A DNA stretch of 64,000 bases, from positions 1 to 64,000 of the forward strand of contig PPNB01000027.1 in assembly GCA_003707115.1 (NCBI GenBank), written 5' to 3'. The notes below the pieces were generated by a model. That model did no database searches. It was not told the origin of the DNA and saw only the letters and a list, made by a program, of their open reading frames with translations. Within the stretch, counting starts at the first letter, position 1. Each line of letters begins with the position of its first letter. Below are positions 1 to 64,000 of this stretch, one piece after another. Both the position numbers and the translations under genes were made by a program. This DNA is from Tortispora ganteri. Lineage: Eukaryota.

Positions 1-226
1 CGATCTATAACCACCCGCCCATGTGATGCCTCGTGTTACGCAGTCTGTCCTCAGGATGCTTCGGGCTATGGCTGCCTCCTATGCACTTGGATTCGCCGAC
101 CCAGGTTGCATCTCTTTTGTAGCCCAGCTTTTCTTCTCGTTGGAAGGCTTGTTCTATTTTTGCTCCATTCTTAACATGATTGGCGACGCAGTTATTGATA
201 ATGCGAACCTTACTAACACATATCAG

Positions 227-3148
227 CGCTCTTCTAGTAGTAGTAACCTTGCAGCCGCTAGTGCAGCTAGGTCTGTTATGTCAAGCTCAGCTACAAACCG
301 TCCATCCTCTGCCCTTTCGAGTGCTGCTGCTGCTGCTGCCCTCCGTGGATCGCCATCAATGTCTAACGTAAACGTGCGACCGGCTTCCTCAATTTCTCAT
401 TCAACCCTTCCTCCACCAGCCTCTACCAAGAAGCCTGGATTCATTCGACAAATGTCGCTAACTTTGTCTTCTTCTAAATCTTTAGCGAAATTCAGGAGCG
501 ACCATGAAAATGAACAGAAATCCTCTGTGCCAACCTCATCATATAAGGAACGACGTGTTTCCATGTGCGAACGTTCTCTTCGGCCTTCTTCGGCACTGAG
601 TAATAAAAGCGATACAGCCGCTAGTAAAAGTGCACCTAACACAGTAAGTTTCGGCAGATCGATGAGCATGACCTCTGCCACTACGAATAAGCTTCCTCAG
701 CCTTCAGAACGTCAACGACGAACTGAAATAGCAAAAAAATCGTCTGACACAAAACTAAGAGACTCCGCTAGGAACTCTCTTCCGCCAACTTCATATGCTG
801 GAAGCATACGCTCTCTTGATAGTGACCTCAACTCGATAGCTGAAGAACCTACATCGCCTTCAAATAGGAATCTCAAACCTGCTCGCTCAGCATTGCGTGA
901 ACCTTCTAAGCCTGCAAGTATTGTTTCCTCCCAAGATTCGTCTAGCTCAAGCAAAAAGAAAAACAGAGTCTCCTTCTCTGATGAAGGATCACTGCACAAA
1001 GCTCGTCCCCATACTGCGTTGGGTACTGTATCGTCTACTGCCCGCACCTATATCTATACTCCGAAAACACAAGTCAAATATGTGCCTTCCAAATATGGTC
1101 TGATTAAAGTTGAAGAAGATGTCACTGAACCACCTCCCCTTCGTGCCCCTGGCTCCACCCCTCGATCAAAACGCGGCCCATCACGTCTTCAGCCGCAACC
1201 TTCGCTCAGAAATGGTGGAACTGGCGGTTTGAATACTACTGCCAACAACGTTAATAGTAATAGACTCTCTGGAACTTTCATGTCTAGAACTGTGTCTATG
1301 CCTAGTGTCAATCCAAGGCATTCTCTTCCTGCTTCTACGACCATGCCTTCTTTGAAGGACGCACTCAATTCTACGTCCGCATCTTCGGCTGCAGCTGCTA
1401 CTAGCGTTGCTCGCTCAAATTCTGTCAGGGCTGCGAGTAGTAGCGCTAGCAAGAAAACACTAAAGGGTTCTGCTACCGCTGCCGCTGCTTTGAGCATTGG
1501 TGGTGTAAGGAAACCCCTGGATAGAGCTTCTTCTGACTCTTCTGTATATACTGACGCTTCTGAGCGCCCGGTAAACCCTAAAAGCAATCGCCTGCCGGAA
1601 TCAGGATCAGGAACGAAAAATGAAGTCTCTAACCCCTCTTATCGAAAGGAAGCTGATAACGTTACCAACATGTCAGTTGATGGAAATGACGTACCTCTAG
1701 AAGAGGCATATGCTACTGTGTCAGCTGTAGTTTCTGCCCCATCTCCCGAGCCTATCGTTATAGAAATCCCTCAATCATCCCCTGAAATAAAAGAAGAAGT
1801 TGATTTAAAAGCAAATAAGGATGAAGAGAAGCCTATTGCTGTCTCCATTGACACCACAGAGCCACCTGTCGATCACCTACCTGCAACAACCACTGAAGTG
1901 ACTTCCGCAGATGTAGAATCTGTTGATCTAAACGCGGAATCAAGTGAACGTCTATCTACAGATCCTTCACAGCCTGATACAGATGATTCTCGGGACATGG
2001 AACATATTAATACTGAACCACAGATAGTTCAGGACGATGAGCCAACCTTGCCGGATATTTATTCGAAGAAATCTGAGGTAACCAAAGAGGCTACTAAGAC
2101 TCAGATAGACCGCGAAAAGGTTCGGCAAAACATTATGACTTTACATGATGTTCATGATGTTCCTGCTGGCATGTATTATCATGATGGTATGCCTGAGCCT
2201 ACAGATCCTGGTGCTCTGTCCGATGACTCCGAGTCATCCTTTAGAAAGCTGTCCGGTAAGCCTGCTAAACAAATTTCTGGGGGTCGCATAAGTTCTCCTC
2301 CCGGACCTAGCATCAAACTTGCAAACAATGTTGATGCTTCTCATAAATTAAACTCACAGCGCACTTATTCTATCACTAAGGTGAATTCAGGAAGGCCAAG
2401 CTCTCGTCAGAGCATCGCATCGTCTTTCACTAGCAATGATATGCACAGGGCCTCATTAGATTTTCAGGTTGCAGCGTACGCTAAGGCTATAAGCAAGCAT
2501 TCATCAATGCAAGTTACTCCGGGGCTGCAAAGAACTGGTTCTGATTCTAGCTTTAAGAGAGAACGCAGAGAAACAAACACAGGTGGATTTAAAACGATGA
2601 GCATGCGGGATAGAGGACATTCTAGCGCATCTAATCATCTCTCAGGAAGATATGTCAGGAGCAATTCTATGATCCACTCTGACGTCGATTATTATGCATT
2701 GTCTGCCACTCAAAGCCCTAAAACAGGCCACTTCAGCCGACTTAGAAGATTATCTACGAGCACTCAAGACAATGTGCCGCGCTTCATTTCTCGCATTCAA
2801 GATTCCGATTCTGATGAAGATTACGCTGTCCCTAACGTTGAGTATTCCTCCGCTATTAGTACTGAGCAAGAGAAGCCCCATTCTTCTGGGGGCATTACCA
2901 GCAAGCTATTTAGCACGCCGAAGACCAGCTCTTACAAGCAGCATAAATTGTCTAAGAAGCAAAAGTCACAGAAACCTATTAACCATCATAGTGGTGCTGG
3001 TTCTCTCACTGCTGAAGATATTCAAAGGGATGCTGCTCTTATGGCGCAGGAGTTTTATCATACAGAAATGTGCGGTAATCCAACAGCATATCCAGTTAAG
3101 AAGAAGAAATTTAAAGGGTTACGCAAACTATTTGGTCTGGATACCTAG
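227..3148 (+). CDS. Ser/Ala-rich, largely disordered protein, probably eisosome scaffold Seg1/Seg2-like; last exon only, first exon not located
   Basis: Long low-complexity ORF with an AAAAAALR-type N-terminal patch, a KKNRVSF motif and a basic amphipathic C-terminus KKKKFKGLRKLFGL. TACTAAC at 211-217 and CAG at 224-226 mark an intron 3' end in phase with the ORF, so the ORF-track start at 23 is probably wrong. Confidence 0.5.
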   Translation, partial: RSSSSSNLAAASAARSVMSSSATNRPSSALSSAAAAAALRGSPSMSNVNVRPASSISHSTLPPPASTKKPGFIRQMSLTLSSSKSLAKFRSDHENEQKSSVPTSSYKERRVSMCERSLRPSSALSNKSDTAASKSAPNTVSFGRSMSMTSATTNKLPQPSERQRRTEIAKKSSDTKLRDSARNSLPPTSYAGSIRSLDSDLNSIAEEPTSPSNRNLKPARSALREPSKPASIVSSQDSSSSSKKKNRVSFSDEGSLHKARPHTALGTVSSTARTYIYTPKTQVKYVPSKYGLIKVEEDVTEPPPLRAPGSTPRSKRGPSRLQPQPSLRNGGTGGLNTTANNVNSNRLSGTFMSRTVSMPSVNPRHSLPASTTMPSLKDALNSTSASSAAAATSVARSNSVRAASSSASKKTLKGSATAAAALSIGGVRKPLDRASSDSSVYTDASERPVNPKSNRLPESGSGTKNEVSNPSYRKEADNVTNMSVDGNDVPLEEAYATVSAVVSAPSPEPIVIEIPQSSPEIKEEVDLKANKDEEKPIAVSIDTTEPPVDHLPATTTEVTSADVESVDLNAESSERLSTDPSQPDTDDSRDMEHINTEPQIVQDDEPTLPDIYSKKSEVTKEATKTQIDREKVRQNIMTLHDVHDVPAGMYYHDGMPEPTDPGALSDDSESSFRKLSGKPAKQISGGRISSPPGPSIKLANNVDASHKLNSQRTYSITKVNSGRPSSRQSIASSFTSNDMHRASLDFQVAAYAKAISKHSSMQVTPGLQRTGSDSSFKRERRETNTGGFKTMSMRDRGHSSASNHLSGRYVRSNSMIHSDVDYYALSATQSPKTGHFSRLRRLSTSTQDNVPRFISRIQDSDSDEDYAVPNVEYSSAISTEQEKPHSSGGITSKLFSTPKTSSYKQHKLSKKQKSQKPINHHSGAGSLTAEDIQRDAALMAQEFYHTEMCGNPTAYPVKKKKFKGLRKLFGLDT

Positions 3149-3388
3149 ATTTCCTGGCGTTACAAATTTCAAAAAGAATACCTCTTTGGTTTATTTGTCA
3201 ATTTTCTACGGTATCATTGTACTCTATCGTTTATTATCTGTTATTGTTATTATTATTACAATTGCATAAGTATTATATTCCACAATGGTAATCTCATGTA
3301 TTCGTTGCTATGGAAATGTGTATGGCCAATTAAAGGTATTGAGATGCTGCACCGATACGGCCACTGACAATTCGACTCTATTCCGATA

Positions 3389-3709
3389 ATGAAGCCAGAA
3401 CTCTTCAAACAGCCGTTAAAGGTATGTATTTTTTGTCTAAAAGGTATTTAACTCTTTTTTAAAGTATATTAATAACATTTATAGTATATGCGATGGTGCG
3501 CACATCACTATCCGGCGTACTTCTTCTCTCTTTTACTCGGATTTTCGTTCCCTGTAGCAGCTTTAGCTGTCACTCCTCTGAGAAGAAAATACTTGTATGA
3601 TGATCATATCCCTATCCCTCGTACATATCCTTTGCCTCAGCGTGCCCGAGAGCCATTGACTGGCTTTGACGACGACGACAAGGACTTCGCTAAATACCTT
3701 AAGAACTAA
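3389..3709 (+). CDS. NADH:ubiquinone oxidoreductase 9.5 kDa accessory subunit (NI9M/NDUFA3-like); exons 3389-3421 and 3485-3709
   Basis: Intron 3422-3484 (GTATGT...AATAAC...TAG). Spliced protein MKPELFKQPLKYMRWCAHHYPAYFFS...IPRTYPLPQRAREPLTGFDD matches the fungal 9.5 kDa subunit pattern. Confidence 0.88.
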
Positions 3710-3859
3710 ACCTCCCTGCAGTTTCTCTGCATACCTACACTTCCACAGAGCGACCGCATTTTATGACCCCTTTCCTAGAAATCTATCAATAAATATGGGT
3801 TTATTTTTTTTATTTGATATGCAATAATTCATATTTGTTTCTTTATTTTCGTAACTAGA

Positions 3860-6586
3860 CTATGAATCAAATTCTACAAGATTCTTTGAAGATTCCGGTG
3901 CAGTGAATACCGATGTAGTGTTCGTAATTTTTCCTGCCGCTGAAATATCGCCCAGTCCTGTGTCAGTGATTTCCGCATTGGAGAGTAGATCTAGGTCGTT
4001 CTGATTCGCATGCTCATTGTCTTCCTCGTCGTCGTTGTCAGCAACACTAGAGTAAGTGGTTATGGTAGTCGTGTACTGATTCGTTGCGTCTGATCCTGCT
4101 TGGTTGCGACTCAAAAGTCCGTCAACAAGGTCTCGAAGCGTCAAAGATTTTGCTTGGCTTTGAGAAAGTGGCTTTAGACGCACAGATGCTGCAAGGTCGG
4201 TAGAAAACAGTTTCTCGAGCATTTCGTCAGCCAGTATTATCATTCGGAAAGTCGGTAAGGTGATGTGAAGAGGGTGATTCGGATCTAATGCAGCATTAGC
4301 AGTGATCTTGTCTGAAGAGCTGTCTTTAGAGGTGTTACTAGACTCTACTGGAGTTGTCTCTGTAGGTGTTGCATAATCAAACGCCCTTTTAATAAAATCA
4401 GACACAGCTCCGAGGTAAGTCTCGCCCGGAACAGGCAGGGCACTACTCTGTTGCCCATTGCTATCAACCGATATTTGTCCAGCCGCCACCGGATTGCCCA
4501 TGAATGCAGTTGTATAAGAAGTTTTCTTAGTCACAGTATTCCTCCTAGTTGGTTTTGAATGATTACTCTGTCCAGACTTCTCATTGCTAGATTGGCGTGG
4601 GCTCTGTACTTCTTCTTCAATCTTTAAGGTGATCCAATGACGCGTGATGAACAAAAATCCTTCAGACATTTGCAAAATTCCATCTCTATCAACGCATCCA
4701 TCTTCATCTTCGTCGTACAAGTTAAAGAAATATTCCATTGATGCCATTATATCTGACTCTTTAAGACGAGCAAGTCCAATGACAACCTGCTGCAGTGTTA
4801 ACTCCTCGCTAAAGCCAGAATCGTTCTTGCACCAATTTCTGTAGAGGCGATTAAGGAAATCATGCGAATCAGTAGCCCAGTCTGTAATATTAGACATAAA
4901 GTATATAAATGCCTGAAAGTCCATGCTTGTTCTTTCGGATCCCATACCAATACGTGAAGTTTGAATGGCTTGGTGAAACCTGTCATAAATAATGCCTATA
5001 TCATCAGAAGAGAATTTTCCAGGATTCAACAAATTACGCAGCTGAGTGCGTTTAGCAAATGATTCAATGCCTTCCAAAACTGAATTGTTATGTTTCTGTC
5101 GGTGTTTTGCAATCATATCCTCCGTAATGACTGAAAATTCTTTAAAGGCCACTACCAGTAGCTCTTGGAATTTGGTAATAGCTCTGATCCTTTCATGTCT
5201 CGAATTAGGGTGAGCGGAATCGCCAAGATGGTTGAAATAGTCCTTTATAATGGATATAAAGGCTCCATCGTCACTGGCGTCTAGAAGTTCTTCGCCATTG
5301 ATTCGCAGTATCGCAAGTGCAATTTGGAACAATACCCTTGGACCTTCCAAGAAAAGTACATCGACTACTCTGAACGCAAAAACAAGAGGCATCGAATTAA
5401 TGAACAAAGACAAAAACCAAGGTAATGATACGACAGAGAGCTGAACATCTTGTTTCACTAAATGGTCCCACAATATAGGCATAGTCTTCTCAACCAGGGA
5501 TTCAAAAACCTTCTGATCCAGTAGGACACCGTACATTGTCTTGGAGTAGTACCCCGGAATATAGTCATTACACAGTTTTGTCAAGAGCCAGTAAGCCTGT
5601 TCTTCTGACATGTAAATCAGAAACCCAGCCACGACGATGTTCATTGCCTGACAGTATCCAACCTCGACATTTTCGAACGCATACACTTGCAAAACACGTC
5701 TCAGGCGATCTATGCCTTCTGAATCAAGGTAGCCCGGATACTCTGGTAAAGAGCGGTTGAGATCTTTTTCTATCTCTTCGACAGCGACAGAATCCCTGCC
5801 CTGGTATTTCTTGACTAGGAGCTGGTAGTTTCCTGCGTTTTCAGATCTGAGTCTGGAAGATCCCGACAGAAGTTCCCAGAGCTCTCCACGGAGTCTGTTT
5901 GGTAGCCCTATGCGCACGAGCTTGTAAAACGTAGGAGATCGCGCAATTGTGACGTTACGGCCATGACCCTGGAAGTAGTCTGCCCATAGCCGCATTTTGG
6001 ACTTGTCGCGCAGTTTGCGTGGGTCACCGGGATAGTGATAAATTTGTCCGAGGCCTCCCGGAGGCACAGGTCCCTTTCTGTCAGACATAAGATACTCTGA
6101 GTAGAATGTAGCTATAAAAGCTTTCATGTCTTTCATTGATTTAACGTTTTCGCGAAGCTGCTGTTTCAGGATCTCACAGAACTCTTCAGCCAACTGGTGG
6201 GAGACGGTGAAGTGGCAGGCGATTTTGATCTGATGCAGTGTCAAAAACGAAATAACATAGGCATAACTAGGAGATGCGAGTCTTTCTAGTCGCTTGACGG
6301 AGCTCAGAGGGATTGCAAAAAGGCATGCTCTGTTTGAATCCGACTTAAAGCATATGTAATTTTCAGACAAGTAAAGCTTCCCCGGAAATGTAGGTACTTG
6401 CGATGGCGTCGATACTGTTGGTGAAAGGGCAAATTCTGCAGTTACAGATGCAAGGATGTGCTGTGATCGCGGTAAAGCAAAGAAAGCTCTGAAAGCCGCG
6501 TCCTTAGCGGAGTTGGACTGGGGTTCGTCGAAGATAACGTTCCGCGCAGCGACTGCTTTGTCCTTCAGAGAGGCCAGAAAAGACAT
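3860..6586 (-). CDS. MDR1: Rab GTPase-activating protein with GRAM, TBC and EF-hand domains (Gyp2/Mdr1)
   Basis: TBC motifs IEKDLNRSLP and GYCQAMN, N-terminal GRAM-like region, EF-hand YDEDEDGCVDRD. Confidence 0.9.
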   Translation of the reverse strand: MSFLASLKDKAVAARNVIFDEPQSNSAKDAAFRAFFALPRSQHILASVTAEFALSPTVSTPSQVPTFPGKLYLSENYICFKSDSNRACLFAIPLSSVKRLERLASPSYAYVISFLTLHQIKIACHFTVSHQLAEEFCEILKQQLRENVKSMKDMKAFIATFYSEYLMSDRKGPVPPGGLGQIYHYPGDPRKLRDKSKMRLWADYFQGHGRNVTIARSPTFYKLVRIGLPNRLRGELWELLSGSSRLRSENAGNYQLLVKKYQGRDSVAVEEIEKDLNRSLPEYPGYLDSEGIDRLRRVLQVYAFENVEVGYCQAMNIVVAGFLIYMSEEQAYWLLTKLCNDYIPGYYSKTMYGVLLDQKVFESLVEKTMPILWDHLVKQDVQLSVVSLPWFLSLFINSMPLVFAFRVVDVLFLEGPRVLFQIALAILRINGEELLDASDDGAFISIIKDYFNHLGDSAHPNSRHERIRAITKFQELLVVAFKEFSVITEDMIAKHRQKHNNSVLEGIESFAKRTQLRNLLNPGKFSSDDIGIIYDRFHQAIQTSRIGMGSERTSMDFQAFIYFMSNITDWATDSHDFLNRLYRNWCKNDSGFSEELTLQQVVIGLARLKESDIMASMEYFFNLYDEDEDGCVDRDGILQMSEGFLFITRHWITLKIEEEVQSPRQSSNEKSGQSNHSKPTRRNTVTKKTSYTTAFMGNPVAAGQISVDSNGQQSSALPVPGETYLGAVSDFIKRAFDYATPTETTPVESSNTSKDSSSDKITANAALDPNHPLHITLPTFRMIILADEMLEKLFSTDLAASVRLKPLSQSQAKSLTLRDLVDGLLSRNQAGSDATNQYTTTITTYSSVADNDDEEDNEHANQNDLDLLSNAEITDTGLGDISAAGKITNTTSVFTAPESSKNLVEFDS

Positions 6587-6917
6587 CGTACGCTAATTGA
6601 TATTAAAAGAGTAGCAATTGGCAGCTAATAACGCGTTTTAATGTCAACTCTGCTAGTACCGAGGGGGCGGGGGCGTTTAGTGGTAAGAATAAAGCAACAA
6701 TTTGAGTTCTCGTAATGCGAAAAAGTGTTGTCAAGGAGAGGAAATTCCAAGGAAAGTCAACTAATATGACTTCCATCTAGGTTCTTATAATAGATATAAT
6801 TGTATATTTACCTGAATTAAGTAATATTTTGGGTTTCTTTTATTTAAAAAACATCTATTCATCATTTTCAAACTACCACTGATACGTACATTGCTATTTA
6901 CAACCAGACTGCACTCA

Positions 6918-8144
6918 ATGAGTTACAGTATAGTTGGTGCATTGTTCTGTCAAAAGGATTCCTACCGCAAAACGTTGGACTCACATGTTATCGAATGTAG
7001 AAAGAACGGCAAACATTACGAATTGCTTCTACATGATACAATTGTGTTTCCCGAGGGTGGAGGTCAACCTTGCGATATTGCCGAACTAACACTCGCTGAC
7101 GGCAGATCGATCCAGATCACTGAATGCAAACGTGATAAGCTGAAAGCTTATCACATCGTCAATGAACCACTCGATCCACATACACCGGTCTCAATTTCTC
7201 TAGACTGGCAGCGTCGCTATGACCATATGCAACAACACACTGCCCAACATCTCGTATCAGCAATATTTGATCAACTCGATCTGCACACCCTATCCTGGAA
7301 CATGGGTGACCCTTTCTGCTACATCGAACTACCCCGCAAAGTCACCAACGACGAAGTAGCTCTGGCGCAGCAACGGATCGACAGTGCGATCTCTCAGGCT
7401 ATCGCTATATCCGTTGAGACGCCCGAACACAATATAGCACCCACAAGCAAGCTCCCAGAAGACTACGATGCCGAGAAAGGCGTGGTTCGCATTATAAAGA
7501 TCGGAAACCTGGATGCTAACCCCTGTTGTGGTACCCATCTCAAGTCTACGCACGAAATAGGCTCTATTGTTCTTCTCCACCAGACAGCAGTTCGCGGCAC
7601 TAATTCTCGTCTTCATTTTGTTGCCGGATGCAGAGTTCCGAAATACCTCAACAGCTTGAACCAGCTCGCTCGAACACTCAACACTCGTCTCTCTTGCCAA
7701 CAGTCCGACATTGTCGACAAGATAGACGCTTTGCAGTTGAAACTTAAAGACACAACTAGGGCTGCCAAAATATACTCCTCTTTAGCTGCTCAAATAGAAC
7801 TCGAAAGAATGAAAAATGTCAAACCTGGCGACTTCTTCCTAGTTTTCAGACCTGAATCTTCTGCTTTCGCATCTGAGTATATCCAGACAGTTATGACCGC
7901 CGCAAAAGACGTAGAGTTCACTCTTATTGCAATTGCAGCCGATCCAGATACCGGAGGCTCTGTCACCTGCATAGGCCCCAATGCCACAGAGGCCGCGGAA
8001 TGCGTTAAAGCCGCGTTTCCAACTGTCAAAGGCGGCGGCAAAGGTTCACGTTGGCAAGGAAAACTTGCTAAGTTCCCTAAAGCATCTACTGACGAGTTAT
8101 ATAGCAATCTAGAATCAAAGTTTAGGGAAATATCGTTAGCATAA
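6918..8144 (+). CDS. Free-standing alanyl-tRNA editing protein (AlaX family, YNL040W-like)
   Basis: FPEGGGQP, HMQQHTAQH, CCGTH zinc ligands and C-terminal KGGGKG. First ATG at 6918. Confidence 0.9.
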   Translation: MSYSIVGALFCQKDSYRKTLDSHVIECRKNGKHYELLLHDTIVFPEGGGQPCDIAELTLADGRSIQITECKRDKLKAYHIVNEPLDPHTPVSISLDWQRRYDHMQQHTAQHLVSAIFDQLDLHTLSWNMGDPFCYIELPRKVTNDEVALAQQRIDSAISQAIAISVETPEHNIAPTSKLPEDYDAEKGVVRIIKIGNLDANPCCGTHLKSTHEIGSIVLLHQTAVRGTNSRLHFVAGCRVPKYLNSLNQLARTLNTRLSCQQSDIVDKIDALQLKLKDTTRAAKIYSSLAAQIELERMKNVKPGDFFLVFRPESSAFASEYIQTVMTAAKDVEFTLIAIAADPDTGGSVTCIGPNATEAAECVKAAFPTVKGGGKGSRWQGKLAKFPKASTDELYSNLESKFREISLA

Positions 8145-8232
8145 TAGGAATCTTTATACACGTTCTATAGATTCATTCATTAGTAGATAGTAGATATTGT
8201 CATAACGTAAAGAGAAATGTCTCGAAATTTGT

Positions 8233-9774
8233 TCATGGATGTGTTCGAGCTGCCACATGCTCAACAGCAGGCTTCTCTTCTGTAGAGCAAGCTGACCCTG
8301 CATGACGGATGCTTATACCGGAGTTAACAGTAGGTTTCCTGGCTGGCCAGATTATAATCTTGTATCCGCTCTCTTCGAACATTTGTTCCACTTTTTCTAG
8401 CGGGACCCCGCGAGTTTCCGGGAACGTGAACAGAGCTTGCAAGGCCGCCACAATGCAGAAAGTGGCAAAGATGAGGAATGTTTTCCATTGTATATTCTCA
8501 AACGCTGGCGGGACATAAAAGGCCAGAAGACTATTCATGAGCCAATTGGTTGACACGCTAATCCCATTGGCGACAGCACGGGTTCGCAGTGGAAATATTT
8601 CTGACGGATAAATCCAGCTTAGTGGAGCGATACTGCAAGCAAAAAATGCGACAAATAGCATTGAAAAAGCAATTGATAAATAAGCAGCTGGACCTTCTAC
8701 GATCCAATGGATATGGGGGTTTCCTGCCACTGAATCCGTATATCTGCCCATACTGCCCATCAATCCTGCTGTGAGACTGAGACATATAGCCATGCAAAGG
8801 AATCCTCCAACAATAACTTTCCTGCGACCTGCTGAATCAATCCAAAGTACTGCTGGAATGGTAGCAGCCATGTTAACGACATACTGAATACTGGATGAGA
8901 TCAGCATAGTGTTTCCCGATAGGCCTGCCATCTGGCATATAAAAACAATATAGTACATAAGCGCATTGCAACCCGTCATCTGAGACCAAACTTGCATTGA
9001 CACGCCAATTATTGTTCTGGATCTCATCTTTCTAGAGAAAAGTTGTCGGATAGCTACGCTGAAAGGGACGCTTTCTTGACGGCTGGCGGACAGTTCCAAG
9101 TCGGATATTGCAGCGGTAACCTCATCCGGTGGAAGAAGACCTTCAAGTGTTTCAATTGCTTGGTCTTTGTGGCCATGTTGTGCAAGCCAGTGGGGTGACT
9201 CCGGAATTAATGGAAGTAAACTGCTCATAAGAATAGCTGGAAGCAGTTGTATTGCCCAGGCTGTGCGAAAGGACCAATTTCCTGGAATATATGAGCAACC
9301 ATATGCAATATAAAACATAATTAAGATGCCCCAGGTTATGGACCATTGCTGAATTGCGATAAGGCGACCTCTAATACGGTCAGGTGCCAACTCTACTATG
9401 TAGGTGGGTATTTGAGAGCTTGTTGCACCCACGGCAAAACCTTTGACGATTCTAGCTGCAATTAACATAGCAGTATTCTGACATGTTATTGCCAGAATAC
9501 TGCCTATATACCAAAAGGCTAATGCTGACTGAAGAGCTTTATTCCTACCGATGACATCTGATGCCGACCCTGAACCTAAAGCGCCAAAGAGGGCGCCCAT
9601 AGGCATTCCGGCCATGATAAATCCTTGCATAGCTGAAGATGGGTGGTTGAAATAAGTCAAGTAACGTTCATCGGCCACGAATGCTGAGAGTGAAGATACG
9701 TCTGTTCCGAAGAGGAATCCTCCGAGTGTAGCAATTGCTACTATTGCATAAATATTATAAATCTTATAGCCCAT
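8233..9774 (-). CDS. MFS sugar porter, high-affinity glucose transporter HGT1-like
   Basis: Multi-TM protein with GFLFGTD, IQQWSITWGILIMFYI, PESP, QMTGCN and PETRG motifs. Confidence 0.88.
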   Translation of the reverse strand: MGYKIYNIYAIVAIATLGGFLFGTDVSSLSAFVADERYLTYFNHPSSAMQGFIMAGMPMGALFGALGSGSASDVIGRNKALQSALAFWYIGSILAITCQNTAMLIAARIVKGFAVGATSSQIPTYIVELAPDRIRGRLIAIQQWSITWGILIMFYIAYGCSYIPGNWSFRTAWAIQLLPAILMSSLLPLIPESPHWLAQHGHKDQAIETLEGLLPPDEVTAAISDLELSASRQESVPFSVAIRQLFSRKMRSRTIIGVSMQVWSQMTGCNALMYYIVFICQMAGLSGNTMLISSSIQYVVNMAATIPAVLWIDSAGRRKVIVGGFLCMAICLSLTAGLMGSMGRYTDSVAGNPHIHWIVEGPAAYLSIAFSMLFVAFFACSIAPLSWIYPSEIFPLRTRAVANGISVSTNWLMNSLLAFYVPPAFENIQWKTFLIFATFCIVAALQALFTFPETRGVPLEKVEQMFEESGYKIIIWPARKPTVNSGISIRHAGSACSTEEKPAVEHVAARTHP

Positions 9775-10393
9775 TGATAACTATTAGATGAGATCTGGAG
9801 TGAATATAAAGAATGTGGAAGCTAGTGAGTTATTTATATACACTTCTTATTTGTAGACCGCAGGACAGCCCAACCAAACCTTTCAGGGCCGTTTGTTTAC
9901 CCTTTCGATGACAGAGACCCTTATTGTTGAATGCCTTACTAGTCCCCAGAAAGCAATCAACGCTACAGATACCGGTGAAATCCCTGATTCTAATAAAGTG
10001 ATGAGTACTTATATGTGCTGCAAGGATGCCGCACAACCCATGATCCGGCACTACTCTTATCTTAGCGAGTAGACACCATTCCTAATAAGGAGTCCTAACT
10101 TCAACAGGATCCTGATGCGCTATGCTGACCATTCGCGCGATTAGTTTACACTAATCAGGGTCTTTTAACACGATTCAATGAGGGTGTGTTTCCTGATTTG
10201 GAAATTTAGTCGAGGAAAAAAGTTTGATCGATCAATATGTGATCCAGGATGGGAAACTCGTCCATGATATAAACACTAAAGTGGCAGCTTGTGCAACCAT
10301 ATAGATAAGGAGAAAAAATAAAAAGAATAATTTACTGCGTGAGTCATAAAGGGATAGAGTAGTAGTGGATTACAAAAGAGCGAGAAAAAGTAT

Positions 10394-11573
10394 TTAGCCA
10401 TAGCGCATCCGGCCGCTGGAATCAACGACGACTTTGCGATACTCTTTACGATCATCTCTAGCTGCTCCATAGCGTAAACCAACCTTACCAGATTTCGCAG
10501 GTACGAACTTAAATATGAACTTGTCACCTTCGTACTTAGAACCAAGTACAACTTTTGTTTTCGCTTTTTTAATACCAGCAGCTACTGCTGTCTCAAAACT
10601 CTTCTGTAGAACATCCGCAGCGGGGTGAAGTCGTAATTCCTTTGCAGCAGCATCCGCAGTGACTATTTCACTCTCTCCGACAACCGTATAGTATGGCTTT
10701 TTAGCACCTATCGGCATCGCAACTTCCGATATGTTCTCCAAAACCGGAATCTGCTCGTCTGTGTACTTCTCGCCAGTCCGGAAATCAGTTGAGGACAGCA
10801 TAGGTTGACGCTCTGAATTCTTACCCTCAAAAATAGGTAAGGCTTTATATAAACGTTGTTCCATTCTTATAGCATCAGGTTCAATCTTGTCCTAAAGCAA
10901 TGATGTTAGTATTCGAGCGTAGGAGAAATTAAGTCGCAACAGGTGTTCAGAATCTTATATTGTAACCACGATTGCGGTCTTATAGACTAATCGAACAAAA
11001 TTGTATAAGTAATATTCATCAAATAGGCACACTAGATATGCGCTCAGCTAGAATTGTTAAAAAGGTACTTACCGCTTGCTGTAGTTGGTCCTCGACATGG
11101 GCCAACCGTATAACCGCAAAAATGCGTTCAGGCTTTACACCCAGTTCTTCACTGACAGTGCGAACAGGTTGCTTCTCTACCAACACACGATGTACTATAT
11201 CTTCCTTTAATGCCGGACTTAAAGCCAATCCTGACATTGTGAACGGGTTCATAGGAAACGGTCGTAGCGATTCCGGATAGGGTCGGGCAATAAACTTCCA
11301 AGGTAGGCCGAACTCTCTGCTTTGTGCAACAAAAAAATTGGGAACATGATTATTGGATAAGCGAGCGTATCTGTTTTTCACATATTCACCCTTCATGTTT
11401 TTAGGGCCCAGCCAGTCTATCATTTGCTGTCTCCACCTTGTGGTCCCTCGAAGTTCCTGCTCGGTGAAAGTGTTTCGCACAGGGTATTGTGGTCGTATAC
11501 GCGTGCGTATGTGTCTTATCGAGACATAACTGCCAACTTGCCGGCTTGTATGTGCGACCGGATGCCTGTTCAT
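10394..11573 (-). CDS. MRPS35: Mitochondrial small-subunit ribosomal protein mS45 (Mrps35/Bot1); exons 11573-11073 and 10891-10394
   Basis: WLGPKN..GEY..N.Y and LRPFPMNP motifs, C-terminal KVGLRYGAARDDRK. Phase-0 intron 11072-10892 (GTAAGT, TACTAAC, TAG) joins the two ORF-track fragments in frame. Confidence 0.9.
10943..11026 (-). ncRNA. Intronic box C/D snoRNA candidate guiding LSU rRNA 2'-O-methylation
   Basis: On the host strand: box C TGATGA (11021-11016), antisense element GTTCGATTAGTCT (10996-10984), degenerate D' AAGA (10981-10978), C' GTGGTTA (10969-10963), box D CTGA (10950-10947). The guide is complementary to the conserved LSU segment AGACUAAUCGAAC. Confidence 0.75.
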
Positions 11574-11783
11574 CTGATATATATCAAAAGATCACGAGAT
11601 CTGATGGAATTCGAGCAGTTTCAACACAGGTGCTTCTCTAGCTCGGTGCAAACTTGGTGATCGGGTTAAAAAGTGTTAGCTAGGGTCTAGGGCACCACAA
11701 CGCCCCTCCTTAGCAACAAGGGACCTAAATCGAGGACACCATTGCTTTACCAACTTTCCCCTTTAAGAGATATCGGCCACGAA

Positions 11784-13097
11784 ATGAGACTCGGCATATT
11801 AACTCTGGCCATTGCTTGCAGAGTTGCAACTGCTACATCTGCTTCCGGATCAAATGTTTTAGCGTTAATAGATCCAGAGTCACATTCGTCGTTCATATCG
11901 AACCTCAAGTCACGTGGATTTGATGTGGACACCGATTCTAAATCCCTTTTTGCTTACGACACCGATCGCATATACGACCATCTGATTCTAGGCCCTTCTT
12001 CTAATATTGATGCGAAACAATTGCTGTCGTTCTTGGAAGATGGTGGAAATATTCTTGCAATTGGTTCAACTGATGGCGTTAAGGGCGAGGTGAGACGGCT
12101 GGCTCATGAACTAGGCATGGCGCTGCCCCCTAGCGGCTCCAAACTGATTGATCACTTTAAAGCGCAGAATAATGATGCTCATGATATATTGGTACTGGAC
12201 GAATCATCAAATACAATACCAGAGCCATATATTCATCAGCCGGGCTCCAAACCGCTTATATACTCTGGTACCGGGTTCTCCCTCCTAAACAACCCCTTGG
12301 TACTACCTATCCTTAAAGCCTTCAGAACATCATACGTATCTTCCGGCCCAGAATCAGCAGCGGCTGTAACTGAACCCTGGATAGCAGGATCGCAGACGTA
12401 CCTGGCAGCTGCATTCCAGGCATACAATAATGCCCGATTTGTGTTTGTGGGCTCAGATTTGTTCTTCTCAAATAAATACTACAACGACGATAAATACGGT
12501 AACAAGCAGTTTGCTGATGACTTGACTAAATGGGTATTCCATGAAACTGGTGTCATTACTGTCGCTGACGTATCACATGGCTTAGCGAATCCTGAAGCAT
12601 TAAAGGCCGTAATTGATGCGAATACCACTACATTGGTCGGTTCCAACGGTCCAATTTATCGAATCAAGGAAGACATTATTTACTCGATTGATTTATCTAT
12701 ATGGAATCCTGAGTCGGCATCTTGGGCTCCTTATCAGGCGAATGACGATGTACAAGTTGAGTTCATCATGTTAGATCCATACTATCGCTTGAACTTGCAA
12801 AATATTGGCAGCACGGAAGATCAGTCTGCCTGCAAATACCAAGTAGAATTTAAAATACCTGACCATCATGGTGTATTCACATTTGCTGTCGATTATAAGC
12901 GACCTGGGTTGGCTTTTATTGAAGACAGAAGGACTGTAACAGTTCGTCATTATGCCCATAATGAATTTACTCGATCTTACGCAATTTCCTCTTCATGGGT
13001 ATACCTATCAGCAATTATATCTATTATAGGAGCATGGATTATATTTGTCATTTCGTGGGTCTATAGTGATTATAACTCTGTCAAAAAGAACCAATAG
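11784..13097 (+). CDS. WBP1: Oligosaccharyltransferase beta subunit (Wbp1/OST48)
   Basis: Signal peptide from ATG 11784, QAYNNARFVFVGS, MLDPYYRLNL, PDHHGVFTF, C-terminal TM and KKNQ ER-retrieval motif. Confidence 0.95.
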   Translation: MRLGILTLAIACRVATATSASGSNVLALIDPESHSSFISNLKSRGFDVDTDSKSLFAYDTDRIYDHLILGPSSNIDAKQLLSFLEDGGNILAIGSTDGVKGEVRRLAHELGMALPPSGSKLIDHFKAQNNDAHDILVLDESSNTIPEPYIHQPGSKPLIYSGTGFSLLNNPLVLPILKAFRTSYVSSGPESAAAVTEPWIAGSQTYLAAAFQAYNNARFVFVGSDLFFSNKYYNDDKYGNKQFADDLTKWVFHETGVITVADVSHGLANPEALKAVIDANTTTLVGSNGPIYRIKEDIIYSIDLSIWNPESASWAPYQANDDVQVEFIMLDPYYRLNLQNIGSTEDQSACKYQVEFKIPDHHGVFTFAVDYKRPGLAFIEDRRTVTVRHYAHNEFTRSYAISSSWVYLSAIISIIGAWIIFVISWVYSDYNSVKKNQ

Positions 13098-13186
13098 TTC
13101 GCAAAAATGCACTCAAATATAATACAAAAAACATACTTTTCTAACAGCATTGCTTCGTAAAGTCATAACTAGAAAAAATCGAAAAA

Positions 13187-14917
13187 TTAATTTTGCATAT
13201 TTCCAGCCATCATTGCCATTAATGCATTTATGTCGGATTGGCTCATATTTTGCATAGCACCAAGGTTCATCATTTGTGCTATCATTTGAGGATCCATCAT
13301 ACCATTTAACGGTTGCATGTGTTGCATTTGTTGCATTTGTTGAATTTGTTGCATTTGTTGAATTTGTTGCATTTGCTGCATTTGTTGCATTTGCTGCATC
13401 TGTTGCATTTGAGTAATCTGAGGACTCTGATACGGATGCTGTTGCACAGGGAGGTTTTGCTGCATATAAGGCATCTGCGAGGGCTGAGACATATTTTGCA
13501 TGGGGTTGTAAACACCATTATTATAAGAAATCATATTATTAGTCCCAGATGGCTGCTGTGGAGGAATAGTATAACTGCTGTTTCTTTGGCCAGCCATATT
13601 GTCATTCGCGGGAAAGAGCTGCTTTCTATGGAGGATAAAATAGGAATCATTAAGAGACCGCTTGAAGTCACGGTCCTGCAACCATTGGGTAGGAAGTTTC
13701 ATAGATATTGGCTCATGATCTGCCGACGGCTCTGTTGATTCATCGTCAACTGGTGCCGCAGGCGTTTCAGGTATATCTTCAGGTTTATAATAGATAGCTA
13801 CCAGAACCTTCGCTTCACGTAGAGATTGAGTTTCCGCTTCTTCGCTACTTGGGTCAACGTCACCTCCTCTTCTTGTGGAGTTTCTATCACGTGCAGACCT
13901 AGGAAGCGAGGTAAAATCAACAGATTTAGGAGTGGTCCAAGGTATTTCTTCATCTTCAACCGGACTAAAAGATTCACCACCAAACGCCATTCTACCTTCG
14001 GATCGGTCAAGGTCGCGTGCAGATCCAATATCATCTGATTGGCCGAGTCCGCTAAAACCTCTTTCGCTAGCATCAGAAGTGAAGAGCTTCACCTGGACCA
14101 GCTGATCATCGCTTTTCCAAGAGACCGACTTCTTCTTTCTCTTTTTCAGAGGCGGTTCAGACGAGCTTATTTCTTTATTAGGATTAGATTTTGTAGCATT
14201 GTTATTCTGTAAGGAGCTTAACATGTTGCTAATGGATATTGAAGGTTTGGAGGGCTGACGAGTAGAAGGCTGGGCAGCGTGCTGAGAGTTTTGAGAGCTC
14301 TGAGTAGTGCGTTGAGGTTCAGATGCAGAATCAATATTTTGCGGAGGTTTCCAATTTTTTATTTGAGATATCAGATCTGAGCACTGGTCCTTGGTAGGAC
14401 CAGATAGTTTCTTGAGCAAAGCAGTTAGGAGTTTGTCGAGCTTAGTGATTGCGGCCACTTCAGTCGAAATATGGAGTCTTCGAAGGAAAGATATAAAGGA
14501 AGAGACATTATCGTAATTTTTATATTTATAGTTAAAGAAGATCCAATTGCGTAACCGTGCTACAAATTTGACATCAGTGGACAGGCTGTACCAGACAGGA
14601 GAGGTTTCTGGCAGCAATTGAATGAGCTTGGAAGACACAACTACACGTAAATCCGAGTCGCTCAAAGTCCATTTATCTTCAGGTATACCAAGAGATATCA
14701 CTGCAATCCGTATAGCAAGTTTTTCCGGTTCTCGAAAGTATAGAGATACGGATGAGTCAACCAGTTGAGATAGTTGAGATTGTGGATCAGAGGATTGTAA
14801 GACCTCGCTGATATCATTGTCTGTTACTCTTATTAATTCTAGTTCTTCGGAATTTACTTCTTCTGAGCTTCGCCGTTTAGCAACACCATCTTCCGTCTTA
14901 ATTGGCGGATTGTTCAT
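13187..14917 (-). CDS. PP1 regulatory subunit, PNUTS/Ppn1/Ref2-like
   Basis: TFIIS-N-like helical region, KKRKKKSVSWK RVxF/W docking motif followed by LVQVKLF, Q/M-rich tail. Confidence 0.7.
   Translation of the reverse strand: MNNPPIKTEDGVAKRRSSEEVNSEELELIRVTDNDISEVLQSSDPQSQLSQLVDSSVSLYFREPEKLAIRIAVISLGIPEDKWTLSDSDLRVVVSSKLIQLLPETSPVWYSLSTDVKFVARLRNWIFFNYKYKNYDNVSSFISFLRRLHISTEVAAITKLDKLLTALLKKLSGPTKDQCSDLISQIKNWKPPQNIDSASEPQRTTQSSQNSQHAAQPSTRQPSKPSISISNMLSSLQNNNATKSNPNKEISSSEPPLKKRKKKSVSWKSDDQLVQVKLFTSDASERGFSGLGQSDDIGSARDLDRSEGRMAFGGESFSPVEDEEIPWTTPKSVDFTSLPRSARDRNSTRRGGDVDPSSEEAETQSLREAKVLVAIYYKPEDIPETPAAPVDDESTEPSADHEPISMKLPTQWLQDRDFKRSLNDSYFILHRKQLFPANDNMAGQRNSSYTIPPQQPSGTNNMISYNNGVYNPMQNMSQPSQMPYMQQNLPVQQHPYQSPQITQMQQMQQMQQMQQMQQIQQMQQIQQMQQMQHMQPLNGMMDPQMIAQMMNLGAMQNMSQSDINALMAMMAGNMQN
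13313..13411. repeat. Coding 9-bp minisatellite, about 11 imperfect units encoding (QQM/QQI)n
   Basis: Tandem TTGCATTTG-like units read directly from the sequence. Confidence 0.9.
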
Positions 14918-15089
14918 TGTTTTTTTTTTTGGTCTTTTTGCACTGTAGGGTTGGTTAAGGTGTTAAGAGTGTTGTGGGAATGGGGAAGGAAAGGATAAAT
15001 TAGACAGTTGCACATATATACATTGAATGTACATACTTATATATAATATAATCATAATAATAGTTCGTCTTAAATTGTGTAATTTGCTT

Positions 15090-16778
15090 TCAAGACTCAT
15101 AGTCATAAATAATAGTACCATTAACAGCCATAATATCTCTCCAGTACTCACCGCCGTCGCCATCAGATGAGAATTTCTGATGTGTTGTTGCAAATCCTCG
15201 TCCTGGTCCGCCTTCAGGGTTAGCAAAGTACCGTCCAATTCCCTTCTGTTCAGTCCATAAATCCGTATGAGCATCATGTAAAGTCTCTATTCTTTTGATA
15301 TCTGCATACACAGATATTAGTCTGTTGTCTTTCTCTACAACTTCCATATCGAGGCTAATATCATGATGGAATGACAGATGCGGTACAAGTGATTCCACTG
15401 CAACGATCCCGTCTTTGCTTCTCGTGTACGAGTTCGCACCACTAATAACCTTCGTCTCATGACTGAAAAGCGTAGAGTGTTTCTGTGACAGTCGATGTGC
15501 TGTCCTTGTGAAATGCTCCTGGTCTAGCTCTAGCGTGTATAAATTCCCCTTGGTGTCTTGAACAAGTGACTGTACCCATAGCCGTCTCTTCGCAATGTTG
15601 ACCGTTTCCAGTTGATTGTGTGAATTATGTTCAATGACAGTAGAATATTCCATACTAAGCGGTTGTGCTCCTGACACCGACAAGCTTAGTACCTGGTCCC
15701 ATTCAACGTCATCTTCGTGTCCGTATACGTACCCCAGCGATGCAGACAATAGCCAGTCTGCCTCCACTCCTGACATCTTGTTGTCAGAAACCACACGCAT
15801 ATATAGGTCACCACCATCCCACAGCAACGGTAGCCACGCAGATATGTCAAAATCACTGGCGTAGATGTCGAACGCCGAAATACCTACTATAGGCCTCCAG
15901 AGTGAAGGCACTATGCCGCCGGTAAACACTATAGGTCTCGGCCAGATGTACAATAACAGATACTCAGTTCCGTCTTTCTTTTTAAAAATGAGCTGTACTT
16001 CTCTGAATGACGAAGTTGAAGAAGATAACGGGTTATCGTCTGTGGGACAGCTGTTTGTCCACCAGAATTCCTCCTGAGCATTCCCCGAAGCTATAATAGA
16101 GAAGTACAGATGACTGACATTCTTCGCAACGGTAAAATTTTCTGCTACTAGCACAGATTCATTTCCAGAATAGGATAAAACTGGAAAATTACTGTTATGA
16201 ATAGTCAGGGGAACAATTGAGTCGGCAACGAGACCTTCAGTTTCTGGTGCAAAATAGAACTCGGCCGTCAGTTTAATGTGAATCGGGGCATTGTAGATAT
16301 CATTGACTAGGTTACCAAGATAATAAGACATATCGTTTGATTCTTTAAACAAACATAACGCATGAGATACATCTTTCAGAGCCTTCCATGTGACAGTATC
16401 TCCACCCGGTTCAGGAGTACTGGCTCTCCATAGTTCATTACCACCTAAGAAGAAGTGGCCTAGTCGGTCAAACTGCACGCCAGATGCAATACCTTCAAGT
16501 TTTAAAACTACATTGGTAAAAGGAACATCAGGAGGCGTATAATGCTCAATTGCAGGCTTACCATATGAGTTTTCGAATGTGTAATCGAATAGAACCTCTT
16601 CCCACACAGGCTGGCCGATCAACGGCAATGGGTCTCGAACCATTATCGCTTCTACAGGATTGTCAGTATACTCTAACAAGTGTAGAGTATCTAAAGTTCT
16701 CAAAGACCCATCTAAAGCAAATTGATCCGAAGAGTAGACCGCACCTGCGATCAATATAAGCCACCAATGCCTTAACAT
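15090..16778 (-). CDS. Secreted peptide-N4-(N-acetyl-beta-glucosaminyl)asparagine amidase A (PNGase A family)
   Basis: Signal peptide; FENSYGKP, GVQFDRL, WRASTPEP, SGNAQEEFWW, FREVQ and FTGGIVPSLWRPIVGI motifs. Confidence 0.9.
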   Translation of the reverse strand: MLRHWWLILIAGAVYSSDQFALDGSLRTLDTLHLLEYTDNPVEAIMVRDPLPLIGQPVWEEVLFDYTFENSYGKPAIEHYTPPDVPFTNVVLKLEGIASGVQFDRLGHFFLGGNELWRASTPEPGGDTVTWKALKDVSHALCLFKESNDMSYYLGNLVNDIYNAPIHIKLTAEFYFAPETEGLVADSIVPLTIHNSNFPVLSYSGNESVLVAENFTVAKNVSHLYFSIIASGNAQEEFWWTNSCPTDDNPLSSSTSSFREVQLIFKKKDGTEYLLLYIWPRPIVFTGGIVPSLWRPIVGISAFDIYASDFDISAWLPLLWDGGDLYMRVVSDNKMSGVEADWLLSASLGYVYGHEDDVEWDQVLSLSVSGAQPLSMEYSTVIEHNSHNQLETVNIAKRRLWVQSLVQDTKGNLYTLELDQEHFTRTAHRLSQKHSTLFSHETKVISGANSYTRSKDGIVAVESLVPHLSFHHDISLDMEVVEKDNRLISVYADIKRIETLHDAHTDLWTEQKGIGRYFANPEGGPGRGFATTHQKFSSDGDGGEYWRDIMAVNGTIIYDYES

Positions 16779-16893
16779 TATGCAGGTTGATAGAATGTAA
16801 CAAGAGAAAGGTCAGATTCTCTGAAGTATTCCCAATATAGCATATAAGAAAAACCTTAATTATCATATGATGGGGAAAAACATCTTAAATACT

Positions 16894-16907
16894 ACGCGCA
16901 AACGCGT
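16894..16907. promoter_or_regulatory. MCB-like elements (ACGCG and ACGCGT) upstream of EXO5
   Basis: ACGCGCAAACGCGT within 35 nt of the ATG of a DNA-metabolism gene. Confidence 0.45.
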
Positions 16908-16927
16908 CCTATATCGGCGCTAATATA

Positions 16928-17956
16928 ATGATCCGTAAACAAATGGCTAGAAATGCAAGAACACTTGCTACGGAAACCTCAAAAGTAATCAAAAAGACAT
17001 CAGTGACTTCTCTTCTTACTCCATGGTGCGAGCTGCAGCAAGACTATTATGACAGTGGTATCCTTACTAGACGAACAACATTAGCAATGAAGCAAGGCAC
17101 TAAGACACATGCTAAAATAGAGAAGATATACGAGCTGCCATTTGAAAGCATGATAATTGAAGTACCTGTTCTAACTTTCCAAGATAGGCGTAGTACAGAG
17201 TTACTGTTGACTTACGGAAAGCTTCGCGCTATTACCCATCCGTCAATCGCGAAGTCACCCGCAGGACTTAATATGGTATGCGAAGTAAAACTTTTTGGCC
17301 ATATAAGCGGCTGTGATGTCACTGGTATCATTGACGCTGTAGGATTTGGCCAGAAAAGCCCTCAAGACTCCCCAAAGATATACCTTCAAGAACTGAAAAC
17401 TGTTCATGGAAAATCACAAGTCTCGAAATCACAGAAAGCAGCCGCAAGACTACAGGCAATGGTCTATTACAAACTATTCAATGGACTTGCCAATGGATCA
17501 TTTAGTCTTCCTGACTTTCTTGCTCGCCAGGGCCTGGAATTAAATAAACCACTCAACCATGCCCTGCTGGAGGTCGCTTTAGAGGCTAACATTATTTCGT
17601 CGCCTAGTCAAATTAAGAGCTTCGGCGAACTTGCAAAACTAGTGCAAACAGCCTTCTCACAGTTTGAAGGAATGGTCAGTGAAGAATTGTGTACTGAGTA
17701 TATCAATGATACTAATACAAGTGTGACACACGACAAATACATCTTCGACGAAGAATTAGTATCTTCGTTTCTCAGCGATAGAGTGCAGCTTTTTCTCAAA
17801 AATAGGGAACCACGAGGTGTCCCAGTATCTGAGGCATTCAAGTGCCGTATATGCCCTTTCTCTCCTAGATGCCCTATTACTACAAGCATCGCAGCTGGTC
17901 TACCTCTCCCGCAAATATCAGAACCACCAAAATTGCACTTCACTCAAATAGACTAG
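16928..17956 (+). CDS. EXO5: Exonuclease V (Exo5/Dem1) with 4Fe-4S cysteine ligands
   Basis: SVTSLLTPWCELQ, MKQGTKTH, GIID, ELKT, QAMVY and KCRICPFSPRC motifs. Confidence 0.9.
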   Translation: MIRKQMARNARTLATETSKVIKKTSVTSLLTPWCELQQDYYDSGILTRRTTLAMKQGTKTHAKIEKIYELPFESMIIEVPVLTFQDRRSTELLLTYGKLRAITHPSIAKSPAGLNMVCEVKLFGHISGCDVTGIIDAVGFGQKSPQDSPKIYLQELKTVHGKSQVSKSQKAAARLQAMVYYKLFNGLANGSFSLPDFLARQGLELNKPLNHALLEVALEANIISSPSQIKSFGELAKLVQTAFSQFEGMVSEELCTEYINDTNTSVTHDKYIFDEELVSSFLSDRVQLFLKNREPRGVPVSEAFKCRICPFSPRCPITTSIAAGLPLPQISEPPKLHFTQID

Positions 17957-19974
17957 CTACCTCGTTCATGTAATTCTAGCTGAAGAGCGGCCAGAAAACA
18001 TGAGATTTGTGAACGATCCTGAACCCAGAATTTAATAAGATTCTCGCATTCTTCAGCAAAGTTGCTATCGGATCTCCCTAGAAGTTTCATCGTTCCTTGA
18101 TCTGCATTAATTACAAACGAGGCCTTCTCTGCCGATTCATCTTTTCCGATCTTTAGTTTTGAGACAACTTTTATAGTACCATTAGGTACCATTTCGACGT
18201 CAAAGCCGAGATATTTGTAAACCGCATGCCTGTATTCTTTGAATTTCTTGGCAAACATTTCTTTTAGCCGTACAATAGATTTTTCTCGTGACGCGAGCTC
18301 ACGTTCTACTTCCTGCACTTCTAACCGTACACGGTCAACAGCTGTTATAATAGCTCGGTCACTCTTTGCTAACAACGCTTCGTTCTCATTTTTCAGTGCC
18401 CGTAACATCTCCCGCTTAACAAACTGATCTTTAGAAACTGGGTTGTCTCTCATCTCTAAGATTCTGGTACGGTCTTCCTCTGATTTAGAGAAAGATTCCA
18501 CTTGTTTTTTAAGAGCCTTATTCTCATCTTTTAGTTCAGCTATTTCAGTGGTTAATTTTGTGTAGTCAGCATCAAGTTTTCGGTATCTTTCGAATATATC
18601 TGAAACTTTAGCAGGGCTTGATCGAGCAGTATCATCTAAATCAGAAGATGCCTTTCTCTTTCTGCTACCTGGCACAATTCCAGATACTTCAGATAACTGC
18701 TTGTTCAGATTCTCCAATTCATTCTGATACGATTGTACCAATGATTTTAATTCCGCAAGGCTTCGTTTAGTAGTTTCATCTGTGGCATCTTCCTCTCTTT
18801 CGTCAGTATCAGCATACTGATCCAGTTGACTCCGCAAAAAAGAGCATTCTTTAGCTACTAGATCATATTGCCGCTCAAATCTAATCCTGGCCTTCTTCTC
18901 CTTAGTAAGATCGGATTCTAATTCTGATATTTGATCATTGAGCTTTTGCATATCCTCCGAGGTTCCAGATATTTCATGAGCTCTAACGTTATTCTCAGTT
19001 TCCATACGACCCAATTTATCTGTCAAAGCCAAGTTCTCAGCTCTAAGTTTGACTAGAGCTCTTGTCAGGTCCTCGGGCGAATTGTACTCATCGTCCTTTG
19101 ACAGATATGTCTTCCATCGTGACTGTTCATCTTTCAGTGTAATTACTTCGAGTTCAGTTTGGGAAAGTCTGTCCTTGAGGTCGTCAAAAGACTGTAGGCG
19201 CTGATCAAGGCGAGACTTTTCCATACGCAAAAGCTCAATTTCTGTTAATTTATCTTGATATAAACTTGCAATTCGAGATTTCTCTCTAAGCTCGTTTTCG
19301 ATCTGTAAGATGTACTGGCTCTGATCGTGTAGCTGGTTCTGTAAAAGAGTGAATTCTTCAGAGTCGGATTTAGTAGAATTGGAAGTTGTTATAGACGGCT
19401 TTGATTCGAGATCAACAATTTGTTGTTTTAAAGCAGTGATTTCAGCCGACATCTCTTCGGTTTGTTTTCTGTGAAGAGCCATTGTGCTTTCTAAAGTGTC
19501 CTTAGTAGTAACAAGATCATCCTGAAGTTGCTTGTTTTTGCGAGTGACAGTGCTTAATTGTTGTTCAAGATCTTCATTCTCGTCTATCTTTTCGGTGATT
19601 TCAGATTTGAGTTTTCTAAGCGATTGATCGTGGGTTGACCGCAGGGTATCAAATTCAGATTTAGTAGAGTCAAGTGCGGCTTTTGTAGTATTGAGTTCTT
19701 CGAAAAGGAACCTTTGTTGAGATTCAAGTTTATCAGCACGAGATCCTTCTGTTTTAACCTGTTCTTCAAGCTGCCTGACAGTATCTTGATGCCAGAGAGT
19801 TTCGCGTTCGCGCTCTTGTTGAACTGTTTGTAAACGGAACTCAAGTGTGCGAACTCTTTGATTCACATCTGGAGGGTTGTTCGAAAATAGTTGTGTGTGA
19901 TTCTCGACCACGGCTATTTTTCGTGTAGGTGAATCTTTAAAAGGCGAACTAGCATTCGAAACAGGCGATGACAT
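17953..19974 (-). CDS. MAD1: Spindle assembly checkpoint protein Mad1
   Basis: Long coiled coil, Mad2-binding RILEMRDNP, RLKEMF motif, C-terminal CFLAALQLEL. ATG at 19974. Confidence 0.92.
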   Translation of the reverse strand: MSSPVSNASSPFKDSPTRKIAVVENHTQLFSNNPPDVNQRVRTLEFRLQTVQQERERETLWHQDTVRQLEEQVKTEGSRADKLESQQRFLFEELNTTKAALDSTKSEFDTLRSTHDQSLRKLKSEITEKIDENEDLEQQLSTVTRKNKQLQDDLVTTKDTLESTMALHRKQTEEMSAEITALKQQIVDLESKPSITTSNSTKSDSEEFTLLQNQLHDQSQYILQIENELREKSRIASLYQDKLTEIELLRMEKSRLDQRLQSFDDLKDRLSQTELEVITLKDEQSRWKTYLSKDDEYNSPEDLTRALVKLRAENLALTDKLGRMETENNVRAHEISGTSEDMQKLNDQISELESDLTKEKKARIRFERQYDLVAKECSFLRSQLDQYADTDEREEDATDETTKRSLAELKSLVQSYQNELENLNKQLSEVSGIVPGSRKRKASSDLDDTARSSPAKVSDIFERYRKLDADYTKLTTEIAELKDENKALKKQVESFSKSEEDRTRILEMRDNPVSKDQFVKREMLRALKNENEALLAKSDRAIITAVDRVRLEVQEVERELASREKSIVRLKEMFAKKFKEYRHAVYKYLGFDVEMVPNGTIKVVSKLKIGKDESAEKASFVINADQGTMKLLGRSDSNFAEECENLIKFWVQDRSQISCFLAALQLELHERGS

Positions 19975-20112
19975 CACTAACAAAGTGAATCAAGGAAGTG
20001 AAATATAGGATGGTGAATGTAAACAGTGCTTAAAGGTCAATTAAGCTTTTTTGGTTATTAAGACTTTTTACCTTTTCTGCCTTTTCTTACTGCCAAAGAT
20101 AATAAAAAGAAA

Positions 20113-22026
20113 ATGATCGAAAAGAAGAAAAAGATCAAGAAAAAATCTACTAAAAGGAATAAAGCTCGCGTTAAAGTAACTGATGAAGTTTTGACAGATA
20201 TTGGATCTCTTGACTGGCGACCTATTGACGATGAAATGATAGATATCGAAGAACTAGATGGTGTAGCGGTGGAGTACGAGACTCAAGGCGATATGAAAGT
20301 TGCAAAGTATTATAAGGCAGTCAATACTAAACCTGTTGTTGAAAGTGAACCGAAGAAGGAACAAGCCGATGAAATTGAAGAGGTGGTAGACTTTTCATCA
20401 CTCAAGAACGATTTAGAGGTAGATTTACCTGAATGGAATATGGGCCTAAGCAATGATCTGTTAAAAGGACTTCATGATCTAGGGTTTGCCAATCCTACTG
20501 AAGTGCAAAAATCTGTCATACCTGATGCATTAAATGGTAACGATATAATTGCAAAGGCATCAACTGGTTCAGGCAAAACACTGGCTTTTGCTTTACCTAT
20601 ACTGGAATCCAGTCATGATCTTGACCACGACCACCCGCATGCGATAATTATAGCACCTACAAGAGAGCTGGTGCTGCAAATAGTTAATCATATTAAAGCG
20701 GTAGCAAAATTCACCTCATTTTCGGTTGCTTCAGTCACAGGTGGCCTGGCGGTGCAAAAGCAATTACGTCTTCTCAGCCAGAATCCAACGATTGTGGTAG
20801 CTACACCGGGTCGATTTGAAGAGCTCATAAGAGACCACTCTGAGATAATGGAAAAGTTTAGAATGAGTGAATTTCTAGTTCTAGATGAAGCAGACAGATT
20901 GCTTGAAGAGGGTCATTTCAAGAACTTGGATCAGATATTCAATTTGATTCGCCCTAAACAAGGCGGCAGACAAACAATGGTTTTCTCTGCAACTTTTCAA
21001 AAGTCTCTAACTAAAAAAATGAAACGCGGAAGCTTTCACAGTAATCTTGCTGGAGATTCAGATGTCATGGCGTATTTATTACGTCGTTTGAAGTTTCAGT
21101 CAAAGGAGCCAAAGTTTATAGACTTGAATCCAAATGAAACAGTTGCAAAACAGGTATCCGAATCCTTTATCGAATGTACTGCAAATGAGAAGAATCTCTA
21201 TTTGTACTACTTTTTATTGAGGTACCCTGGTCGGTCTCTGATATTTGTCAATTCTGTTCATGCAGTTAAACACCTTGTCCCTCTATTAAAGGAGTTAAAC
21301 CTGCCTGCAACGGGTATCCAGTCGCACATGATTCAGAAGCAGCGTCTTAAAAGTCTCGACACATTCAGGTCGAACAAGAACGGGATACTTGTGGCCACTG
21401 ATGTTGCCGCAAGAGGACTTGATATCCCTGGTGTTGACCATGTCGTCCACTTTCAGCTGCCTCGGTCTGCGGATATATACGTCCACAGAAGTGGACGTAC
21501 AGGTCGAGGTGAAGCTAGCGAAGGCCTGTCTTTAATACTATGCGCCCCCGAGGAACTTTCAGGATTTAAGTCACTAATGAAGCATTTGGACAAGTCAAGT
21601 TCCGACATAAAGTCTTTCCCCAACATCCAGCATCGCGCAGCGGCGCAGCTTTCAGATCGCGTGAGAATAGCCAAACGAATCACGGATGCGGTATTGGCTA
21701 ACGGACAGAGTGAGTCGGCGAAAAAGTCCTCTAAGAATTCTTGGCTGAAGAAGGCGGCCGAAGACCTCGGAATCGAGGACGAAGAACTTGATAAAGTAAG
21801 TATAGACAAGAAGACCGCAAAGCAGCAACTTCCTCCTGTTCAGATCAAGCGTCTCCGAGGTGAACTTAAGCAGCTGCTTAAAATGCCAATTAATGAATCC
21901 GCACAGTCAATGAACTTCATCACTGCAGGACGAGAAAACCTGGCGCAGAGGCTCGTTGAAGGTACTGCACACTCAACCTTCTTAGGAGCTTCAATGTCTA
22001 CAGCATTACGAGATTTACGCAAATGA
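20113..22026 (+). CDS. MAK5: DEAD-box RNA helicase Mak5/DDX24 (60S biogenesis)
   Basis: ASTGSGKT, PTREL, GGLAVQKQ.RLL, DEADRLLEEGHF, YVHRSGRT, and SWLKKAAEDLG in the C-terminal region. Confidence 0.92.
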   Translation: MIEKKKKIKKKSTKRNKARVKVTDEVLTDIGSLDWRPIDDEMIDIEELDGVAVEYETQGDMKVAKYYKAVNTKPVVESEPKKEQADEIEEVVDFSSLKNDLEVDLPEWNMGLSNDLLKGLHDLGFANPTEVQKSVIPDALNGNDIIAKASTGSGKTLAFALPILESSHDLDHDHPHAIIIAPTRELVLQIVNHIKAVAKFTSFSVASVTGGLAVQKQLRLLSQNPTIVVATPGRFEELIRDHSEIMEKFRMSEFLVLDEADRLLEEGHFKNLDQIFNLIRPKQGGRQTMVFSATFQKSLTKKMKRGSFHSNLAGDSDVMAYLLRRLKFQSKEPKFIDLNPNETVAKQVSESFIECTANEKNLYLYYFLLRYPGRSLIFVNSVHAVKHLVPLLKELNLPATGIQSHMIQKQRLKSLDTFRSNKNGILVATDVAARGLDIPGVDHVVHFQLPRSADIYVHRSGRTGRGEASEGLSLILCAPEELSGFKSLMKHLDKSSSDIKSFPNIQHRAAAQLSDRVRIAKRITDAVLANGQSESAKKSSKNSWLKKAAEDLGIEDEELDKVSIDKKTAKQQLPPVQIKRLRGELKQLLKMPINESAQSMNFITAGRENLAQRLVEGTAHSTFLGASMSTALRDLRK

Positions 22027-22181
22027 AGGAAACGAATTAACGGACTACAAAAGAATTCGTACGTTGTTGTAATAGTGGCACAAATATATGCGGCTATTAA
22101 AGTTTAATAGATGTCTTATACTCCACCGCTCTGCTGACCCAACCAACCATTCGTTAAAACTGCGGCAACGTGATTTGAACA

Positions 22182-22778
22182 ATGACGATATCATCGAAAC
22201 TTCGCACATTTGGCATTATATTAGTGTCTCCATTGATGCTGATATCTGGGTTTGCATTAGCGGGTGGAACTTACTTAAGATATACGATGTACCTGCAGCA
22301 GAAACATATAGCCGAGCAGCAGGCGCAACAGCAGAGGCAATCAGCGGCAACAATGTCTTCTGTGCACTACTCTAAGCAAGACGATGCGAACGAGTCGAAA
22401 GGATCTAGTGGATCTAGTCAGTCTAGCGGAACTGGCGGATCGAAAGGCAAATCCGATGTTCAGTCGGATAAACCTCCTGAGAAGTCAATAACGTTGACAC
22501 TTCCGTTGCTAATTCCTAAATACCATCCAGATCCAAAAAACCCAGGGTCTATTCCGCTAAATCCGTTTGAATTAATCAAGCGATTTACTTTTTTTCCAGA
22601 CTCTGAAAAACCAGCATTCGACGCTCCACAAAAGATCCAAGAAGATACCGAACTAAAGATCGATGAGAATGATCCCTGGCTGGGTCAACATCCATGGGAA
22701 GAAGCTAACAAGATGTCTTATAGATCACTATTTATTCCTATCTCTGATAAGGGAATTTTGCATCCAAAATTCCAGTAA
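22182..22778 (+). CDS. Hypothetical protein with N-terminal hydrophobic segment
   Basis: 198-aa ATG-initiated ORF filling the gap between MAK5 and EMC1, protein-like composition, no family recognised. Confidence 0.65.
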   Translation: MTISSKLRTFGIILVSPLMLISGFALAGGTYLRYTMYLQQKHIAEQQAQQQRQSAATMSSVHYSKQDDANESKGSSGSSQSSGTGGSKGKSDVQSDKPPEKSITLTLPLLIPKYHPDPKNPGSIPLNPFELIKRFTFFPDSEKPAFDAPQKIQEDTELKIDENDPWLGQHPWEEANKMSYRSLFIPISDKGILHPKFQ

Positions 22779-22940
22779 AAGGAAATTGCTTTGGCCAATG
22801 TCTATATATCTCACAATAGGTACGATTCACGACTTCGAAATTTTCCGTATTATATAAATCACCACACATTTTTGGTGTATGTTGTGTGTAAACTCTACCC
22901 ACTTCACCTTCCATCTCCACTCCCTGGTCACTTGCTAAAG

Positions 22941-25061
22941 ATGTTCTACATCCTGGTTTTGGCAATTACCATTGCAGCATGGCATCTACCAAGCCTAGGA
23001 ATGTTTGATTGTTTGAACACTGCCATAATAGAAGACCAGTTGTTGTTCGTGGGGCTTTCTAGCTCTAACATGCTCGCTGCGATCAATATAACCGATGGCT
23101 CGACACTGTGGAGACACCATCTGCCACATGCATACCGTCTAGTCGCCTCTAAAAACATTGCCGTACTAGAATACGTTCCTGCGAGCAATTCAACTCTTCT
23201 AAAAATATACGATTCTCTTGATGGACTGATTGTCCACGAAACGCATCTGCCACATCCTGCTATGGGCTTGTCCCAGGACGATACATACTTATATATACAC
23301 TCCAAGCAAGCCATGTATCGGGTGGACTGGGTTGCAAATATTGTCTCGAAAGAGCCAAAAACGCCCCCACCACGCGAATCATGCATGAAAAATGGCACAG
23401 AATACACTGTTGGTGGCTACTCTCTATTCGTCCAGCCTGATGGTGGCCTACAAACCTATGTAGACTCTAGTCTGCTTTGGACTTACGCACCTATATCATC
23501 TGAACAGGTTATTTTTATTGATAAACCATATAAATTGACTTTGCCTGAATCAGTCCAGCTTGGCTTGGACATGCAATCATGGAAACGGAGGTGGAGTCTC
23601 CTCTTATATCGCATCAAGGTACTACTTAGCCCTACCTCCTTAAAGGGACACTTGCATGATTATTTGAACTTTAAAACTCATCCAGACTTTGGACTTGAGA
23701 AAATACTGGTGCGATTAAGTACAGCCGGTTCTCTACATGCCATAGATACTTCAGACCCAAAGACAGAATTATGGTCCATTGATTCATTGCTCCCTCGCGA
23801 TTCATTCGCGCACTCGATACTCGTCTCTAACGAAACTATTTTTGTCGCCAACACCTCTACTGTTTTTACTATACATGGAATTACTGGTGATATAATATCA
23901 ACTCATTTCGGTCATGTTTCAGCGAACCATGGCTGGTTTTTTTTAGTAGATGGTACTCCTACCTATATTTCTCAGAACGGAGAATCAGTACATCTCGACA
24001 AGACTCCTTACACCCCTGACAATGATATTTTTTTGCACGAATCATCTGATAAAGAGGTACGTGGTTATGTACTTGAAAAGGGAAAATCGCATCTACGAAA
24101 TATTTGGCACTTCAAAACCCCCCAAGACTTCACTATCAGGAATACAGCCGTTAAAGATCTTGAAGATACAGTCGGATCGGTCGGCAGAGTATTAGGTGAC
24201 AGAACTGCACTATTCAAATACTTGTACCCTAATGCAATGGCTGTCATTATGGTGAACGATATTACGGGAGAAGTCCTCTTTGTACTTTTAGACCTGGTCT
24301 CCGGTCAACCACTGGTGACGTACGAAGGCGACAAAATCGATCCTGATGTTCCTATTTTATTAACGTACGGCGAACACTATGTGGTGGCTACTTATCCGTC
24401 TATTACGGAGCAGACAAGAGCTACTGTAATTCTGGTATTTGATTTATACGAGTCCTATAAACCGAATACTCGTCTGACAAGACCATCAGAGAGCTCTGCA
24501 CTGAAGAAAAACCTCAAACCTGCAGTCTATTCTAAGTCCTATCTTTTTGATGCTGATATTGTGGCATTATCATTCACTAGGACATTACATGGAATCACTT
24601 CCAAGAATTTACTTCTGGCAACTAGAGAAGGCCGAATTCTTTCTATGCCTAGAATGTTTCTTGACGGCAGACGTCCCGTGTACAACACATGGTTAAGAGG
24701 CTCTTCGAAGTCCAAAAAGAGTCCTGTCTCAAAAATAGAAGCCATGGAAGGACTTATAGCATATGAACCAGAGATACCTGATAACGAAAAGCTACTTATC
24801 TCAGGAGCTAGCTATGTCTATGGTATAAAACATATAGTTTGCTATCCATCATATCTTGAATCTACACTTCATGTCGCTTCCTTCGGCGAGGATATATTCT
24901 ACACTCGAATATCGCCTTCTAATACATTTGATATGCTACCTGAAACATTTTCGAAGTCACAGATAGTACTAACATGTGCTGCGCTGACGATTGCAGTGTA
25001 TATTCTGAAACATCTAGCTGATCGCAAGCAGGTAAGGGAGAAATGGAAGGTTGCTAGTTAG
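22941..25061 (+). CDS. EMC1: ER membrane protein complex subunit 1
   Basis: Signal peptide from ATG 22941, LAAIN..DGSTLWRH, GRVLGDRTALFKYLYPN, TLHGITSK, LESTLHV, SPSNTFDML, C-terminal TM. Confidence 0.92.
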   Translation: MFYILVLAITIAAWHLPSLGMFDCLNTAIIEDQLLFVGLSSSNMLAAINITDGSTLWRHHLPHAYRLVASKNIAVLEYVPASNSTLLKIYDSLDGLIVHETHLPHPAMGLSQDDTYLYIHSKQAMYRVDWVANIVSKEPKTPPPRESCMKNGTEYTVGGYSLFVQPDGGLQTYVDSSLLWTYAPISSEQVIFIDKPYKLTLPESVQLGLDMQSWKRRWSLLLYRIKVLLSPTSLKGHLHDYLNFKTHPDFGLEKILVRLSTAGSLHAIDTSDPKTELWSIDSLLPRDSFAHSILVSNETIFVANTSTVFTIHGITGDIISTHFGHVSANHGWFFLVDGTPTYISQNGESVHLDKTPYTPDNDIFLHESSDKEVRGYVLEKGKSHLRNIWHFKTPQDFTIRNTAVKDLEDTVGSVGRVLGDRTALFKYLYPNAMAVIMVNDITGEVLFVLLDLVSGQPLVTYEGDKIDPDVPILLTYGEHYVVATYPSITEQTRATVILVFDLYESYKPNTRLTRPSESSALKKNLKPAVYSKSYLFDADIVALSFTRTLHGITSKNLLLATREGRILSMPRMFLDGRRPVYNTWLRGSSKSKKSPVSKIEAMEGLIAYEPEIPDNEKLLISGASYVYGIKHIVCYPSYLESTLHVASFGEDIFYTRISPSNTFDMLPETFSKSQIVLTCAALTIAVYILKHLADRKQVREKWKVAS

Positions 25062-25199
25062 ACGGTTTATGTTACCAGCAAGAATGAATTTGAATGAAAC
25101 CAGCCTATTAAGTATAATTAGAAAAAGCAGAATAGTTCAAAATATAACTGGCGCCTTTTAAGACTATGCTCATATAAAATTAATGCAAAAAAGAAATGG

Positions 25200-25281
25200 C
25201 GACGCCAGCAGGACTCGAACCTGCGCTCCCAAAGGGAAAGAGATTTCTAATCTCTCGCCTTAACCGCTCGGCCATAGCGCC
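25200..25281 (-). tRNA. tRNA-Ser(AGA), intronless, long variable arm
   Basis: GGCGCTA/TGGCGTC acceptor stem, D arm GCCGAGCGGTTAAGGC, anticodon arm AGAGA-TTAGAAA-TCTCT, T arm GCAGG-TTCGAGT-CCTGC, discriminator G, downstream oligo-T. Confidence 0.97.
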
Positions 25282-25453
25282 TTAACTTATAATTAGCAAA
25301 TCGTGTTACATTGGCAACCTGAAAACCATTTATAACTTTAAATACATTATGAAAGCACATAATCTGTCACGTATACCCCGATGCTTAATACCAACACACA
25401 TACTTAAGACTCAGTAATAACCATTACATCCCTTAACCCACCATAACATTAGC

Positions 25454-27493
25454 ATGTCGTCGACTAGTTTACGCGATCGTCAAATTGGTAAGTTTTTTCA
25501 TCAATTTAATGAAGTTAAGCTTGTACTTTTGTGTAAAGATGACTAACAGTACAAAGCCGCAATTGAACGTATCCTGCATTTGAATAAGGATGTACAGAAG
25601 GCAGAGGTCGTTATAAGCACCGATGACAAAACATTAGAGAATATTGTACCAATTTCAGAAGATGAAACCGTCTGGAAGGTCTTGGTATTTGACAAACTTG
25701 GGGAGAAAGTCTTGGCACCAGTTATGAAAGTCTCAGATCTTTACGATAATGGCGTCACGCTGCACATCAGATTGGACTCTGATCGGGCTCCGATTCCCGA
25801 CGTACCGGCCGTGTACTTAATTGCTCCAACGCTAGATAACTTGAAAAGGGTTGCACAAGATCTGAAGGATGGCATATACGAAAGCATATATCTGAATTTC
25901 CTGTATAGCATACCCCGAAGCCTTCTTGAGGAGTTCGCATCCATGACTATCAGCACTGTTTCACAAATTAGTCAAGTTTATGACCAATACCTAAACTTTA
26001 TTGTTATGGAAAATAATCTTTATAGTCTGGGGATGCCTCAAGTCTATTCTACGTTGGGAAGCCCTAAAGTCAGCGACAGCGTGATTGAACAGTGCATCGA
26101 CGAGATAGTAAACGCCTTGTTTAGCGTTGTGGTCACAATGGGCAGTATCCCTATAATTCGTTGCCCTAAAGGCCATGCAGCTGAAATGGTCTGTCGCAAA
26201 TTAGACCAGCGTCTTAGAGATGCCGTTATAAATGCTCGAAGTGGCACGTTCAACTCTTCTGACTCGAATCCGCTTGTCGATTTTGTCAATGGAACAGGGG
26301 ACACAAACTCAACTTATCAGCCCAACCGTTCCAGACCTGTGTTAATAGTGCTGGATAGAAATATAGATCTTACACCAATGATTTCTCATTCATGGACCTA
26401 CGAAGGCCTAGTACACGAAGTTCTAGGCATCAAATTAAACAGAGTGGTGCTCCCAGCTACATCTACTAGTCCTTCCAAAATATACGATCTGGATGTCAGT
26501 GATTTTTTCTGGAAAGAGAATGCGTCTTTGCCTTTCCCTCAAATGGCAGAGAATCTAGACCAAGAAATCTCCAGGTACTCGAAAGAGGCAGAGTCGGTTT
26601 CAAGGACTACCGGAGTCAACTCTATTGAAGATTTGAGTAATTTAGACCTTAACTCGGATGCTCAACGTCTCAAGACTGCCATGACTTTATTGCCCGAAAT
26701 GGCTGCTAGAAAAGCTACTCTGGACATGCATATGGCTATAGCCACTGCATTGATTGAAGGTATCAAATCACGAAAATTAGATGACTATTTTCAAATCGAG
26801 GAAAGCATGTTCAAGCAAAACAAGCAAGCAATGCTGGACTTGATAAAGGATCCGAAAAGAACTGACTGCAATGATAAAATGCGATCATTTTTGATTTTTT
26901 ACCTTCTTTCAGACCAGGTATTAAGCCCTGCCGATATTAAAGAATTTGAAGCTGCACTTGTCGAACAGGGATGCGATTTGAATCCTTTTGAATATATAAA
27001 GCGGGTGAGAGAGATTACTCGTATGACTATGATGACTTCTGGAGCAGCACCTGCGCAACAGGCTGGAACCACTAGTGATCTGTTCAAAGGTATAAGCACT
27101 TTTGTAAAAGACAGTGGCATATCAGGAAGGTTGAATGATTTAGTCTCGGGAGTGAAAAACCTTCTTCCGGCGAGCAAAGATCTTACCGTAACCAAGATTG
27201 TGAACTCTATAATGGATCCAGCTGGATCCACTGAGGGAGATGCCACGGAGGACTACTTGTATTTCGATCCCAAGGTCACCCGGGGCTCCTCCAATAAGCC
27301 CCCTAAAAAGCAACCGTTTGATGAGGCAATCGTTTTCATGGTTGGCGGTGGAAACTATACAGAGTATGCTAACCTGCAAGAATGGGCATCGCACCGTGTA
27401 CCTAAAAGAAGAGTTGTTTACGGAAGCAGCGCTATTCTAAGTCCAAATGAGTTCCTTTCGGAATGCGCGAAACTAGGAGAGGACTCGCATTAA
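25454..27493 (+). CDS. SLY1: Sec1/Munc18 family ER-Golgi trafficking protein Sly1; exons 25454-25487 and 25557-27493
   Basis: Spliced N-terminus MSSTSLRDRQIAAIERILHLN, WKVLVFD, PIPDVPAVY, HSWTY, VGGGNYTEY. Intron 25488-25556 (GTAAGT, GACTAAC, AAG). Confidence 0.95.
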
Positions 27494-27600
27494 GAACAAA
27501 ATTCTTAGTATAAGCGTATCAAGACTCATTATGTTTGATATATGTATTTTATTATCGTAAACATGCATAACTATAGTCGTGAATAATTGACATCTTCTCG

Positions 27601-28791
27601 TTAATGTTCTAGAAGCGCTTTTAGACGGTTCTGTTCATCCCATTCTCGGATCTTTATCAGCAGTTTATCCAAAAGTCGTCCAGCCATAAACTCCTGTACG
27701 CCGTTTATAGAATATCCAGATCTATGATCCGTCACTCTGTCTTGTACGAACTGGTATGTACGATGTTTGTCGCTGCGATCTGTTCCAGTTACCTGCTGTT
27801 TTCGTTGTTTTCTTTCTTCTTCTTCTTCTTTGGCGCGCTTTATTTCTGCTAGCCTTCCGGCTAATATGAGCAAAGCACGTGCTTTGTTTTTGTGTTGAGA
27901 GCGGGTCTCCTGAATGAAAACTGTTGTGCCAGTAGGAATATGGACCACTCTAACTGCTGATTCTGTTCTATTTACATGTTGACCTCCTGCGCCAGAAGCT
28001 CTTGTGACATCTATTCGAAGTTCTTCGGGTGAAAAGAGATTTTCAATAGCTTCTGAGTTATTTTCGTCATTAGCTGACTCGTGCGGGAGAACGATAACTG
28101 CCGCTGTAGAAGTCTGCATTCGACCTTTCGTCTCTGTAGCAGGGATCCGTTGCACTCTATGAACACCGCCTTCAAATCGAAATGTTTCATATGCACCTTC
28201 TTCTTCAACGGTTATAATTTCTTCACTAATTCCACCGTAAGCAGTGGCTGATCGAGATAATACCTGAAAGCTCCAGTTTTTTTCTTTTAGGTACCTCTTG
28301 TACATGTCCATCAGTTCCGCCGCAAATAGTGCCGCTTCATCGCCACCAATCCCCGGACGAACCTCAATAATGCACTGCTTATCTGCAAACGGGTGGCCGG
28401 GAAGCAGAATGCTCTGCACTTGCGCGGATAACTGAGAGAGCTCCTGGATCAGCGCTTCTAATTCTTGTTCAGCGTCTGCACGCAACGCCGGATCTTCAAT
28501 TAGCGGTTCCAACTCATTAACTGTACCTACTGCGGTTTCATATTTCTCTAGAAGTTTTACGCGATTCCGTAGTAGACCCAGTTCTTTGCTTTTAGCCGAA
28601 TCAAAACTCGTTTCGAGTCGTTTCTCGAGATTTTCACATTTCTGTGCGAGCTCCAAACCACGCTTCCACAACAGCGGGTGAAGCGGCTTGATATGGTCCA
28701 CAAGAAGCGACGAGCTAGGAACTTTCTGCGATAAAAATCTTTTAGAAAAACATGCTTTGAAAAGTTTTGAGCGAATGTGCGCGGGAATCAT
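27601..28791 (-). CDS. MRF1: Mitochondrial peptide chain release factor 1
   Basis: GGDEAALF, HRVQRIPAT (PxT), GAGGQHVN, presequence-like N-terminus. Confidence 0.95.
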   Translation of the reverse strand: MIPAHIRSKLFKACFSKRFLSQKVPSSSLLVDHIKPLHPLLWKRGLELAQKCENLEKRLETSFDSAKSKELGLLRNRVKLLEKYETAVGTVNELEPLIEDPALRADAEQELEALIQELSQLSAQVQSILLPGHPFADKQCIIEVRPGIGGDEAALFAAELMDMYKRYLKEKNWSFQVLSRSATAYGGISEEIITVEEEGAYETFRFEGGVHRVQRIPATETKGRMQTSTAAVIVLPHESANDENNSEAIENLFSPEELRIDVTRASGAGGQHVNRTESAVRVVHIPTGTTVFIQETRSQHKNKARALLILAGRLAEIKRAKEEEEERKQRKQQVTGTDRSDKHRTYQFVQDRVTDHRSGYSINGVQEFMAGRLLDKLLIKIREWDEQNRLKALLEH

Positions 28792-28873
28792 CTCACGCGA
28801 GAATGCGGTAAAAAGTGAAAAGTATAGAAGAAATAGACTTTTTGTGGGGTATTAAGACCTAGATATAACTTCA

Positions 28874-30532
28874 ATGGAAGCAAAGCAGATCAACAGTGGT
28901 AGTAGTTTTAATTTTCAATCTAGGAGGTCTGTAGTTCATTCCACAAAAGGTATTGTATGCAGTTCACAAACGCAGGCTTCTGCTGCTGGCGTGAAGATTC
29001 TTGAGAAAGGCGGGAATTGCGTCGATGCTTGCGTAGCTGCAGCTGCAGCTTTGACAGTACTCGAACCACATATGACTGGTATTGGAGGTGATATGTTTGC
29101 TTTATTTTACGAAAATTCTACCAAATCTGTTTACGGTATAAATGGGTCTGGCAGAAGCCCCGCAGGACTCACCTATAAACTCGCCAAATCTGTCTCGGAC
29201 ACTCCACGACTTAATGCCGAGTCTATACATGCAGTCACAGTACCCGGTGCTTTTGCCGGGTGGGTAGATTCAATTGAGAAATGGGGATCGGGATTGTCTT
29301 TGGATGAAATACTGGCACCCGCTATAGATATGGCTGAGAATGGATGGCTAGTAGGCGAGATTACTGCCGACCTATGGGAGAAAGGCATTGCTGCAATTCG
29401 GCGCTGGCCGTCGAACGGCACCTCTTTGCTTACAAAAAACGGTCTAGCTCCAAAAATGGGCGAGTTTTTTACTAACAAAGAGCTTGCAAATACCTTCAGG
29501 GTACTAGCCAAGGGAGGCAAGCAGGCATTCTATGACGGACCGATTGGAGACAAGATTCTAGAAGATTTGCAGAAGCGTGGGTCAACAATGGTTAAGCAAG
29601 ACTTACTAAATCACAAATCTACTTTTGTAGATCCTATAAGTCTACAATATGATGACTTGAAAGTATGGGAGATTCCCCCCAACGGACAGGGGCTTGTGGC
29701 ATTACAAGTACTAGGAATGTTTAAATATACCAACTGTGAGACTGCTCAACACAACAGCGTTGAGTATCTGCATGCTATAATAGAGCTTCTAAAGCTAGCG
29801 TTTAACGATGCCAGCAGACATATAGCTGATCCGGAACATATGACTATTAGCGCTGAGGACCTGCTATCGGACGCTTACCTAAAAAGCCGAGCCTCTGTAT
29901 TCAGCAAAGAACATGCCAAACACGAACTGCTGAAGGATTCCATGTACGATTCTGATACTGTATACCTCACTGCAACAGACAAAGACGGAAATGCATGTAG
30001 TTTCATCAACTCTGTATATCAACTTTTCGGATCTGGATTAGTACCTGAAGGACTGGGATTTGCGTTGCAAAACCGTGGAGCCAATTTCTCTTTGTCTAAG
30101 CGGTCGGCAAATACTGCGGGTCCAAGCAAAAGACCTTATCACACAATTATACCTGCTATGGTGACTAAAACGAATGGAGATCTGTATTGTACATATGGAG
30201 TCATGGGCGCCTTCATGCAACCTCAAGGGCACGTACAGGTGTTTTTGAATATGCATAAGTTTGGCATGAATGTTCAGGAAGCGCTAGACGCACCTAGAGT
30301 CTGTGTTTCGCCGTCTATAGATGGATCGACTGAAGCAATCATCCAGATCGAAGAAGGCATCCCAATCGACGTGATCGAAGGACTAAAAGCAAAAGGCCAC
30401 ACTATTGAGATTGTACGTGGTACTGAACGGGCACTCTTCGGCAGAGGCCAGATAATCAAGGCTGAGGAAGGAACAAGGTACAGCGGAGGCAGTGATCCGC
30501 GGGGCGACGGTTCAGCCATTCCTCAAGTCTAA
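28874..30532 (+). CDS. Gamma-glutamyltranspeptidase-family Ntn hydrolase, soluble YwrD-like type
   Basis: GGNCVDA, TGIGGDMF, PPNGQG, nucleophile Thr in SDTVYLTATD, KRPYHTIIP, MQPQGH, SDPRGDG. No signal anchor. Confidence 0.9.
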   Translation: MEAKQINSGSSFNFQSRRSVVHSTKGIVCSSQTQASAAGVKILEKGGNCVDACVAAAAALTVLEPHMTGIGGDMFALFYENSTKSVYGINGSGRSPAGLTYKLAKSVSDTPRLNAESIHAVTVPGAFAGWVDSIEKWGSGLSLDEILAPAIDMAENGWLVGEITADLWEKGIAAIRRWPSNGTSLLTKNGLAPKMGEFFTNKELANTFRVLAKGGKQAFYDGPIGDKILEDLQKRGSTMVKQDLLNHKSTFVDPISLQYDDLKVWEIPPNGQGLVALQVLGMFKYTNCETAQHNSVEYLHAIIELLKLAFNDASRHIADPEHMTISAEDLLSDAYLKSRASVFSKEHAKHELLKDSMYDSDTVYLTATDKDGNACSFINSVYQLFGSGLVPEGLGFALQNRGANFSLSKRSANTAGPSKRPYHTIIPAMVTKTNGDLYCTYGVMGAFMQPQGHVQVFLNMHKFGMNVQEALDAPRVCVSPSIDGSTEAIIQIEEGIPIDVIEGLKAKGHTIEIVRGTERALFGRGQIIKAEEGTRYSGGSDPRGDGSAIPQV

Positions 30533-31272
30533 CTCATCTTTATTTCGTTTTGAGGTTGAGCTATCTTGCCTATTATCACGCCTCTTACGGCGTTAAACAG
30601 TAGTACTATTTCGCCTATATGCATTTGAGTTATAAGAATAGGGTTTTGAATTGGCTCTTCGAATATTAATCCATTTTCGAGCAAGTATTTCCGCATGGTC
30701 CCCTGTAGAAGCAGCTTATCGTCGAGCATATCAATAGCCGGAGTGATCCACCTGCCGTCTCGCCATACAGCCACGTTACATATAGATGATTCCAGGAGTC
30801 TGCCTTTTGCATCATGCAGCAAAACGTCTTTACGATCCTGCAAAGATAAGTTTACTCTTTTGCGAGCGTTTTCGGAGAACTCTCTCTTCGTGGTCTTGAA
30901 GAGCCTTGCGTCTGTCGAGTAGTCTTCTACTGACGGCTGGGGATCAATGTAGACGGTATAGGGGTTCATGGGTTCCGATGGCGGAGCAGAGCGTGCATTT
31001 TGCACTAAAAGATCAAATGAGACAGAATCGATAGGCGAATGAGTAATTTCGAGTTGGTTATCGGCCACTATTGATATGCGAACACGATGACATCCCGTGA
31101 ATGCTTGCATTTCTATGATTTCAGCTAGGGAACCTTGTAGATTGTCGAAAGTAAATCCAAAATGGATAGATGCCCTTGTCAATCTTTCTATATGATAATC
31201 GTACAAGAATATTTGGGATTCGATAGTATCTCCCTGCGATACGTCTAGCCTAAAAGAAGTTATGGGGAGCAT
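30529..31272 (-). CDS. ABZ2: Aminodeoxychorismate lyase, class IV PLP enzyme
   Basis: YHIERL, FKTTKR, ESSICNVA, WITP, LQGTMRKYLL and NAVRG motifs. Confidence 0.82.
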   Translation of the reverse strand: MLPITSFRLDVSQGDTIESQIFLYDYHIERLTRASIHFGFTFDNLQGSLAEIIEMQAFTGCHRVRISIVADNQLEITHSPIDSVSFDLLVQNARSAPPSEPMNPYTVYIDPQPSVEDYSTDARLFKTTKREFSENARKRVNLSLQDRKDVLLHDAKGRLLESSICNVAVWRDGRWITPAIDMLDDKLLLQGTMRKYLLENGLIFEEPIQNPILITQMHIGEIVLLFNAVRGVIIGKIAQPQNEIKMS

Positions 31273-31418
31273 AAGTACGGATATAGGTTAAGTTGATGCA
31301 AAAGTCGTCATTGATATATACAAAATACCGATATTTGAAAGTGTGTTCATTTTGCAGAAAGAATGCTTATAGAATAATAGCATATCAATCCATTATAAAT
31401 TTTCATCATGAAATTCTC

Positions 31419-31958
31419 TTAAGCGGAATTTGTCTGTCGGTACAGCTTAAATCCGCCAGCAGTAATTAGCTCCATAATGTAGTTCATGCCTTTTCGAGAG
31501 CGGAGCATATTTTCAGGAAACCTTTTATGTCCAAAAGCTTCAATTTTATCGCGAATTAAAGAAAATTGCGACAATATTCTTACCTCTGTATGCGCTAAAG
31601 TGGTTCCCTGATTAGTGCCCTGATATTTTACATGTTCGTCTACTCTCATTACTTTCGTATGGTCGAGGTTCCTGCTCCACGACTGCATCACTTTGTTATC
31701 TTTGTCGACAATACTATCTTCAAGGATATATGATTCGTTAATACGTCCAAGAAAACTAGTAGCCCATTTCGGCAAACGACCTTTCTTAACAAGAAGTCTT
31801 GTAGTGTGCAGGCGACCCTCACTGTCGATATGCCGACTAATAGTGTCAACACTTTTCACATGGTTCGAGTACGGGTTCGGATATTTCAGGAACAATGCCA
31901 AAGAGACCACTCCAAAATCATGGTCATACGTATAGTTGCTAGAAAAGAACTTTACCAT
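31419..31958 (-). CDS. UPS1: PRELI/MSF1 mitochondrial phosphatidic acid transfer protein
   Basis: MVKFF..., KYPNPYSNHV, RLLVKKGRLPKW, RNLDHTKVMRVDE. Confidence 0.9.
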   Translation of the reverse strand: MVKFFSSNYTYDHDFGVVSLALFLKYPNPYSNHVKSVDTISRHIDSEGRLHTTRLLVKKGRLPKWATSFLGRINESYILEDSIVDKDNKVMQSWSRNLDHTKVMRVDEHVKYQGTNQGTTLAHTEVRILSQFSLIRDKIEAFGHKRFPENMLRSRKGMNYIMELITAGGFKLYRQTNSA

Positions 31959-32234
31959 TTGAATGCGCCACTTGTTCAAAGGAGGCGGGGATGTAAAAAG
32001 AAATGGTAAAGGTAATGGCGTAACGAGACTTTATTAAGCGGAAATGTTTTAAGGTTCTCGGGGTTTATTAGGAAAGATGTTTGTTTTTATTGGTCAATAA
32101 CTATACAACCAACCCTAACCTCATCACACTCCCCACACTTCTCTAATTCGAAGATTGTGGTAGGGTAGGCCAGACAGGTAATGGAGACTAGCTGACTAAA
32201 AAGGGAACGAGGTAAAATTGAGGCGTTCGATGTA

Positions 32235-33449
32235 CTAGTTCACGGACCAGTTGAGTTTTCTATTAGGGTTCATAAATTCAGCAACTAGTTCATCTGTGAT
32301 TTTTGCGCGACGAGATTGGAAATCTTTCACAAATTCTTGGAGCACTTTAGAACATTCGACCTTTAGTTCTCCACTAAGCATTTTTCCAGATTTGTAGTCG
32401 TCGTAGATCTGTTTCACTTTATCGTCATCGTCCAAAAAGAACCATAGATATTGATATGATACATCAATGTCAGGATTACCTCCCTTTTGGCGGTGCTCTT
32501 CAATTGTCGGCTGGCCTCCTGAGAAGGCGTACTTCTTAATTTTTTTATCGACCTGCTTAGGAGTGTCGGTCATGTAGATCGCAGATGTGTCTAGTGACGC
32601 AGACATTTTACTTTGAGAGCCCTGTAAAGCGGGGAAAAATCTTGAATGGATCAAACTTGGTTTAGGATACCTCAATTTGAAAGCGACATCCCTGGACAGT
32701 CTGAAATAGGGATCTTGATCAATAGCGCATGGAATTAAGCATGGGATATCCGTTCGATCTCCAAATATGTGAGGAAATGAGCTGCAAAATGCAGTGGCAA
32801 TTTGAATGGAAGCAAAATGTAATTTGCCAATGTTATCGCTATCGGTAAATCCAAAAATAGCTTTAGAGGTAGACGTTGTTATCTGTCGTGATACTCGTAC
32901 TACATTAGCGTAGAATTCACCGCCCATGTACTGCAAATCAGAGAATATGAAAGTCTTTTCGAGATCGAACCCGCAAGCAATTATATCCTTAGCATTTTCT
33001 TTTGTAAATCTTCTTACATCTTCGATCTTTAGGTTAGGCTTAAACAAAAACTTTTCGTCGTCTGTCATCTCGATAATCAATGGCACACCAAATACATCCT
33101 GCAACCATTTAGTGAACACAAAGGGCGTCATGTGACCTAAATGCATGCTGTCACTGCTAGGACCACGACCGGTATATAGAAAGAAAGGTTGATTCTTTTC
33201 ATGACGATCTAATATGACGTTCAAGTCCCTTTCCGAAAAGAAAACTCCTCGGCGAAGGAACACATGAGGTTTGTGTCCAGTCACTGCTTCAAACCTTTTC
33301 AGCGTCTCTTCTGTAACTTTTTTAGTTCCAAAACTTTGAATCAATTTATCATAATCAATTTCTTGCTGCTGTCCATCAACAACAGCGCCTTCAACTTCCC
33401 ATGGAGTCACTTTTTGCTCTGCTTTGTCGGCAATGCTGAGGTTCTCCAT
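32235..33449 (-). CDS. WRS1: Cytoplasmic tryptophanyl-tRNA synthetase
   Basis: [38 protein letters not shown] at 33449. Confidence 0.97.
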
Positions 33450-33663
33450 TGTACTGTTTAAGTTCAACACCCGTATACCGTGTATATATATATATATATC
33501 TTCACATAGCAACGGTAGACAATGCCATACTATTTTGCGTCAAAATAGAGAATGTCAATTGAGAATAATTAAAAAGTATTCATTATAGATAACCGTTCTA
33601 CCAATTATGTAAAATCACATTCAGGTTATCGAAGTAGTTGCGGCTCTCAACAAAGCCTTATGG

Positions 33664-35130
33664 TCAATGCAGAACCACAGATTTGAGAACTGTGTACTCT
33701 TCAAGACCCCAGATTCCGCCAAAACGGCCGTATCCACTAGACTTAACACCCCCATGGGGTACACCGGCCATATCACCCACTGTAGATCCATTAATATGCA
33801 CTGATCCGGCCTCAATTTCCTTGCTGACCTCAATGGCTTTCATCGTATTGCGGCTCCATACTGCTGCATTTAGACCGTATTCAAGACTGTTCGCAACCTT
33901 TAGCGCTTCTTCTAGAGTATCATAAGGCATCACAGACAATTGAGGGCCAAAACTTTCATCTTTCGCCAATGCTGCGGAAGAGGGTATATCGGACAGGACC
34001 ACAAACGGCAGCCGGCTCGTGTTTATCGATTCAAACAATACTCTCGCTCCGTTCGATTTCGCCGATTGTACAAGATTAGTAAATCGCTCAAAATGAAAAC
34101 TGCTAGACAATGCTCCTGATTCAGGAAATCCTATTGCGTCCAATATAAGTGGCGCCATTGTTTGGAGGAGTTCTTCAAACTGCTGAATTTTTGATCTAGG
34201 AACGAGAGTTATCTCTGTACTCATACATACTTGCCCTTTATTTAGAAAAGCACCAACCAAGACAGACTCTGCAGCTTTCTCGAGATCGGCGTCCTCCATA
34301 ATCAGGGAGACAGCTTTGCCTCCAAGTTCAAGACAGACGGGCTTTATATGCTCGGCTGCGGTAATAGCTACTTTTCTTCCAATGTTCGTAGAGCCCGTGT
34401 AATTAACTTTACGCGTTTCTGGTGCAGCAATTATTCGGCTAATGAGCCCAGGCGTCTGCGTATCTGAACCATGTACAACATTAAGGACTCCAGGCGGAAG
34501 TCCGCTTTCTATAAAAGCCTTAGCGAAGTGAAAACAGCTGGCAGGCGCTACACTGGGCGTTTTCAAAATAGAAGTACACCCAGCGGCAATGGGAAACAAG
34601 AATGCACGTGTAGCCAAAACACCTGGCGCATTCCAAGGAGTGATGCCTAGTACAGGTCCAATTGGCTGTCTGTACACTAAGGGGATTGTATTCTTTTCCA
34701 TTGAGTAAGGGATTGTACCGTTTAATGAGGTAGTAATAGAGGCACAGTATTTAACAATTTCAATTCCAAGGTCGTAGATAAAAGAAGCGAACCCAGGATC
34801 TAAATCTACCTCTAAGTGACTCAATTCGAGGCCTTCATTTTTTGTTTTGACAAGACGGTCTACTGCACCTAACAAGATGTCTCTTCGTTCGTGAGGCAAA
34901 ACTTTTTTCCAAGTTTGAAAGCTCTTATAACTCGATTTAACTGCTTTATCCGCCAAATTGTCTGAACAACCTTGTGCGATACCTACAGTCTGCTTAGATC
35001 GTGGGTTCACTATATCGAAGTGGAATGCACTATCGCCGTCTATGTATTGACCATCAATAAACGCCGGACATACAGAGTAGTGTCTCTGTGCCAATGACCT
35101 AGTACAAAGTCTTATAGCTCTAGAATACAT
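33664..35130 (-). CDS. Aldehyde dehydrogenase, salicylaldehyde/vanillin dehydrogenase-like, with predicted mitochondrial presequence
   Basis: ITPWNAP, YTGST, LELGGK, catalytic GQVCMSTE, ESFGP, GGVKSSGYGRFGG. Confidence 0.85.
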   Translation of the reverse strand: MYSRAIRLCTRSLAQRHYSVCPAFIDGQYIDGDSAFHFDIVNPRSKQTVGIAQGCSDNLADKAVKSSYKSFQTWKKVLPHERRDILLGAVDRLVKTKNEGLELSHLEVDLDPGFASFIYDLGIEIVKYCASITTSLNGTIPYSMEKNTIPLVYRQPIGPVLGITPWNAPGVLATRAFLFPIAAGCTSILKTPSVAPASCFHFAKAFIESGLPPGVLNVVHGSDTQTPGLISRIIAAPETRKVNYTGSTNIGRKVAITAAEHIKPVCLELGGKAVSLIMEDADLEKAAESVLVGAFLNKGQVCMSTEITLVPRSKIQQFEELLQTMAPLILDAIGFPESGALSSSFHFERFTNLVQSAKSNGARVLFESINTSRLPFVVLSDIPSSAALAKDESFGPQLSVMPYDTLEEALKVANSLEYGLNAAVWSRNTMKAIEVSKEIEAGSVHINGSTVGDMAGVPHGGVKSSGYGRFGGIWGLEEYTVLKSVVLH

Positions 35131-35449
35131 TCTTATGATTTGTTCAACAGTAATTATAGAAAAAGAAGCAGACTTGTTTTACGGGGAATTATCGACGATT
35201 GGAGTTCAGCAAGAGGTAGAAGCGAATAGCAGTCACAACAAATAAATAAAACAAAGTCAATCAGCAAAAATAATTAATAAAGTGTGCTCGACTAGTACGT
35301 TTTTTGCTGACTAAAGAAGTGAAATTGCTGCGGATGACAGTAGTATTGCAAGAGTGCCTAATACACATACTCCAGAAGCTAAACAGCCGTAACAAAACCT
35401 TATACATGGATATACGTTATTTGCCCTGACAATCAAATAGTATCTGATT

Positions 35450-36133
35450 TCAATTTGACTGAGTTTGCTCTGTCTGTTCATTTTCAGCTTCATTTTCCTC
35501 TATTTCATCATCTTCGTCGTTTTCATTTTCATCATCTTCTTCGTCTTCTTCATCTTCGTCTTCTTCATCTTCTTCGAGATCTTCTTCTTCGGCGTCTTCT
35601 CCTTCGTTGTCGTCTTCATCGTTCTCTTCGTCGACAATCTGTTCTGGTGGATAGTCATCTATATCGTCAGAGTCCCATTTTATATTGAACCTGGTAACAC
35701 GTGGCTTTTCAGCAAGAATATTTCGAACAATATTTTCGATCTGTACTTTAGCAGGCGGTGATTCGCGTAGCTCTTCGGAGTTGTACTCGTTGTTCTGGTA
35801 ATACCCGACGCGCACAAACTCTTTACCACCATAAGCGCAAGTCAACAAGATCACAGTAACACCTACTATTTCTGATTGAGGTAGTAATTCAGCACGAGGT
35901 GGATCAGCTGTGAATATAAATTTATTTGTGCCGACAGGGATTGGTCCTACTAGAATAGAATCGAGATCTTGGTCATGTTCTGGTGAAGTGGACGATCCCA
36001 CATACGTCAGTTTCCATTCCAAATCATCTTTCAGAGATTCAAGACACTCAAACGTGATTTCAAACTCATATGGGTCTGAAAAAGGTGCAGGATTGTTCAG
36101 TATCGATATGTTGAGAATCGATACAATAGACAT
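35450..36133 (-). CDS. ASF1: Histone H3/H4 chaperone Asf1
   Basis: [38 protein letters not shown], acidic tail. Confidence 0.98.
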
Positions 36134-36169
36134 GGTGGTTTACTCCAAGAAAAAAGGATAATGAAAAAG

Positions 36170-36175
36170 ACGCGT
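36170..36175. promoter_or_regulatory. MCB element ACGCGT in the ASF1/MRP8 divergent promoter
   Basis: Perfect ACGCGT 37 nt upstream of ASF1, a G1/S-regulated gene in model yeasts. Confidence 0.5.
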
Positions 36176-36296
36176 TATGAAAAGCCAATGTAAACCCACT
36201 TTTTAGTATGCGCATCTTCTCCCAATCACAACACCCCCAAGCAAGAAGGAAAAGAGGAGGGACGCCAAACATTGAAGCATTCTAAGCTACCAATCA

Positions 36297-36797
36297 ATGA
36301 CTGAATTAACGCTTGAATCTGTTGCTGCTAAAGTTGAACAATTGGCTGAGAATGTTAAAGCTACATCGTCAGTTATTGCAGAGACTGGTCGAATGGTTTT
36401 AAGACGCGAAATTGACGAACAGAAGCGTGCAATGGACGATCCTGTCGTTCAATCCGATATAGAACAATTGGTACAGGAACTCCAGGTACAACTCGATATC
36501 CTAGACGAAAAGAATATTCGACGAATTGCCAATTCCACAATCCAACCTGATAATGTTGATGCTCCAATTGCTCTACTGCCAAATCAAGCAGGCGAAGAAC
36601 CGCCAGAGATGTTCCCGACAACTCAAGGCAAACTTCTGGCGTTAAATCCTGACGAGATCCTCGAAATTCTTAAATGGTACGAGATAATAGACCAAGAAGC
36701 CCATTTCCCTACTGAACAGACCGAACAGCATGCTCAATTTGATAAATTAACAAGATACCTAGGTCTGCGTCTACGCAAATCTAAAGGCACATGGTAA
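36297..36797 (+). CDS. MRP8: Mrp8-like protein of unknown function
   Basis: IAETGRMVL, LVQELQVQLDILDEKNIRRIANS, LPNQAGE, RYLGLRLRK..TW follow the yeast Mrp8 pattern. Confidence 0.8.
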   Translation: MTELTLESVAAKVEQLAENVKATSSVIAETGRMVLRREIDEQKRAMDDPVVQSDIEQLVQELQVQLDILDEKNIRRIANSTIQPDNVDAPIALLPNQAGEEPPEMFPTTQGKLLALNPDEILEILKWYEIIDQEAHFPTEQTEQHAQFDKLTRYLGLRLRKSKGTW

Positions 36798-36858
36798 TGC
36801 TTTTTAGGTCCTTCTGCATGCATACAAAGTTATATATCTTTTTTAAGTTGCTCGTACA

Positions 36859-38916
36859 TCATATCGTCATGCCAGAAACATCTGCAAATTCCTGTTTGTA
36901 TTTCTTTTTGCCATATAGCTTTTTCTCTGAGTTAGCAGCTCGTTTCTTGCTTTTTTCTCTGGGTTCATTTTCGATATTGGCAGCAATCTTTGGTTTTTCA
37001 TAGCCACTGTTTTCCATTTCCGGCTTTTTTCTGTTTTCAGTGATCTCAAAGCTATCATTTCGAGCTTCATCGCGTTTATTGTGTCGTACCGTCTTGTGAA
37101 ATTCTCGGTCATTGTCAAACTCTTGTTTCCTTTTCGCATTCTTTTCTTGCATTTCTCGCATGCGCGTCATCCAATCGGAATAATGGAACATATAGTTATC
37201 CATATCCCAATTTTTCCAAACATTTCGTCCACTCACTGATTCTCTAATATTTATTTCATTCACCACAAGTTCTTTGGCAATCCTCTCTTTATAGTTAACG
37301 AGTCCCTTTGTCGCCTTGAAACACGAATCAACCACAAACGATCCTGTCTTGTCTGTAGCCAGTTCTCCAAAGTTTCCAAAAAGTCGGTTAATCAGTTTAC
37401 GCGCCTGAATAGGAGTCAGCCACTGATTCTCAAATATCGACTCCCATATCCTTGCATAGGAGTTGTGTTTGCACATTTCAATGTACAGTTCAGTTTTGGT
37501 CTCAAGAAGGCCGTCCACAATGTGGTTAAAAGCCCTCTGATTGAATTTGGAGAATTCCGTCAAAAACAGCACAGCGTTCATCTCCTCTAGCCGTGTGGAA
37601 CGGTCTTCATGCAATGAGCTGGATATAGTCAGAATCGGCAACACTGTGAAAAGCATATTCTTACCATCGCACACATCAAACAGCTCAGAAGTCAGCTGAT
37701 CAACTCCATGATTACACATCTTGCTGGTCACAACGCATGCTCGCAGCAATCGCAAATTCGTCTTCAAAAACGAAGGTATGCTTGGCCACAGTTCGTCAAG
37801 AATCTCGACTCTGTCTTTGTATCTCAGCGCTGACATAAGTTTCTCAATTATAAAACCGCCTACTTCTCGTCCCGGAAGCAGTTTCAGTCTGTCTCGGCAG
37901 TACAGTTTGTATAGACGGAGCTTAAATTTGTAAGGCGTAAACTCCAGGACAGATTCAAACAGGCGGCTACCGGCAGGATCGCTCAAGAGATATTCCATGA
38001 ATGCCTTCTCTTTGTCGTCTTTCTCCTCGTAAGCGGGTTTGAACAGCTTGTTCACTACTACAGTGCCATTAAACTGTGAATCAATTTGAACAGCTAGCTG
38101 GAAAACAGGGCCTGATACTGGGTTAATTGCAGCAGATCGGAGATCGCTGATCGTATCGTACATATTCAACATCGAGTTGATCATCTCCTTAGCCATAGAC
38201 TTCCACTCGTCGGGCACTTCGCGCGGTTCGTTTTGAAGGCTGGAGTTTAAATTAGTCATTGCTCGAGCTTTAGCACTTCTTTTGCTTCGAAGCACATCTG
38301 AAGAAAGTGGTTCACCTGATAGAACCAGAAGCAATACCCTTAAGGAATGTGAGGAGTATGGATCAACGATGAGTTTTGAGATGTTAAACTGGAATCCTTT
38401 AGCGACGTTTAGAATTGTGTCATTGACATCTGAAGTACCAGACGTTCCGCATTTGATCAGCAGAGCTTCTAAACAATGTGAAGCATAATGATGTTGGGAT
38501 AAGTCTATGAGATGCGGCAAAAATGCATCGAGTATCTGAATAGATTCCTCAAGGGTACTCGACACTATGATCCGTTCGATCAGCTTGGACCCAATTTGAT
38601 CGCATGCAAGCTTCAATTCCTTGCCCTTTATTTCCACAATAACTGACTGCAAAAACAGAGCTCTATCATCAGCAGAGTCGAAGTTTCCTTTCAGAGACAG
38701 CAGACTTTCAGCCCTTGAGAAGTACTCGGTCTCGTCGGGAGTTAATACACCAAAAAATATATTTGATTTTTGTTGTTCCTCAAAAGGGATGAACTCATCG
38801 TCCTGTGGTTCGTGAAACTGGCTAGTCGGAAGATCATGCGATTCATTAACATCGTCGGCTACTTTTGCTTCATCTTTTTTTATTCTACGACCTCTTTTCT
38901 TATTTTCTCTAGGCAT
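36859..38916 (-). CDS. NOP9: Pumilio-repeat nucleolar protein Nop9
   Basis: MPRENKKRGRR start, FFGVL...ETEYF, KGKELKLACDQIGSKLIE, YASHCLE, YKERIAKEL, GRNVWKNW. Confidence 0.93.
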   Translation of the reverse strand: MPRENKKRGRRIKKDEAKVADDVNESHDLPTSQFHEPQDDEFIPFEEQQKSNIFFGVLTPDETEYFSRAESLLSLKGNFDSADDRALFLQSVIVEIKGKELKLACDQIGSKLIERIIVSSTLEESIQILDAFLPHLIDLSQHHYASHCLEALLIKCGTSGTSDVNDTILNVAKGFQFNISKLIVDPYSSHSLRVLLLVLSGEPLSSDVLRSKRSAKARAMTNLNSSLQNEPREVPDEWKSMAKEMINSMLNMYDTISDLRSAAINPVSGPVFQLAVQIDSQFNGTVVVNKLFKPAYEEKDDKEKAFMEYLLSDPAGSRLFESVLEFTPYKFKLRLYKLYCRDRLKLLPGREVGGFIIEKLMSALRYKDRVEILDELWPSIPSFLKTNLRLLRACVVTSKMCNHGVDQLTSELFDVCDGKNMLFTVLPILTISSSLHEDRSTRLEEMNAVLFLTEFSKFNQRAFNHIVDGLLETKTELYIEMCKHNSYARIWESIFENQWLTPIQARKLINRLFGNFGELATDKTGSFVVDSCFKATKGLVNYKERIAKELVVNEINIRESVSGRNVWKNWDMDNYMFHYSDWMTRMREMQEKNAKRKQEFDNDREFHKTVRHNKRDEARNDSFEITENRKKPEMENSGYEKPKIAANIENEPREKSKKRAANSEKKLYGKKKYKQEFADVSGMTI

Positions 38917-39037
38917 TTTTCTGCAGGTTTTTTTTTCTCCTTGTTGTAGTGGTGAAAATGGTGAAGTCCCAACTGGGAGTAAATTGAGAACACAACCGTC
39001 TTCCAACAAGAGGGCTTCTCGTGCATTAAAGTTTTTC

Positions 39038-40369
39038 TCATCGCGATGCTGGCGGAGTCCACAGTTTCGACGTAGATGAAGGGGTAGGAGTAGTGGATCC
39101 GCTGGAAGGAACGGTACTGAATGCAGCTATTCTTCTTTCAGGTTTGGGTGACTCACAGAACGCACCGTCCATCAGATGCTCAGATGCCAAAGGACGTCCA
39201 GGAAGGCGGATGGGGCTTTCGTTTCTAGAATTAATGCTGATCGGCGCAGTTGCTGCATTGCCGTTTCCGTTTCCGTTGCCATTGCCATTGCCATTGCCGC
39301 CGTAACCGCTGACATTAGCATCAGATTGTCGTCTTATTTGCAGGTTATTCGTTATAGTAGGCAGCAAGTTGGCTTCATCTTCGGCAGTGGGCTCTTTGGA
39401 TATGTTCATCAAAGTAGGAGTGACCAGGGTCTTGTCCTGGGTCGAAGACACGTCAGACGGACGTCTTGGTTGTAAGAACGGATGCTGAATAGCGTCGTCA
39501 ATAGTCATTCTCTTCGATATGTCTACTGTGAGGCAGCGATTGATGAAATCCTGAGCGTGCAGTGATATCTCAGCCCAGTCTTCTTCATCGTAGCCGAATT
39601 CGCCGTTAAGGATAGCCTGCATTTCTTCTGCCGTTGTATCTCTATCGAACGGTGTGTAACCGCAGAGCAGAAAGTAGGCAATTACTCCTATAGCCCACAC
39701 ATCGACGGGTTTTCCATGACCTGTTTTTTGAAAAATCTCCGGTGCCATATATCCGGGTGTACCGCACGTCGTGGTGAGAACGCGGAACCGCTCTTCATCT
39801 ATCACGCGAGAAAGACCAAAATCAGCAATTAAAACCTCAGCGTTTTCATCTGGGGTACGAAACAGTAAATTTTCCGGTTTAAGGTCGCGGTGAACCACAC
39901 CGTGGTGATGCAAGTATTGTACAGCGGACGTAATCGATCGTATTATCTTTGCCGCATCTGATTCGAAATACGCCCCCAGTTTGCATATCCGATCAAACAG
40001 TTCGCCGCCCATTGCTAAATCTGTAATCAAATAAAGATTATTTCTTGTCTCAAAATAGTCAACTAATGTTAAGATGTTTTTGTGGCCTTGTGAGATCCGC
40101 TTCAGCACGGCAATCTCGTTCCTAACTAGATGCTCCCTACCGATCATCAATCTCTTACTAATAATCTTTGCGGCATAGTGGTCATTAGTCTCACAATGAA
40201 TGGCAACTTGTACCGTCGAATACGTGCCTTGACCCAATACTTTGCCCTAAAAGTTCATTTTGGTTAGTAATGTTATCATATTATGATGATCGTGTCTTTA
40301 GCAGTTACTTACCAGCTTGTATGGACATGGTCGCGGCAAAGGGACGGGCGATCTCTGCGAAGTCGGCAT
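39038..40369 (-). CDS. Ca2+/calmodulin-dependent kinase, CmkB / S. pombe Cmk1 type; exons 40369-40313 and 40246-39038
   Basis: Intron 40312-40247 (GTAAGT, TACTAAC, TAG) gives PCPYKLGKVLGQGTY. Also GREHLVRNEIAVLK, HRDLKPEN, LTTTCGTPGYMAPE. Confidence 0.92.
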
Positions 40370-41474
40370 TTTCTCTATTCTATTTCCACAAAGAAAATTC
40401 TCTATATTATACCAGAAGCCTAAATAGATCGATACAATAAGACAAACCGTGCCAAAACTGTCACGTTATTGTATCACACAGGTCGCTTTTTTAGTTCATT
40501 TACCTGAAGCAAGTGTATTCAAACTCAAAAATGGCCTAGAACCCTTGCTGGGTTCAACTAACTAACAACCTTCGGATACGTTCTTAATAAATCCTGCTAT
40601 ACAGTTACCCGGTCTCCAATCGCTTGAGTCCCCTACTCCCCGGAATAAACTTATCCTAAGGGGCACTCTCGGTTGATATGGCTGTTTTGAGAGATCTAAA
40701 CCCTTTTGCAGTCTTTCGATCGATATTTCTCCCTTGAGCACGGCTACCATAAAACAGAACCCTCCTTCTTGACCAGGCTATGTTCCTGTTGCGAGACCTC
40801 TTAGGCCCACATCTAAATTGAATTTTAGATTGGATCAATGTCCGCTATAATAAGTAATTTTTACTGCTATTTTTATCCCTGCTATTGTTATAGAGTCGGA
40901 AATCATAAGCAAAGATTAATTGAGAAACTTTAAACATTGCATAAACTTTATTCTAGATTTTTGTCGTAGACACACCTCAGCTGTCAGCATATATATCTAT
41001 ACGTAATACATGTTACAGCTAGCTGAGTACTTCAAGCACATTTGGTTATTGTTTATGAATTACAATCTGCATTTTACAGTTATACATCCCTGTATCTAAA
41101 AAGGGTCCTGAACTAATCGCGTAAGTTCTCTTCTTATACATACTTTTCATCCAATAAGCTTACGTGAACGAAAAGTTAAATTACGTAACTGAAAACTTTA
41201 TTCTGTTGTTATTTTGACTGTGATGCTTCGTTCAGTTTAACCCCCTAATAACCCCCTTGGATATTGCTGCAGTTATTTCTACTTTTCTTTTCACTCTCAG
41301 TATAAATCCACTTCTTACTTAGTGAAAGTGTTCCTGGTGGACTCGAAATTGCACTCATCTTTCTAGAATCAGGACCTTCTTCCGCTCGACTAAACCATTC
41401 TCATCCCTTTGTTTATTGTTGATAACCCTTAAGATCGAACCCTTGATCAATTACGATTTCTAAAACATAGAACA

Positions 41475-44400
41475 ATGGTGGTATCCTCTCCCTCGTATGA
41501 GGGTTGGAACCCTCAGATCCTTATAGATAGCTCGAGTCTTTCATCTATATCTAAGAAGAGTCCGGTTAACATATCCTCTCCTTCTCGTAATACTGATATG
41601 CCCCCGACGAAAACGCGATCCAATTCGACCACTGATCAATCATGCAATGGCTCAGCACAGTCGCGTAGATCCATACCCACAAAACCAATGTTGATATCAG
41701 GAAATCTTGCGAATACTCCTACTCTTCCTTTCATAAAAGCAAAATATTCACTAGATCCCTCTACACTTCCCTCACGCGCGCAAGGCTCTTGTTTATCTTT
41801 CGAAACTGATGAAGTCATGCTTTTACACTCCATTCATCACACTGGATGGGCAGATGCAACTTCTATATCTACAGCTGCGCGTGGATGGATCCCTATAAAT
41901 TATTTTGATATATACAAAGCCCAAGCCATTCAGCCCTTGCTTGACTCCTTCCTCAATTTCATTGCATCCCCTCAATCTGCCCCAGCAGCTACTTCTGGAA
42001 AATACACATTCTCTACGCAAACAATCGGAAATGCCATAATCGCTGTGCGATCTCTATTGGAATCTACTGACTGTGTGTCTAGATCTTGTCATACTGTCTC
42101 AACATACCCTGCAATTAAAGCGTCTAGAAAATCGTTACTTGCGCAGCTAGCTACACTAGCTTCAACTGCTAAAGAGAACGCTGGTTCAACAAGTAGACTA
42201 ACTATACAGTCTCTGCTTACCGCCATGTTTGTATTAGTTGCCAAGGCTGCTCAGTTCTTATCTGTATATCACGCCACTATGAATCCTGATGGTGGTGAAA
42301 GCAGTGACCGCAATTCCGCTTCCTCTACTCTGCTTCTCGCTTCAGAGCTATCCGTGATACACTTCTATTGCTATCCTCCATCTGCTGTATCGCGCATGAA
42401 TGAGATCGGCCGCTGTGTTATACTAACTTTGGCTTATATCGTTCGTACACATGATCAGCAAACATTTCAAGATTTTAAATTGTCTTATTATGCTGGAATA
42501 ATTTGTTCTTTTGCCCAGGACATAGAAGCATTTAATAATCTGCTAATTGTTCGATGCAAAGATGTGTACGGATTCCCTAATTTCATATTGGAAAAACACG
42601 GTAGTATCGTTGTTGCCGCACTCAAAAAGCTTGCACACATTCTTTCCTTTTCAGTTTCAAACATTTCTGCTGCTCCTGAACTCGACGTTGTTGCCGAAAA
42701 CTACATATCAGTTGTTGATTATTTGGCAAAAGCTAGAACTACTTTAGAAAGATTCGGAGACTTCACATTATCCAAATCTTGCCACTATCGTGATTATACT
42801 CAACTATGCGAGAAGGATTACAGAATATCTAAGGATGATGCTGAATTGATTCTCAAGGAGCTTGTATCAGGTTATTATTCCAAATTACCTCGTTCTTGCA
42901 TTACTGAACAGGAACAAAACGTTACCGCTAAACCTTCTCTGGATACTATGGTACTGTACGATGACAATATTCATGATCAAGTTGGACAAGAATATTCACT
43001 TGATCCTTCTATTGTGTATACTCCGAAAGATCTGAAGAAATACCCGTCAAATAGGACCAGTCATAATTCTGAAGAGGACAACCGTTCTAGCAGTTCTGGG
43101 TTATCTCTGGATAGTATTGGTACGGGAAGTCTCTGGAATGAACGACCTTCTTCTTACAATGCCCTAGTCAGTCAGATCATTTTGGGAGCCGATGGTGAAA
43201 TTCTAGGTGCAACAATAGAAGCTTTGGTGTATAATTTGACCACTCCGCGATTTAATGAAGGCCAGACTGGATACAAAGAAATAGATTCTCTTCTAAGTAC
43301 ATTCAGGTTTTTCAGCACATCTGAGGAACTATTAGAAGCCTTGATAGCAAGATTTGACTCGCTTAAGTCAGTAACTGAAGGCACTAAATTTGGAATTCAA
43401 CAAAACGTTCTTAATATCATCGATAGATGGATGACACGTCATTGGTATCCAAATACAGATGATAAGTTATGTACTTTATTGAAGACTTTCTTTGACCAAG
43501 ATCACAAGAATTACGTTGTGCGCCGAAAGGTGACGGCTTTGGCTAGCCGTATAATTACTGGTGACGAATCTAAAGGGGAATCTAGCAGACTGGCAATGTG
43601 CCCATCCTCAAAAGCTAGTTTACAGGGCGGTCGTTCGCTCAGAGATATTGGAAACTCCATTTTGCGCGACCTAAAGGCATCTACGGGTATACCAGCGGGT
43701 AATGGCACCGTTTTGAAAGAGCTGTGCTCATGTAATGAACGGGAAGTTAGTCGCCAAATTACACTTACTGCGGAAGATTTATTTTCTGAGATCACTGCTG
43801 AGTCCTTACTGGGTCATGTTCTTAAATCCAAAGGAGGGCTATTCAAACCCAAAGAGGTAGAGAACATGATTTCATTTAGCAACAAATTGAGCGACCTTGT
43901 ATATGAGACGATACTGAGTGAGGAGAGGCCTAAAGACAGAACAAATATAGTGAGATTTTGGATAAAAGTTGCATCTGGATGCAGTGAGTTAAGAAACTTT
44001 GACTCTACTATGGCTATTGTGAATGCTCTACAAGGAACAGTTATTCGCCGGTTGAAGCAGACATGGGCAGGGGTTTCCCCGAAGGCACTTAGTATGCTTG
44101 CAGAAGTTTCAAAAATTACAGACATAAGAAACAACTTCAGCACATACAGAGGAGTTATTGCACAATGTAAAGCGCCGAGTGTTCCATACCTTGGAGTCTG
44201 CTTGGCTGACATAACCTTTTTGAACGAGACGATTAGAGACACGAGACAGATCGACAACACTGACGTTAGCTCAGCTTGTGTTACGAATTACAGCAAGTAC
44301 ATGAAGCTTCTCAGCAGTGCAAACAAGTTGCTTTCGTTACAAGGTAGATACGATTTCCAATGTCATTCTGGGGTTGAATCACTTGTACGAGTTGCCCTTG

Positions 44401-44477
44401 ATAAGACAGAAGCACCGAGTCTCAGTAGGGAAGAGACACTGTACCGCAAGTCATGCGTCCTTGAACCTCGAACATGA
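41475..44477 (+). CDS. Ras-family GEF with N-terminal SH3, REM and CDC25 domains (Bud5/Cdc25-like)
   Basis: SH3 CLSF...GWADA...RGWIPINY, REM GATIEALV..LT, RNFDSTMAI, RLKQTW, NFSTYR, VPYLGVCLADITF. Confidence 0.88.
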   Translation: MVVSSPSYEGWNPQILIDSSSLSSISKKSPVNISSPSRNTDMPPTKTRSNSTTDQSCNGSAQSRRSIPTKPMLISGNLANTPTLPFIKAKYSLDPSTLPSRAQGSCLSFETDEVMLLHSIHHTGWADATSISTAARGWIPINYFDIYKAQAIQPLLDSFLNFIASPQSAPAATSGKYTFSTQTIGNAIIAVRSLLESTDCVSRSCHTVSTYPAIKASRKSLLAQLATLASTAKENAGSTSRLTIQSLLTAMFVLVAKAAQFLSVYHATMNPDGGESSDRNSASSTLLLASELSVIHFYCYPPSAVSRMNEIGRCVILTLAYIVRTHDQQTFQDFKLSYYAGIICSFAQDIEAFNNLLIVRCKDVYGFPNFILEKHGSIVVAALKKLAHILSFSVSNISAAPELDVVAENYISVVDYLAKARTTLERFGDFTLSKSCHYRDYTQLCEKDYRISKDDAELILKELVSGYYSKLPRSCITEQEQNVTAKPSLDTMVLYDDNIHDQVGQEYSLDPSIVYTPKDLKKYPSNRTSHNSEEDNRSSSSGLSLDSIGTGSLWNERPSSYNALVSQIILGADGEILGATIEALVYNLTTPRFNEGQTGYKEIDSLLSTFRFFSTSEELLEALIARFDSLKSVTEGTKFGIQQNVLNIIDRWMTRHWYPNTDDKLCTLLKTFFDQDHKNYVVRRKVTALASRIITGDESKGESSRLAMCPSSKASLQGGRSLRDIGNSILRDLKASTGIPAGNGTVLKELCSCNEREVSRQITLTAEDLFSEITAESLLGHVLKSKGGLFKPKEVENMISFSNKLSDLVYETILSEERPKDRTNIVRFWIKVASGCSELRNFDSTMAIVNALQGTVIRRLKQTWAGVSPKALSMLAEVSKITDIRNNFSTYRGVIAQCKAPSVPYLGVCLADITFLNETIRDTRQIDNTDVSSACVTNYSKYMKLLSSANKLLSLQGRYDFQCHSGVESLVRVALDKTEAPSLSREETLYRKSCVLEPRT

Positions 44478-44678
44478 ACTATAGGTAGTCGAGTTACTGA
44501 GCGATTACATATTACAACAATGACATTTATTTATTTATTTTAGAGCAAATCATATTGGCCAGATAGGAATGAGAAATACAGCTAAAAGAGGTCCCTTCGT
44601 TGCTATGCATTGGATATAGCTAGCTACTTGGGGCTACTGCAAGCTTTGACCTGGCTTACTGTATCTACTTTCTACGCT

Positions 44679-45428
44679 ATGGAGCGATACAGGCCATCTG
44701 TTCCGACATATGGACTAAAAAGGGCCGAATCAGTAGATCCTAACTTTCATAACAGTACATTTCGGGCTAATTCTGTGGATAAGACGAACGATTCCAAAGG
44801 CTTTGGATCGGGGTTTGTTTCAAGGTTGCGAAATTACAAAAGCACGGCATCTCAAAAACTAAAAAGTGAACAAGATGGTCCAACAGAAGAAACTACTTTA
44901 GTACATTTAGCACTGCTGGATTTTTACGGTGATAGGCCACCGGAATGGCTTGTGCCAGGACAACAAGGTGCGTCGGAAAGACACGAATACCAACCGACGT
45001 ATATTCCTCAGGATCCGCTTTCACAACATCAACAGCCACCCACATCGCAGTTCAGTCATTTTTCGCCTAAATACCAGCAACAAAGGGTCCCGACTCCACA
45101 AACGAATATATACGCACAAAGGTCGCAGTCGGTCGCTCAGCAGGGCGCCGCTCCACCTAACATTTACGCGCAAAGGTCCATATCCGTGGCCACAGGCGCT
45201 GAAACTGGTCCGATGCCGCCCCCCTCTACAAGTCAAGAAAATTTCTCTACTAGACAGCTGGGTGCGAACCAGTATACAATCGAAAGACGTAGAACGGTCG
45301 ATGCGCCTGCCACACATGAGAGTGTTCGCAATCAAACACCTTCGCCTGCACTCTCACAGTCCAGTTCTGGCTCGCAGCGTATACGTGAAAGATTCAAAGC
45401 GCCGCGCGATCGTCTCACTCAATTTTGA
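44679..45428 (+). CDS. MSO1: Mso1-like Sec1-binding exocytosis protein
   Basis: SEQDGPTEETTLVHLALLDFY..RPPEWL resembles the Mso1 Sec1-binding region. First ATG at 44679. Confidence 0.65.
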   Translation: MERYRPSVPTYGLKRAESVDPNFHNSTFRANSVDKTNDSKGFGSGFVSRLRNYKSTASQKLKSEQDGPTEETTLVHLALLDFYGDRPPEWLVPGQQGASERHEYQPTYIPQDPLSQHQQPPTSQFSHFSPKYQQQRVPTPQTNIYAQRSQSVAQQGAAPPNIYAQRSISVATGAETGPMPPPSTSQENFSTRQLGANQYTIERRRTVDAPATHESVRNQTPSPALSQSSSGSQRIRERFKAPRDRLTQF

Positions 45429-45615
45429 AAGCGAATAACCATTGCATTAACTATGATTTTGAACTAACTAGTTTCTCACCTGTGGCAACAGGTTTGCCAA
45501 TACTTATGATCTCTGAGGCCGCCCGCATACGTAATGGGAAACTCCCACATGCTACTACCATTTTAGCCTTAATTACGCCTCTACAATCCACGTAATCTCT
45601 CAATTATCAAGGCCA

Positions 45616-47770
45616 ATGTCTAGTAAGGTAGCACTTTTATTCTCGAAATCAAAGGTACGTGACTCACTTAAATATTAAAATACAAATTACTAATAATCCA
45701 AAGGTTTACGTACATCCTACATCTTCTTCCAAAGACAACATTCCAGGGTTCTTGGCGATAGTCAGATCTACGACCGGTAGCGGTTCTATTTCTGATGCAA
45801 TTCTTATATCTTGGGTCCCAGAAGACTCTTTACTAGAAAAGAATGAAGTAGATAGCTACATAAAAGTTGATCTGCAAGATGCAGCTCCAGAACTAGGCCC
45901 TTCGATGGAGGAAGTCCTGGTGTCTAAACCCGCAGGCCATAGCATCTTATCTTACGCCTTCTCTATCCCTTTGACCGATGTCTACTCAGTATCGGTTAGA
46001 CCACCCTCTGTTGGTCTGTGGTACGGATCGATTATAATCCATTCTAAGCGCGAAGAAGATACTTACCCTGCACTTTTTTTTCACGACTCAGAGTCCAAGA
46101 GCACAATGCTAATTAAGCGCGCCAAATCGCAAGCATTCGAACCATTCGCTCAGGACAGTTCTGACACTGTAACTCACTCATTCTGGGGAGGCGACCAATT
46201 TCTCAAAGAACTTGGCAAGTATGCTACTATACAGAAGAGCACACTTGAACCTCAGATTTTTCTTGTCAATCCTTCGGGTGATGATTTGCTTTCATTCAGC
46301 CCTAAAGTCACCGAGAAGAATAACCAGTTCTCATTTATCTCTTTGGCTAACAAGCTCAAATGGAAAGCGCTTGAGAATTTGGCACGGTTGACACACACTT
46401 CCCGACAGGTTGCACTAGGAGCTTATGAGAATGCACCCGAATCTGTGAAACGATGGATCGCGACCCCAGAAGTGAAGAAAATCGGCGACGAGTTCGAGTC
46501 TGCAAGAGTTTACTTAGCCAAATGGGCTTTGAATTTAGCTGAAGAAGCTGAAAGAGAACGCCATAGACGCAAGCAGCTTATCCTGGACGACTCCCCTAAC
46601 CAATACTTGGAATCATCACTAGGCGGGTTTGAAATTGTCGACAGCGAGTCGCAATATAGCCGCCAAAAACCGGTAACAAAGGAAGAATGGCAGTCATTTT
46701 TTGACTCTGAGGGTTACCCGAAAGTGACAGTTTTGGAGATCAAGGACCGGTTGTTTCACGGCGGATTAGAACCAGAAGTTCGTCCTACAGCTTGGCTCTA
46801 TCTCCTTGATGTGGTTCCTTGGAACGTTTCCAACGAAGAACGGGAAGTTATTCTTGAGTCTAAGCGTGCGGAATACTTGCGATTGAAGCGAAAATGGTGG
46901 GAAGATACAGAAAGGCAGACTAATAATTTCCATTTTAAGGATCAGAAGAGCCGTATTGAAAAGGATGTGCAGCGCACAGACAGGAATATCGAGATGTTTG
47001 CGCCAGAAGATTATGAGCTTTCTGAAATGGAGACAAGCTTGACGCACACTCTTACTAATGCACATCTGGAGCAGCTCAAGACATTACTGATTACTTATAA
47101 TGAATATAATACCTCGTTGGGATACGTTCAAGGAATGAGTGACCTGCTTGCTCCTCTATATGCGACTATTCAAGACGATTCACTAACTTTTTGGGCCTTT
47201 GTTGGGTTCATGGAGCGAATGGAAAGGAATTTTTTGCGAAACCAAGAAGGTATGCGTGATCAATTGAAGACACTCGGTGATTTAGTTATGTTTATGGAGC
47301 CAACGCTCTTTGACCACCTCGAAGATGCAAACTCTACTAATCTATTTTTCTTTTTCAGAATGATACTAGTTTGGTTCAAACGCGAATTTGAATGGGAAGA
47401 TGTTTTACGATTATGGGAAGTGTTATGGACGGACTATTTGTCATCACAGTTCCATATATTTGTTGCTCTTGCTATTCTAGTGAAACACAAAACTGTTATC
47501 ATTGAGAACTTGCGACAGTTTGATGAGATTTTAAAATACATGAATGATCTTTCGAACAATATTAATCTGGATGAGACATTGAAGATGGCTGAATCGCTTT
47601 ACTATAGGTTTGCACGCACAGTGGAGATTGTTGATATACAGAATCGTGACCACGCCGAGGCAGATGACTACAATCCTATCGAAGTTTCGGACAATTTACG
47701 GAGTCTTTTGAAGAAGCAAATAATTACTGTCAAGGAGACAGATGATTACAGGACATACGGGGCTAACTAG
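45616..47770 (+). CDS. GYP7: Rab (Ypt7) GTPase-activating protein Gyp7; exons 45616-45654 and 45704-47770
   Basis: Spliced N-terminus VALLFSKSKVYVHPT..KDNIPGF, EFESARVYLAKWA, IEKDVQRTDR, GYVQGMSDL. Intron 45655-45703 (GTACGT, TACTAAT, AAG). Confidence 0.95.
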
Positions 47771-47898
47771 TAAGAGGGGATTTAATACATGTAATATGAT
47801 AGCAGGTTGTTGTAGTACCTCATTGTGTAACTACGATATCATAAAACACACCTTTCGATACAACCCTTTACGGACTGTCTGCATGCTGCTGTCCCCTA

Positions 47899-48903
47899 AT
47901 GGTACAGTTGCGCATTCCTTACACTAAATTTGATCATGTGGTAGTGAATAATCCTTTGAGTGTACAAACTGTTGAACAGGCTGCTCATTTGTTGACCGAA
48001 TTCCTTTCGAAAGGCAATGTCGCTGTACTAACGGGCGCTGGCATCTCAGTTGATTCTGGCCTCCCTGATTACCGCGGACCCCAGGGAACTTATACATTGA
48101 ATAGAGATTTTCGTCCGGTTTTGTACCAAGAATTTATAGGCAGTCACGAGTGGCGCAAGCGGTACTGGGCGCGTGCTTTTGCGGGGTACAAGTACCAACA
48201 TACTGTGCACCCCAACCGGGGCCACATCATCATAGGTGATCTTTACCGGACAGGATACGTAACAGGCGTTATTACTCAAAATGTTGATGGACTGCATAAA
48301 CACTCTATTCCTGACACTATTGAGCTGCACGGCACTCTTGCGTCTGTGGCTTGTCTCGACTGCAGCTATAAAATGCGACGCGATAAGTACCACAAGATCC
48401 TTTCAGAGATCAACCCTAGTTGGAAAAAACTGCTGGAATTGCCTGTCGAAGAAAGGCCTAAATTGAACCCGGATGGAGACATGGATCTTGGTTCGGGGTT
48501 CAGATATGATCTGTTTAATTACTTTGCTTGTCCTGCCTGCGTCACCGATCAAAGAGCATTGTCCGACCGTCATGGCACATGGATATCGAGTATGCACGGG
48601 AAACTTGGTGGGGTAATGAAGCCTGAAGTTGTGTTTTTTGGTGAAGGAGTGCCGAATGATAAGCGCCAAGCTGCAGAGAGTTTGGTAGACAAAACTGATC
48701 GTTTGCTAGTGGTAGCTACATCGCTGTCTACTTACTCCTCCTATCGTCTCATGAGAGAAGCAAAGGCAAAAGGTAAAGAAATAGCTTTAGTTAATTTGGG
48801 TCCCGTTAGAGGCGAGCTAGATATACTCGATAATAAAGATCTACGCTTGAACTTCAAGGTGCAAGATGTGCTGGAACTTGTTGCAACAAATATGAACATA
48901 TAA
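47899..48903 (+). CDS. NAD-dependent sirtuin, class II (SIRT4-like)
   Basis: TGAGISVDSGLPDYRG, RKRYWAR, TQNVDGLH, ELHG, NPDGD, KPEVVFFGE. Confidence 0.9.
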   Translation: MVQLRIPYTKFDHVVVNNPLSVQTVEQAAHLLTEFLSKGNVAVLTGAGISVDSGLPDYRGPQGTYTLNRDFRPVLYQEFIGSHEWRKRYWARAFAGYKYQHTVHPNRGHIIIGDLYRTGYVTGVITQNVDGLHKHSIPDTIELHGTLASVACLDCSYKMRRDKYHKILSEINPSWKKLLELPVEERPKLNPDGDMDLGSGFRYDLFNYFACPACVTDQRALSDRHGTWISSMHGKLGGVMKPEVVFFGEGVPNDKRQAAESLVDKTDRLLVVATSLSTYSSYRLMREAKAKGKEIALVNLGPVRGELDILDNKDLRLNFKVQDVLELVATNMNI

Positions 48904-48929
48904 CTAGCCCTACCCTAAGAAAAAGAGTT

Positions 48930-50669
48930 TTAGTAATGCTCCGGATTTTCAGGAGAATAATTCTCAATAGCGGAGATAAAAAGAGGCATTCCATTAGCCG
49001 GACGTGACGTGATCCTTGCATCGTACACAAGCTTATAATCATCAACAGGACCAAACTGGAATCTTGCGATCAGAGTTGCCAGCGTGATCTTGTATTCAGT
49101 CTCTGCAAAACGTTTTCCAATGCACATTCTTGGTCCTGCAAGAAACGGCATATAAGTTTGCGTCGAGTTTTTGCCCTTGATTAGCTGTTCTGTCCACCGG
49201 CTAGGTCGGAATTCATACGAATCTCTACCCCATATGGCCGGGTTCGTAGTTATACCAATTAACGGAACAATTACTTCTGTGTTCTTAGAGACATATATTC
49301 CTGAATCAAACACGTGGTCTTTCAATGCAATTCGCAGTGTTTGAGGCACCGACGGCAAGACTCTCATCTGCTCCAGCATCACCTGTTCCAGCTCTGTGAT
49401 GCTGTCTATAGCCTCTAGCATAGCTTCGTTTGAGATTGGTTCAGCGTCTGATTCTCTGAAAAGTTGCGGAAGCCTGTCGTAAATGCTTGCTCTCAATGAG
49501 GTCTGCACTTCTAGGTTCCGTGATAAGAGATAAAGCGTCCATAATAATGAGCTAGAGATAGTCTCATGCCCAGCAGCAAGGAATGCCATGAGGTTATTAA
49601 CCATCTCGTCAGTGGTGAAAGAGTGGCGGTTAGTCCGGAGAATGATTGAAACCAAGTCCTTATCATCACCCTGAGCGGTAACATTTTTTTCTTCTAGGTG
49701 CAGTTTTATCCTTCGCTGGTTGACAATATCCTCGATAAGTTTGATGATTTTAGCCCGGCTTTTTGATACTTGAGTTCTGCTATGTATTGGTATTTTCCAG
49801 CTGTAATAGAAAAAGCGTGACCAGAAAAATGTGAGGAATGCTGTCAGTGCGTCGAACCAGGACCGGGGAGGGACGAACAGCTGACGGTAGGCGTTGAACA
49901 TCTCGTTTCCAGGATCATGGAGCGCATCAAGATCTACACCTAGGCCGGCGTTGCAGATATTGTCGAAAGCGACGTTGTAAAAATCGTCCATTGCGTCGTA
50001 TTTGAGAATACCCTTTTCATCCGCACCGATTGATATCTTGTGATCCCAAAAGTCGACGAGCTCTTTGGCATTTTCCCAGAACTTTGGCGTTATATTTCTG
50101 ATGTGCTGCAGGGTAAACATAGGCATCATTATTTTTCGCAAATGCTGATGGTATGAGCCCTCTGAGAGAAACAGGCCGTTACCGAAACCTATGTTGAGGG
50201 TTTCGTGCACTTCAGACGGTTTGGGGAAAGAGTAAGAGTACTTAACAAGCAGTTCTTTGAGAGTCAGGGGATCAAACACCACTAGTCTTTCAGTCATAAG
50301 GGGACCGTAAAAAAGTGCTGCTTTTGCGTCTGGGTACTTTGCGAGGAACTCGGCATAGCGGTCTCTGCAATTTCCTGAGAGAAACATTTGGACGTGCCCT
50401 AGAAGGAAGGAGTAGTCGTCGAAGAGTAGCGGGTATTTTCCTCTGAACGGGCTGAACACAAATGGATAGACAAAGAGACAGAAGATAGTATATAAGAAGA
50501 AGAGCAAACCGTAAACCAGGGCGGTAACTGCTGCGAAAGAGAAGTTAGTGTCATACTTGACAGCTATAATTGTGCTCCAGTAGCCGACCAGCAGGCTTGC
50601 GAGTGCGAAATAAGGGATTTTGGATATGAAATGCGATCCTTGACTCATATTATAAGAATTTGAAGCCAT
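48930..50669 (-). CDS. Cytochrome P450 monooxygenase
   Basis: AAGHET I-helix, EQMR (ExxR), FRPSRW, heme motif FLAGPRMCIG, N-terminal TM segments. Start at 50669 or 50648. Confidence 0.93.
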   Translation of the reverse strand: MASNSYNMSQGSHFISKIPYFALASLLVGYWSTIIAVKYDTNFSFAAVTALVYGLLFFLYTIFCLFVYPFVFSPFRGKYPLLFDDYSFLLGHVQMFLSGNCRDRYAEFLAKYPDAKAALFYGPLMTERLVVFDPLTLKELLVKYSYSFPKPSEVHETLNIGFGNGLFLSEGSYHQHLRKIMMPMFTLQHIRNITPKFWENAKELVDFWDHKISIGADEKGILKYDAMDDFYNVAFDNICNAGLGVDLDALHDPGNEMFNAYRQLFVPPRSWFDALTAFLTFFWSRFFYYSWKIPIHSRTQVSKSRAKIIKLIEDIVNQRRIKLHLEEKNVTAQGDDKDLVSIILRTNRHSFTTDEMVNNLMAFLAAGHETISSSLLWTLYLLSRNLEVQTSLRASIYDRLPQLFRESDAEPISNEAMLEAIDSITELEQVMLEQMRVLPSVPQTLRIALKDHVFDSGIYVSKNTEVIVPLIGITTNPAIWGRDSYEFRPSRWTEQLIKGKNSTQTYMPFLAGPRMCIGKRFAETEYKITLATLIARFQFGPVDDYKLVYDARITSRPANGMPLFISAIENYSPENPEHY

Positions 50670-51036
50670 TACTAATAAAAGGGCTATGACGCAACATATA
50701 TATATCCTATGAAGTGTATTGATTCGGTTCACAAGCTTTTTACTTTTTACCCCGCGTTGTTAACAGAATGTGGAGATAGCATGGTCTGAATGTATACGAA
50801 AAGTTAAAGGCATTTTTTAACTTAATAGTATTTTTCTGAAAGATGAATTTTAAAGGATTGAAATTTATCTTATTGTGGAATATTTATCACGAGAGAATAT
50901 TGAGATCAAAGGCATTTTTAATTGTTTCCAGTAACGGGAAAATGATGATCCGGTGAACATGAACCCAAATTTGGGACAGGATTATATGCCTCACGCACCT
51001 TCGTCTGTACATCACTGCTTGACAACATACGCTATT

Positions 51037-52755
51037 ATGTCGCTTGAGCAGCAGTACAAAGATTTACTCGAGGCTCAAAAGAAAGGGAAATATATTCCGC
51101 GATCACGATTAGAATATTTTCAAAAGAAACTTGCAAAGACAGATACAACAGATGTGCAACAAGAAAAATGGAATCGATTAAAGAGTAATCTAACCGGTTA
51201 CATAAACAGAGTAGACAGGTTAAATATTACAGATATTGTCATGAATATATTTAAAGAGAATATAATAAGAGGAAAAGGAATTTATTGTGAGATAATAATG
51301 AAAGCACAACGAGAAATGGTCTCTTTGACCCCCGTATATGCATGTCTTACTGCTATTATCAATACACGGATCCCTGAAGTAGCAATACTTCTGATTCATA
51401 GGTTGCTGCTGGAATTCAAATCAAACGAACCAGGGTCAGCAGCAGTATTTTTAGCACATTTATACAATTATGCGATTGTTGAAGACTTGCTGATATTGGA
51501 CATGGCTAATTATTTGCTGTATAACAGATCTGACCAGTCCTTAGATGTGCTAATAGATCTTCTGTTGGCATCTGGAGCAGCCTTAGACAGCAATGCAAAG
51601 AGTCAGGTTAATTCGATATATGATAGATTACGTTTGATTTTAAATACAGATCAAAAATTGTCCAAGAAACTAAAGACTAGATTGCTTTCTCTTTTTGATG
51701 AGCGGAAATCAGAGTTTGTTAACCATCCTGCTATCGAGACCGAATTAGATCTTATCGAAGAGGACGACCAAATTCGCCACAAAATTCAGCTGAACGATTC
51801 CCTGGATTCTCATGAAGAACTTAATGCTTTTAAAACAGATCCTGATTTTGACGTCCACGAATCTGAGTATGGAAAATTGGTACATGAAATTATAGGTTCA
51901 CCAGAAGAAGACCACAATGAATCAGCCGTCTTGTCAGAATCAACTCCAGAAACAGAAAATCAAGAAGAGAAACAGAGATCAAATGATATTACAACAGAAC
52001 CTGCAAAGTCAGACATCATTGATATGACAGGCACACAGCTGACTAACTTTAAGAAATCTGTGTACCTGACAATGATGTCCAGTATTGATTTTGAAGAATG
52101 CTGTCATAAATTGTTGAGTTTAAAAATTCCAAAACAGTATGAATACGAACTAGTTAAAGTCATATTCGAGTCTTGCGCTCAGGAAAAAGTGTACTCGAAA
52201 TATTACGGCTTGATTGCTGAACGGTTCTGCCAACTAAGACGATCCTGGAGATCTCTTTTCGAGCAAGCTTTTCGCGAATACTATTCAGAGATTCATCGCT
52301 ATGATACAAATCAACTAAGGAATCTAGCTCGTATATTTGCATATATTTTAGCTACTGATGCACTTCCGTGGACGGTGATGACAGAGATTGAAATGTCTCC
52401 TGAAACTACAAATCCATCATCTCGCGTGTTTCTAAAGTTTTTGTTCCAGAATCTACAAGAAGAACTGGGAATGTCTGATCTGAACGCCAAATTCTACTCT
52501 GAGAAGCTTGCTCCTTATATGGGCGGTCTGATCCCTACCGATGATTTAGATAATCTTCGTTTCTCTATCAATTTTTTTACTGCCATAAATATGGGTCCAC
52601 TCACGGATACGATGCGGGAATTATTAGCTCAGATTGAGGCTGAAGAGAGAAATGAAATCAAACATTCCCCATCTAATGTTGAATCTCCTACCCCATCGCG
52701 ATCTGAGACCCCCGAAAACGCACCTCGAAAGCGTCGCCGATCACTATCTCCTTGA
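51037..52755 (+). CDS. CWC22: Pre-mRNA splicing factor Cwc22 (MIF4G and MA3 domains)
   Basis: GKYIP, ENIIRGKG, YLTMMSSIDFEECCHKLL, IHRYDTNQLRN, RFSINFFTAI. Confidence 0.95.
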   Translation: MSLEQQYKDLLEAQKKGKYIPRSRLEYFQKKLAKTDTTDVQQEKWNRLKSNLTGYINRVDRLNITDIVMNIFKENIIRGKGIYCEIIMKAQREMVSLTPVYACLTAIINTRIPEVAILLIHRLLLEFKSNEPGSAAVFLAHLYNYAIVEDLLILDMANYLLYNRSDQSLDVLIDLLLASGAALDSNAKSQVNSIYDRLRLILNTDQKLSKKLKTRLLSLFDERKSEFVNHPAIETELDLIEEDDQIRHKIQLNDSLDSHEELNAFKTDPDFDVHESEYGKLVHEIIGSPEEDHNESAVLSESTPETENQEEKQRSNDITTEPAKSDIIDMTGTQLTNFKKSVYLTMMSSIDFEECCHKLLSLKIPKQYEYELVKVIFESCAQEKVYSKYYGLIAERFCQLRRSWRSLFEQAFREYYSEIHRYDTNQLRNLARIFAYILATDALPWTVMTEIEMSPETTNPSSRVFLKFLFQNLQEELGMSDLNAKFYSEKLAPYMGGLIPTDDLDNLRFSINFFTAINMGPLTDTMRELLAQIEAEERNEIKHSPSNVESPTPSRSETPENAPRKRRRSLSP

Positions 52756-52778
52756 GGATATACAGGAGCATCTTTAAT

Positions 52779-54059
52779 TTATGACACAACATACCCGGGA
52801 AGAGCCCATTCTGGTACTTCTGTTTGATATTCCCACGAACCGTCGGAGTTTCCGTATTTATACGCGTGTAGCCACAAGGTAAGATCAGCAACTGTAGGAT
52901 CTGAATACAGCTCAGTTCCGCACTCTGTGCAGAGTTCACCTGTCAATTTTTCACCTTTTTGCGTTATTTGGTGTTTCAGGACTTCCTCATAAGCCAACGA
53001 CAATGCACTCTCTGTTTTGCCCACAGCCGATAACTTGGCTATGATTTCATCGTCGTCGCCTTCACCGTTTTTGCCTAGATGAGGACCAAAGACACGTCTG
53101 TTGGCATATATGGGGTCATTTGCAATTGGATGACCAAGATATTGTAGATGCACGCGGATCTGATGAGTTCTTCCCGTTAACGGTTTGCATCTGACTACGC
53201 TCATATTGGTGGACTCGTCGTAATGGCATAGGTAAAAGAGCGTAGTGGCCTCTTTGCCACTTTGTGAGACTCTGTTAAGTCCGAGTTTTGGAGACAGTGT
53301 AAACAAAGGGAGATCACACTTAATTTCACCTTCCGGGAACCGGCCGTAGACGCGAGCGTAATACTCCTTATAGACTGACCGTTCGCGCAGCTGGTTGGAC
53401 ATGTCTCGTGCAGTAGCAGCTGATCTGGCGAGAAACATTAATCCAGATGTAAGACGGTCTAGTCGGTTACAAGAATGAGCAATTATGCCGTGATCGTGTT
53501 TCAAAATTTCAGTAACGGTATTATAGTAGTAACGGCCAGTCGGATGTACGGGGATACCCGATGGTTTGTCAATGACCACCAGCTCGTTATCGTCCGAGAC
53601 AATCTTGATCGGTCTGCTGGTTATAGGTGGCTCGTGTCGGTGTATTCTGTGACTTATAACGTCACCATTGCGCACTAGCGTGTCAATTGAGGCTGGAGCG
53701 TGGTTTATAGTGACTCTACCTGCCTCGATAGTTGATCTGTAATACTCCTCTGACCGGTCGCGGAACTCTTTCGAGAATATGTCCAGTAACGTACGATTCC
53801 TCCATCTCTCCTTGCAATGTGTCAAATATGTGAAATAATACGGGGGAACTCTTCTGAGCGGTCCGTCTAGTTCATAGTTGGCGCCTGATGCAATTTCTTC
53901 TGCTATAGTTTTTGATCCCCCACTAGCATGTGGCTCTATGCTGCTGATAATGATATCTTGTGCATCCTGGTACTTCTTTTTTATTTTAAATCCGTTAGAG
54001 TCTAGCAATTTTGCCGCCATTTTGTACACCGAGAAAGATCGCAGGTGCGCTTTCACCAT
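52779..54059 (-). CDS. RluA-family tRNA pseudouridine(32) synthase, Pus9/Rib2-like, without deaminase domain
   Basis: THCKERWR, HRHEPP, DKPSGIPVHPTGRY, catalytic NRLDRLTSG, TGRTHQIRVH, LWLHA. Confidence 0.9.
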   Translation of the reverse strand: MVKAHLRSFSVYKMAAKLLDSNGFKIKKKYQDAQDIIISSIEPHASGGSKTIAEEIASGANYELDGPLRRVPPYYFTYLTHCKERWRNRTLLDIFSKEFRDRSEEYYRSTIEAGRVTINHAPASIDTLVRNGDVISHRIHRHEPPITSRPIKIVSDDNELVVIDKPSGIPVHPTGRYYYNTVTEILKHDHGIIAHSCNRLDRLTSGLMFLARSAATARDMSNQLRERSVYKEYYARVYGRFPEGEIKCDLPLFTLSPKLGLNRVSQSGKEATTLFYLCHYDESTNMSVVRCKPLTGRTHQIRVHLQYLGHPIANDPIYANRRVFGPHLGKNGEGDDDEIIAKLSAVGKTESALSLAYEEVLKHQITQKGEKLTGELCTECGTELYSDPTVADLTLWLHAYKYGNSDGSWEYQTEVPEWALPGYVVS

Positions 54060-54205
54060 ACAGACGAAGTCTATATAATCTTGGGTAGGGTTTACAAACT
54101 ACACAATTACAAAGGTATTGATGATAATCTATATACACACTGATAAATATGCATATGAAAATTCCATGGAAATCGATAAAACGTCACTCATACAGCCGGG
54201 GCACC

Positions 54206-55447
54206 CTAGTGCTGCCCGTTATTCGCTTTCCGATTGTTGTTCTTCTGTTTATTCGATCCATTGCGATTTGATTGCGTGCTGACAACTTGTTTCTTCTTAG
54301 GAAGAATTGTGATTTTCACACCTTTTACAGCTGTTTCACCCTCTTTCAATGCCTTCGCTGCAGAGCTAACGTCATCATATTCTACATTAGCAGCGTTCGA
54401 GTCTTTAGGACGGAACTCCGCTTTTACCACCTTGCCGTATTTCGTCATGTGCTGAATAATTTCGTCGATCGTCACTTTGTCGACAAACTTGCCTCTAATA
54501 AAGACAATTTTCTCTTCGTCATTTTGCCTAGATTTTCCAGAATGCGACCGGTTAGATTCCGAATCCATTGGTTGAGAAGTCGGTTTGGTTCTTGATGTCG
54601 TTGTGCTAGCAGACGACGAAGATGAATTGATTGGTGATGAAATAGTGGACCCAATTCCAGCGCCACCCGCAGCTGAGGCATAACTCGCGTAGCTTATTGG
54701 CCCAGCAGGCGCTGCAGAGACAGACGATGCAGATGTATTCGTGTTAGAAGAGTTGGGGGCTTCTGAGACGGCAGAACTCGTAGTCGGAGCGGCAGAAGGA
54801 GTGGCAGAAGGAGCGGCAGAAGGAGCGGCAGAGGAAGGTACCGCAGGGGCGGCGGTAGGAGCACTCGGTTTCGTAGAGGAAGGTTGTTTCTCAGTTTGAT
54901 TAGCTTCAGTAGCACTAGTAGAATTAGCAGCAGGCGAAGTTTCAGAAGGAGCTGATGTAGAAGCCGCTGTCTTGACATTATCGTTAGAAGATGTAGGAGA
55001 TGAAGTAGAGGTACCGTTAGGGGCTGCAGCATTATCGACATCATCGGAATCCAAAAAGAATAGCAAAATGTCGTTGGAAACATAATAAGAATCGTTCGAT
55101 GGACACAAAAAAAAAGACTCTACGAAACCGTGAATTGAGTCATCGCGAGTTGTCATTTCACCAGATACTTGAATAAGGATGTTGCGCTCAAATACTGGTT
55201 GATAGTCCAAATTAGTAATCTGCACTTTTACAGGAATTCTTTTGGAAGACTTAATAAATTCTTTAATAGCCTTTGAGCCAATAATTGGCGAGTTTTTAGA
55301 CCCTTCAATTCCATGAACAAAGCAAGATTCATCAGAGTAAAATTTGTAAATAGATTCAGAATCGTTACACAAAGTAGAATAAAATGTCTTAACAAATGAG
55401 CTCCCGATCTCACTAGCGGACTTTATACCTTCTTTCACTTTGTCCAT
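54206..55447 (-). CDS. BRE5: G3BP/Bre5/Nxt3-like NTF2 and RRM protein
   Basis: N-terminal NTF2 (IGSSFVKTFY, ILIQVSGEM, YYVSNDI), S/T/A/P-rich linker, C-terminal RRM. Confidence 0.75.
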   Translation of the reverse strand: MDKVKEGIKSASEIGSSFVKTFYSTLCNDSESIYKFYSDESCFVHGIEGSKNSPIIGSKAIKEFIKSSKRIPVKVQITNLDYQPVFERNILIQVSGEMTTRDDSIHGFVESFFLCPSNDSYYVSNDILLFFLDSDDVDNAAAPNGTSTSSPTSSNDNVKTAASTSAPSETSPAANSTSATEANQTEKQPSSTKPSAPTAAPAVPSSAAPSAAPSATPSAAPTTSSAVSEAPNSSNTNTSASSVSAAPAGPISYASYASAAGGAGIGSTISSPINSSSSSASTTTSRTKPTSQPMDSESNRSHSGKSRQNDEEKIVFIRGKFVDKVTIDEIIQHMTKYGKVVKAEFRPKDSNAANVEYDDVSSAAKALKEGETAVKGVKITILPKKKQVVSTQSNRNGSNKQKNNNRKANNGQH

Positions 55448-55870
55448 TTTTAGTTTATAAATTCTGTACTATATATTCACGGTCCTTTCTCGTTCACTAG
55501 GGAATTAGCAGACAATCGGATCTGCTCTTCTTCTTTTTTTCTTTTTTTTTTCTTTTTTATTATATTATTATGCTGTACAATAATGTAACTTCAGGAAAAA
55601 AAAATTAAAGAGAAACCCAACAGTTCTCTCTCTCTTTTATTGACCTTTAACCAAAATTTTCTTCGAAAAATGGTATGTGTAAGTCTAGAAGAGTCGGGTT
55701 CACCGCTTAATAGCTATCAAAAAAGTTTATTAGCCGTGCTAAACATTTCAGCTTTTCTAATAATTTACACAGTTTTTTTATATATCTTATGTCAGTATAT
55801 AATATTATATTAAAAATCAATTAAAAATCAATCTTTCACTTTATTAAAATCAACTTCGTTTTTACTTTTC

Positions 55871-57997
55871 TTAGTCGACCTCTTCCATGGCAGTTTCGGC
55901 ATTAGCAGTAGCATCATCGGCAGCCGGTTCAGCGGCTGCAGGTTCTTCTTGGGCCTCTTCATCAATATTGAGTCCAAGAGAAATCAAACGATTAATGCGT
56001 CCAGCGAACGAGTTAGGCTCTTCCAATGTAAATCCGGAAGTTAACAAGGCAGTCTCATACAGTAGAGTAGTGAGATCACGAACTGTGCGATCGCCAGGAC
56101 CATCAGCTTCAACTTTAGCCTTCAACTCCTTGATGATAGGAGATCTAGGTGAAATCTCAAAAATCTTCTTGGATGCCATGTAAGTAGACATATTTGTGTC
56201 TCTTAACGCCTGTGCCTTCATAATACGTTCCATGTTTGCTGACCAACCAAACTGTCCAGTGCGGATAGCTGCAGGAGCATCAATCAGCTTGTGAGAAACA
56301 ACAACTTTCTCAACCTTGTCACCAAGAATCTCTTTAAGCTTCTTGGTAAGCTCCTCATATTCTTTCTCCTCGGCTTCACGAGCAGCTTTCTCCTCTTCGG
56401 TCTCCTCAATCTCGTAGTCCTTAGTGATATCAACGAGCTTCTTGCCATCAACCTCCTTAAGCTGGCTCATGGCGTACTCGTCAATAGGGTCAACCATGAA
56501 CAAAACTTCAAAGTTCTTGGATTTAGGAGCATCAAGGAAAGGCGACTTCTCGACAGCCTTGATTGATTCACCGGTAATGTAGTATATGTTCTTCTGGTGT
56601 TCAGGCATGCGAGTAATATAGTCCTGGAATGTCACGGTGTCATCACCTGACTTAGTAGACTGGTAACGTAACAATTTAGAAATAGCTTGACGGTTCTGAG
56701 CATCTTCGTGGATTCCAAGCTTAATGTTCTTGCCAAAAGCAGAGTAAAATTTGTCAAATTGCTCACGGTCCTCAGCGATCTCCTGGAACATTTCAATGCA
56801 CTTCTTAACGATGTTCTTACGGATGACTTTCATGATCTTGTTTTGTTGCAACATCTCACGAGACAAGTTCAATGGAAGATCCTCAGAGTCTACAACACCC
56901 TTGATAAAGTTCAACCATTCAGGTACAAGCTCATCGGCATCATCTGTGATGAATACACGACGTACGTACAGCTTGATATTGTTGCGCTTGCGCTTGCTTT
57001 CAAAAAGATCAAAAGGTGCGCGAGCAGGAACAAACAGAATGGCAGAAAATTCAAGTTGACCCTCAACAGAGAAGTGTTTGACTGCCAAATGATCTTCCCA
57101 ATCATTGGAAATAGATTTGTAGAAAGCAGCATACTCTTCTTTGGTGATTTCGCTGGGATTGCGGGTCCACAATGGCTTAGTCTTGTTGAGTTCTTCGTTC
57201 TCAACGACAGTTTCAGTGATCTTTTTAGTCTTCTCTTTCTTTTCGCCTTCTTCTTCTTCATCAACCTCTTCGATCTTAGGCTTCTTGTCGTCAGACTCTT
57301 CGCCCTCCTTGACTTCCTCACCTTCATCCTCAACGGGCACTTCCTTCTCAACCTCCTTGGTGACAACGAGTTGAATAGGATAGGCGACGAATTCGGAGTG
57401 ACGCTTGACGATATCCTTAATACGCTTCTCTTCAAGGTATTCTTTTTGGTCCTCTTTCATGAAAAGGCGAATAATGGAACCACGTTTCAATTTGACTTCG
57501 GGGTTGGTGTCGTGAGTGATAGTGAAGCGACCACCAGCAGAGGATTCCCAGATGTACTGATCGTCATCGTTGTGCTTGGAAATGACTTGGACGCGGTCAG
57601 CAACCAAGAAAACGGAGTAGAAACCAACACCGAATTGACCAATCATAGATACATCGGCACCAGCAGACAAGGCTTCCATGAAAGCCTTGGTACCGGACTT
57701 GGCGATCGTACCAAGATTGTTAACCATATCGGCTTTGGTCATACCAATACCGGTATCCATAATCTCAAGTACACCTGATTCAGGGTGAGGGGTGATGCGA
57801 ATAAAGAGATCAGGTTCGGTCTCCAACTTCTTAGGGTCAGACAGAGCTTCATATCGAATCTTGTCGAGAGCATCAGAAGCATTAGAAATAATTTCACGCA
57901 AGAAGATCTCCTTGTTCGAGTAGACAGTGTTGATGATCAAGCTCATCAACTGAGAGATCTCAGCTTGAAATTCAAATGATTCAGCATCGGCAGACAT
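55871..57997 (-). CDS. HSP82: Cytosolic Hsp90
   Basis: [40 protein letters not shown]-terminal MEEVD. ATG at 57997. Confidence 0.99.
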
Positions 57998-58112
57998 TTT
58001 TGTATAGTTATTTACTTTTTCCAACTATGTGTGAGGAAGGATGAGAAATCAACTGAGTGTTAATATTTAAAGTCATTATATAGTTTCTCGAGTCCATTTC
58101 AGCATTAAGGTT

Positions 58113-58152
58113 ATCGAAACTTCTAGGCTGTATACTATATTCTATCGCCTTC
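58113..58152. promoter_or_regulatory. Partial heat-shock element upstream of HSP90
   Basis: GAAacTTC at 58116-58123 plus TTC-N7-TTC at 58140-58152. Confidence 0.45.
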
Positions 58153-58326
58153 CATGGTGTCACAAACCCTCAACCCTACATTATATGATGTAGCAACGAA
58201 ATCATGTTGTTACCTCGTTCTAAGATGGGGACGAAAAAAAGGATTGCTTGCATTATAGAGAATAGATTTAAAGAATTTCAATAGCATAAACTGTATCCGT
58301 AATCTATGTCAGGGCATTATCATGCT

Positions 58327-60393
58327 TTAGACACTAGTTAGTGGTACAAACGGCTTCTTACCGAGGTTTCTATTTACCACAGGACCAATATACTGGTCAT
58401 GATATGGAGCGCGAATGTTCTCAGGAGGGTTTTGAGTCTTGATTTTGGTGAAGTAGTCTTCGTAAACACGTCCTTCCCGTCCACCCAGAGAGGAGTTGAT
58501 AACGTAGTCACTAAAATTAAAGGCGTCCGTGAGAGCGATAGCGTCAGGTCGGATTTCGGCGCATACGGCGTCAACAGCGTCTCTGACCTTATCGATTTGC
58601 TCAGAGTTGAAAAATCCAGATTGGATTAACAGACCGTTCTCCTGATCTAATTGGAAGAGACCGTACAATCTGAAAAGACGCTCAAGGACAGGCTTGATGT
58701 CGGCAGGAGCAGATTGGAGACGTTGGTAGAAGGCATTAACAATAAACCTCGTAGCATGGGTCTTTGCAGCAAGGAAACGGTGTTGAGAAACAGATTCAAG
58801 AGCTTGGAGTTTAGGCTTGCCAGATTTGACAGCAGCCAAGTACGCATCTCCAGCCTTTTTCACGACCAAAGAAGTAACGGCATCCCATGCGGCGACAATT
58901 ACCTCAGGAGCTGAGATATCAGCAGAAGCGTCAGCCTTCACATCGGGCTTAGTGGTCAAAGCGATGTACTCCATTCCGCTAGGCAGTGCTTTTTCGCCAG
59001 ACTTGATGAAGTTGGTGTAGTAGCCAATAAGAGCACGTCCAGTGGAGATAGAGAGAACGGAGTTATCACCTTCCCAAGTAAGCATGACGTGCCAGTCAGA
59101 CATGGCGGAACCAAATCCGGAGTAGGCAGAATAACCGTGACCACCGCAACATTGACGGCAAACATCAATAGACTGGGCAGCAGCCCATGTGCTGAATGCC
59201 TTGAGACCGGCTGAAGTTGCAAAGAGAGCCTTTACGTCGTTAACCATGGACATCACAGCCTTCGTGTCTTTCAGATCGAGAGAGGCCTGGCGAGCAGTTA
59301 TGTCATGCTCAAGTTTGGCGACAGCATCAGCAGCAAACTGCAGAGCATAGGTTTGAGCAACAATAGGGAACAAACGGCGCTGGTGTAGAGGGTAGTCCAA
59401 GATTCTGGTTTCTTGCTCGTTAGGAGAGGAGGAGAACTGACGGCGGACTGCACCGTAACGAACAGCAATAGTGGAGACGCGCTTCAAGATCTGGGCAGAA
59501 TCGCTGACCATAGTGACACGGCCATGGATGAGAGCACCATAAGCGAGCTGAGCAAGAGGCGGTTCGGTGACTTTACCGTTTCTGTCTATTTTGGCGTAGC
59601 GTTGAAGGAAATATGTTCTCGGGATGCGGACGTTGGTGAATTGTATCCAGCCATTGTCAATACCATCACGACCTTGTTTACGACCAATATCACCCAAAGC
59701 AACGCCGGTACACAAAGAGTAATCAGGGTTTCTCAAAGGAACAACGAAGTTTTTAACACCATAGTCCTTGCCGTCGACTATAAGACGGGCGAAAACGATA
59801 CAGTGGTTGCTGGTATGGGCAGCGCCGCCGATCCACCATTTAGTGGCACCAATGTGGGGAGTGTGTATGATGAATTCATCAGTTTCGCGGTCAAATGTGG
59901 CAGTGGTTTCAAGACCAGCCACGTTAGAACCATGTGCAAGTTCTGTCATTCCATAACAGCCGACCATTCCATCCAAAGAAGCTGCGCCGCGTTGGTTGAG
60001 AAAGTAGTCAATCTGCTTGTCAGTGCCAGAACCCATAATGGTGTTCACGAAAAGACCATAATGAACACCAATACGAGTAGTAAGAGAGTAGTCAATCTTA
60101 GAAACAGCAAAGATAATATCTTCGACATACTCAATCGTAGGATTCTTCTCGATATAGGATACCGTTTTGGCGATTCGCCTCATAGTGCGTTCGCGGAGCT
60201 GGTCTTTAGTGAGATCATAGTTGGTTCTCTGGTCAAAATCAGGATCGCGTTCAAACATTTGCAAGAGATTTTCACGGTACTCGGCTTTTTCCTTAGATCC
60301 CTCTAAGAAATAGGTGAGGTTCCTGGTAGGAAAAGAGCCACGGGCTCGCTCTATAGCCATGTTCTTAACAGTATCTTCGGCAGGGTTGAACAT
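58327..60393 (-). CDS. POX1: Peroxisomal acyl-CoA oxidase
   Basis: MTELAHGSNV, ATKWWIGG, GRDGIDNG, CRQCCGGHGYS, TWEGDN. ATG at 60393. Confidence 0.96.
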   Translation of the reverse strand: MFNPAEDTVKNMAIERARGSFPTRNLTYFLEGSKEKAEYRENLLQMFERDPDFDQRTNYDLTKDQLRERTMRRIAKTVSYIEKNPTIEYVEDIIFAVSKIDYSLTTRIGVHYGLFVNTIMGSGTDKQIDYFLNQRGAASLDGMVGCYGMTELAHGSNVAGLETTATFDRETDEFIIHTPHIGATKWWIGGAAHTSNHCIVFARLIVDGKDYGVKNFVVPLRNPDYSLCTGVALGDIGRKQGRDGIDNGWIQFTNVRIPRTYFLQRYAKIDRNGKVTEPPLAQLAYGALIHGRVTMVSDSAQILKRVSTIAVRYGAVRRQFSSSPNEQETRILDYPLHQRRLFPIVAQTYALQFAADAVAKLEHDITARQASLDLKDTKAVMSMVNDVKALFATSAGLKAFSTWAAAQSIDVCRQCCGGHGYSAYSGFGSAMSDWHVMLTWEGDNSVLSISTGRALIGYYTNFIKSGEKALPSGMEYIALTTKPDVKADASADISAPEVIVAAWDAVTSLVVKKAGDAYLAAVKSGKPKLQALESVSQHRFLAAKTHATRFIVNAFYQRLQSAPADIKPVLERLFRLYGLFQLDQENGLLIQSGFFNSEQIDKVRDAVDAVCAEIRPDAIALTDAFNFSDYVINSSLGGREGRVYEDYFTKIKTQNPPENIRAPYHDQYIGPVVNRNLGKKPFVPLTSV

Positions 60394-60539
60394 CGTTTTA
60401 AAAAAAGTAAACTTGATATTCACAAAAAAGTATAACGTGGAAAGGTCTATAAAAAACCAAGGACTCACTTCAACCAGTGATTAGACAAGTTGGGCTTGTA
60501 TGTAATGCCGTTCTTGTATAAATAGGTGTGCGCACAGAG

Positions 60540-60668
60540 CCTCGGCAATAATGGTTTTGCCGGTGGTGAAAAGCAGTCAGGTGATAATGCACTTTTCGAC
60601 CAATAATAGAACCTATAATTAAGTTAAAGTTTGTACCCCACATTTCCTGATTAACACATGTTCCGAGG
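60540..60668. promoter_or_regulatory. Two FarA/Ctf1/Por1-type sites (CCTCGG 60540-60545, CCGAGG 60663-60668) and a Mig1/CreA-type site (CCCCAC 60636-60641)
   Basis: Exact motif matches upstream of a beta-oxidation gene. Confidence 0.6.
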
Positions 60669-60870
60669 ATACCATACTAACGCCATTATTACATGTGCCC
60701 ATACACGAAATAGTTTTTAAATCCAATTATGAATTACTGTAGTCTTCGGAAATATTTGCTATTTCCTCGCCTGATTATAGATAGTTATTATCCCGTGTCA
60801 GTATACATTAATTTTGTTTGTATGTTAATTGCTTAATTTGATAGTTGCAACGACAGCAACAGTGTGTCCC

Positions 60871-62562
60871 TTAGTCAAGCAAACTTTCGGCATTTTTGTA
60901 CGGCTCAATAGCGCATTTGTATTCAGCCCATTTCGCCTCAGCACCAGTCATTTCAAGTGTCTCAATTCTCCCCTTTCCTTGCCAGTGTTTAGCCATATAT
61001 TCCATAAAACTCTCTCCAGTAGCTTTATAGTGGAGTGCCCATGCAGCTTTATGAGCTGCACCCAGTGCACATGCGTTATCCCCAGCTTGAAGTAATCGAT
61101 GTGCACCTTCAGTGGGTCCTAATACCTCTGATAGTACCTGAGCAATAGCAGGGTTCTTAGAGCCTCCTCCAACCAGGTACATTCGTCTCGGCCGTCCATT
61201 ATTGCCAGCGAGCATGTTCTGTGATCGCAAACGCATCGAGAGTCCTTGGCTTTCAATTATCATACGAGCATCTTCTTCGGATAATGCTGCGCTTGTCTCT
61301 TTAGTTAGCACTCCTTTCTCGACCGAAAACCTAGTTATTTGAGGTTTCCTATCAGGGATAATTTCGCTCAATGGGAAATAAAATCCGATCCGAAACTTAT
61401 CCGGGCTTTTGCGGTCAAGAATTCTGGATCTTAGCACTATGTCATTGAACTTGTCCCAAGATTTTGACGCCTTTGCACTACTGTCAATGGCGTCTCGAAT
61501 CTGTTCGCGTGCAAGTCCTCCATTGCAATAGCACAGCATACCCATATAAAGACCAGGAGAAGTAGGATGTAAAAACAGGTGATACTCGTCAGATGGCGCA
61601 AACACCTCAGTAGATGTAAGTAATGTTGTACTCGTACCCAGGGATATCATGACATCGTTAGGCTGCAAATCTAAAGATAAAATTGTAGCAGGATTGTCCC
61701 CAGTGAAAGGTATGATTTCACAATCAGCTTTGAATCCATACCTCTGAACAAAATACGATGAAATAAGTCCCAGAGAATCTTTTCCATCAATTGGGAAGCC
61801 GAGCATATCAATTAACCTCGCAACTGAAGGATCTTCTGGACTAGACGCGCCAGCAACTAATTGGACTAAAGGCATATAGTAATCGTTCTTGGTAATATCC
61901 CAGAGATTCATGCCACAGATATCGGAAACGTCAATTGCAGCCCATTTACCAAGGAAAACGGAAGCCAAGAAACTAGATATTATCGATATTCTAGCTGTCC
62001 TTGCGTACCCATCAGGGTCGACGCGTCTGACTCTCATAATCTGAGGACCAGTGAAGCGGTAGTGACCACGCGAACCTGTAATTTCGGCAAGATGCTGAGA
62101 GCCGCCAACTTCATTCTCGTGAGCGTCTACTTCAAGTTTAGTAGAGTGGTCTTGCCAGTTAGGACTATACTGACGAGCAAATGCATTAGGGGCCAATTGG
62201 TTTAAGAGAGAATCGGATGGACTAAGCGAGCTGAGTAGTTCTGGAGCTTGAGCTGACCAGTAAACTGAACCATGTTGTTGGCAAGCCCCTGACAACGCTT
62301 TCACGCGAGAGAAGTCAAAACCCGAAACTTTTAGTCGCTGCAATATGATATCAAGAGCCTCGAGCCACATAGCTACAGGAGCAAATATTTCTTGTTCCTT
62401 TTCATTATGTAAAACTCCATGCACTGTGTTATATTTTGGCAGATCTTCGTCGAATTTGAGTGTTTCGTGGACGACGAGATCCAGTCGGGAGTCAACTCCT
62501 ATGACTTTTAATTGCTGCGTGGAAAGGTCAAAACCAAGGAACACGTCCGCTTTTAAAGACAT
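60871..62562 (-). CDS. XKS1: Xylulokinase
   Basis: LGFDLSTQQLK, SGACQQHGSVYW, PNWQDHST, FTGDNPAT, SLGTSTT, CYCNG, VGGGSKN. Confidence 0.97.
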   Translation of the reverse strand: MSLKADVFLGFDLSTQQLKVIGVDSRLDLVVHETLKFDEDLPKYNTVHGVLHNEKEQEIFAPVAMWLEALDIILQRLKVSGFDFSRVKALSGACQQHGSVYWSAQAPELLSSLSPSDSLLNQLAPNAFARQYSPNWQDHSTKLEVDAHENEVGGSQHLAEITGSRGHYRFTGPQIMRVRRVDPDGYARTARISIISSFLASVFLGKWAAIDVSDICGMNLWDITKNDYYMPLVQLVAGASSPEDPSVARLIDMLGFPIDGKDSLGLISSYFVQRYGFKADCEIIPFTGDNPATILSLDLQPNDVMISLGTSTTLLTSTEVFAPSDEYHLFLHPTSPGLYMGMLCYCNGGLAREQIRDAIDSSAKASKSWDKFNDIVLRSRILDRKSPDKFRIGFYFPLSEIIPDRKPQITRFSVEKGVLTKETSAALSEEDARMIIESQGLSMRLRSQNMLAGNNGRPRRMYLVGGGSKNPAIAQVLSEVLGPTEGAHRLLQAGDNACALGAAHKAAWALHYKATGESFMEYMAKHWQGKGRIETLEMTGAEAKWAEYKCAIEPYKNAESLLD

Positions 62563-62570
62563 AGCGTAAT

Positions 62571-62834
62571 TTACTTAGTATCCCAGGCTAGCCACTTTTC
62601 TGGATTTTTGTTAAACTGAGGCCAGGGGGGTATAACCACTACAGCAAGAGCGACAGATAGAATGGCAAATGTAACCCAGCAGTAGAGAGAGCTTTGGAAT
62701 GTGAAACCGACAAGAAAAGCAATAAGTGCAGCAATATAAGTGCCAATATGTACAACTTTATCACAGAACAATTGACTTGGAAAATCAATTGGCCCTTCAA
62801 TCACAGAAGAAATGTCGGCAATTAGTTGGTCCAT
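62571..62834 (-). CDS. SPC1: Signal peptidase complex subunit Spc1 (SPC12)
   Basis: PIDFPSQ, two TM segments, VVIPPWPQFNKNPEKWL. Confidence 0.92.
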   Translation of the reverse strand: MDQLIADISSVIEGPIDFPSQLFCDKVVHIGTYIAALIAFLVGFTFQSSLYCWVTFAILSVALAVVVIPPWPQFNKNPEKWLAWDTK

Positions 62835-63010
62835 TTAGTTTTTGGGGGAGTCTAGCCTTTATATGTGCGTGGATGGATTAGTTATGATTTCATACGGTTG
62901 CCATGGGCGAAATTTACCCGTGTAATATTTATCCGGGGAGCACACACTATTACGTATTGTGCAATTTGAGATTCATTAAATTCATTTTTGTGCGTAATGC
63001 ATTGATAATA

Positions 63011-64000
63011 TTATCTTCCAGTCAGAGATTTGACAAATTCTGCAAATTGACGACGAAATACTTTGTCGTCAACAGTCTGCAGCGCCTGCACATACACATC
63101 AATCTGCTGATTCGGTACACCTGATTCGGGGAAAAAAGACTGTGCCAAGTATGCGCTGAATCGCGGCCAGCATATATGTAGACATTTTTGCACATGCCCA
63201 ATTTCACCGAGAACTAAACGGAATTCTCCATCTGAGTAGTTCGATTTGATATCAGTAGAAACCGACCAGCAGATCCTGTTCACCGTAACATAGAATGAAT
63301 CAGGCATCGCAAACACTGACACACCAGCAGGCAGAGGTAGCGACGGATCTTTATCCGCTAATGCAACCATAACTTTTCCTAAAACTGCCAACGCTGTTTT
63401 TTGTGTTACCGCGTTGCTTTGATCTTCGGAGTATTCCAAGATGGTCTGTAGCATCGATTCCAAAACGTTTCGCAGCTCTTCTCGCAACAGAACCCAAGTA
63501 AGCCCATTGGCAACTATCGTCTGAATAAAATGCAAGTACGCTTTTCTCAAATTATAGACTTGAAGAAAATAGTCAGTGCCCGAGGACGTGCCATTATCGT
63601 TTTTCGGTAGTGTCATGTGGTCCACTAGGTTAGAAAGCAGCGGCCCAATTAGCTCAACTAATATATTTCCTGCTCCATCTTTAGCATACAGGTGAATTAG
63701 TTGACCAATGAAAGAGAGAAAGTCTCCTAGTTCATCTGGTCCTGCATTAGACAACAAACTGGTAATAAGTCGAGGAATGTACTCAAAAATTTCACTTCCA
63801 ATGCTTGTGAGCATTCTAGCAAAGGTAAACCTAGCTGCATCTCTTATGATTTCATATTGCGCTAGCATCTCTAACGGAGTAATGACTGCTTCTGCGCTGT
63901 TTTTCATTCTGAGTTTCACATTAGCACTTTCTTTCATTTGCTGTTGTGCACCATCGGAAAATCCACGCGAAAATGTTCCTATTGCCATAATGTCATGATG
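63011..64000 (-). CDS. LOS1: Exportin-T (Los1), C-terminal part; gene continues beyond the window
   Basis: IMAIGTFSRGF, IRDAARFTFARM, DFLSFIGQLIH, SGTD...LRKAYLHFI. Frame is open to the window edge. Confidence 0.85.
   Translation of the reverse strand, partial: HHDIMAIGTFSRGFSDGAQQQMKESANVKLRMKNSAEAVITPLEMLAQYEIIRDAARFTFARMLTSIGSEIFEYIPRLITSLLSNAGPDELGDFLSFIGQLIHLYAKDGAGNILVELIGPLLSNLVDHMTLPKNDNGTSSGTDYFLQVYNLRKAYLHFIQTIVANGLTWVLLREELRNVLESMLQTILEYSEDQSNAVTQKTALAVLGKVMVALADKDPSLPLPAGVSVFAMPDSFYVTVNRICWSVSTDIKSNYSDGEFRLVLGEIGHVQKCLHICWPRFSAYLAQSFFPESGVPNQQIDVYVQALQTVDDKVFRRQFAEFVKSLTGR

Follow-up and report, generated by a model that had tools for sequence, protein, structure and literature searches.

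The locus studied here raises the question of what a 181-nt intron in a mitoribosomal protein gene of the yeast Tortispora ganteri carries, and why it has been kept. The whole stretch of DNA that was analysed, 64,000 nucleotides long, is called the window, and positions are counted from its first letter. The initial annotation had placed a box C/D snoRNA candidate in this intron. The gene lies on the minus strand. Exon 1 (11073..11573) is an open frame with a putative ATG at 11573..11571, and exon 2 (10394..10891) is an open frame that ends with the stop codon at 10396..10394. Exon 1 (11573..11073) matches the Pfam family PF12298 (Bot1p) over profile positions 1–64 with an E-value of 8.9e-16. 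Exon 2 (10891..10397) matches the same family over positions 66–147 (E 8.4e-06), resuming the profile after the intron. When longer homologous proteins were searched with exon 1, a single relative was found, a 344-aa protein with PF12298. The gene is referred to here as the mS45/Bot1p (MRPS35-like) gene, MRPS35 being the S. cerevisiae name of mS45. In S. pombe, Bot1 is described as the mitoribosomal small-subunit protein mS45 (PMC8565316).

The host intron spans 10892..11072 on the minus strand, is in phase 0, and has exactly the boundaries given in the initial annotation. Its 5' splice site is GTAAGT (11072..11067), the branch site is TACTAAC (10911..10905), and the 3' splice site is the terminal TAG (10894..10892), 14 nt after TACTAAC. 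These splice signals, together with the PF12298 exons on both sides, confirm that a 181-nt intron interrupts a mitoribosomal protein gene. The other four complete introns had been put at 49–69 nt. A strict GTAAGT...ACTAAC...YAG scan of the window gave one further short candidate of 66 nt (40247..40312, minus strand), which falls within this range and supports the claim in part. The C box of the snoRNA candidate stands 51 nt from the 5' splice site and its D box 41 nt from the branch adenosine, and a distance of 41–60 nt from the 5' splice site is given for the intronic snoRNAs of N. crassa (Liu et al. 2009, PMC2780460). The fold of the intron alone was no better than that of shuffles (z = 0.02), which is uninformative, because such a result is expected for a box C/D RNA.

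The boxes of the candidate were located on the host strand, and their intron positions (i) equal 11073 minus the window position. The C box UGAUGA occupies 11021..11016 (i52–57) and is preceded by U, not by a purine. The 13-nt antisense element GUUCGAUUAGUCU follows at 10996..10984 (i77–89). It is separated by AU (i90–91) from the D' box AAGA at 10981..10978 (i92–95), whose fifth upstream nucleotide is the U at 10986. After a spacer of 8 nt (i96–103, from AAGA to the G before the C' box) comes the C' box UGGUUA at 10968..10963, which with the preceding G fills i104–110. The segment before box D, CAAUAUAAGAUU, covers 10962..10951 (i111–122), and the D box CUGA lies at 10950..10947 (i123–126). 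From C box to D box (11021..10947) the core spans 75 nt, and the four boxes C, D', C' and D therefore stand in the right order over about 75 nt, as had been reported. Read from the 3' end of the guide, the layout is GUCU-AU-AAGAC-CGCAAUC-GUGGUUA, which matches that of Nc CD39 of N. crassa and of snR83 in three Schizosaccharomyces species. The internal boxes of this layout are degenerate, with AAGA(C) as D' two nt behind GUCU and RUGGUUA as C' another 8–9 nt on. As in the box C/D class, the C box stands towards the 5' side of the candidate and CUGA towards its 3' side, though U is found where R is expected, and D' is preceded by an antisense element of at least 10 nt whose fifth pair from the box holds the target.

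GUGU (11032..11029, i41–44) and ACAC (10946..10943, i127–130) flank the core and were listed in the initial annotation as a short flanking stem. If this pair marks the ends, the predicted outer limits are 10943..11032 on the minus strand, about 90 nt. The pair is present, with 4 bp, 7 nt off the C box and 0 nt off the D box. However, stems of at least 4 bp were found in about 39% of mismatched-partner controls, in which the flanks of different loci were paired, so the stem is no better than chance and is not evidence for the snoRNA. Among the homologous loci in the matches listed, a stem of at least 5 bp close to the boxes occurred in 40 of 89, versus 14.1 expected.

The guide GUUCGAUUAGUCU complements the conserved LSU segment AGACUAAUCGAAC exactly, with 13 Watson-Crick pairs. 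Its universality is illustrated by GTTCGATTAGTCT, which lies within the reverse primer 28SC for eukaryotic 28S rDNA (PMC12592996) and also within a universal 28S reverse 25-mer primer (PMC13664300). The LSU test set comprised at least 50 loci of stray eukaryotic rDNA in prokaryote assemblies, found with the 28SC primer. In an Rfam check of five of these loci, LSU_rRNA_eukarya was matched in all five, 5.8S in all five and SSU in four. With the rDNA loci, the D' guide is Watson-Crick paired throughout positions 3–15 upstream of AAGA (13 pairs). Nearer to the box, there is an A-A mismatch at position 2, and position 1 is paired. The fifth position from AAGA, the U at 10986, stands opposite the A of GAAAG-A-CUAAUCG. 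The claim that the guide complements a conserved LSU segment is thus upheld by 13/13 Watson-Crick pairs with the rDNA loci and by the universal primers, and the presence of the target in the Tortispora ganteri LSU rests on the universality of this segment. A second, G-U-rich LSU site for the D' guide, with 13 pairs of which 9 are Watson-Crick, was rejected as weaker than the 13/13 site.

The target was numbered with published sites of two fungi; the S. cerevisiae positions 805, 807 and 898 that enter the second offset were taken as given. The N. crassa sites Am797, Am856 and Gm888 correspond to S. cerevisiae A817, A876 and G908, an offset of -20 (PMC2780460, PMC5824354). The S. pombe sites Gm837, Am839, Am849, Um930 and Gm940 correspond to S. 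cerevisiae G805, A807, A817, U898 and G908, an offset of +32 (PMC4138321). With these constant offsets, A917 is the S. cerevisiae counterpart of both N. crassa Am897 and S. pombe Am949. By the D'+5 rule with AAGA as D' box, our analysis supports that the guide would select the A917 equivalent, in agreement with the initial annotation, numbering included. From the same rule and the published homologues, the A917 equivalent is predicted to be 2'-O-methylated in Tortispora ganteri. One rDNA locus (L129) was considered as a check of the S. pombe numbering and set aside: its target A is nt 949, but a 5S gene lies directly downstream of the LSU, which is presumably not the S. pombe arrangement.

A917 had been described as a site that is not known to be methylated in S. 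cerevisiae, and published tables agree, as both the family and the site are reported absent there; in the available text of three papers (PMC2780460, PMC5033589, PMC4138321) no snoRNA or methylation is reported at S. cerevisiae A917. The nearest S. cerevisiae site is Gm908, as the initial annotation had stated. It lies nine nucleotides 5' of A917 and is modified by snR60. This snoRNA (Gm908, Am817) is likewise a box C/D guide to the same LSU domain, and its guide and target differ from those in the window. The S. cerevisiae snR39/snR59, in the RPL7A/B introns, have the same intron-hosted expression mode, again with different guides and targets.

The arrangement in the window is known from other fungi. 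By its boxes and guide, the candidate belongs to a fungal family that has been described before, Nc CD39 / snR83 / Candida CD39. The novelty implied by the initial annotation is therefore lost, since the family has already been published (Liu 2009, Diao 2014, Donovan 2016, Canzler 2018), while the feature itself stands. In N. crassa, Nc CD39 is listed as an intronic snoRNA with a D' guide to 26S-Am897 (13/0) and with snR83 as its homologue in S. pombe, and the tables available from the paper list a homologue for none of S. cerevisiae, Arabidopsis and human (PMC2780460). Its published sequence consists of UGAUGA, 12 nt, UUCGAUUAGUCUU, G, AAGA, 8 nt, AUGGUUA, 16 nt and CUGA (PMC2780460). It corresponds to the snoStrip family Nc_CD_39 (Canzler et al. 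2018, PMC5824354). The available text of PMC2780460 does not name its host gene. Nc CD39 shares with the window copy the core UUCGAUUAGUCU, the D' box AAGA, RUGGUUA 8 nt later, the box order, the intronic location and the target, the A917 equivalent. The two differ in the spacer between C box and guide, which is 19 nt before GUUCG in the window copy versus 12 nt in Nc CD39, and in the duplex, which is shifted by 1–2 nt from D' in the window copy, with AU beside D' where Nc CD39 has UG.

In S. pombe, snR83 is described as an intronic snoRNA on chromosome III with a single D' guide to 25S-Am949 (12/0), and orthologues are given for S. octosporus and S. cryophilus (Diao et al. 2014, PMC4138321). 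In all three Schizosaccharomyces species, UCGAUUAGUCUUG-AAGAC is followed 7–9 nt later by R-UGGUUA (PMC4138321). Sites in S. pombe were mapped by primer extension at low dNTP, and Am949 is listed among the methylation sites identified; according to the text of that paper, it occurs in neither humans nor plants nor budding yeast (PMC4138321). Like the window copy, snR83 has the guide core, AAGA as D' box, GUGGUUA/AUGGUUA as C' box and the A917 equivalent as target. In contrast to the window copy, its C box is UGAUGC/UGAUGU and its C-to-guide spacer is short. The core UCGAUUAGUCU is common to the window guide, Nc CD39 (13/0) and S. pombe snR83 (12/0).

Budding yeasts also have members of this family. 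The Candida CD39 was reportedly first seen by Mitrovich et al. in 2010. One C. albicans snoRNA of that study has a target region in common with Nc_CD_39 (PMC5824354). CD39 is described for C. albicans, C. parapsilosis, C. orthopsilosis and Lodderomyces elongisporus, where it lies in the orf19.3559 intron and is syntenic in the four species (Donovan et al. 2016, PMC5033589); orf19.3559 is listed among ribosomal proteins in one proteomics paper. Likened by its description only, Candida CD39 resembles the window copy as an intronic budding-yeast family member that is absent from S. cerevisiae. The search of the intron against Rfam 15 gave no match at the gathering threshold and none at E-values up to 10. 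Twenty homologous loci likewise gave none at gathering, and one of them (L088) had two sub-threshold matches to plant snoRNA families. Rfam 15 has no model that detects the CD39/snR83 members tested.

Homologues were collected by scanning metagenome contigs with a 32-nt signature that consists of the guide core, two free bases, AAGAC, 5–10 free bases and TGGTTA. At least 103 loci were found, with 93 unique cores among the matches listed, of which 92 had full 45-nt flanks. The guide core, D' and C' are fixed by this pattern, so their invariance among the homologues is not independent evidence. Neither the C box nor the D box is part of the pattern. A C box TGATG[A/T/C] was present upstream in 89 of the 92 unique loci among the matches listed (the exceptions are L029, L084 and L089), and a D box CTGA stood within 45 nt of C' in all 92. 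By our own estimate, the chance rates are about 3% for TGATG[A/T/C] and about 15% for CTGA. A sequence-only model (R1) was built from an alignment (A1) of 87 unique homologues with both boxes and enough flank, the window being excluded. Against the window, it gave a single match, which runs from C box to D box (10947..11025, minus strand) and has 35.1 bits and an E-value of 5.9e-10; the test is partly circular, as the window itself fits the pattern by which the homologues had been collected. Among the matches listed, the window copy shows some rare features. Its C-to-guide spacer, 21 nt when counted to UCGA, is at the upper extreme of the family (mode 12–14) and is shared by one other locus; AU instead of UU or UG beside D' occurs in 4 of 93 loci, and G instead of A before UGGUUA in 8 of 93.

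The host gene is also shared by most of these loci. Exon 1 of the window and the protein P0001 were used in tblastn against the 87 unique loci, among the matches listed, whose upstream sequence was at least 300 nt long. In the first round, a Bot1-like exon on the same strand ended 10–132 nt upstream of the guide in 69 of the 87, and no matches on the opposite strand were found by tblastn in these loci. A second round with 34 exon peptides added 13 of the 18 negatives, including one locus (L015) whose exon ends 268 nt upstream. In total, a Bot1p exon lies just upstream on the same strand in 82 of 87 independent fungal loci among the matches listed. From 68 distinct exon peptides, one (L050) was dropped for an in-frame stop, and all 67 that were submitted to Pfam matched PF12298 above the cut-off, from profile positions 1–5 to about 60–77, mostly 60–67. 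The break point of the homologue exons in PF12298 is that of the window. The five of 87 loci without an upstream Bot1p exon among the matches listed are L028, L034, L057, L071 and L088, and L057 has an RRM_1 exon downstream instead.

The fission-yeast copy appears to be a further exception. By the naming convention, SPBC14C8.16c presumably denotes a gene on chromosome II. This is the name given for S. pombe bot1 (PMC8565316), versus chromosome III for snR83 (PMC4138321), so the fission-yeast copy probably lies outside the mS45 gene.

In a related species (run X3), one contig covers 10400..11600 with about 92% identity over 1201 nt, and the intron is kept. The comparison with the window gave 87 substitutions and 5 single-base indels. 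The last 41 nt of the intron differ by 4 substitutions and 4 single-base gaps (about 20% divergence). Three of the gaps fall at 10903–10907 by the branch site and are probably one 3-nt deletion scattered by the aligner. Between C box and D box, the sole indel is an extra base behind 10996, which lengthens a U-run 5' of the guide.

These results indicate, with a probability of about 0.88, that a box C/D snoRNA belonging to the fungal CD39/snR83 family is encoded in the intron and would guide methylation of the A917 equivalent. Three other explanations were weighed. If short motifs had merely come together by chance in this AT-rich intron, without any RNA gene, this would account for the single boxes (CTGA, TGATGA) and the 4-bp flanking complement, all of which are frequent by chance. 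The 13-mer GUUCGAUUAGUCU occurs only once in the 64-kb window, and no enrichment was seen in the window when two mismatches were allowed. Chance would have to explain as well the 32-nt guide/D'/C' signature, which was found once in the window and in none of 100 shuffles of it, the family model match at E 5.9e-10, and the recurrence of this arrangement, with host gene and intron unchanged, in 82 of the 87 independent loci among the matches listed; we consider it hardly credible. The second explanation keeps a working snoRNA and moves its target: with AUAA (or UAAG) as D' box, the methylated nucleotide would be U919 (or C918) and not A917. The initial annotation had offered U919 as an alternative for this box. 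AUAA follows directly after the 13-bp duplex, so that the duplex abuts the box without a mismatch. In the published homologues, however, AUAA is absent: they have UG or UU at these two positions, and AAGA in all. Their published targets, placed with three calibration sites for N. crassa and five for S. pombe, both coincide with the A917 equivalent and fit AAGA only. AAGA also keeps the GA of the CUGA consensus. A box at AUAA is thus very improbable.

The remaining explanation is somewhat more serious, and still improbable. The window copy could be a decaying, non-functional CD39 in which the boxes are recognisable and no stable particle is formed or no methylation takes place. The long C-to-guide spacer (21 nt versus the mode of 12–14) would suit a decaying copy, and so would the lack of a convincing terminal stem beside the boxes, the mismatch at position 2 beside D' and the U in place of a purine before the C box. 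On the other hand, all four boxes agree exactly with the family consensus, and the guide retains 13 uninterrupted Watson-Crick pairs. The comparison with the related species also speaks against decay, since the last 41 intron nucleotides diverge by about 20% and the only indel between C and D boxes falls in the U-run outside the guide. Moreover, the intron has been kept where the other introns of the organism appear short.

The segment before box D behaves differently from the D' guide. For CAAUAUAAGAUU, no run of at least 10 pairs was found in conserved rRNA in a search of at least 50 eukaryotic rDNA loci. Two G-U-rich matches, in L112 and L145, were rejected as targets, as there were only these two and each occurred in a single locus. 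A second target, 26S-Am375, is assigned to Nc CD39 for this segment in PMC2780460, whereas none was found for the window copy. Among the homologues, the segment is variable, with GCGAGCCUCU before box D in 36 of 93 loci among the matches listed and several other variants. The initial annotation had recognised no target for this segment and suggested an orphan guide, and the rDNA loci searched agree in offering no conserved-rRNA target. Probably the segment is no working rRNA guide in this yeast, or is a lineage-specific orphan guide.

From the known biogenesis of intronic box C/D RNAs, a CD39/snR83 snoRNA in this intron would be co-transcribed in the mS45 pre-mRNA, set free once the intron is spliced out and debranched, and then trimmed by exonucleases. 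Trimming would stop at a particle formed on the C/D and C'/D' boxes by Snu13, Nop56, Nop58 and the methylase Nop1/fibrillarin. Nop1 would then 2'-O-methylate the rRNA nucleotide that lies opposite the fifth guide position counted from D', which is the A917 equivalent (A949 in S. pombe, A897 in N. crassa). That the long intron persists in this intron-poor yeast is most likely due to the snoRNA in it.

The position of the snoRNA in its host may have a meaning of its own. In our literature search, no paper discussing an mS45/MRPS35 host link of CD39 was found, and the supplements and the Mitrovich papers may contain one. The near-constant residence in one mS45 intron may therefore be under-described, and it is perhaps the sole element that adds to what is in print. 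It could be proposed that the residence in a fixed mS45 intron is ancient and near universal in the sampled fungi, and that it has been kept by selection for coupling between the mitoribosome and the cytosolic ribosome. If such coupling were true, one guide would be supplied to the cytosolic 60S subunit each time mS45 is transcribed, the output of a mitoribosome component would be tied to the modification of the cytosolic ribosome, and the intron would be more than a passive carrier. A weaker variant of this proposal has the variable segment before box D guide a lineage-specific non-rRNA target. Functional coupling, as opposed to simple carriage, is unlikely.

For the annotation of this genome, the CD39/snR83 reading would add a non-coding gene and, as a predicted rRNA modification, Am at the A917 equivalent, neither of which can be found by Rfam. 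It would also explain both the length of the intron, three times that of its neighbours, and its retention. For the evolution of the family, the window copy would be a further budding-yeast member outside S. cerevisiae of a family that was lost in S. cerevisiae. The snoRNA and the mS45 intron appear to have travelled together in most of the sampled fungi, with at least one lineage in which the host is different, and probably fission yeast too. While this would not surprise specialists, the locus may offer a clean case for studying how snoRNA-bearing introns are retained.

The snoRNA under study lies in the intron of the mS45 gene. A 468-codon open frame (11691..13097, plus strand) is arranged divergently to the adjoining mS45 gene, with a gap of about 200 nt between this frame and the start of mS45. 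At position 11133, within mS45 exon 1, both sequencing runs carrying this DNA (X1 and X2) have T versus C in the window. The contigs of the two runs are also interrupted at 11079..11108, where a loose end resembling adapter sequence is seen.

The initial annotation had claimed that the other introns are short. When the window was scanned with a strict pattern, the sole further short canonical intron candidate was a 66-nt segment with GTAAGT, ACTAAC and TAG (40247..40312, minus strand), which is consistent with that claim. An 82-nt tRNA was also matched by Rfam (25200..25281, minus strand, 56.2 bits). Its anticodon loop is UUAGAAA, and 11 nt are inserted after the anticodon stem and ahead of the T stem. 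The insertion suggests a long variable arm of the kind seen in class II tRNAs, for example Ser.

On the target side, scanning reference assemblies of prokaryotes with the 28S primer detected eukaryotic rDNA on at least 50 contigs (L104-L153), which are contaminant contigs inside bacterial and archaeal genome records. One of them carries a complete eukaryotic LSU of 3494 nt (L129:1282-5014, minus strand), which is followed on the same strand, at a distance of 120 nt, by a 5S gene. Counted along this LSU, the target adenosine has position 949, identical to the S. pombe number, and this agreement was treated as a coincidence.

Among the metagenome homologues, L057 (1501-1531), L071 and L080 form one group, in which the C box is UGAUGU. 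The Bot1p exon upstream of the snoRNA is absent in this group, and an exon with an RRM_1 domain is located about 90 nt 3' of the snoRNA. The snoRNA host in this group appears to differ from the mS45 gene. The segment before box D was also compared among the homologues. Among the matches listed, GCGAGCCUCU stands immediately 5' of box D in 36 of the 93 unique metagenome loci, and GCAUGGCUUU or AUGCUCUUG is common to smaller groups in the same position. These three segments look like candidate conserved second guides of sub-lineages.

What the first reader, a model, noticed from the sequence alone, without database searches (positions are those of the whole stretch)
62560..62940. SPC1-XKS1: candidate bicistronic unit read by leaky scanning or alternative transcription start sites
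Seen: two unrelated conserved genes lie in tandem on the minus strand with only 8 nt between the SPC1 stop and the XKS1 start (TAA-ATTACGCT-ATG, different frames). That leaves no room for a terminator plus a promoter. Reading 62831-62563 by eye I find no ATG in any frame across 269 nt, where a rough 1/64 rate predicts about four. The SPC1 start has T at -3 (weak) and the XKS1 start has G at -3 (stronger). A TATAAA lies only 24 nt upstream of the SPC1 ATG (62863-62858). An AT-box plus CCGGGG Mig1/CreA-type site (62924-62938), which suits a xylose gene better than a housekeeping ER subunit, sits upstream of SPC1. Known: a short AUG-free upstream ORF with a weak start is the signature of eukaryotic bicistronic mRNAs translated by leaky scanning. 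Inference: one promoter serves both genes, with SPC1 acting as a functional uORF, or start-site choice around the SPC1 AUG switches the output to XKS1.
Basis: partly seen in the sequence, partly recalled or inferred. Interest (0 to 1): 0.8.

Follow-up and report, generated by a model that had tools for sequence, protein, structure and literature searches.

The report
Conserved SPC1-XKS1 two-gene yeast unit
In two very distant budding yeasts a tiny signal-peptidase subunit gene sits directly in front of the xylulose kinase gene with no ATG between the two start codons, which suggests, but without RNA data does not prove, that ribosomes reach the kinase by scanning through the small gene.

Summary
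On the minus strand SPC1 (62834-62571, 87 aa, PF06645) ends 8 nt before XKS1 (62562-60871, 563 aa, FGGY), in a different frame. The 269 nt between the two ATGs hold no ATG (4.2-4.9 expected; shuffle P=0.011). The window comes from a Tortispora-like yeast with a very compact genome, yet the other 19 tandem spacers are all 121 nt or more.

New evidence: one of four metagenome XKS1 loci (L003, a Pichiaceae-like yeast; XKS1 about 45% and SPC1 32% identical to the window's) has the same SPC1-then-XKS1 tandem. Its spacer is 61 nt and 337 nt are ATG-free (shuffle P=0.0033).

Limits: the weak SPC1 start context is not conserved, since L003 has A at -3. SPC1 genes are naturally ATG-poor (about 7% would be ATG-free by chance). 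A Candida-like locus lacks the pair. No RNA run was listed.

My reading (0.55): Xks1 is translated from mRNAs whose leader spans the SPC1 ORF, by leaky scanning or by transcript starts at the SPC1 AUG. The main rival (0.30) is overlapping monocistronic mRNAs.

The parts
62571..62834 (-). SPC1 ORF, 87 aa, the 12-kDa subunit of the signal peptidase complex. It has no internal Met codon and no out-of-frame ATG.
   Evidence: Pfam PF06645 E=1.3e-19, residues 16-83 of 87. Best relative among 1.84 billion representatives is 45% identical.
62563..62570 (-). 8-nt spacer ATTACGCT between the SPC1 stop (TAA) and the XKS1 ATG.
   Evidence: The next smallest tandem spacer in the window is 121 nt.
60871..62562 (-). 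XKS1 ORF, 563 aa, xylulokinase of the FGGY family.
   Evidence: Pfam FGGY_N and FGGY_C. 95% identical over 100% of its length to a Tortispora caseinolytica protein of 563 aa. The N-terminus aligns with homologues, and an in-frame stop lies 15 nt upstream.
62563..62831 (-). 269-nt stretch without ATG in any frame, so the XKS1 ATG is the first ATG after the SPC1 ATG.
   Evidence: Shuffle P(0)=0.011. ATG 0 against CAT 5. All 3 codon pairs that could create an out-of-frame ATG (PW, KW, AW) use a codon that avoids it.
62858..62863 (-). TATAAA (TATAAAGG), 23 nt before the SPC1 ATG. It is the only TATAWA in the 176-nt LOS1-SPC1 spacer.
   Evidence: Its function is not tested.
62882..62904 (-). Two mini-uORFs: ATG at 62904 (MATV-stop) and ATG at 62893 (MKS-stop). 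They lie 56 nt and more upstream of the SPC1 ATG and bound the likely SPC1 leader.
   Evidence: read directly from the sequence.
62927..62938 (+). AT-box plus CCGGGG, a Mig1/CreA-type motif.
   Evidence: One of 5 distinct matches to W5-N0-1-SYGGGG on both strands of the 64-kb window. L003 has one about 389 nt upstream of its SPC1 ATG. Function untested.
62388..62411 (-). TACATA...AAGAAA, a candidate poly(A) signal pair for a monocistronic SPC1 mRNA, 160-183 nt after the SPC1 stop and inside XKS1.
   Evidence: It is the only such pair in 54.5 kb of coding sequence in the window. However, only 1 of 37 real 3' flanks has the pair, so its predictive value here is low.

Best explanation
SPC1-XKS1 is a conserved shared expression unit of budding yeasts. 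The mRNA that gives Xks1 carries all or nearly all of the SPC1 ORF as its leader. Because no AUG lies between the two start codons, any 40S subunit that does not start at the SPC1 AUG scans 270-340 nt and starts at the XKS1 AUG. A subunit can miss the SPC1 AUG in two ways. It can leak past it on a bicistronic mRNA (sub-probability about 0.3). Or the transcript can begin at or just after the SPC1 AUG (about 0.25). SPC1 translation then acts as a throttle on Xks1 output.

Shown: the anatomy, the ATG-free leader, and its recurrence with the same gene order in a second, distant lineage. Inferred: co-transcription and the scanning route.
For: (1) The spacer is 8 nt, against 121 nt or more for the other 19 tandem pairs in the window. 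The XKS1 promoter and leader therefore cannot lie in the spacer.

(2) There are 0 ATG in 269 nt (expected 4.2-4.9, P=0.011).

(3) Independent replicate. L003 was found by XKS1 homology alone. Its closest named relative is Brettanomyces nanus at 67%. It has SPC1 (PF06645, E=4.3e-24) 61 nt upstream of XKS1 on the same strand. It has 0 ATG in 337 nt, the longest ATG-free gap on either strand of that 5.1-kb locus, with shuffle P=0.0033 and CAT occurring 8 times. The flanking genes differ between the two loci: LOS1 and POX1 in the window, an MFS transporter downstream in L003. Only the pair is shared.

(4) All 7 codon pairs that could make an out-of-frame ATG (3 in the window, 4 in L003) use the avoiding synonym. 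Synonymous recoding gives P(0)=0.218 and 0.059.

(5) A conservative replicate p for L003 is about 0.02. This is my arithmetic: 0.072 for the coding sequence times about 0.29 for a 61-nt spacer at L003's ATG density.

(6) There is no stable or known RNA structure that would suggest internal entry. Fold z-scores are +1.50 and -0.70, and Rfam gave nothing relevant.
Against: No RNA data: no run was listed, so co-transcription is not shown.

SPC1 is intrinsically ATG-poor. Of 119 homologues, 42 have no internal Met, and about 7% of back-translated homologues are ATG-free.

Long ATG-free leaders are common upstream of genes here: 7 of 39 are 235 nt or more.

The weak-start signature fails in L003, where SPC1 has A at -3 and G at +4 and XKS1 has C at -3.

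L003's 61-nt T-rich spacer could itself hold a core promoter or a poly(A) site.

The pair is absent from a Candida-like locus (L002) and from 2 other fungal loci. In S. cerevisiae the two genes are on different chromosomes (recalled, not from a call).

In S. cerevisiae, second genes on bicistronic transcripts are translated poorly (PMC8573964, Results section read).
Confidence: 0.55

Rival explanations
1. There are two overlapping monocistronic units. XKS1 has its own core promoter and start site in the distal part of the SPC1 ORF (window) or in the spacer (L003). SPC1 mRNAs are polyadenylated in the spacer or early in XKS1. Only the last 50-100 nt need to be ATG-free, and the rest is chance in a naturally ATG-poor small membrane-protein gene. 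The adjacency persists because a break would cut XKS1 off from its promoter.
For: The genome is very compact. Tandem spacers of 121-200 nt are usual, so promoters must often overlap the upstream gene. About 7% of SPC1 coding sequences would be ATG-free by chance. A TACATA...AAGAAA pair lies 160-183 nt after the SPC1 stop. L003's spacer is T-rich, like a yeast promoter or 3' end. The strong SPC1 start context in L003 fits a normally translated first gene.
Against: The whole SPC1 ORF would have to be ATG-free by chance in two independent lineages, at roughly 0.07 each for the coding sequence. The avoiding codon is chosen at 7 of 7 risk pairs, including pairs at codons 43-50 of 92 in L003, far from the XKS1 ATG. 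The S. cerevisiae-type poly(A) motif pair is found in only 1 of 37 true 3' flanks here, so it predicts little.
Confidence: 0.3
2. Termination-reinitiation or internal ribosome entry: ribosomes that finish SPC1 restart 8 nt downstream, or 40S subunits enter internally.
For: The stop and start are only 8 nt apart in the window. A TGGGA pentamer, the 18S-complementary core of calicivirus restart signals (recalled), lies 19-23 nt before the XKS1 ATG at 62585-62581.
Against: The spacer is 61 nt in L003, and L003 has no TGGGA in the 167 nt before its XKS1 ATG. An 87-92 codon first ORF is long for reinitiation in yeast (established knowledge from GCN4 work, recalled). Neither mechanism needs or explains ATG depletion. 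There is no significant structure and no Rfam element.
Confidence: 0.05
3. The juxtaposition is a chance result of genome compaction, with XKS1 weakly expressed or dispensable, and the ATG-free stretch is coincidence.
For: ATG-free gaps of 269 nt or more occur 24 times in the window. The pair is missing in 3 of 4 other fungal loci.
Against: XKS1 is intact and 95% identical to the T. caseinolytica protein. The same order, strand and ATG-free property recur in a lineage whose SPC1 is only 32% identical. The chance that one given gene lies directly upstream of another in tandem is about 1 in 10,000 per genome (my estimate for about 5,000 genes).
Confidence: 0.05
4. An intron or alternative splice removes the SPC1 ORF from XKS1 mRNAs.
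For: Tortispora genomes are said to be intron-rich (PMC5499181, passages). GTATGA lies at 62895 and TACTAAG at 62580.
Against: The next AG after the TACTAAG would remove the XKS1 ATG. There is no consensus branch point in the window. No 5' splice-site-like hexamer occurs anywhere in L003 301-1200, so the signals are not shared.
Confidence: 0.03

Closest known systems
Bicistronic loci of green algae read by leaky scanning (PMC7896298 and PMC11291117, passages read)
   Same: A small conserved first ORF, often a small membrane or complex subunit such as OST4 or TOM22. A short inter-ORF. No alternative start codons before ORF 2. Colinearity kept over long evolutionary distances. The small ORF is often missed by annotation; here no close SPC1 relative exists in the protein collections.
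   Different: In the algae a single transcript is shown by Iso-Seq, and ORF 2 output falls when the ORF 1 start is strengthened. Neither is shown here. The weaker ORF 1 start context is seen in the window but not in L003. The host is a budding yeast, where no conserved pair of this type was found in my searches.
Bicistronic transcripts of S. cerevisiae (PMC8573964, abstract and Results read)
   Same: Same-strand neighbours on one transcript. Highly expressed cases have short spacers. The upstream ORF lowers translation of the second gene, as in YOR302W-CPA1.
   Different: Those cases are mostly young, or the bicistronic form is repressive or noise, and the second gene also has its own mRNA. 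Here both genes are old, conserved enzymes or subunits, the spacer (8 nt) leaves no room for a separate promoter, and the pair recurs in a distant order.
uORF-controlled yeast genes (GCN4, CPA1; established knowledge, recalled)
   Same: An upstream ORF on the leader sets how many ribosomes reach the main ORF.
   Different: Those uORFs are 2-25 codons and encode no stable functional protein. SPC1 is an 87-92 aa conserved subunit of the signal peptidase complex (PF06645).

Membership tests
Leaky-scanning bicistronic locus (green-algal type) | Both ORFs lie on one mature, capped, polyadenylated transcript | not testable with these tools
Leaky-scanning bicistronic locus (green-algal type) | A small ORF 1 lies upstream of ORF 2 on the same strand with a short inter-ORF | tested here: met
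   87 aa and 8 nt in the window. 92 aa and 61 nt in L003.
Leaky-scanning bicistronic locus (green-algal type) | No AUG in any frame between the ORF 1 AUG and the ORF 2 AUG | tested here: met
   0 in 269 nt and 0 in 337 nt. Shuffle P is 0.011 and 0.0033.
Leaky-scanning bicistronic locus (green-algal type) | The ORF 1 start context is weaker than that of ORF 2 | tested here: inconclusive
   Window: T against G at -3, where A is the commonest base at -3 (18 of 39 ORFs). L003: A against C at -3, the opposite direction.
Leaky-scanning bicistronic locus (green-algal type) | Colinear ORF pair conserved between distant species | tested here: met
   The pair is present in the Tortispora-like window and in Pichiaceae-like L003. 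It is absent in 3 of 4 metagenome XKS1 loci, one of them Candida-like.
Leaky-scanning bicistronic locus (green-algal type) | ORF 2 output falls when the ORF 1 start is strengthened or an AUG is added upstream | not testable with these tools
   This needs a reporter experiment.
SPC12/Spc1 (PF06645) | Match to the family profile over the whole domain, above the curated cut-off | tested here: met
   Window: 70.5 bits against a cut-off of 23.6, profile positions 1-68 of 71. L003: 84.8 bits.
Fungal xylulokinase (FGGY) | FGGY_N and FGGY_C domains, full-length alignment to fungal xylulokinases, and a conserved N-terminal GFDLSTQQ motif | tested here: met
   Enzyme activity is not testable here.
Termination-reinitiation signal (calicivirus TURBS type) | A conserved 18S-complementary motif upstream of a stop-start overlap or near-overlap | tested here: not met
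   TGGGA occurs only in the window and not in L003. The spacers are 8 and 61 nt. The motif definition is recalled.

The most novel reading that the evidence does not exclude
An ancient, selectively maintained dicistronic mRNA in budding yeasts, shared by Trigonopsidales-like and Pichiales-like lineages. A housekeeping signal-peptidase subunit and a sugar kinase would be made from one transcript. The SPC1 AUG would act as a tunable gate through its context, its leader length or glucose-dependent start-site choice, and that gate would set the Xks1 level.
Probability: 0.3. Interest if true: 0.8.

Novelty: new member of a known kind. Interest (0 to 1): 0.62.

Why it matters
Budding yeasts are the textbook case of one mRNA, one protein. 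Their known bicistronic transcripts are mostly noise or repressive (PMC8573964). A pair of old, unrelated, functional genes kept together and ATG-free across two yeast orders would be a natural yeast example of scanning-based two-protein expression. It could be tested in culturable, harmless species.

It would also explain why the small gene escapes annotation: no close SPC1 relative is present in the protein collections. And it would give a compact natural design for expressing two proteins at a fixed ratio in yeast.

If the rival holds, the locus is still a clear example of a promoter buried in a neighbouring coding sequence in a 9-Mb yeast genome.

Tried and rejected
RNA evidence: no RNA holder was listed for window 60500-63300.

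Whole genome: none is held for this window.

Earlier findings: nothing by place, by words or by sequence.

SPC1 relatives: the word-index search found none. HMMER over the representatives gave a best hit of 45% identity. No Tortispora SPC1 protein could therefore be compared.

I could not read locus tags to test adjacency in named Brettanomyces or Ogataea genomes.

The search for related loci:
- SPC1 as a single protein found nothing in the metagenomes.
- XKS1 in genome contigs gave only 23 bacterial loci of the PVC group and no yeast.
- Viral contigs gave none.

Annotated fusions: none of 7 long SPC1-domain proteins scanned carries an FGGY domain.

Intron reading: rejected.

Restart motif: rejected.

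IRES or structured element: rejected.

S. cerevisiae-type poly(A) motifs: uninformative in this genome.

Mig1 reading: the motif is rare, but the other intergenic sites flank a release-factor gene, a gamma-glutamyltranspeptidase gene, a kinase gene and a RasGEF gene. This gives no support for a glucose regulon.

Upstream alignment of the two loci: only a shared ATCATAA at about -55, which by my estimate is not beyond chance.

Other upstream ORFs in the window: only two others reach 57 aa, and both look random.

Literature:
- SPC1 with XKS1: 1 unrelated paper.
- 'signal peptidase' with 'xylulokinase' and 'bicistronic': 0 papers.
- Nothing on Tortispora and bicistrons.
- Yarrowia neighbour ids were uninformative.
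- Komagataella: XKS1 lies next to SOR1, and the position of SPC1 was not found.
- Supplements of PMC6921048 and PMC9036795 held no match.
Full report
**What is there.** The minus strand of the last 3 kb of the window carries four genes in series: the 3' end of an exportin-t gene (LOS1-like, PF19282, stop at 63011), SPC1, XKS1, and an acyl-CoA oxidase gene.
- SPC1 runs 62834..62571 and encodes 87 aa. It matches PF06645 at E=1.3e-19 and covers 68 of the 71 profile positions.
- XKS1 runs 62562..60871 and encodes 563 aa with FGGY_N and FGGY_C domains.
- The SPC1 stop TAA is followed by ATTACGCT and then the XKS1 ATG. The two ATGs are 272 nt apart, so the frames differ.
- The XKS1 start is the true one. 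The protein is 95% identical over its full length to a 563-aa Tortispora caseinolytica protein. Its N-terminus aligns with 8 fungal xylulokinases, starting 3-7 residues before the invariant GFDLSTQQ. An in-frame stop lies 15 nt upstream.
- The window therefore comes from a close relative of T. caseinolytica. According to a review, that species has a 9.2-Mb genome with 4657 genes and many introns (PMC5499181, passages).

**Is it more than chance?**
- The stretch 62831..62563 has no ATG. Shuffles of its bases give 4.2 on average and P(0)=0.011. The strand background predicts 4.9, and the reverse complement CAT occurs 5 times.
- This alone is modest. I count 24 of 2222 ATG-to-ATG gaps of 269 nt or more in the window (list). 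Also, 7 of 39 ORF starts have 235 nt or more of ATG-free sequence upstream.
- SPC1 is a short hydrophobic protein. Of the 150 best relatives, I kept the 119 that are 70-115 aa long and start with M. Among these, 42 have no internal Met and 13 have no Asn/Asp/His/Tyr followed by a G-starting codon. Back-translating the 119 with the window's codon usage gives ATG-free coding sequences in 7.2% of trials.
- The spacer is the stronger anomaly. The other 19 same-strand neighbour pairs in the window have 121-662 nt between stop and ATG. One of these, at 154 nt, is probably an intron. Even in this compact genome, 8 nt cannot hold a 3' end, a promoter and a leader.

**The comparative test.**
- No eukaryotic genome collection is on hand, so I scanned metagenome contigs. 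SPC1 alone found nothing. XKS1 found four loci.
- A profile of 32 SPC1 sequences run over their six-frame translations hit only L003, at E=9.5e-30.
- In L003, SPC1 (588-866, 92 aa, PF06645 E=4.3e-24) is followed on the same strand, 61 nt later, by XKS1 (928-2817, 629 aa).
- The 337 nt between the two ATGs hold no ATG. This is the longest ATG-free gap on either strand of that 5.1-kb locus. Shuffles give 5.2 on average and P(0)=0.0033. CAT occurs 8 times.
- L003 is far from the window. Its XKS1 is 99% identical to unnamed proteins, and its best named hits are Brettanomyces nanus (67%), B. naardenensis (65%) and Ogataea and related genera (about 60%), so it is a Pichiaceae-like yeast. It is about 45% identical to the window's XKS1. 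The two SPC1 proteins are 32% identical.
- The neighbours differ: an MFS transporter lies downstream in L003, and POX1 lies downstream in the window. Only the pair is shared.
- L003 was picked without regard to ATG content, so it is a fair replicate. My conservative p is about 0.02 (0.072 times about 0.29 for the spacer at the density).
- At the codon level, all 3 risk pairs in the window (PW, KW, AW) and all 4 in L003 (ND, TC, YV, KW) use the synonym that avoids ATG. Synonymous recoding gives P(0)=0.218 and 0.059.

**Results against a general rule.**
- L002 is a Candida-clade yeast: its XKS1 is 77-79% identical to C. viswanathii and C. maltosa. A large, unscanned ORF that I read by eye as p-aminobenzoate-synthase-like ends about 530 nt upstream of its XKS1, and there is no SPC1.
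- L001 has only 369 nt of T-rich upstream sequence and no SPC1.
- L004 is a filamentous-ascomycete-like locus with introns and another gene upstream.
- So the tandem is present in 1 of 4 loci found. In S. cerevisiae the genes are unlinked (recalled).
- In Komagataella, XKS1 lies next to SOR1 and was not induced by xylose in strain X-33 (PMC9036795, passages). I could not learn where SPC1 lies there.

**Mechanism.**
- In both loci the XKS1 AUG is the first AUG after the SPC1 AUG. The nearest AUG upstream of SPC1 is 56 nt away in the window, where there are two mini-uORFs. It is 189 nt away in L003.
- The simplest reading is that scanning 40S subunits cross the SPC1 ORF on their way to XKS1.
- Two routes fit equally well. 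One is leaky scanning past the SPC1 AUG on a bicistronic mRNA. The other is transcripts that begin at or just after that AUG.
- The single TATAAA of the 176-nt LOS1-SPC1 spacer lies only 23 nt before the SPC1 ATG. This would place starts at or beyond the AUG, or give a very short leader. That is inference, not data. In L003 a TATAAAAA lies 110 nt before the ATG.
L003 has A at -3 and G at +4 for SPC1 and C at -3 for XKS1.
- Reinitiation and internal entry are disfavoured. They do not require ATG depletion, the spacers differ (8 and 61 nt), the TGGGA pentamer is not shared, the leaders are not unusually structured (z +1.50 and -0.70), and Rfam finds nothing relevant.
- A splicing route has no shared signals.

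**Main rival.**
- The rival model is an XKS1 promoter buried in the distal SPC1 ORF or, in L003, in the spacer, with SPC1 mRNAs ending early in XKS1.
- It is plausible in a genome whose tandem spacers are usually about 150 nt.
- It is mildly supported by a TACATA...AAGAAA pair 160-183 nt after the SPC1 stop, the only such pair in 54.5 kb of coding sequence. That pair occurs in only 1 of 37 true 3' flanks, so it says little.
- This rival needs the upstream part of SPC1 to be ATG-free by chance in both lineages.
- I put it at 0.30 and the scan-through unit at 0.55.

**Comparison with what is known.**
- The anatomy matches the bicistronic loci of green algae. Those have small first ORFs such as OST4 and TOM22, short inter-ORFs, no upstream alternative starts, conserved colinearity and small ORFs missed by annotation (PMC7896298 and PMC11291117, passages).
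[quoted passage not shown] Neither could be made here.
- S. cerevisiae bicistronic transcripts are mostly noise or repressive (PMC8573964, abstract and Results).
- I found no paper on an SPC1-XKS1 unit. The supplements I could search held nothing.
- No close SPC1 relative exists in the protein collections searched. So the small gene seems to be unannotated in Tortispora.

**Verdict.** If true, this is a new member of a known kind. Interest is 0.62.

Noticed in passing
L005-L027 (genome contigs): Xylulokinases carrying the fungal-type motifs QQHGSV[YF]W and [SA]PNWQDHS, 34-41% identical to the yeast enzyme, occur in 23 contigs of Verrucomicrobiota, Kiritimatiellia and other PVC-group or unclassified bacterial MAGs. 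Some of these contigs are up to 406 kb long, so contamination is unlikely.
   Followed up: no
window 17953-17956 and 30529-30532: Two pairs of convergent ORFs overlap by 4 nt at their stop codons. Other convergent spacers are 23-107 nt. The genome is extremely compact.
   Followed up: no
window 40312-40247 (-) and 11072-10892 (-): These are candidate introns with GTAWGT...YACTAAC...YAG signals. The first lies just upstream of the kinase ORF 39038-40147. The second joins ORFs 11019-11573 and 10394-10864, which are probably one gene.
   Followed up: partly
window 62882-62888 and L003 531-537: The heptamer ATCATAA lies 54 nt (window) and 57 nt (L003) before the SPC1 ATG. By my rough estimate a shared 7-mer at a similar offset is not beyond chance.
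   Followed up: partly
window 6776-6603 (-) and 60643-60470 (-): Two 57-aa ORFs start at the first ATG upstream of larger genes: ORF 3860-6586, with 16 nt from stop to ATG, and POX1, with 76 nt. They look random and were not searched against families.
   Followed up: no
protein collections: No protein more than 45% identical to the window's SPC1 exists in the collections searched, although XKS1 of T. caseinolytica is there at 95%. The SPC1 gene is apparently unannotated in the sequenced Tortispora genome, or absent from it.
   Followed up: partly
L002 2360-2473: In the Candida-like locus the longest ORF extends the XKS1 N-terminus by 38 aa of low-complexity sequence. The conserved start is the ATG at 2474, with 111 nt of ATG-free sequence upstream.
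   Followed up: partly
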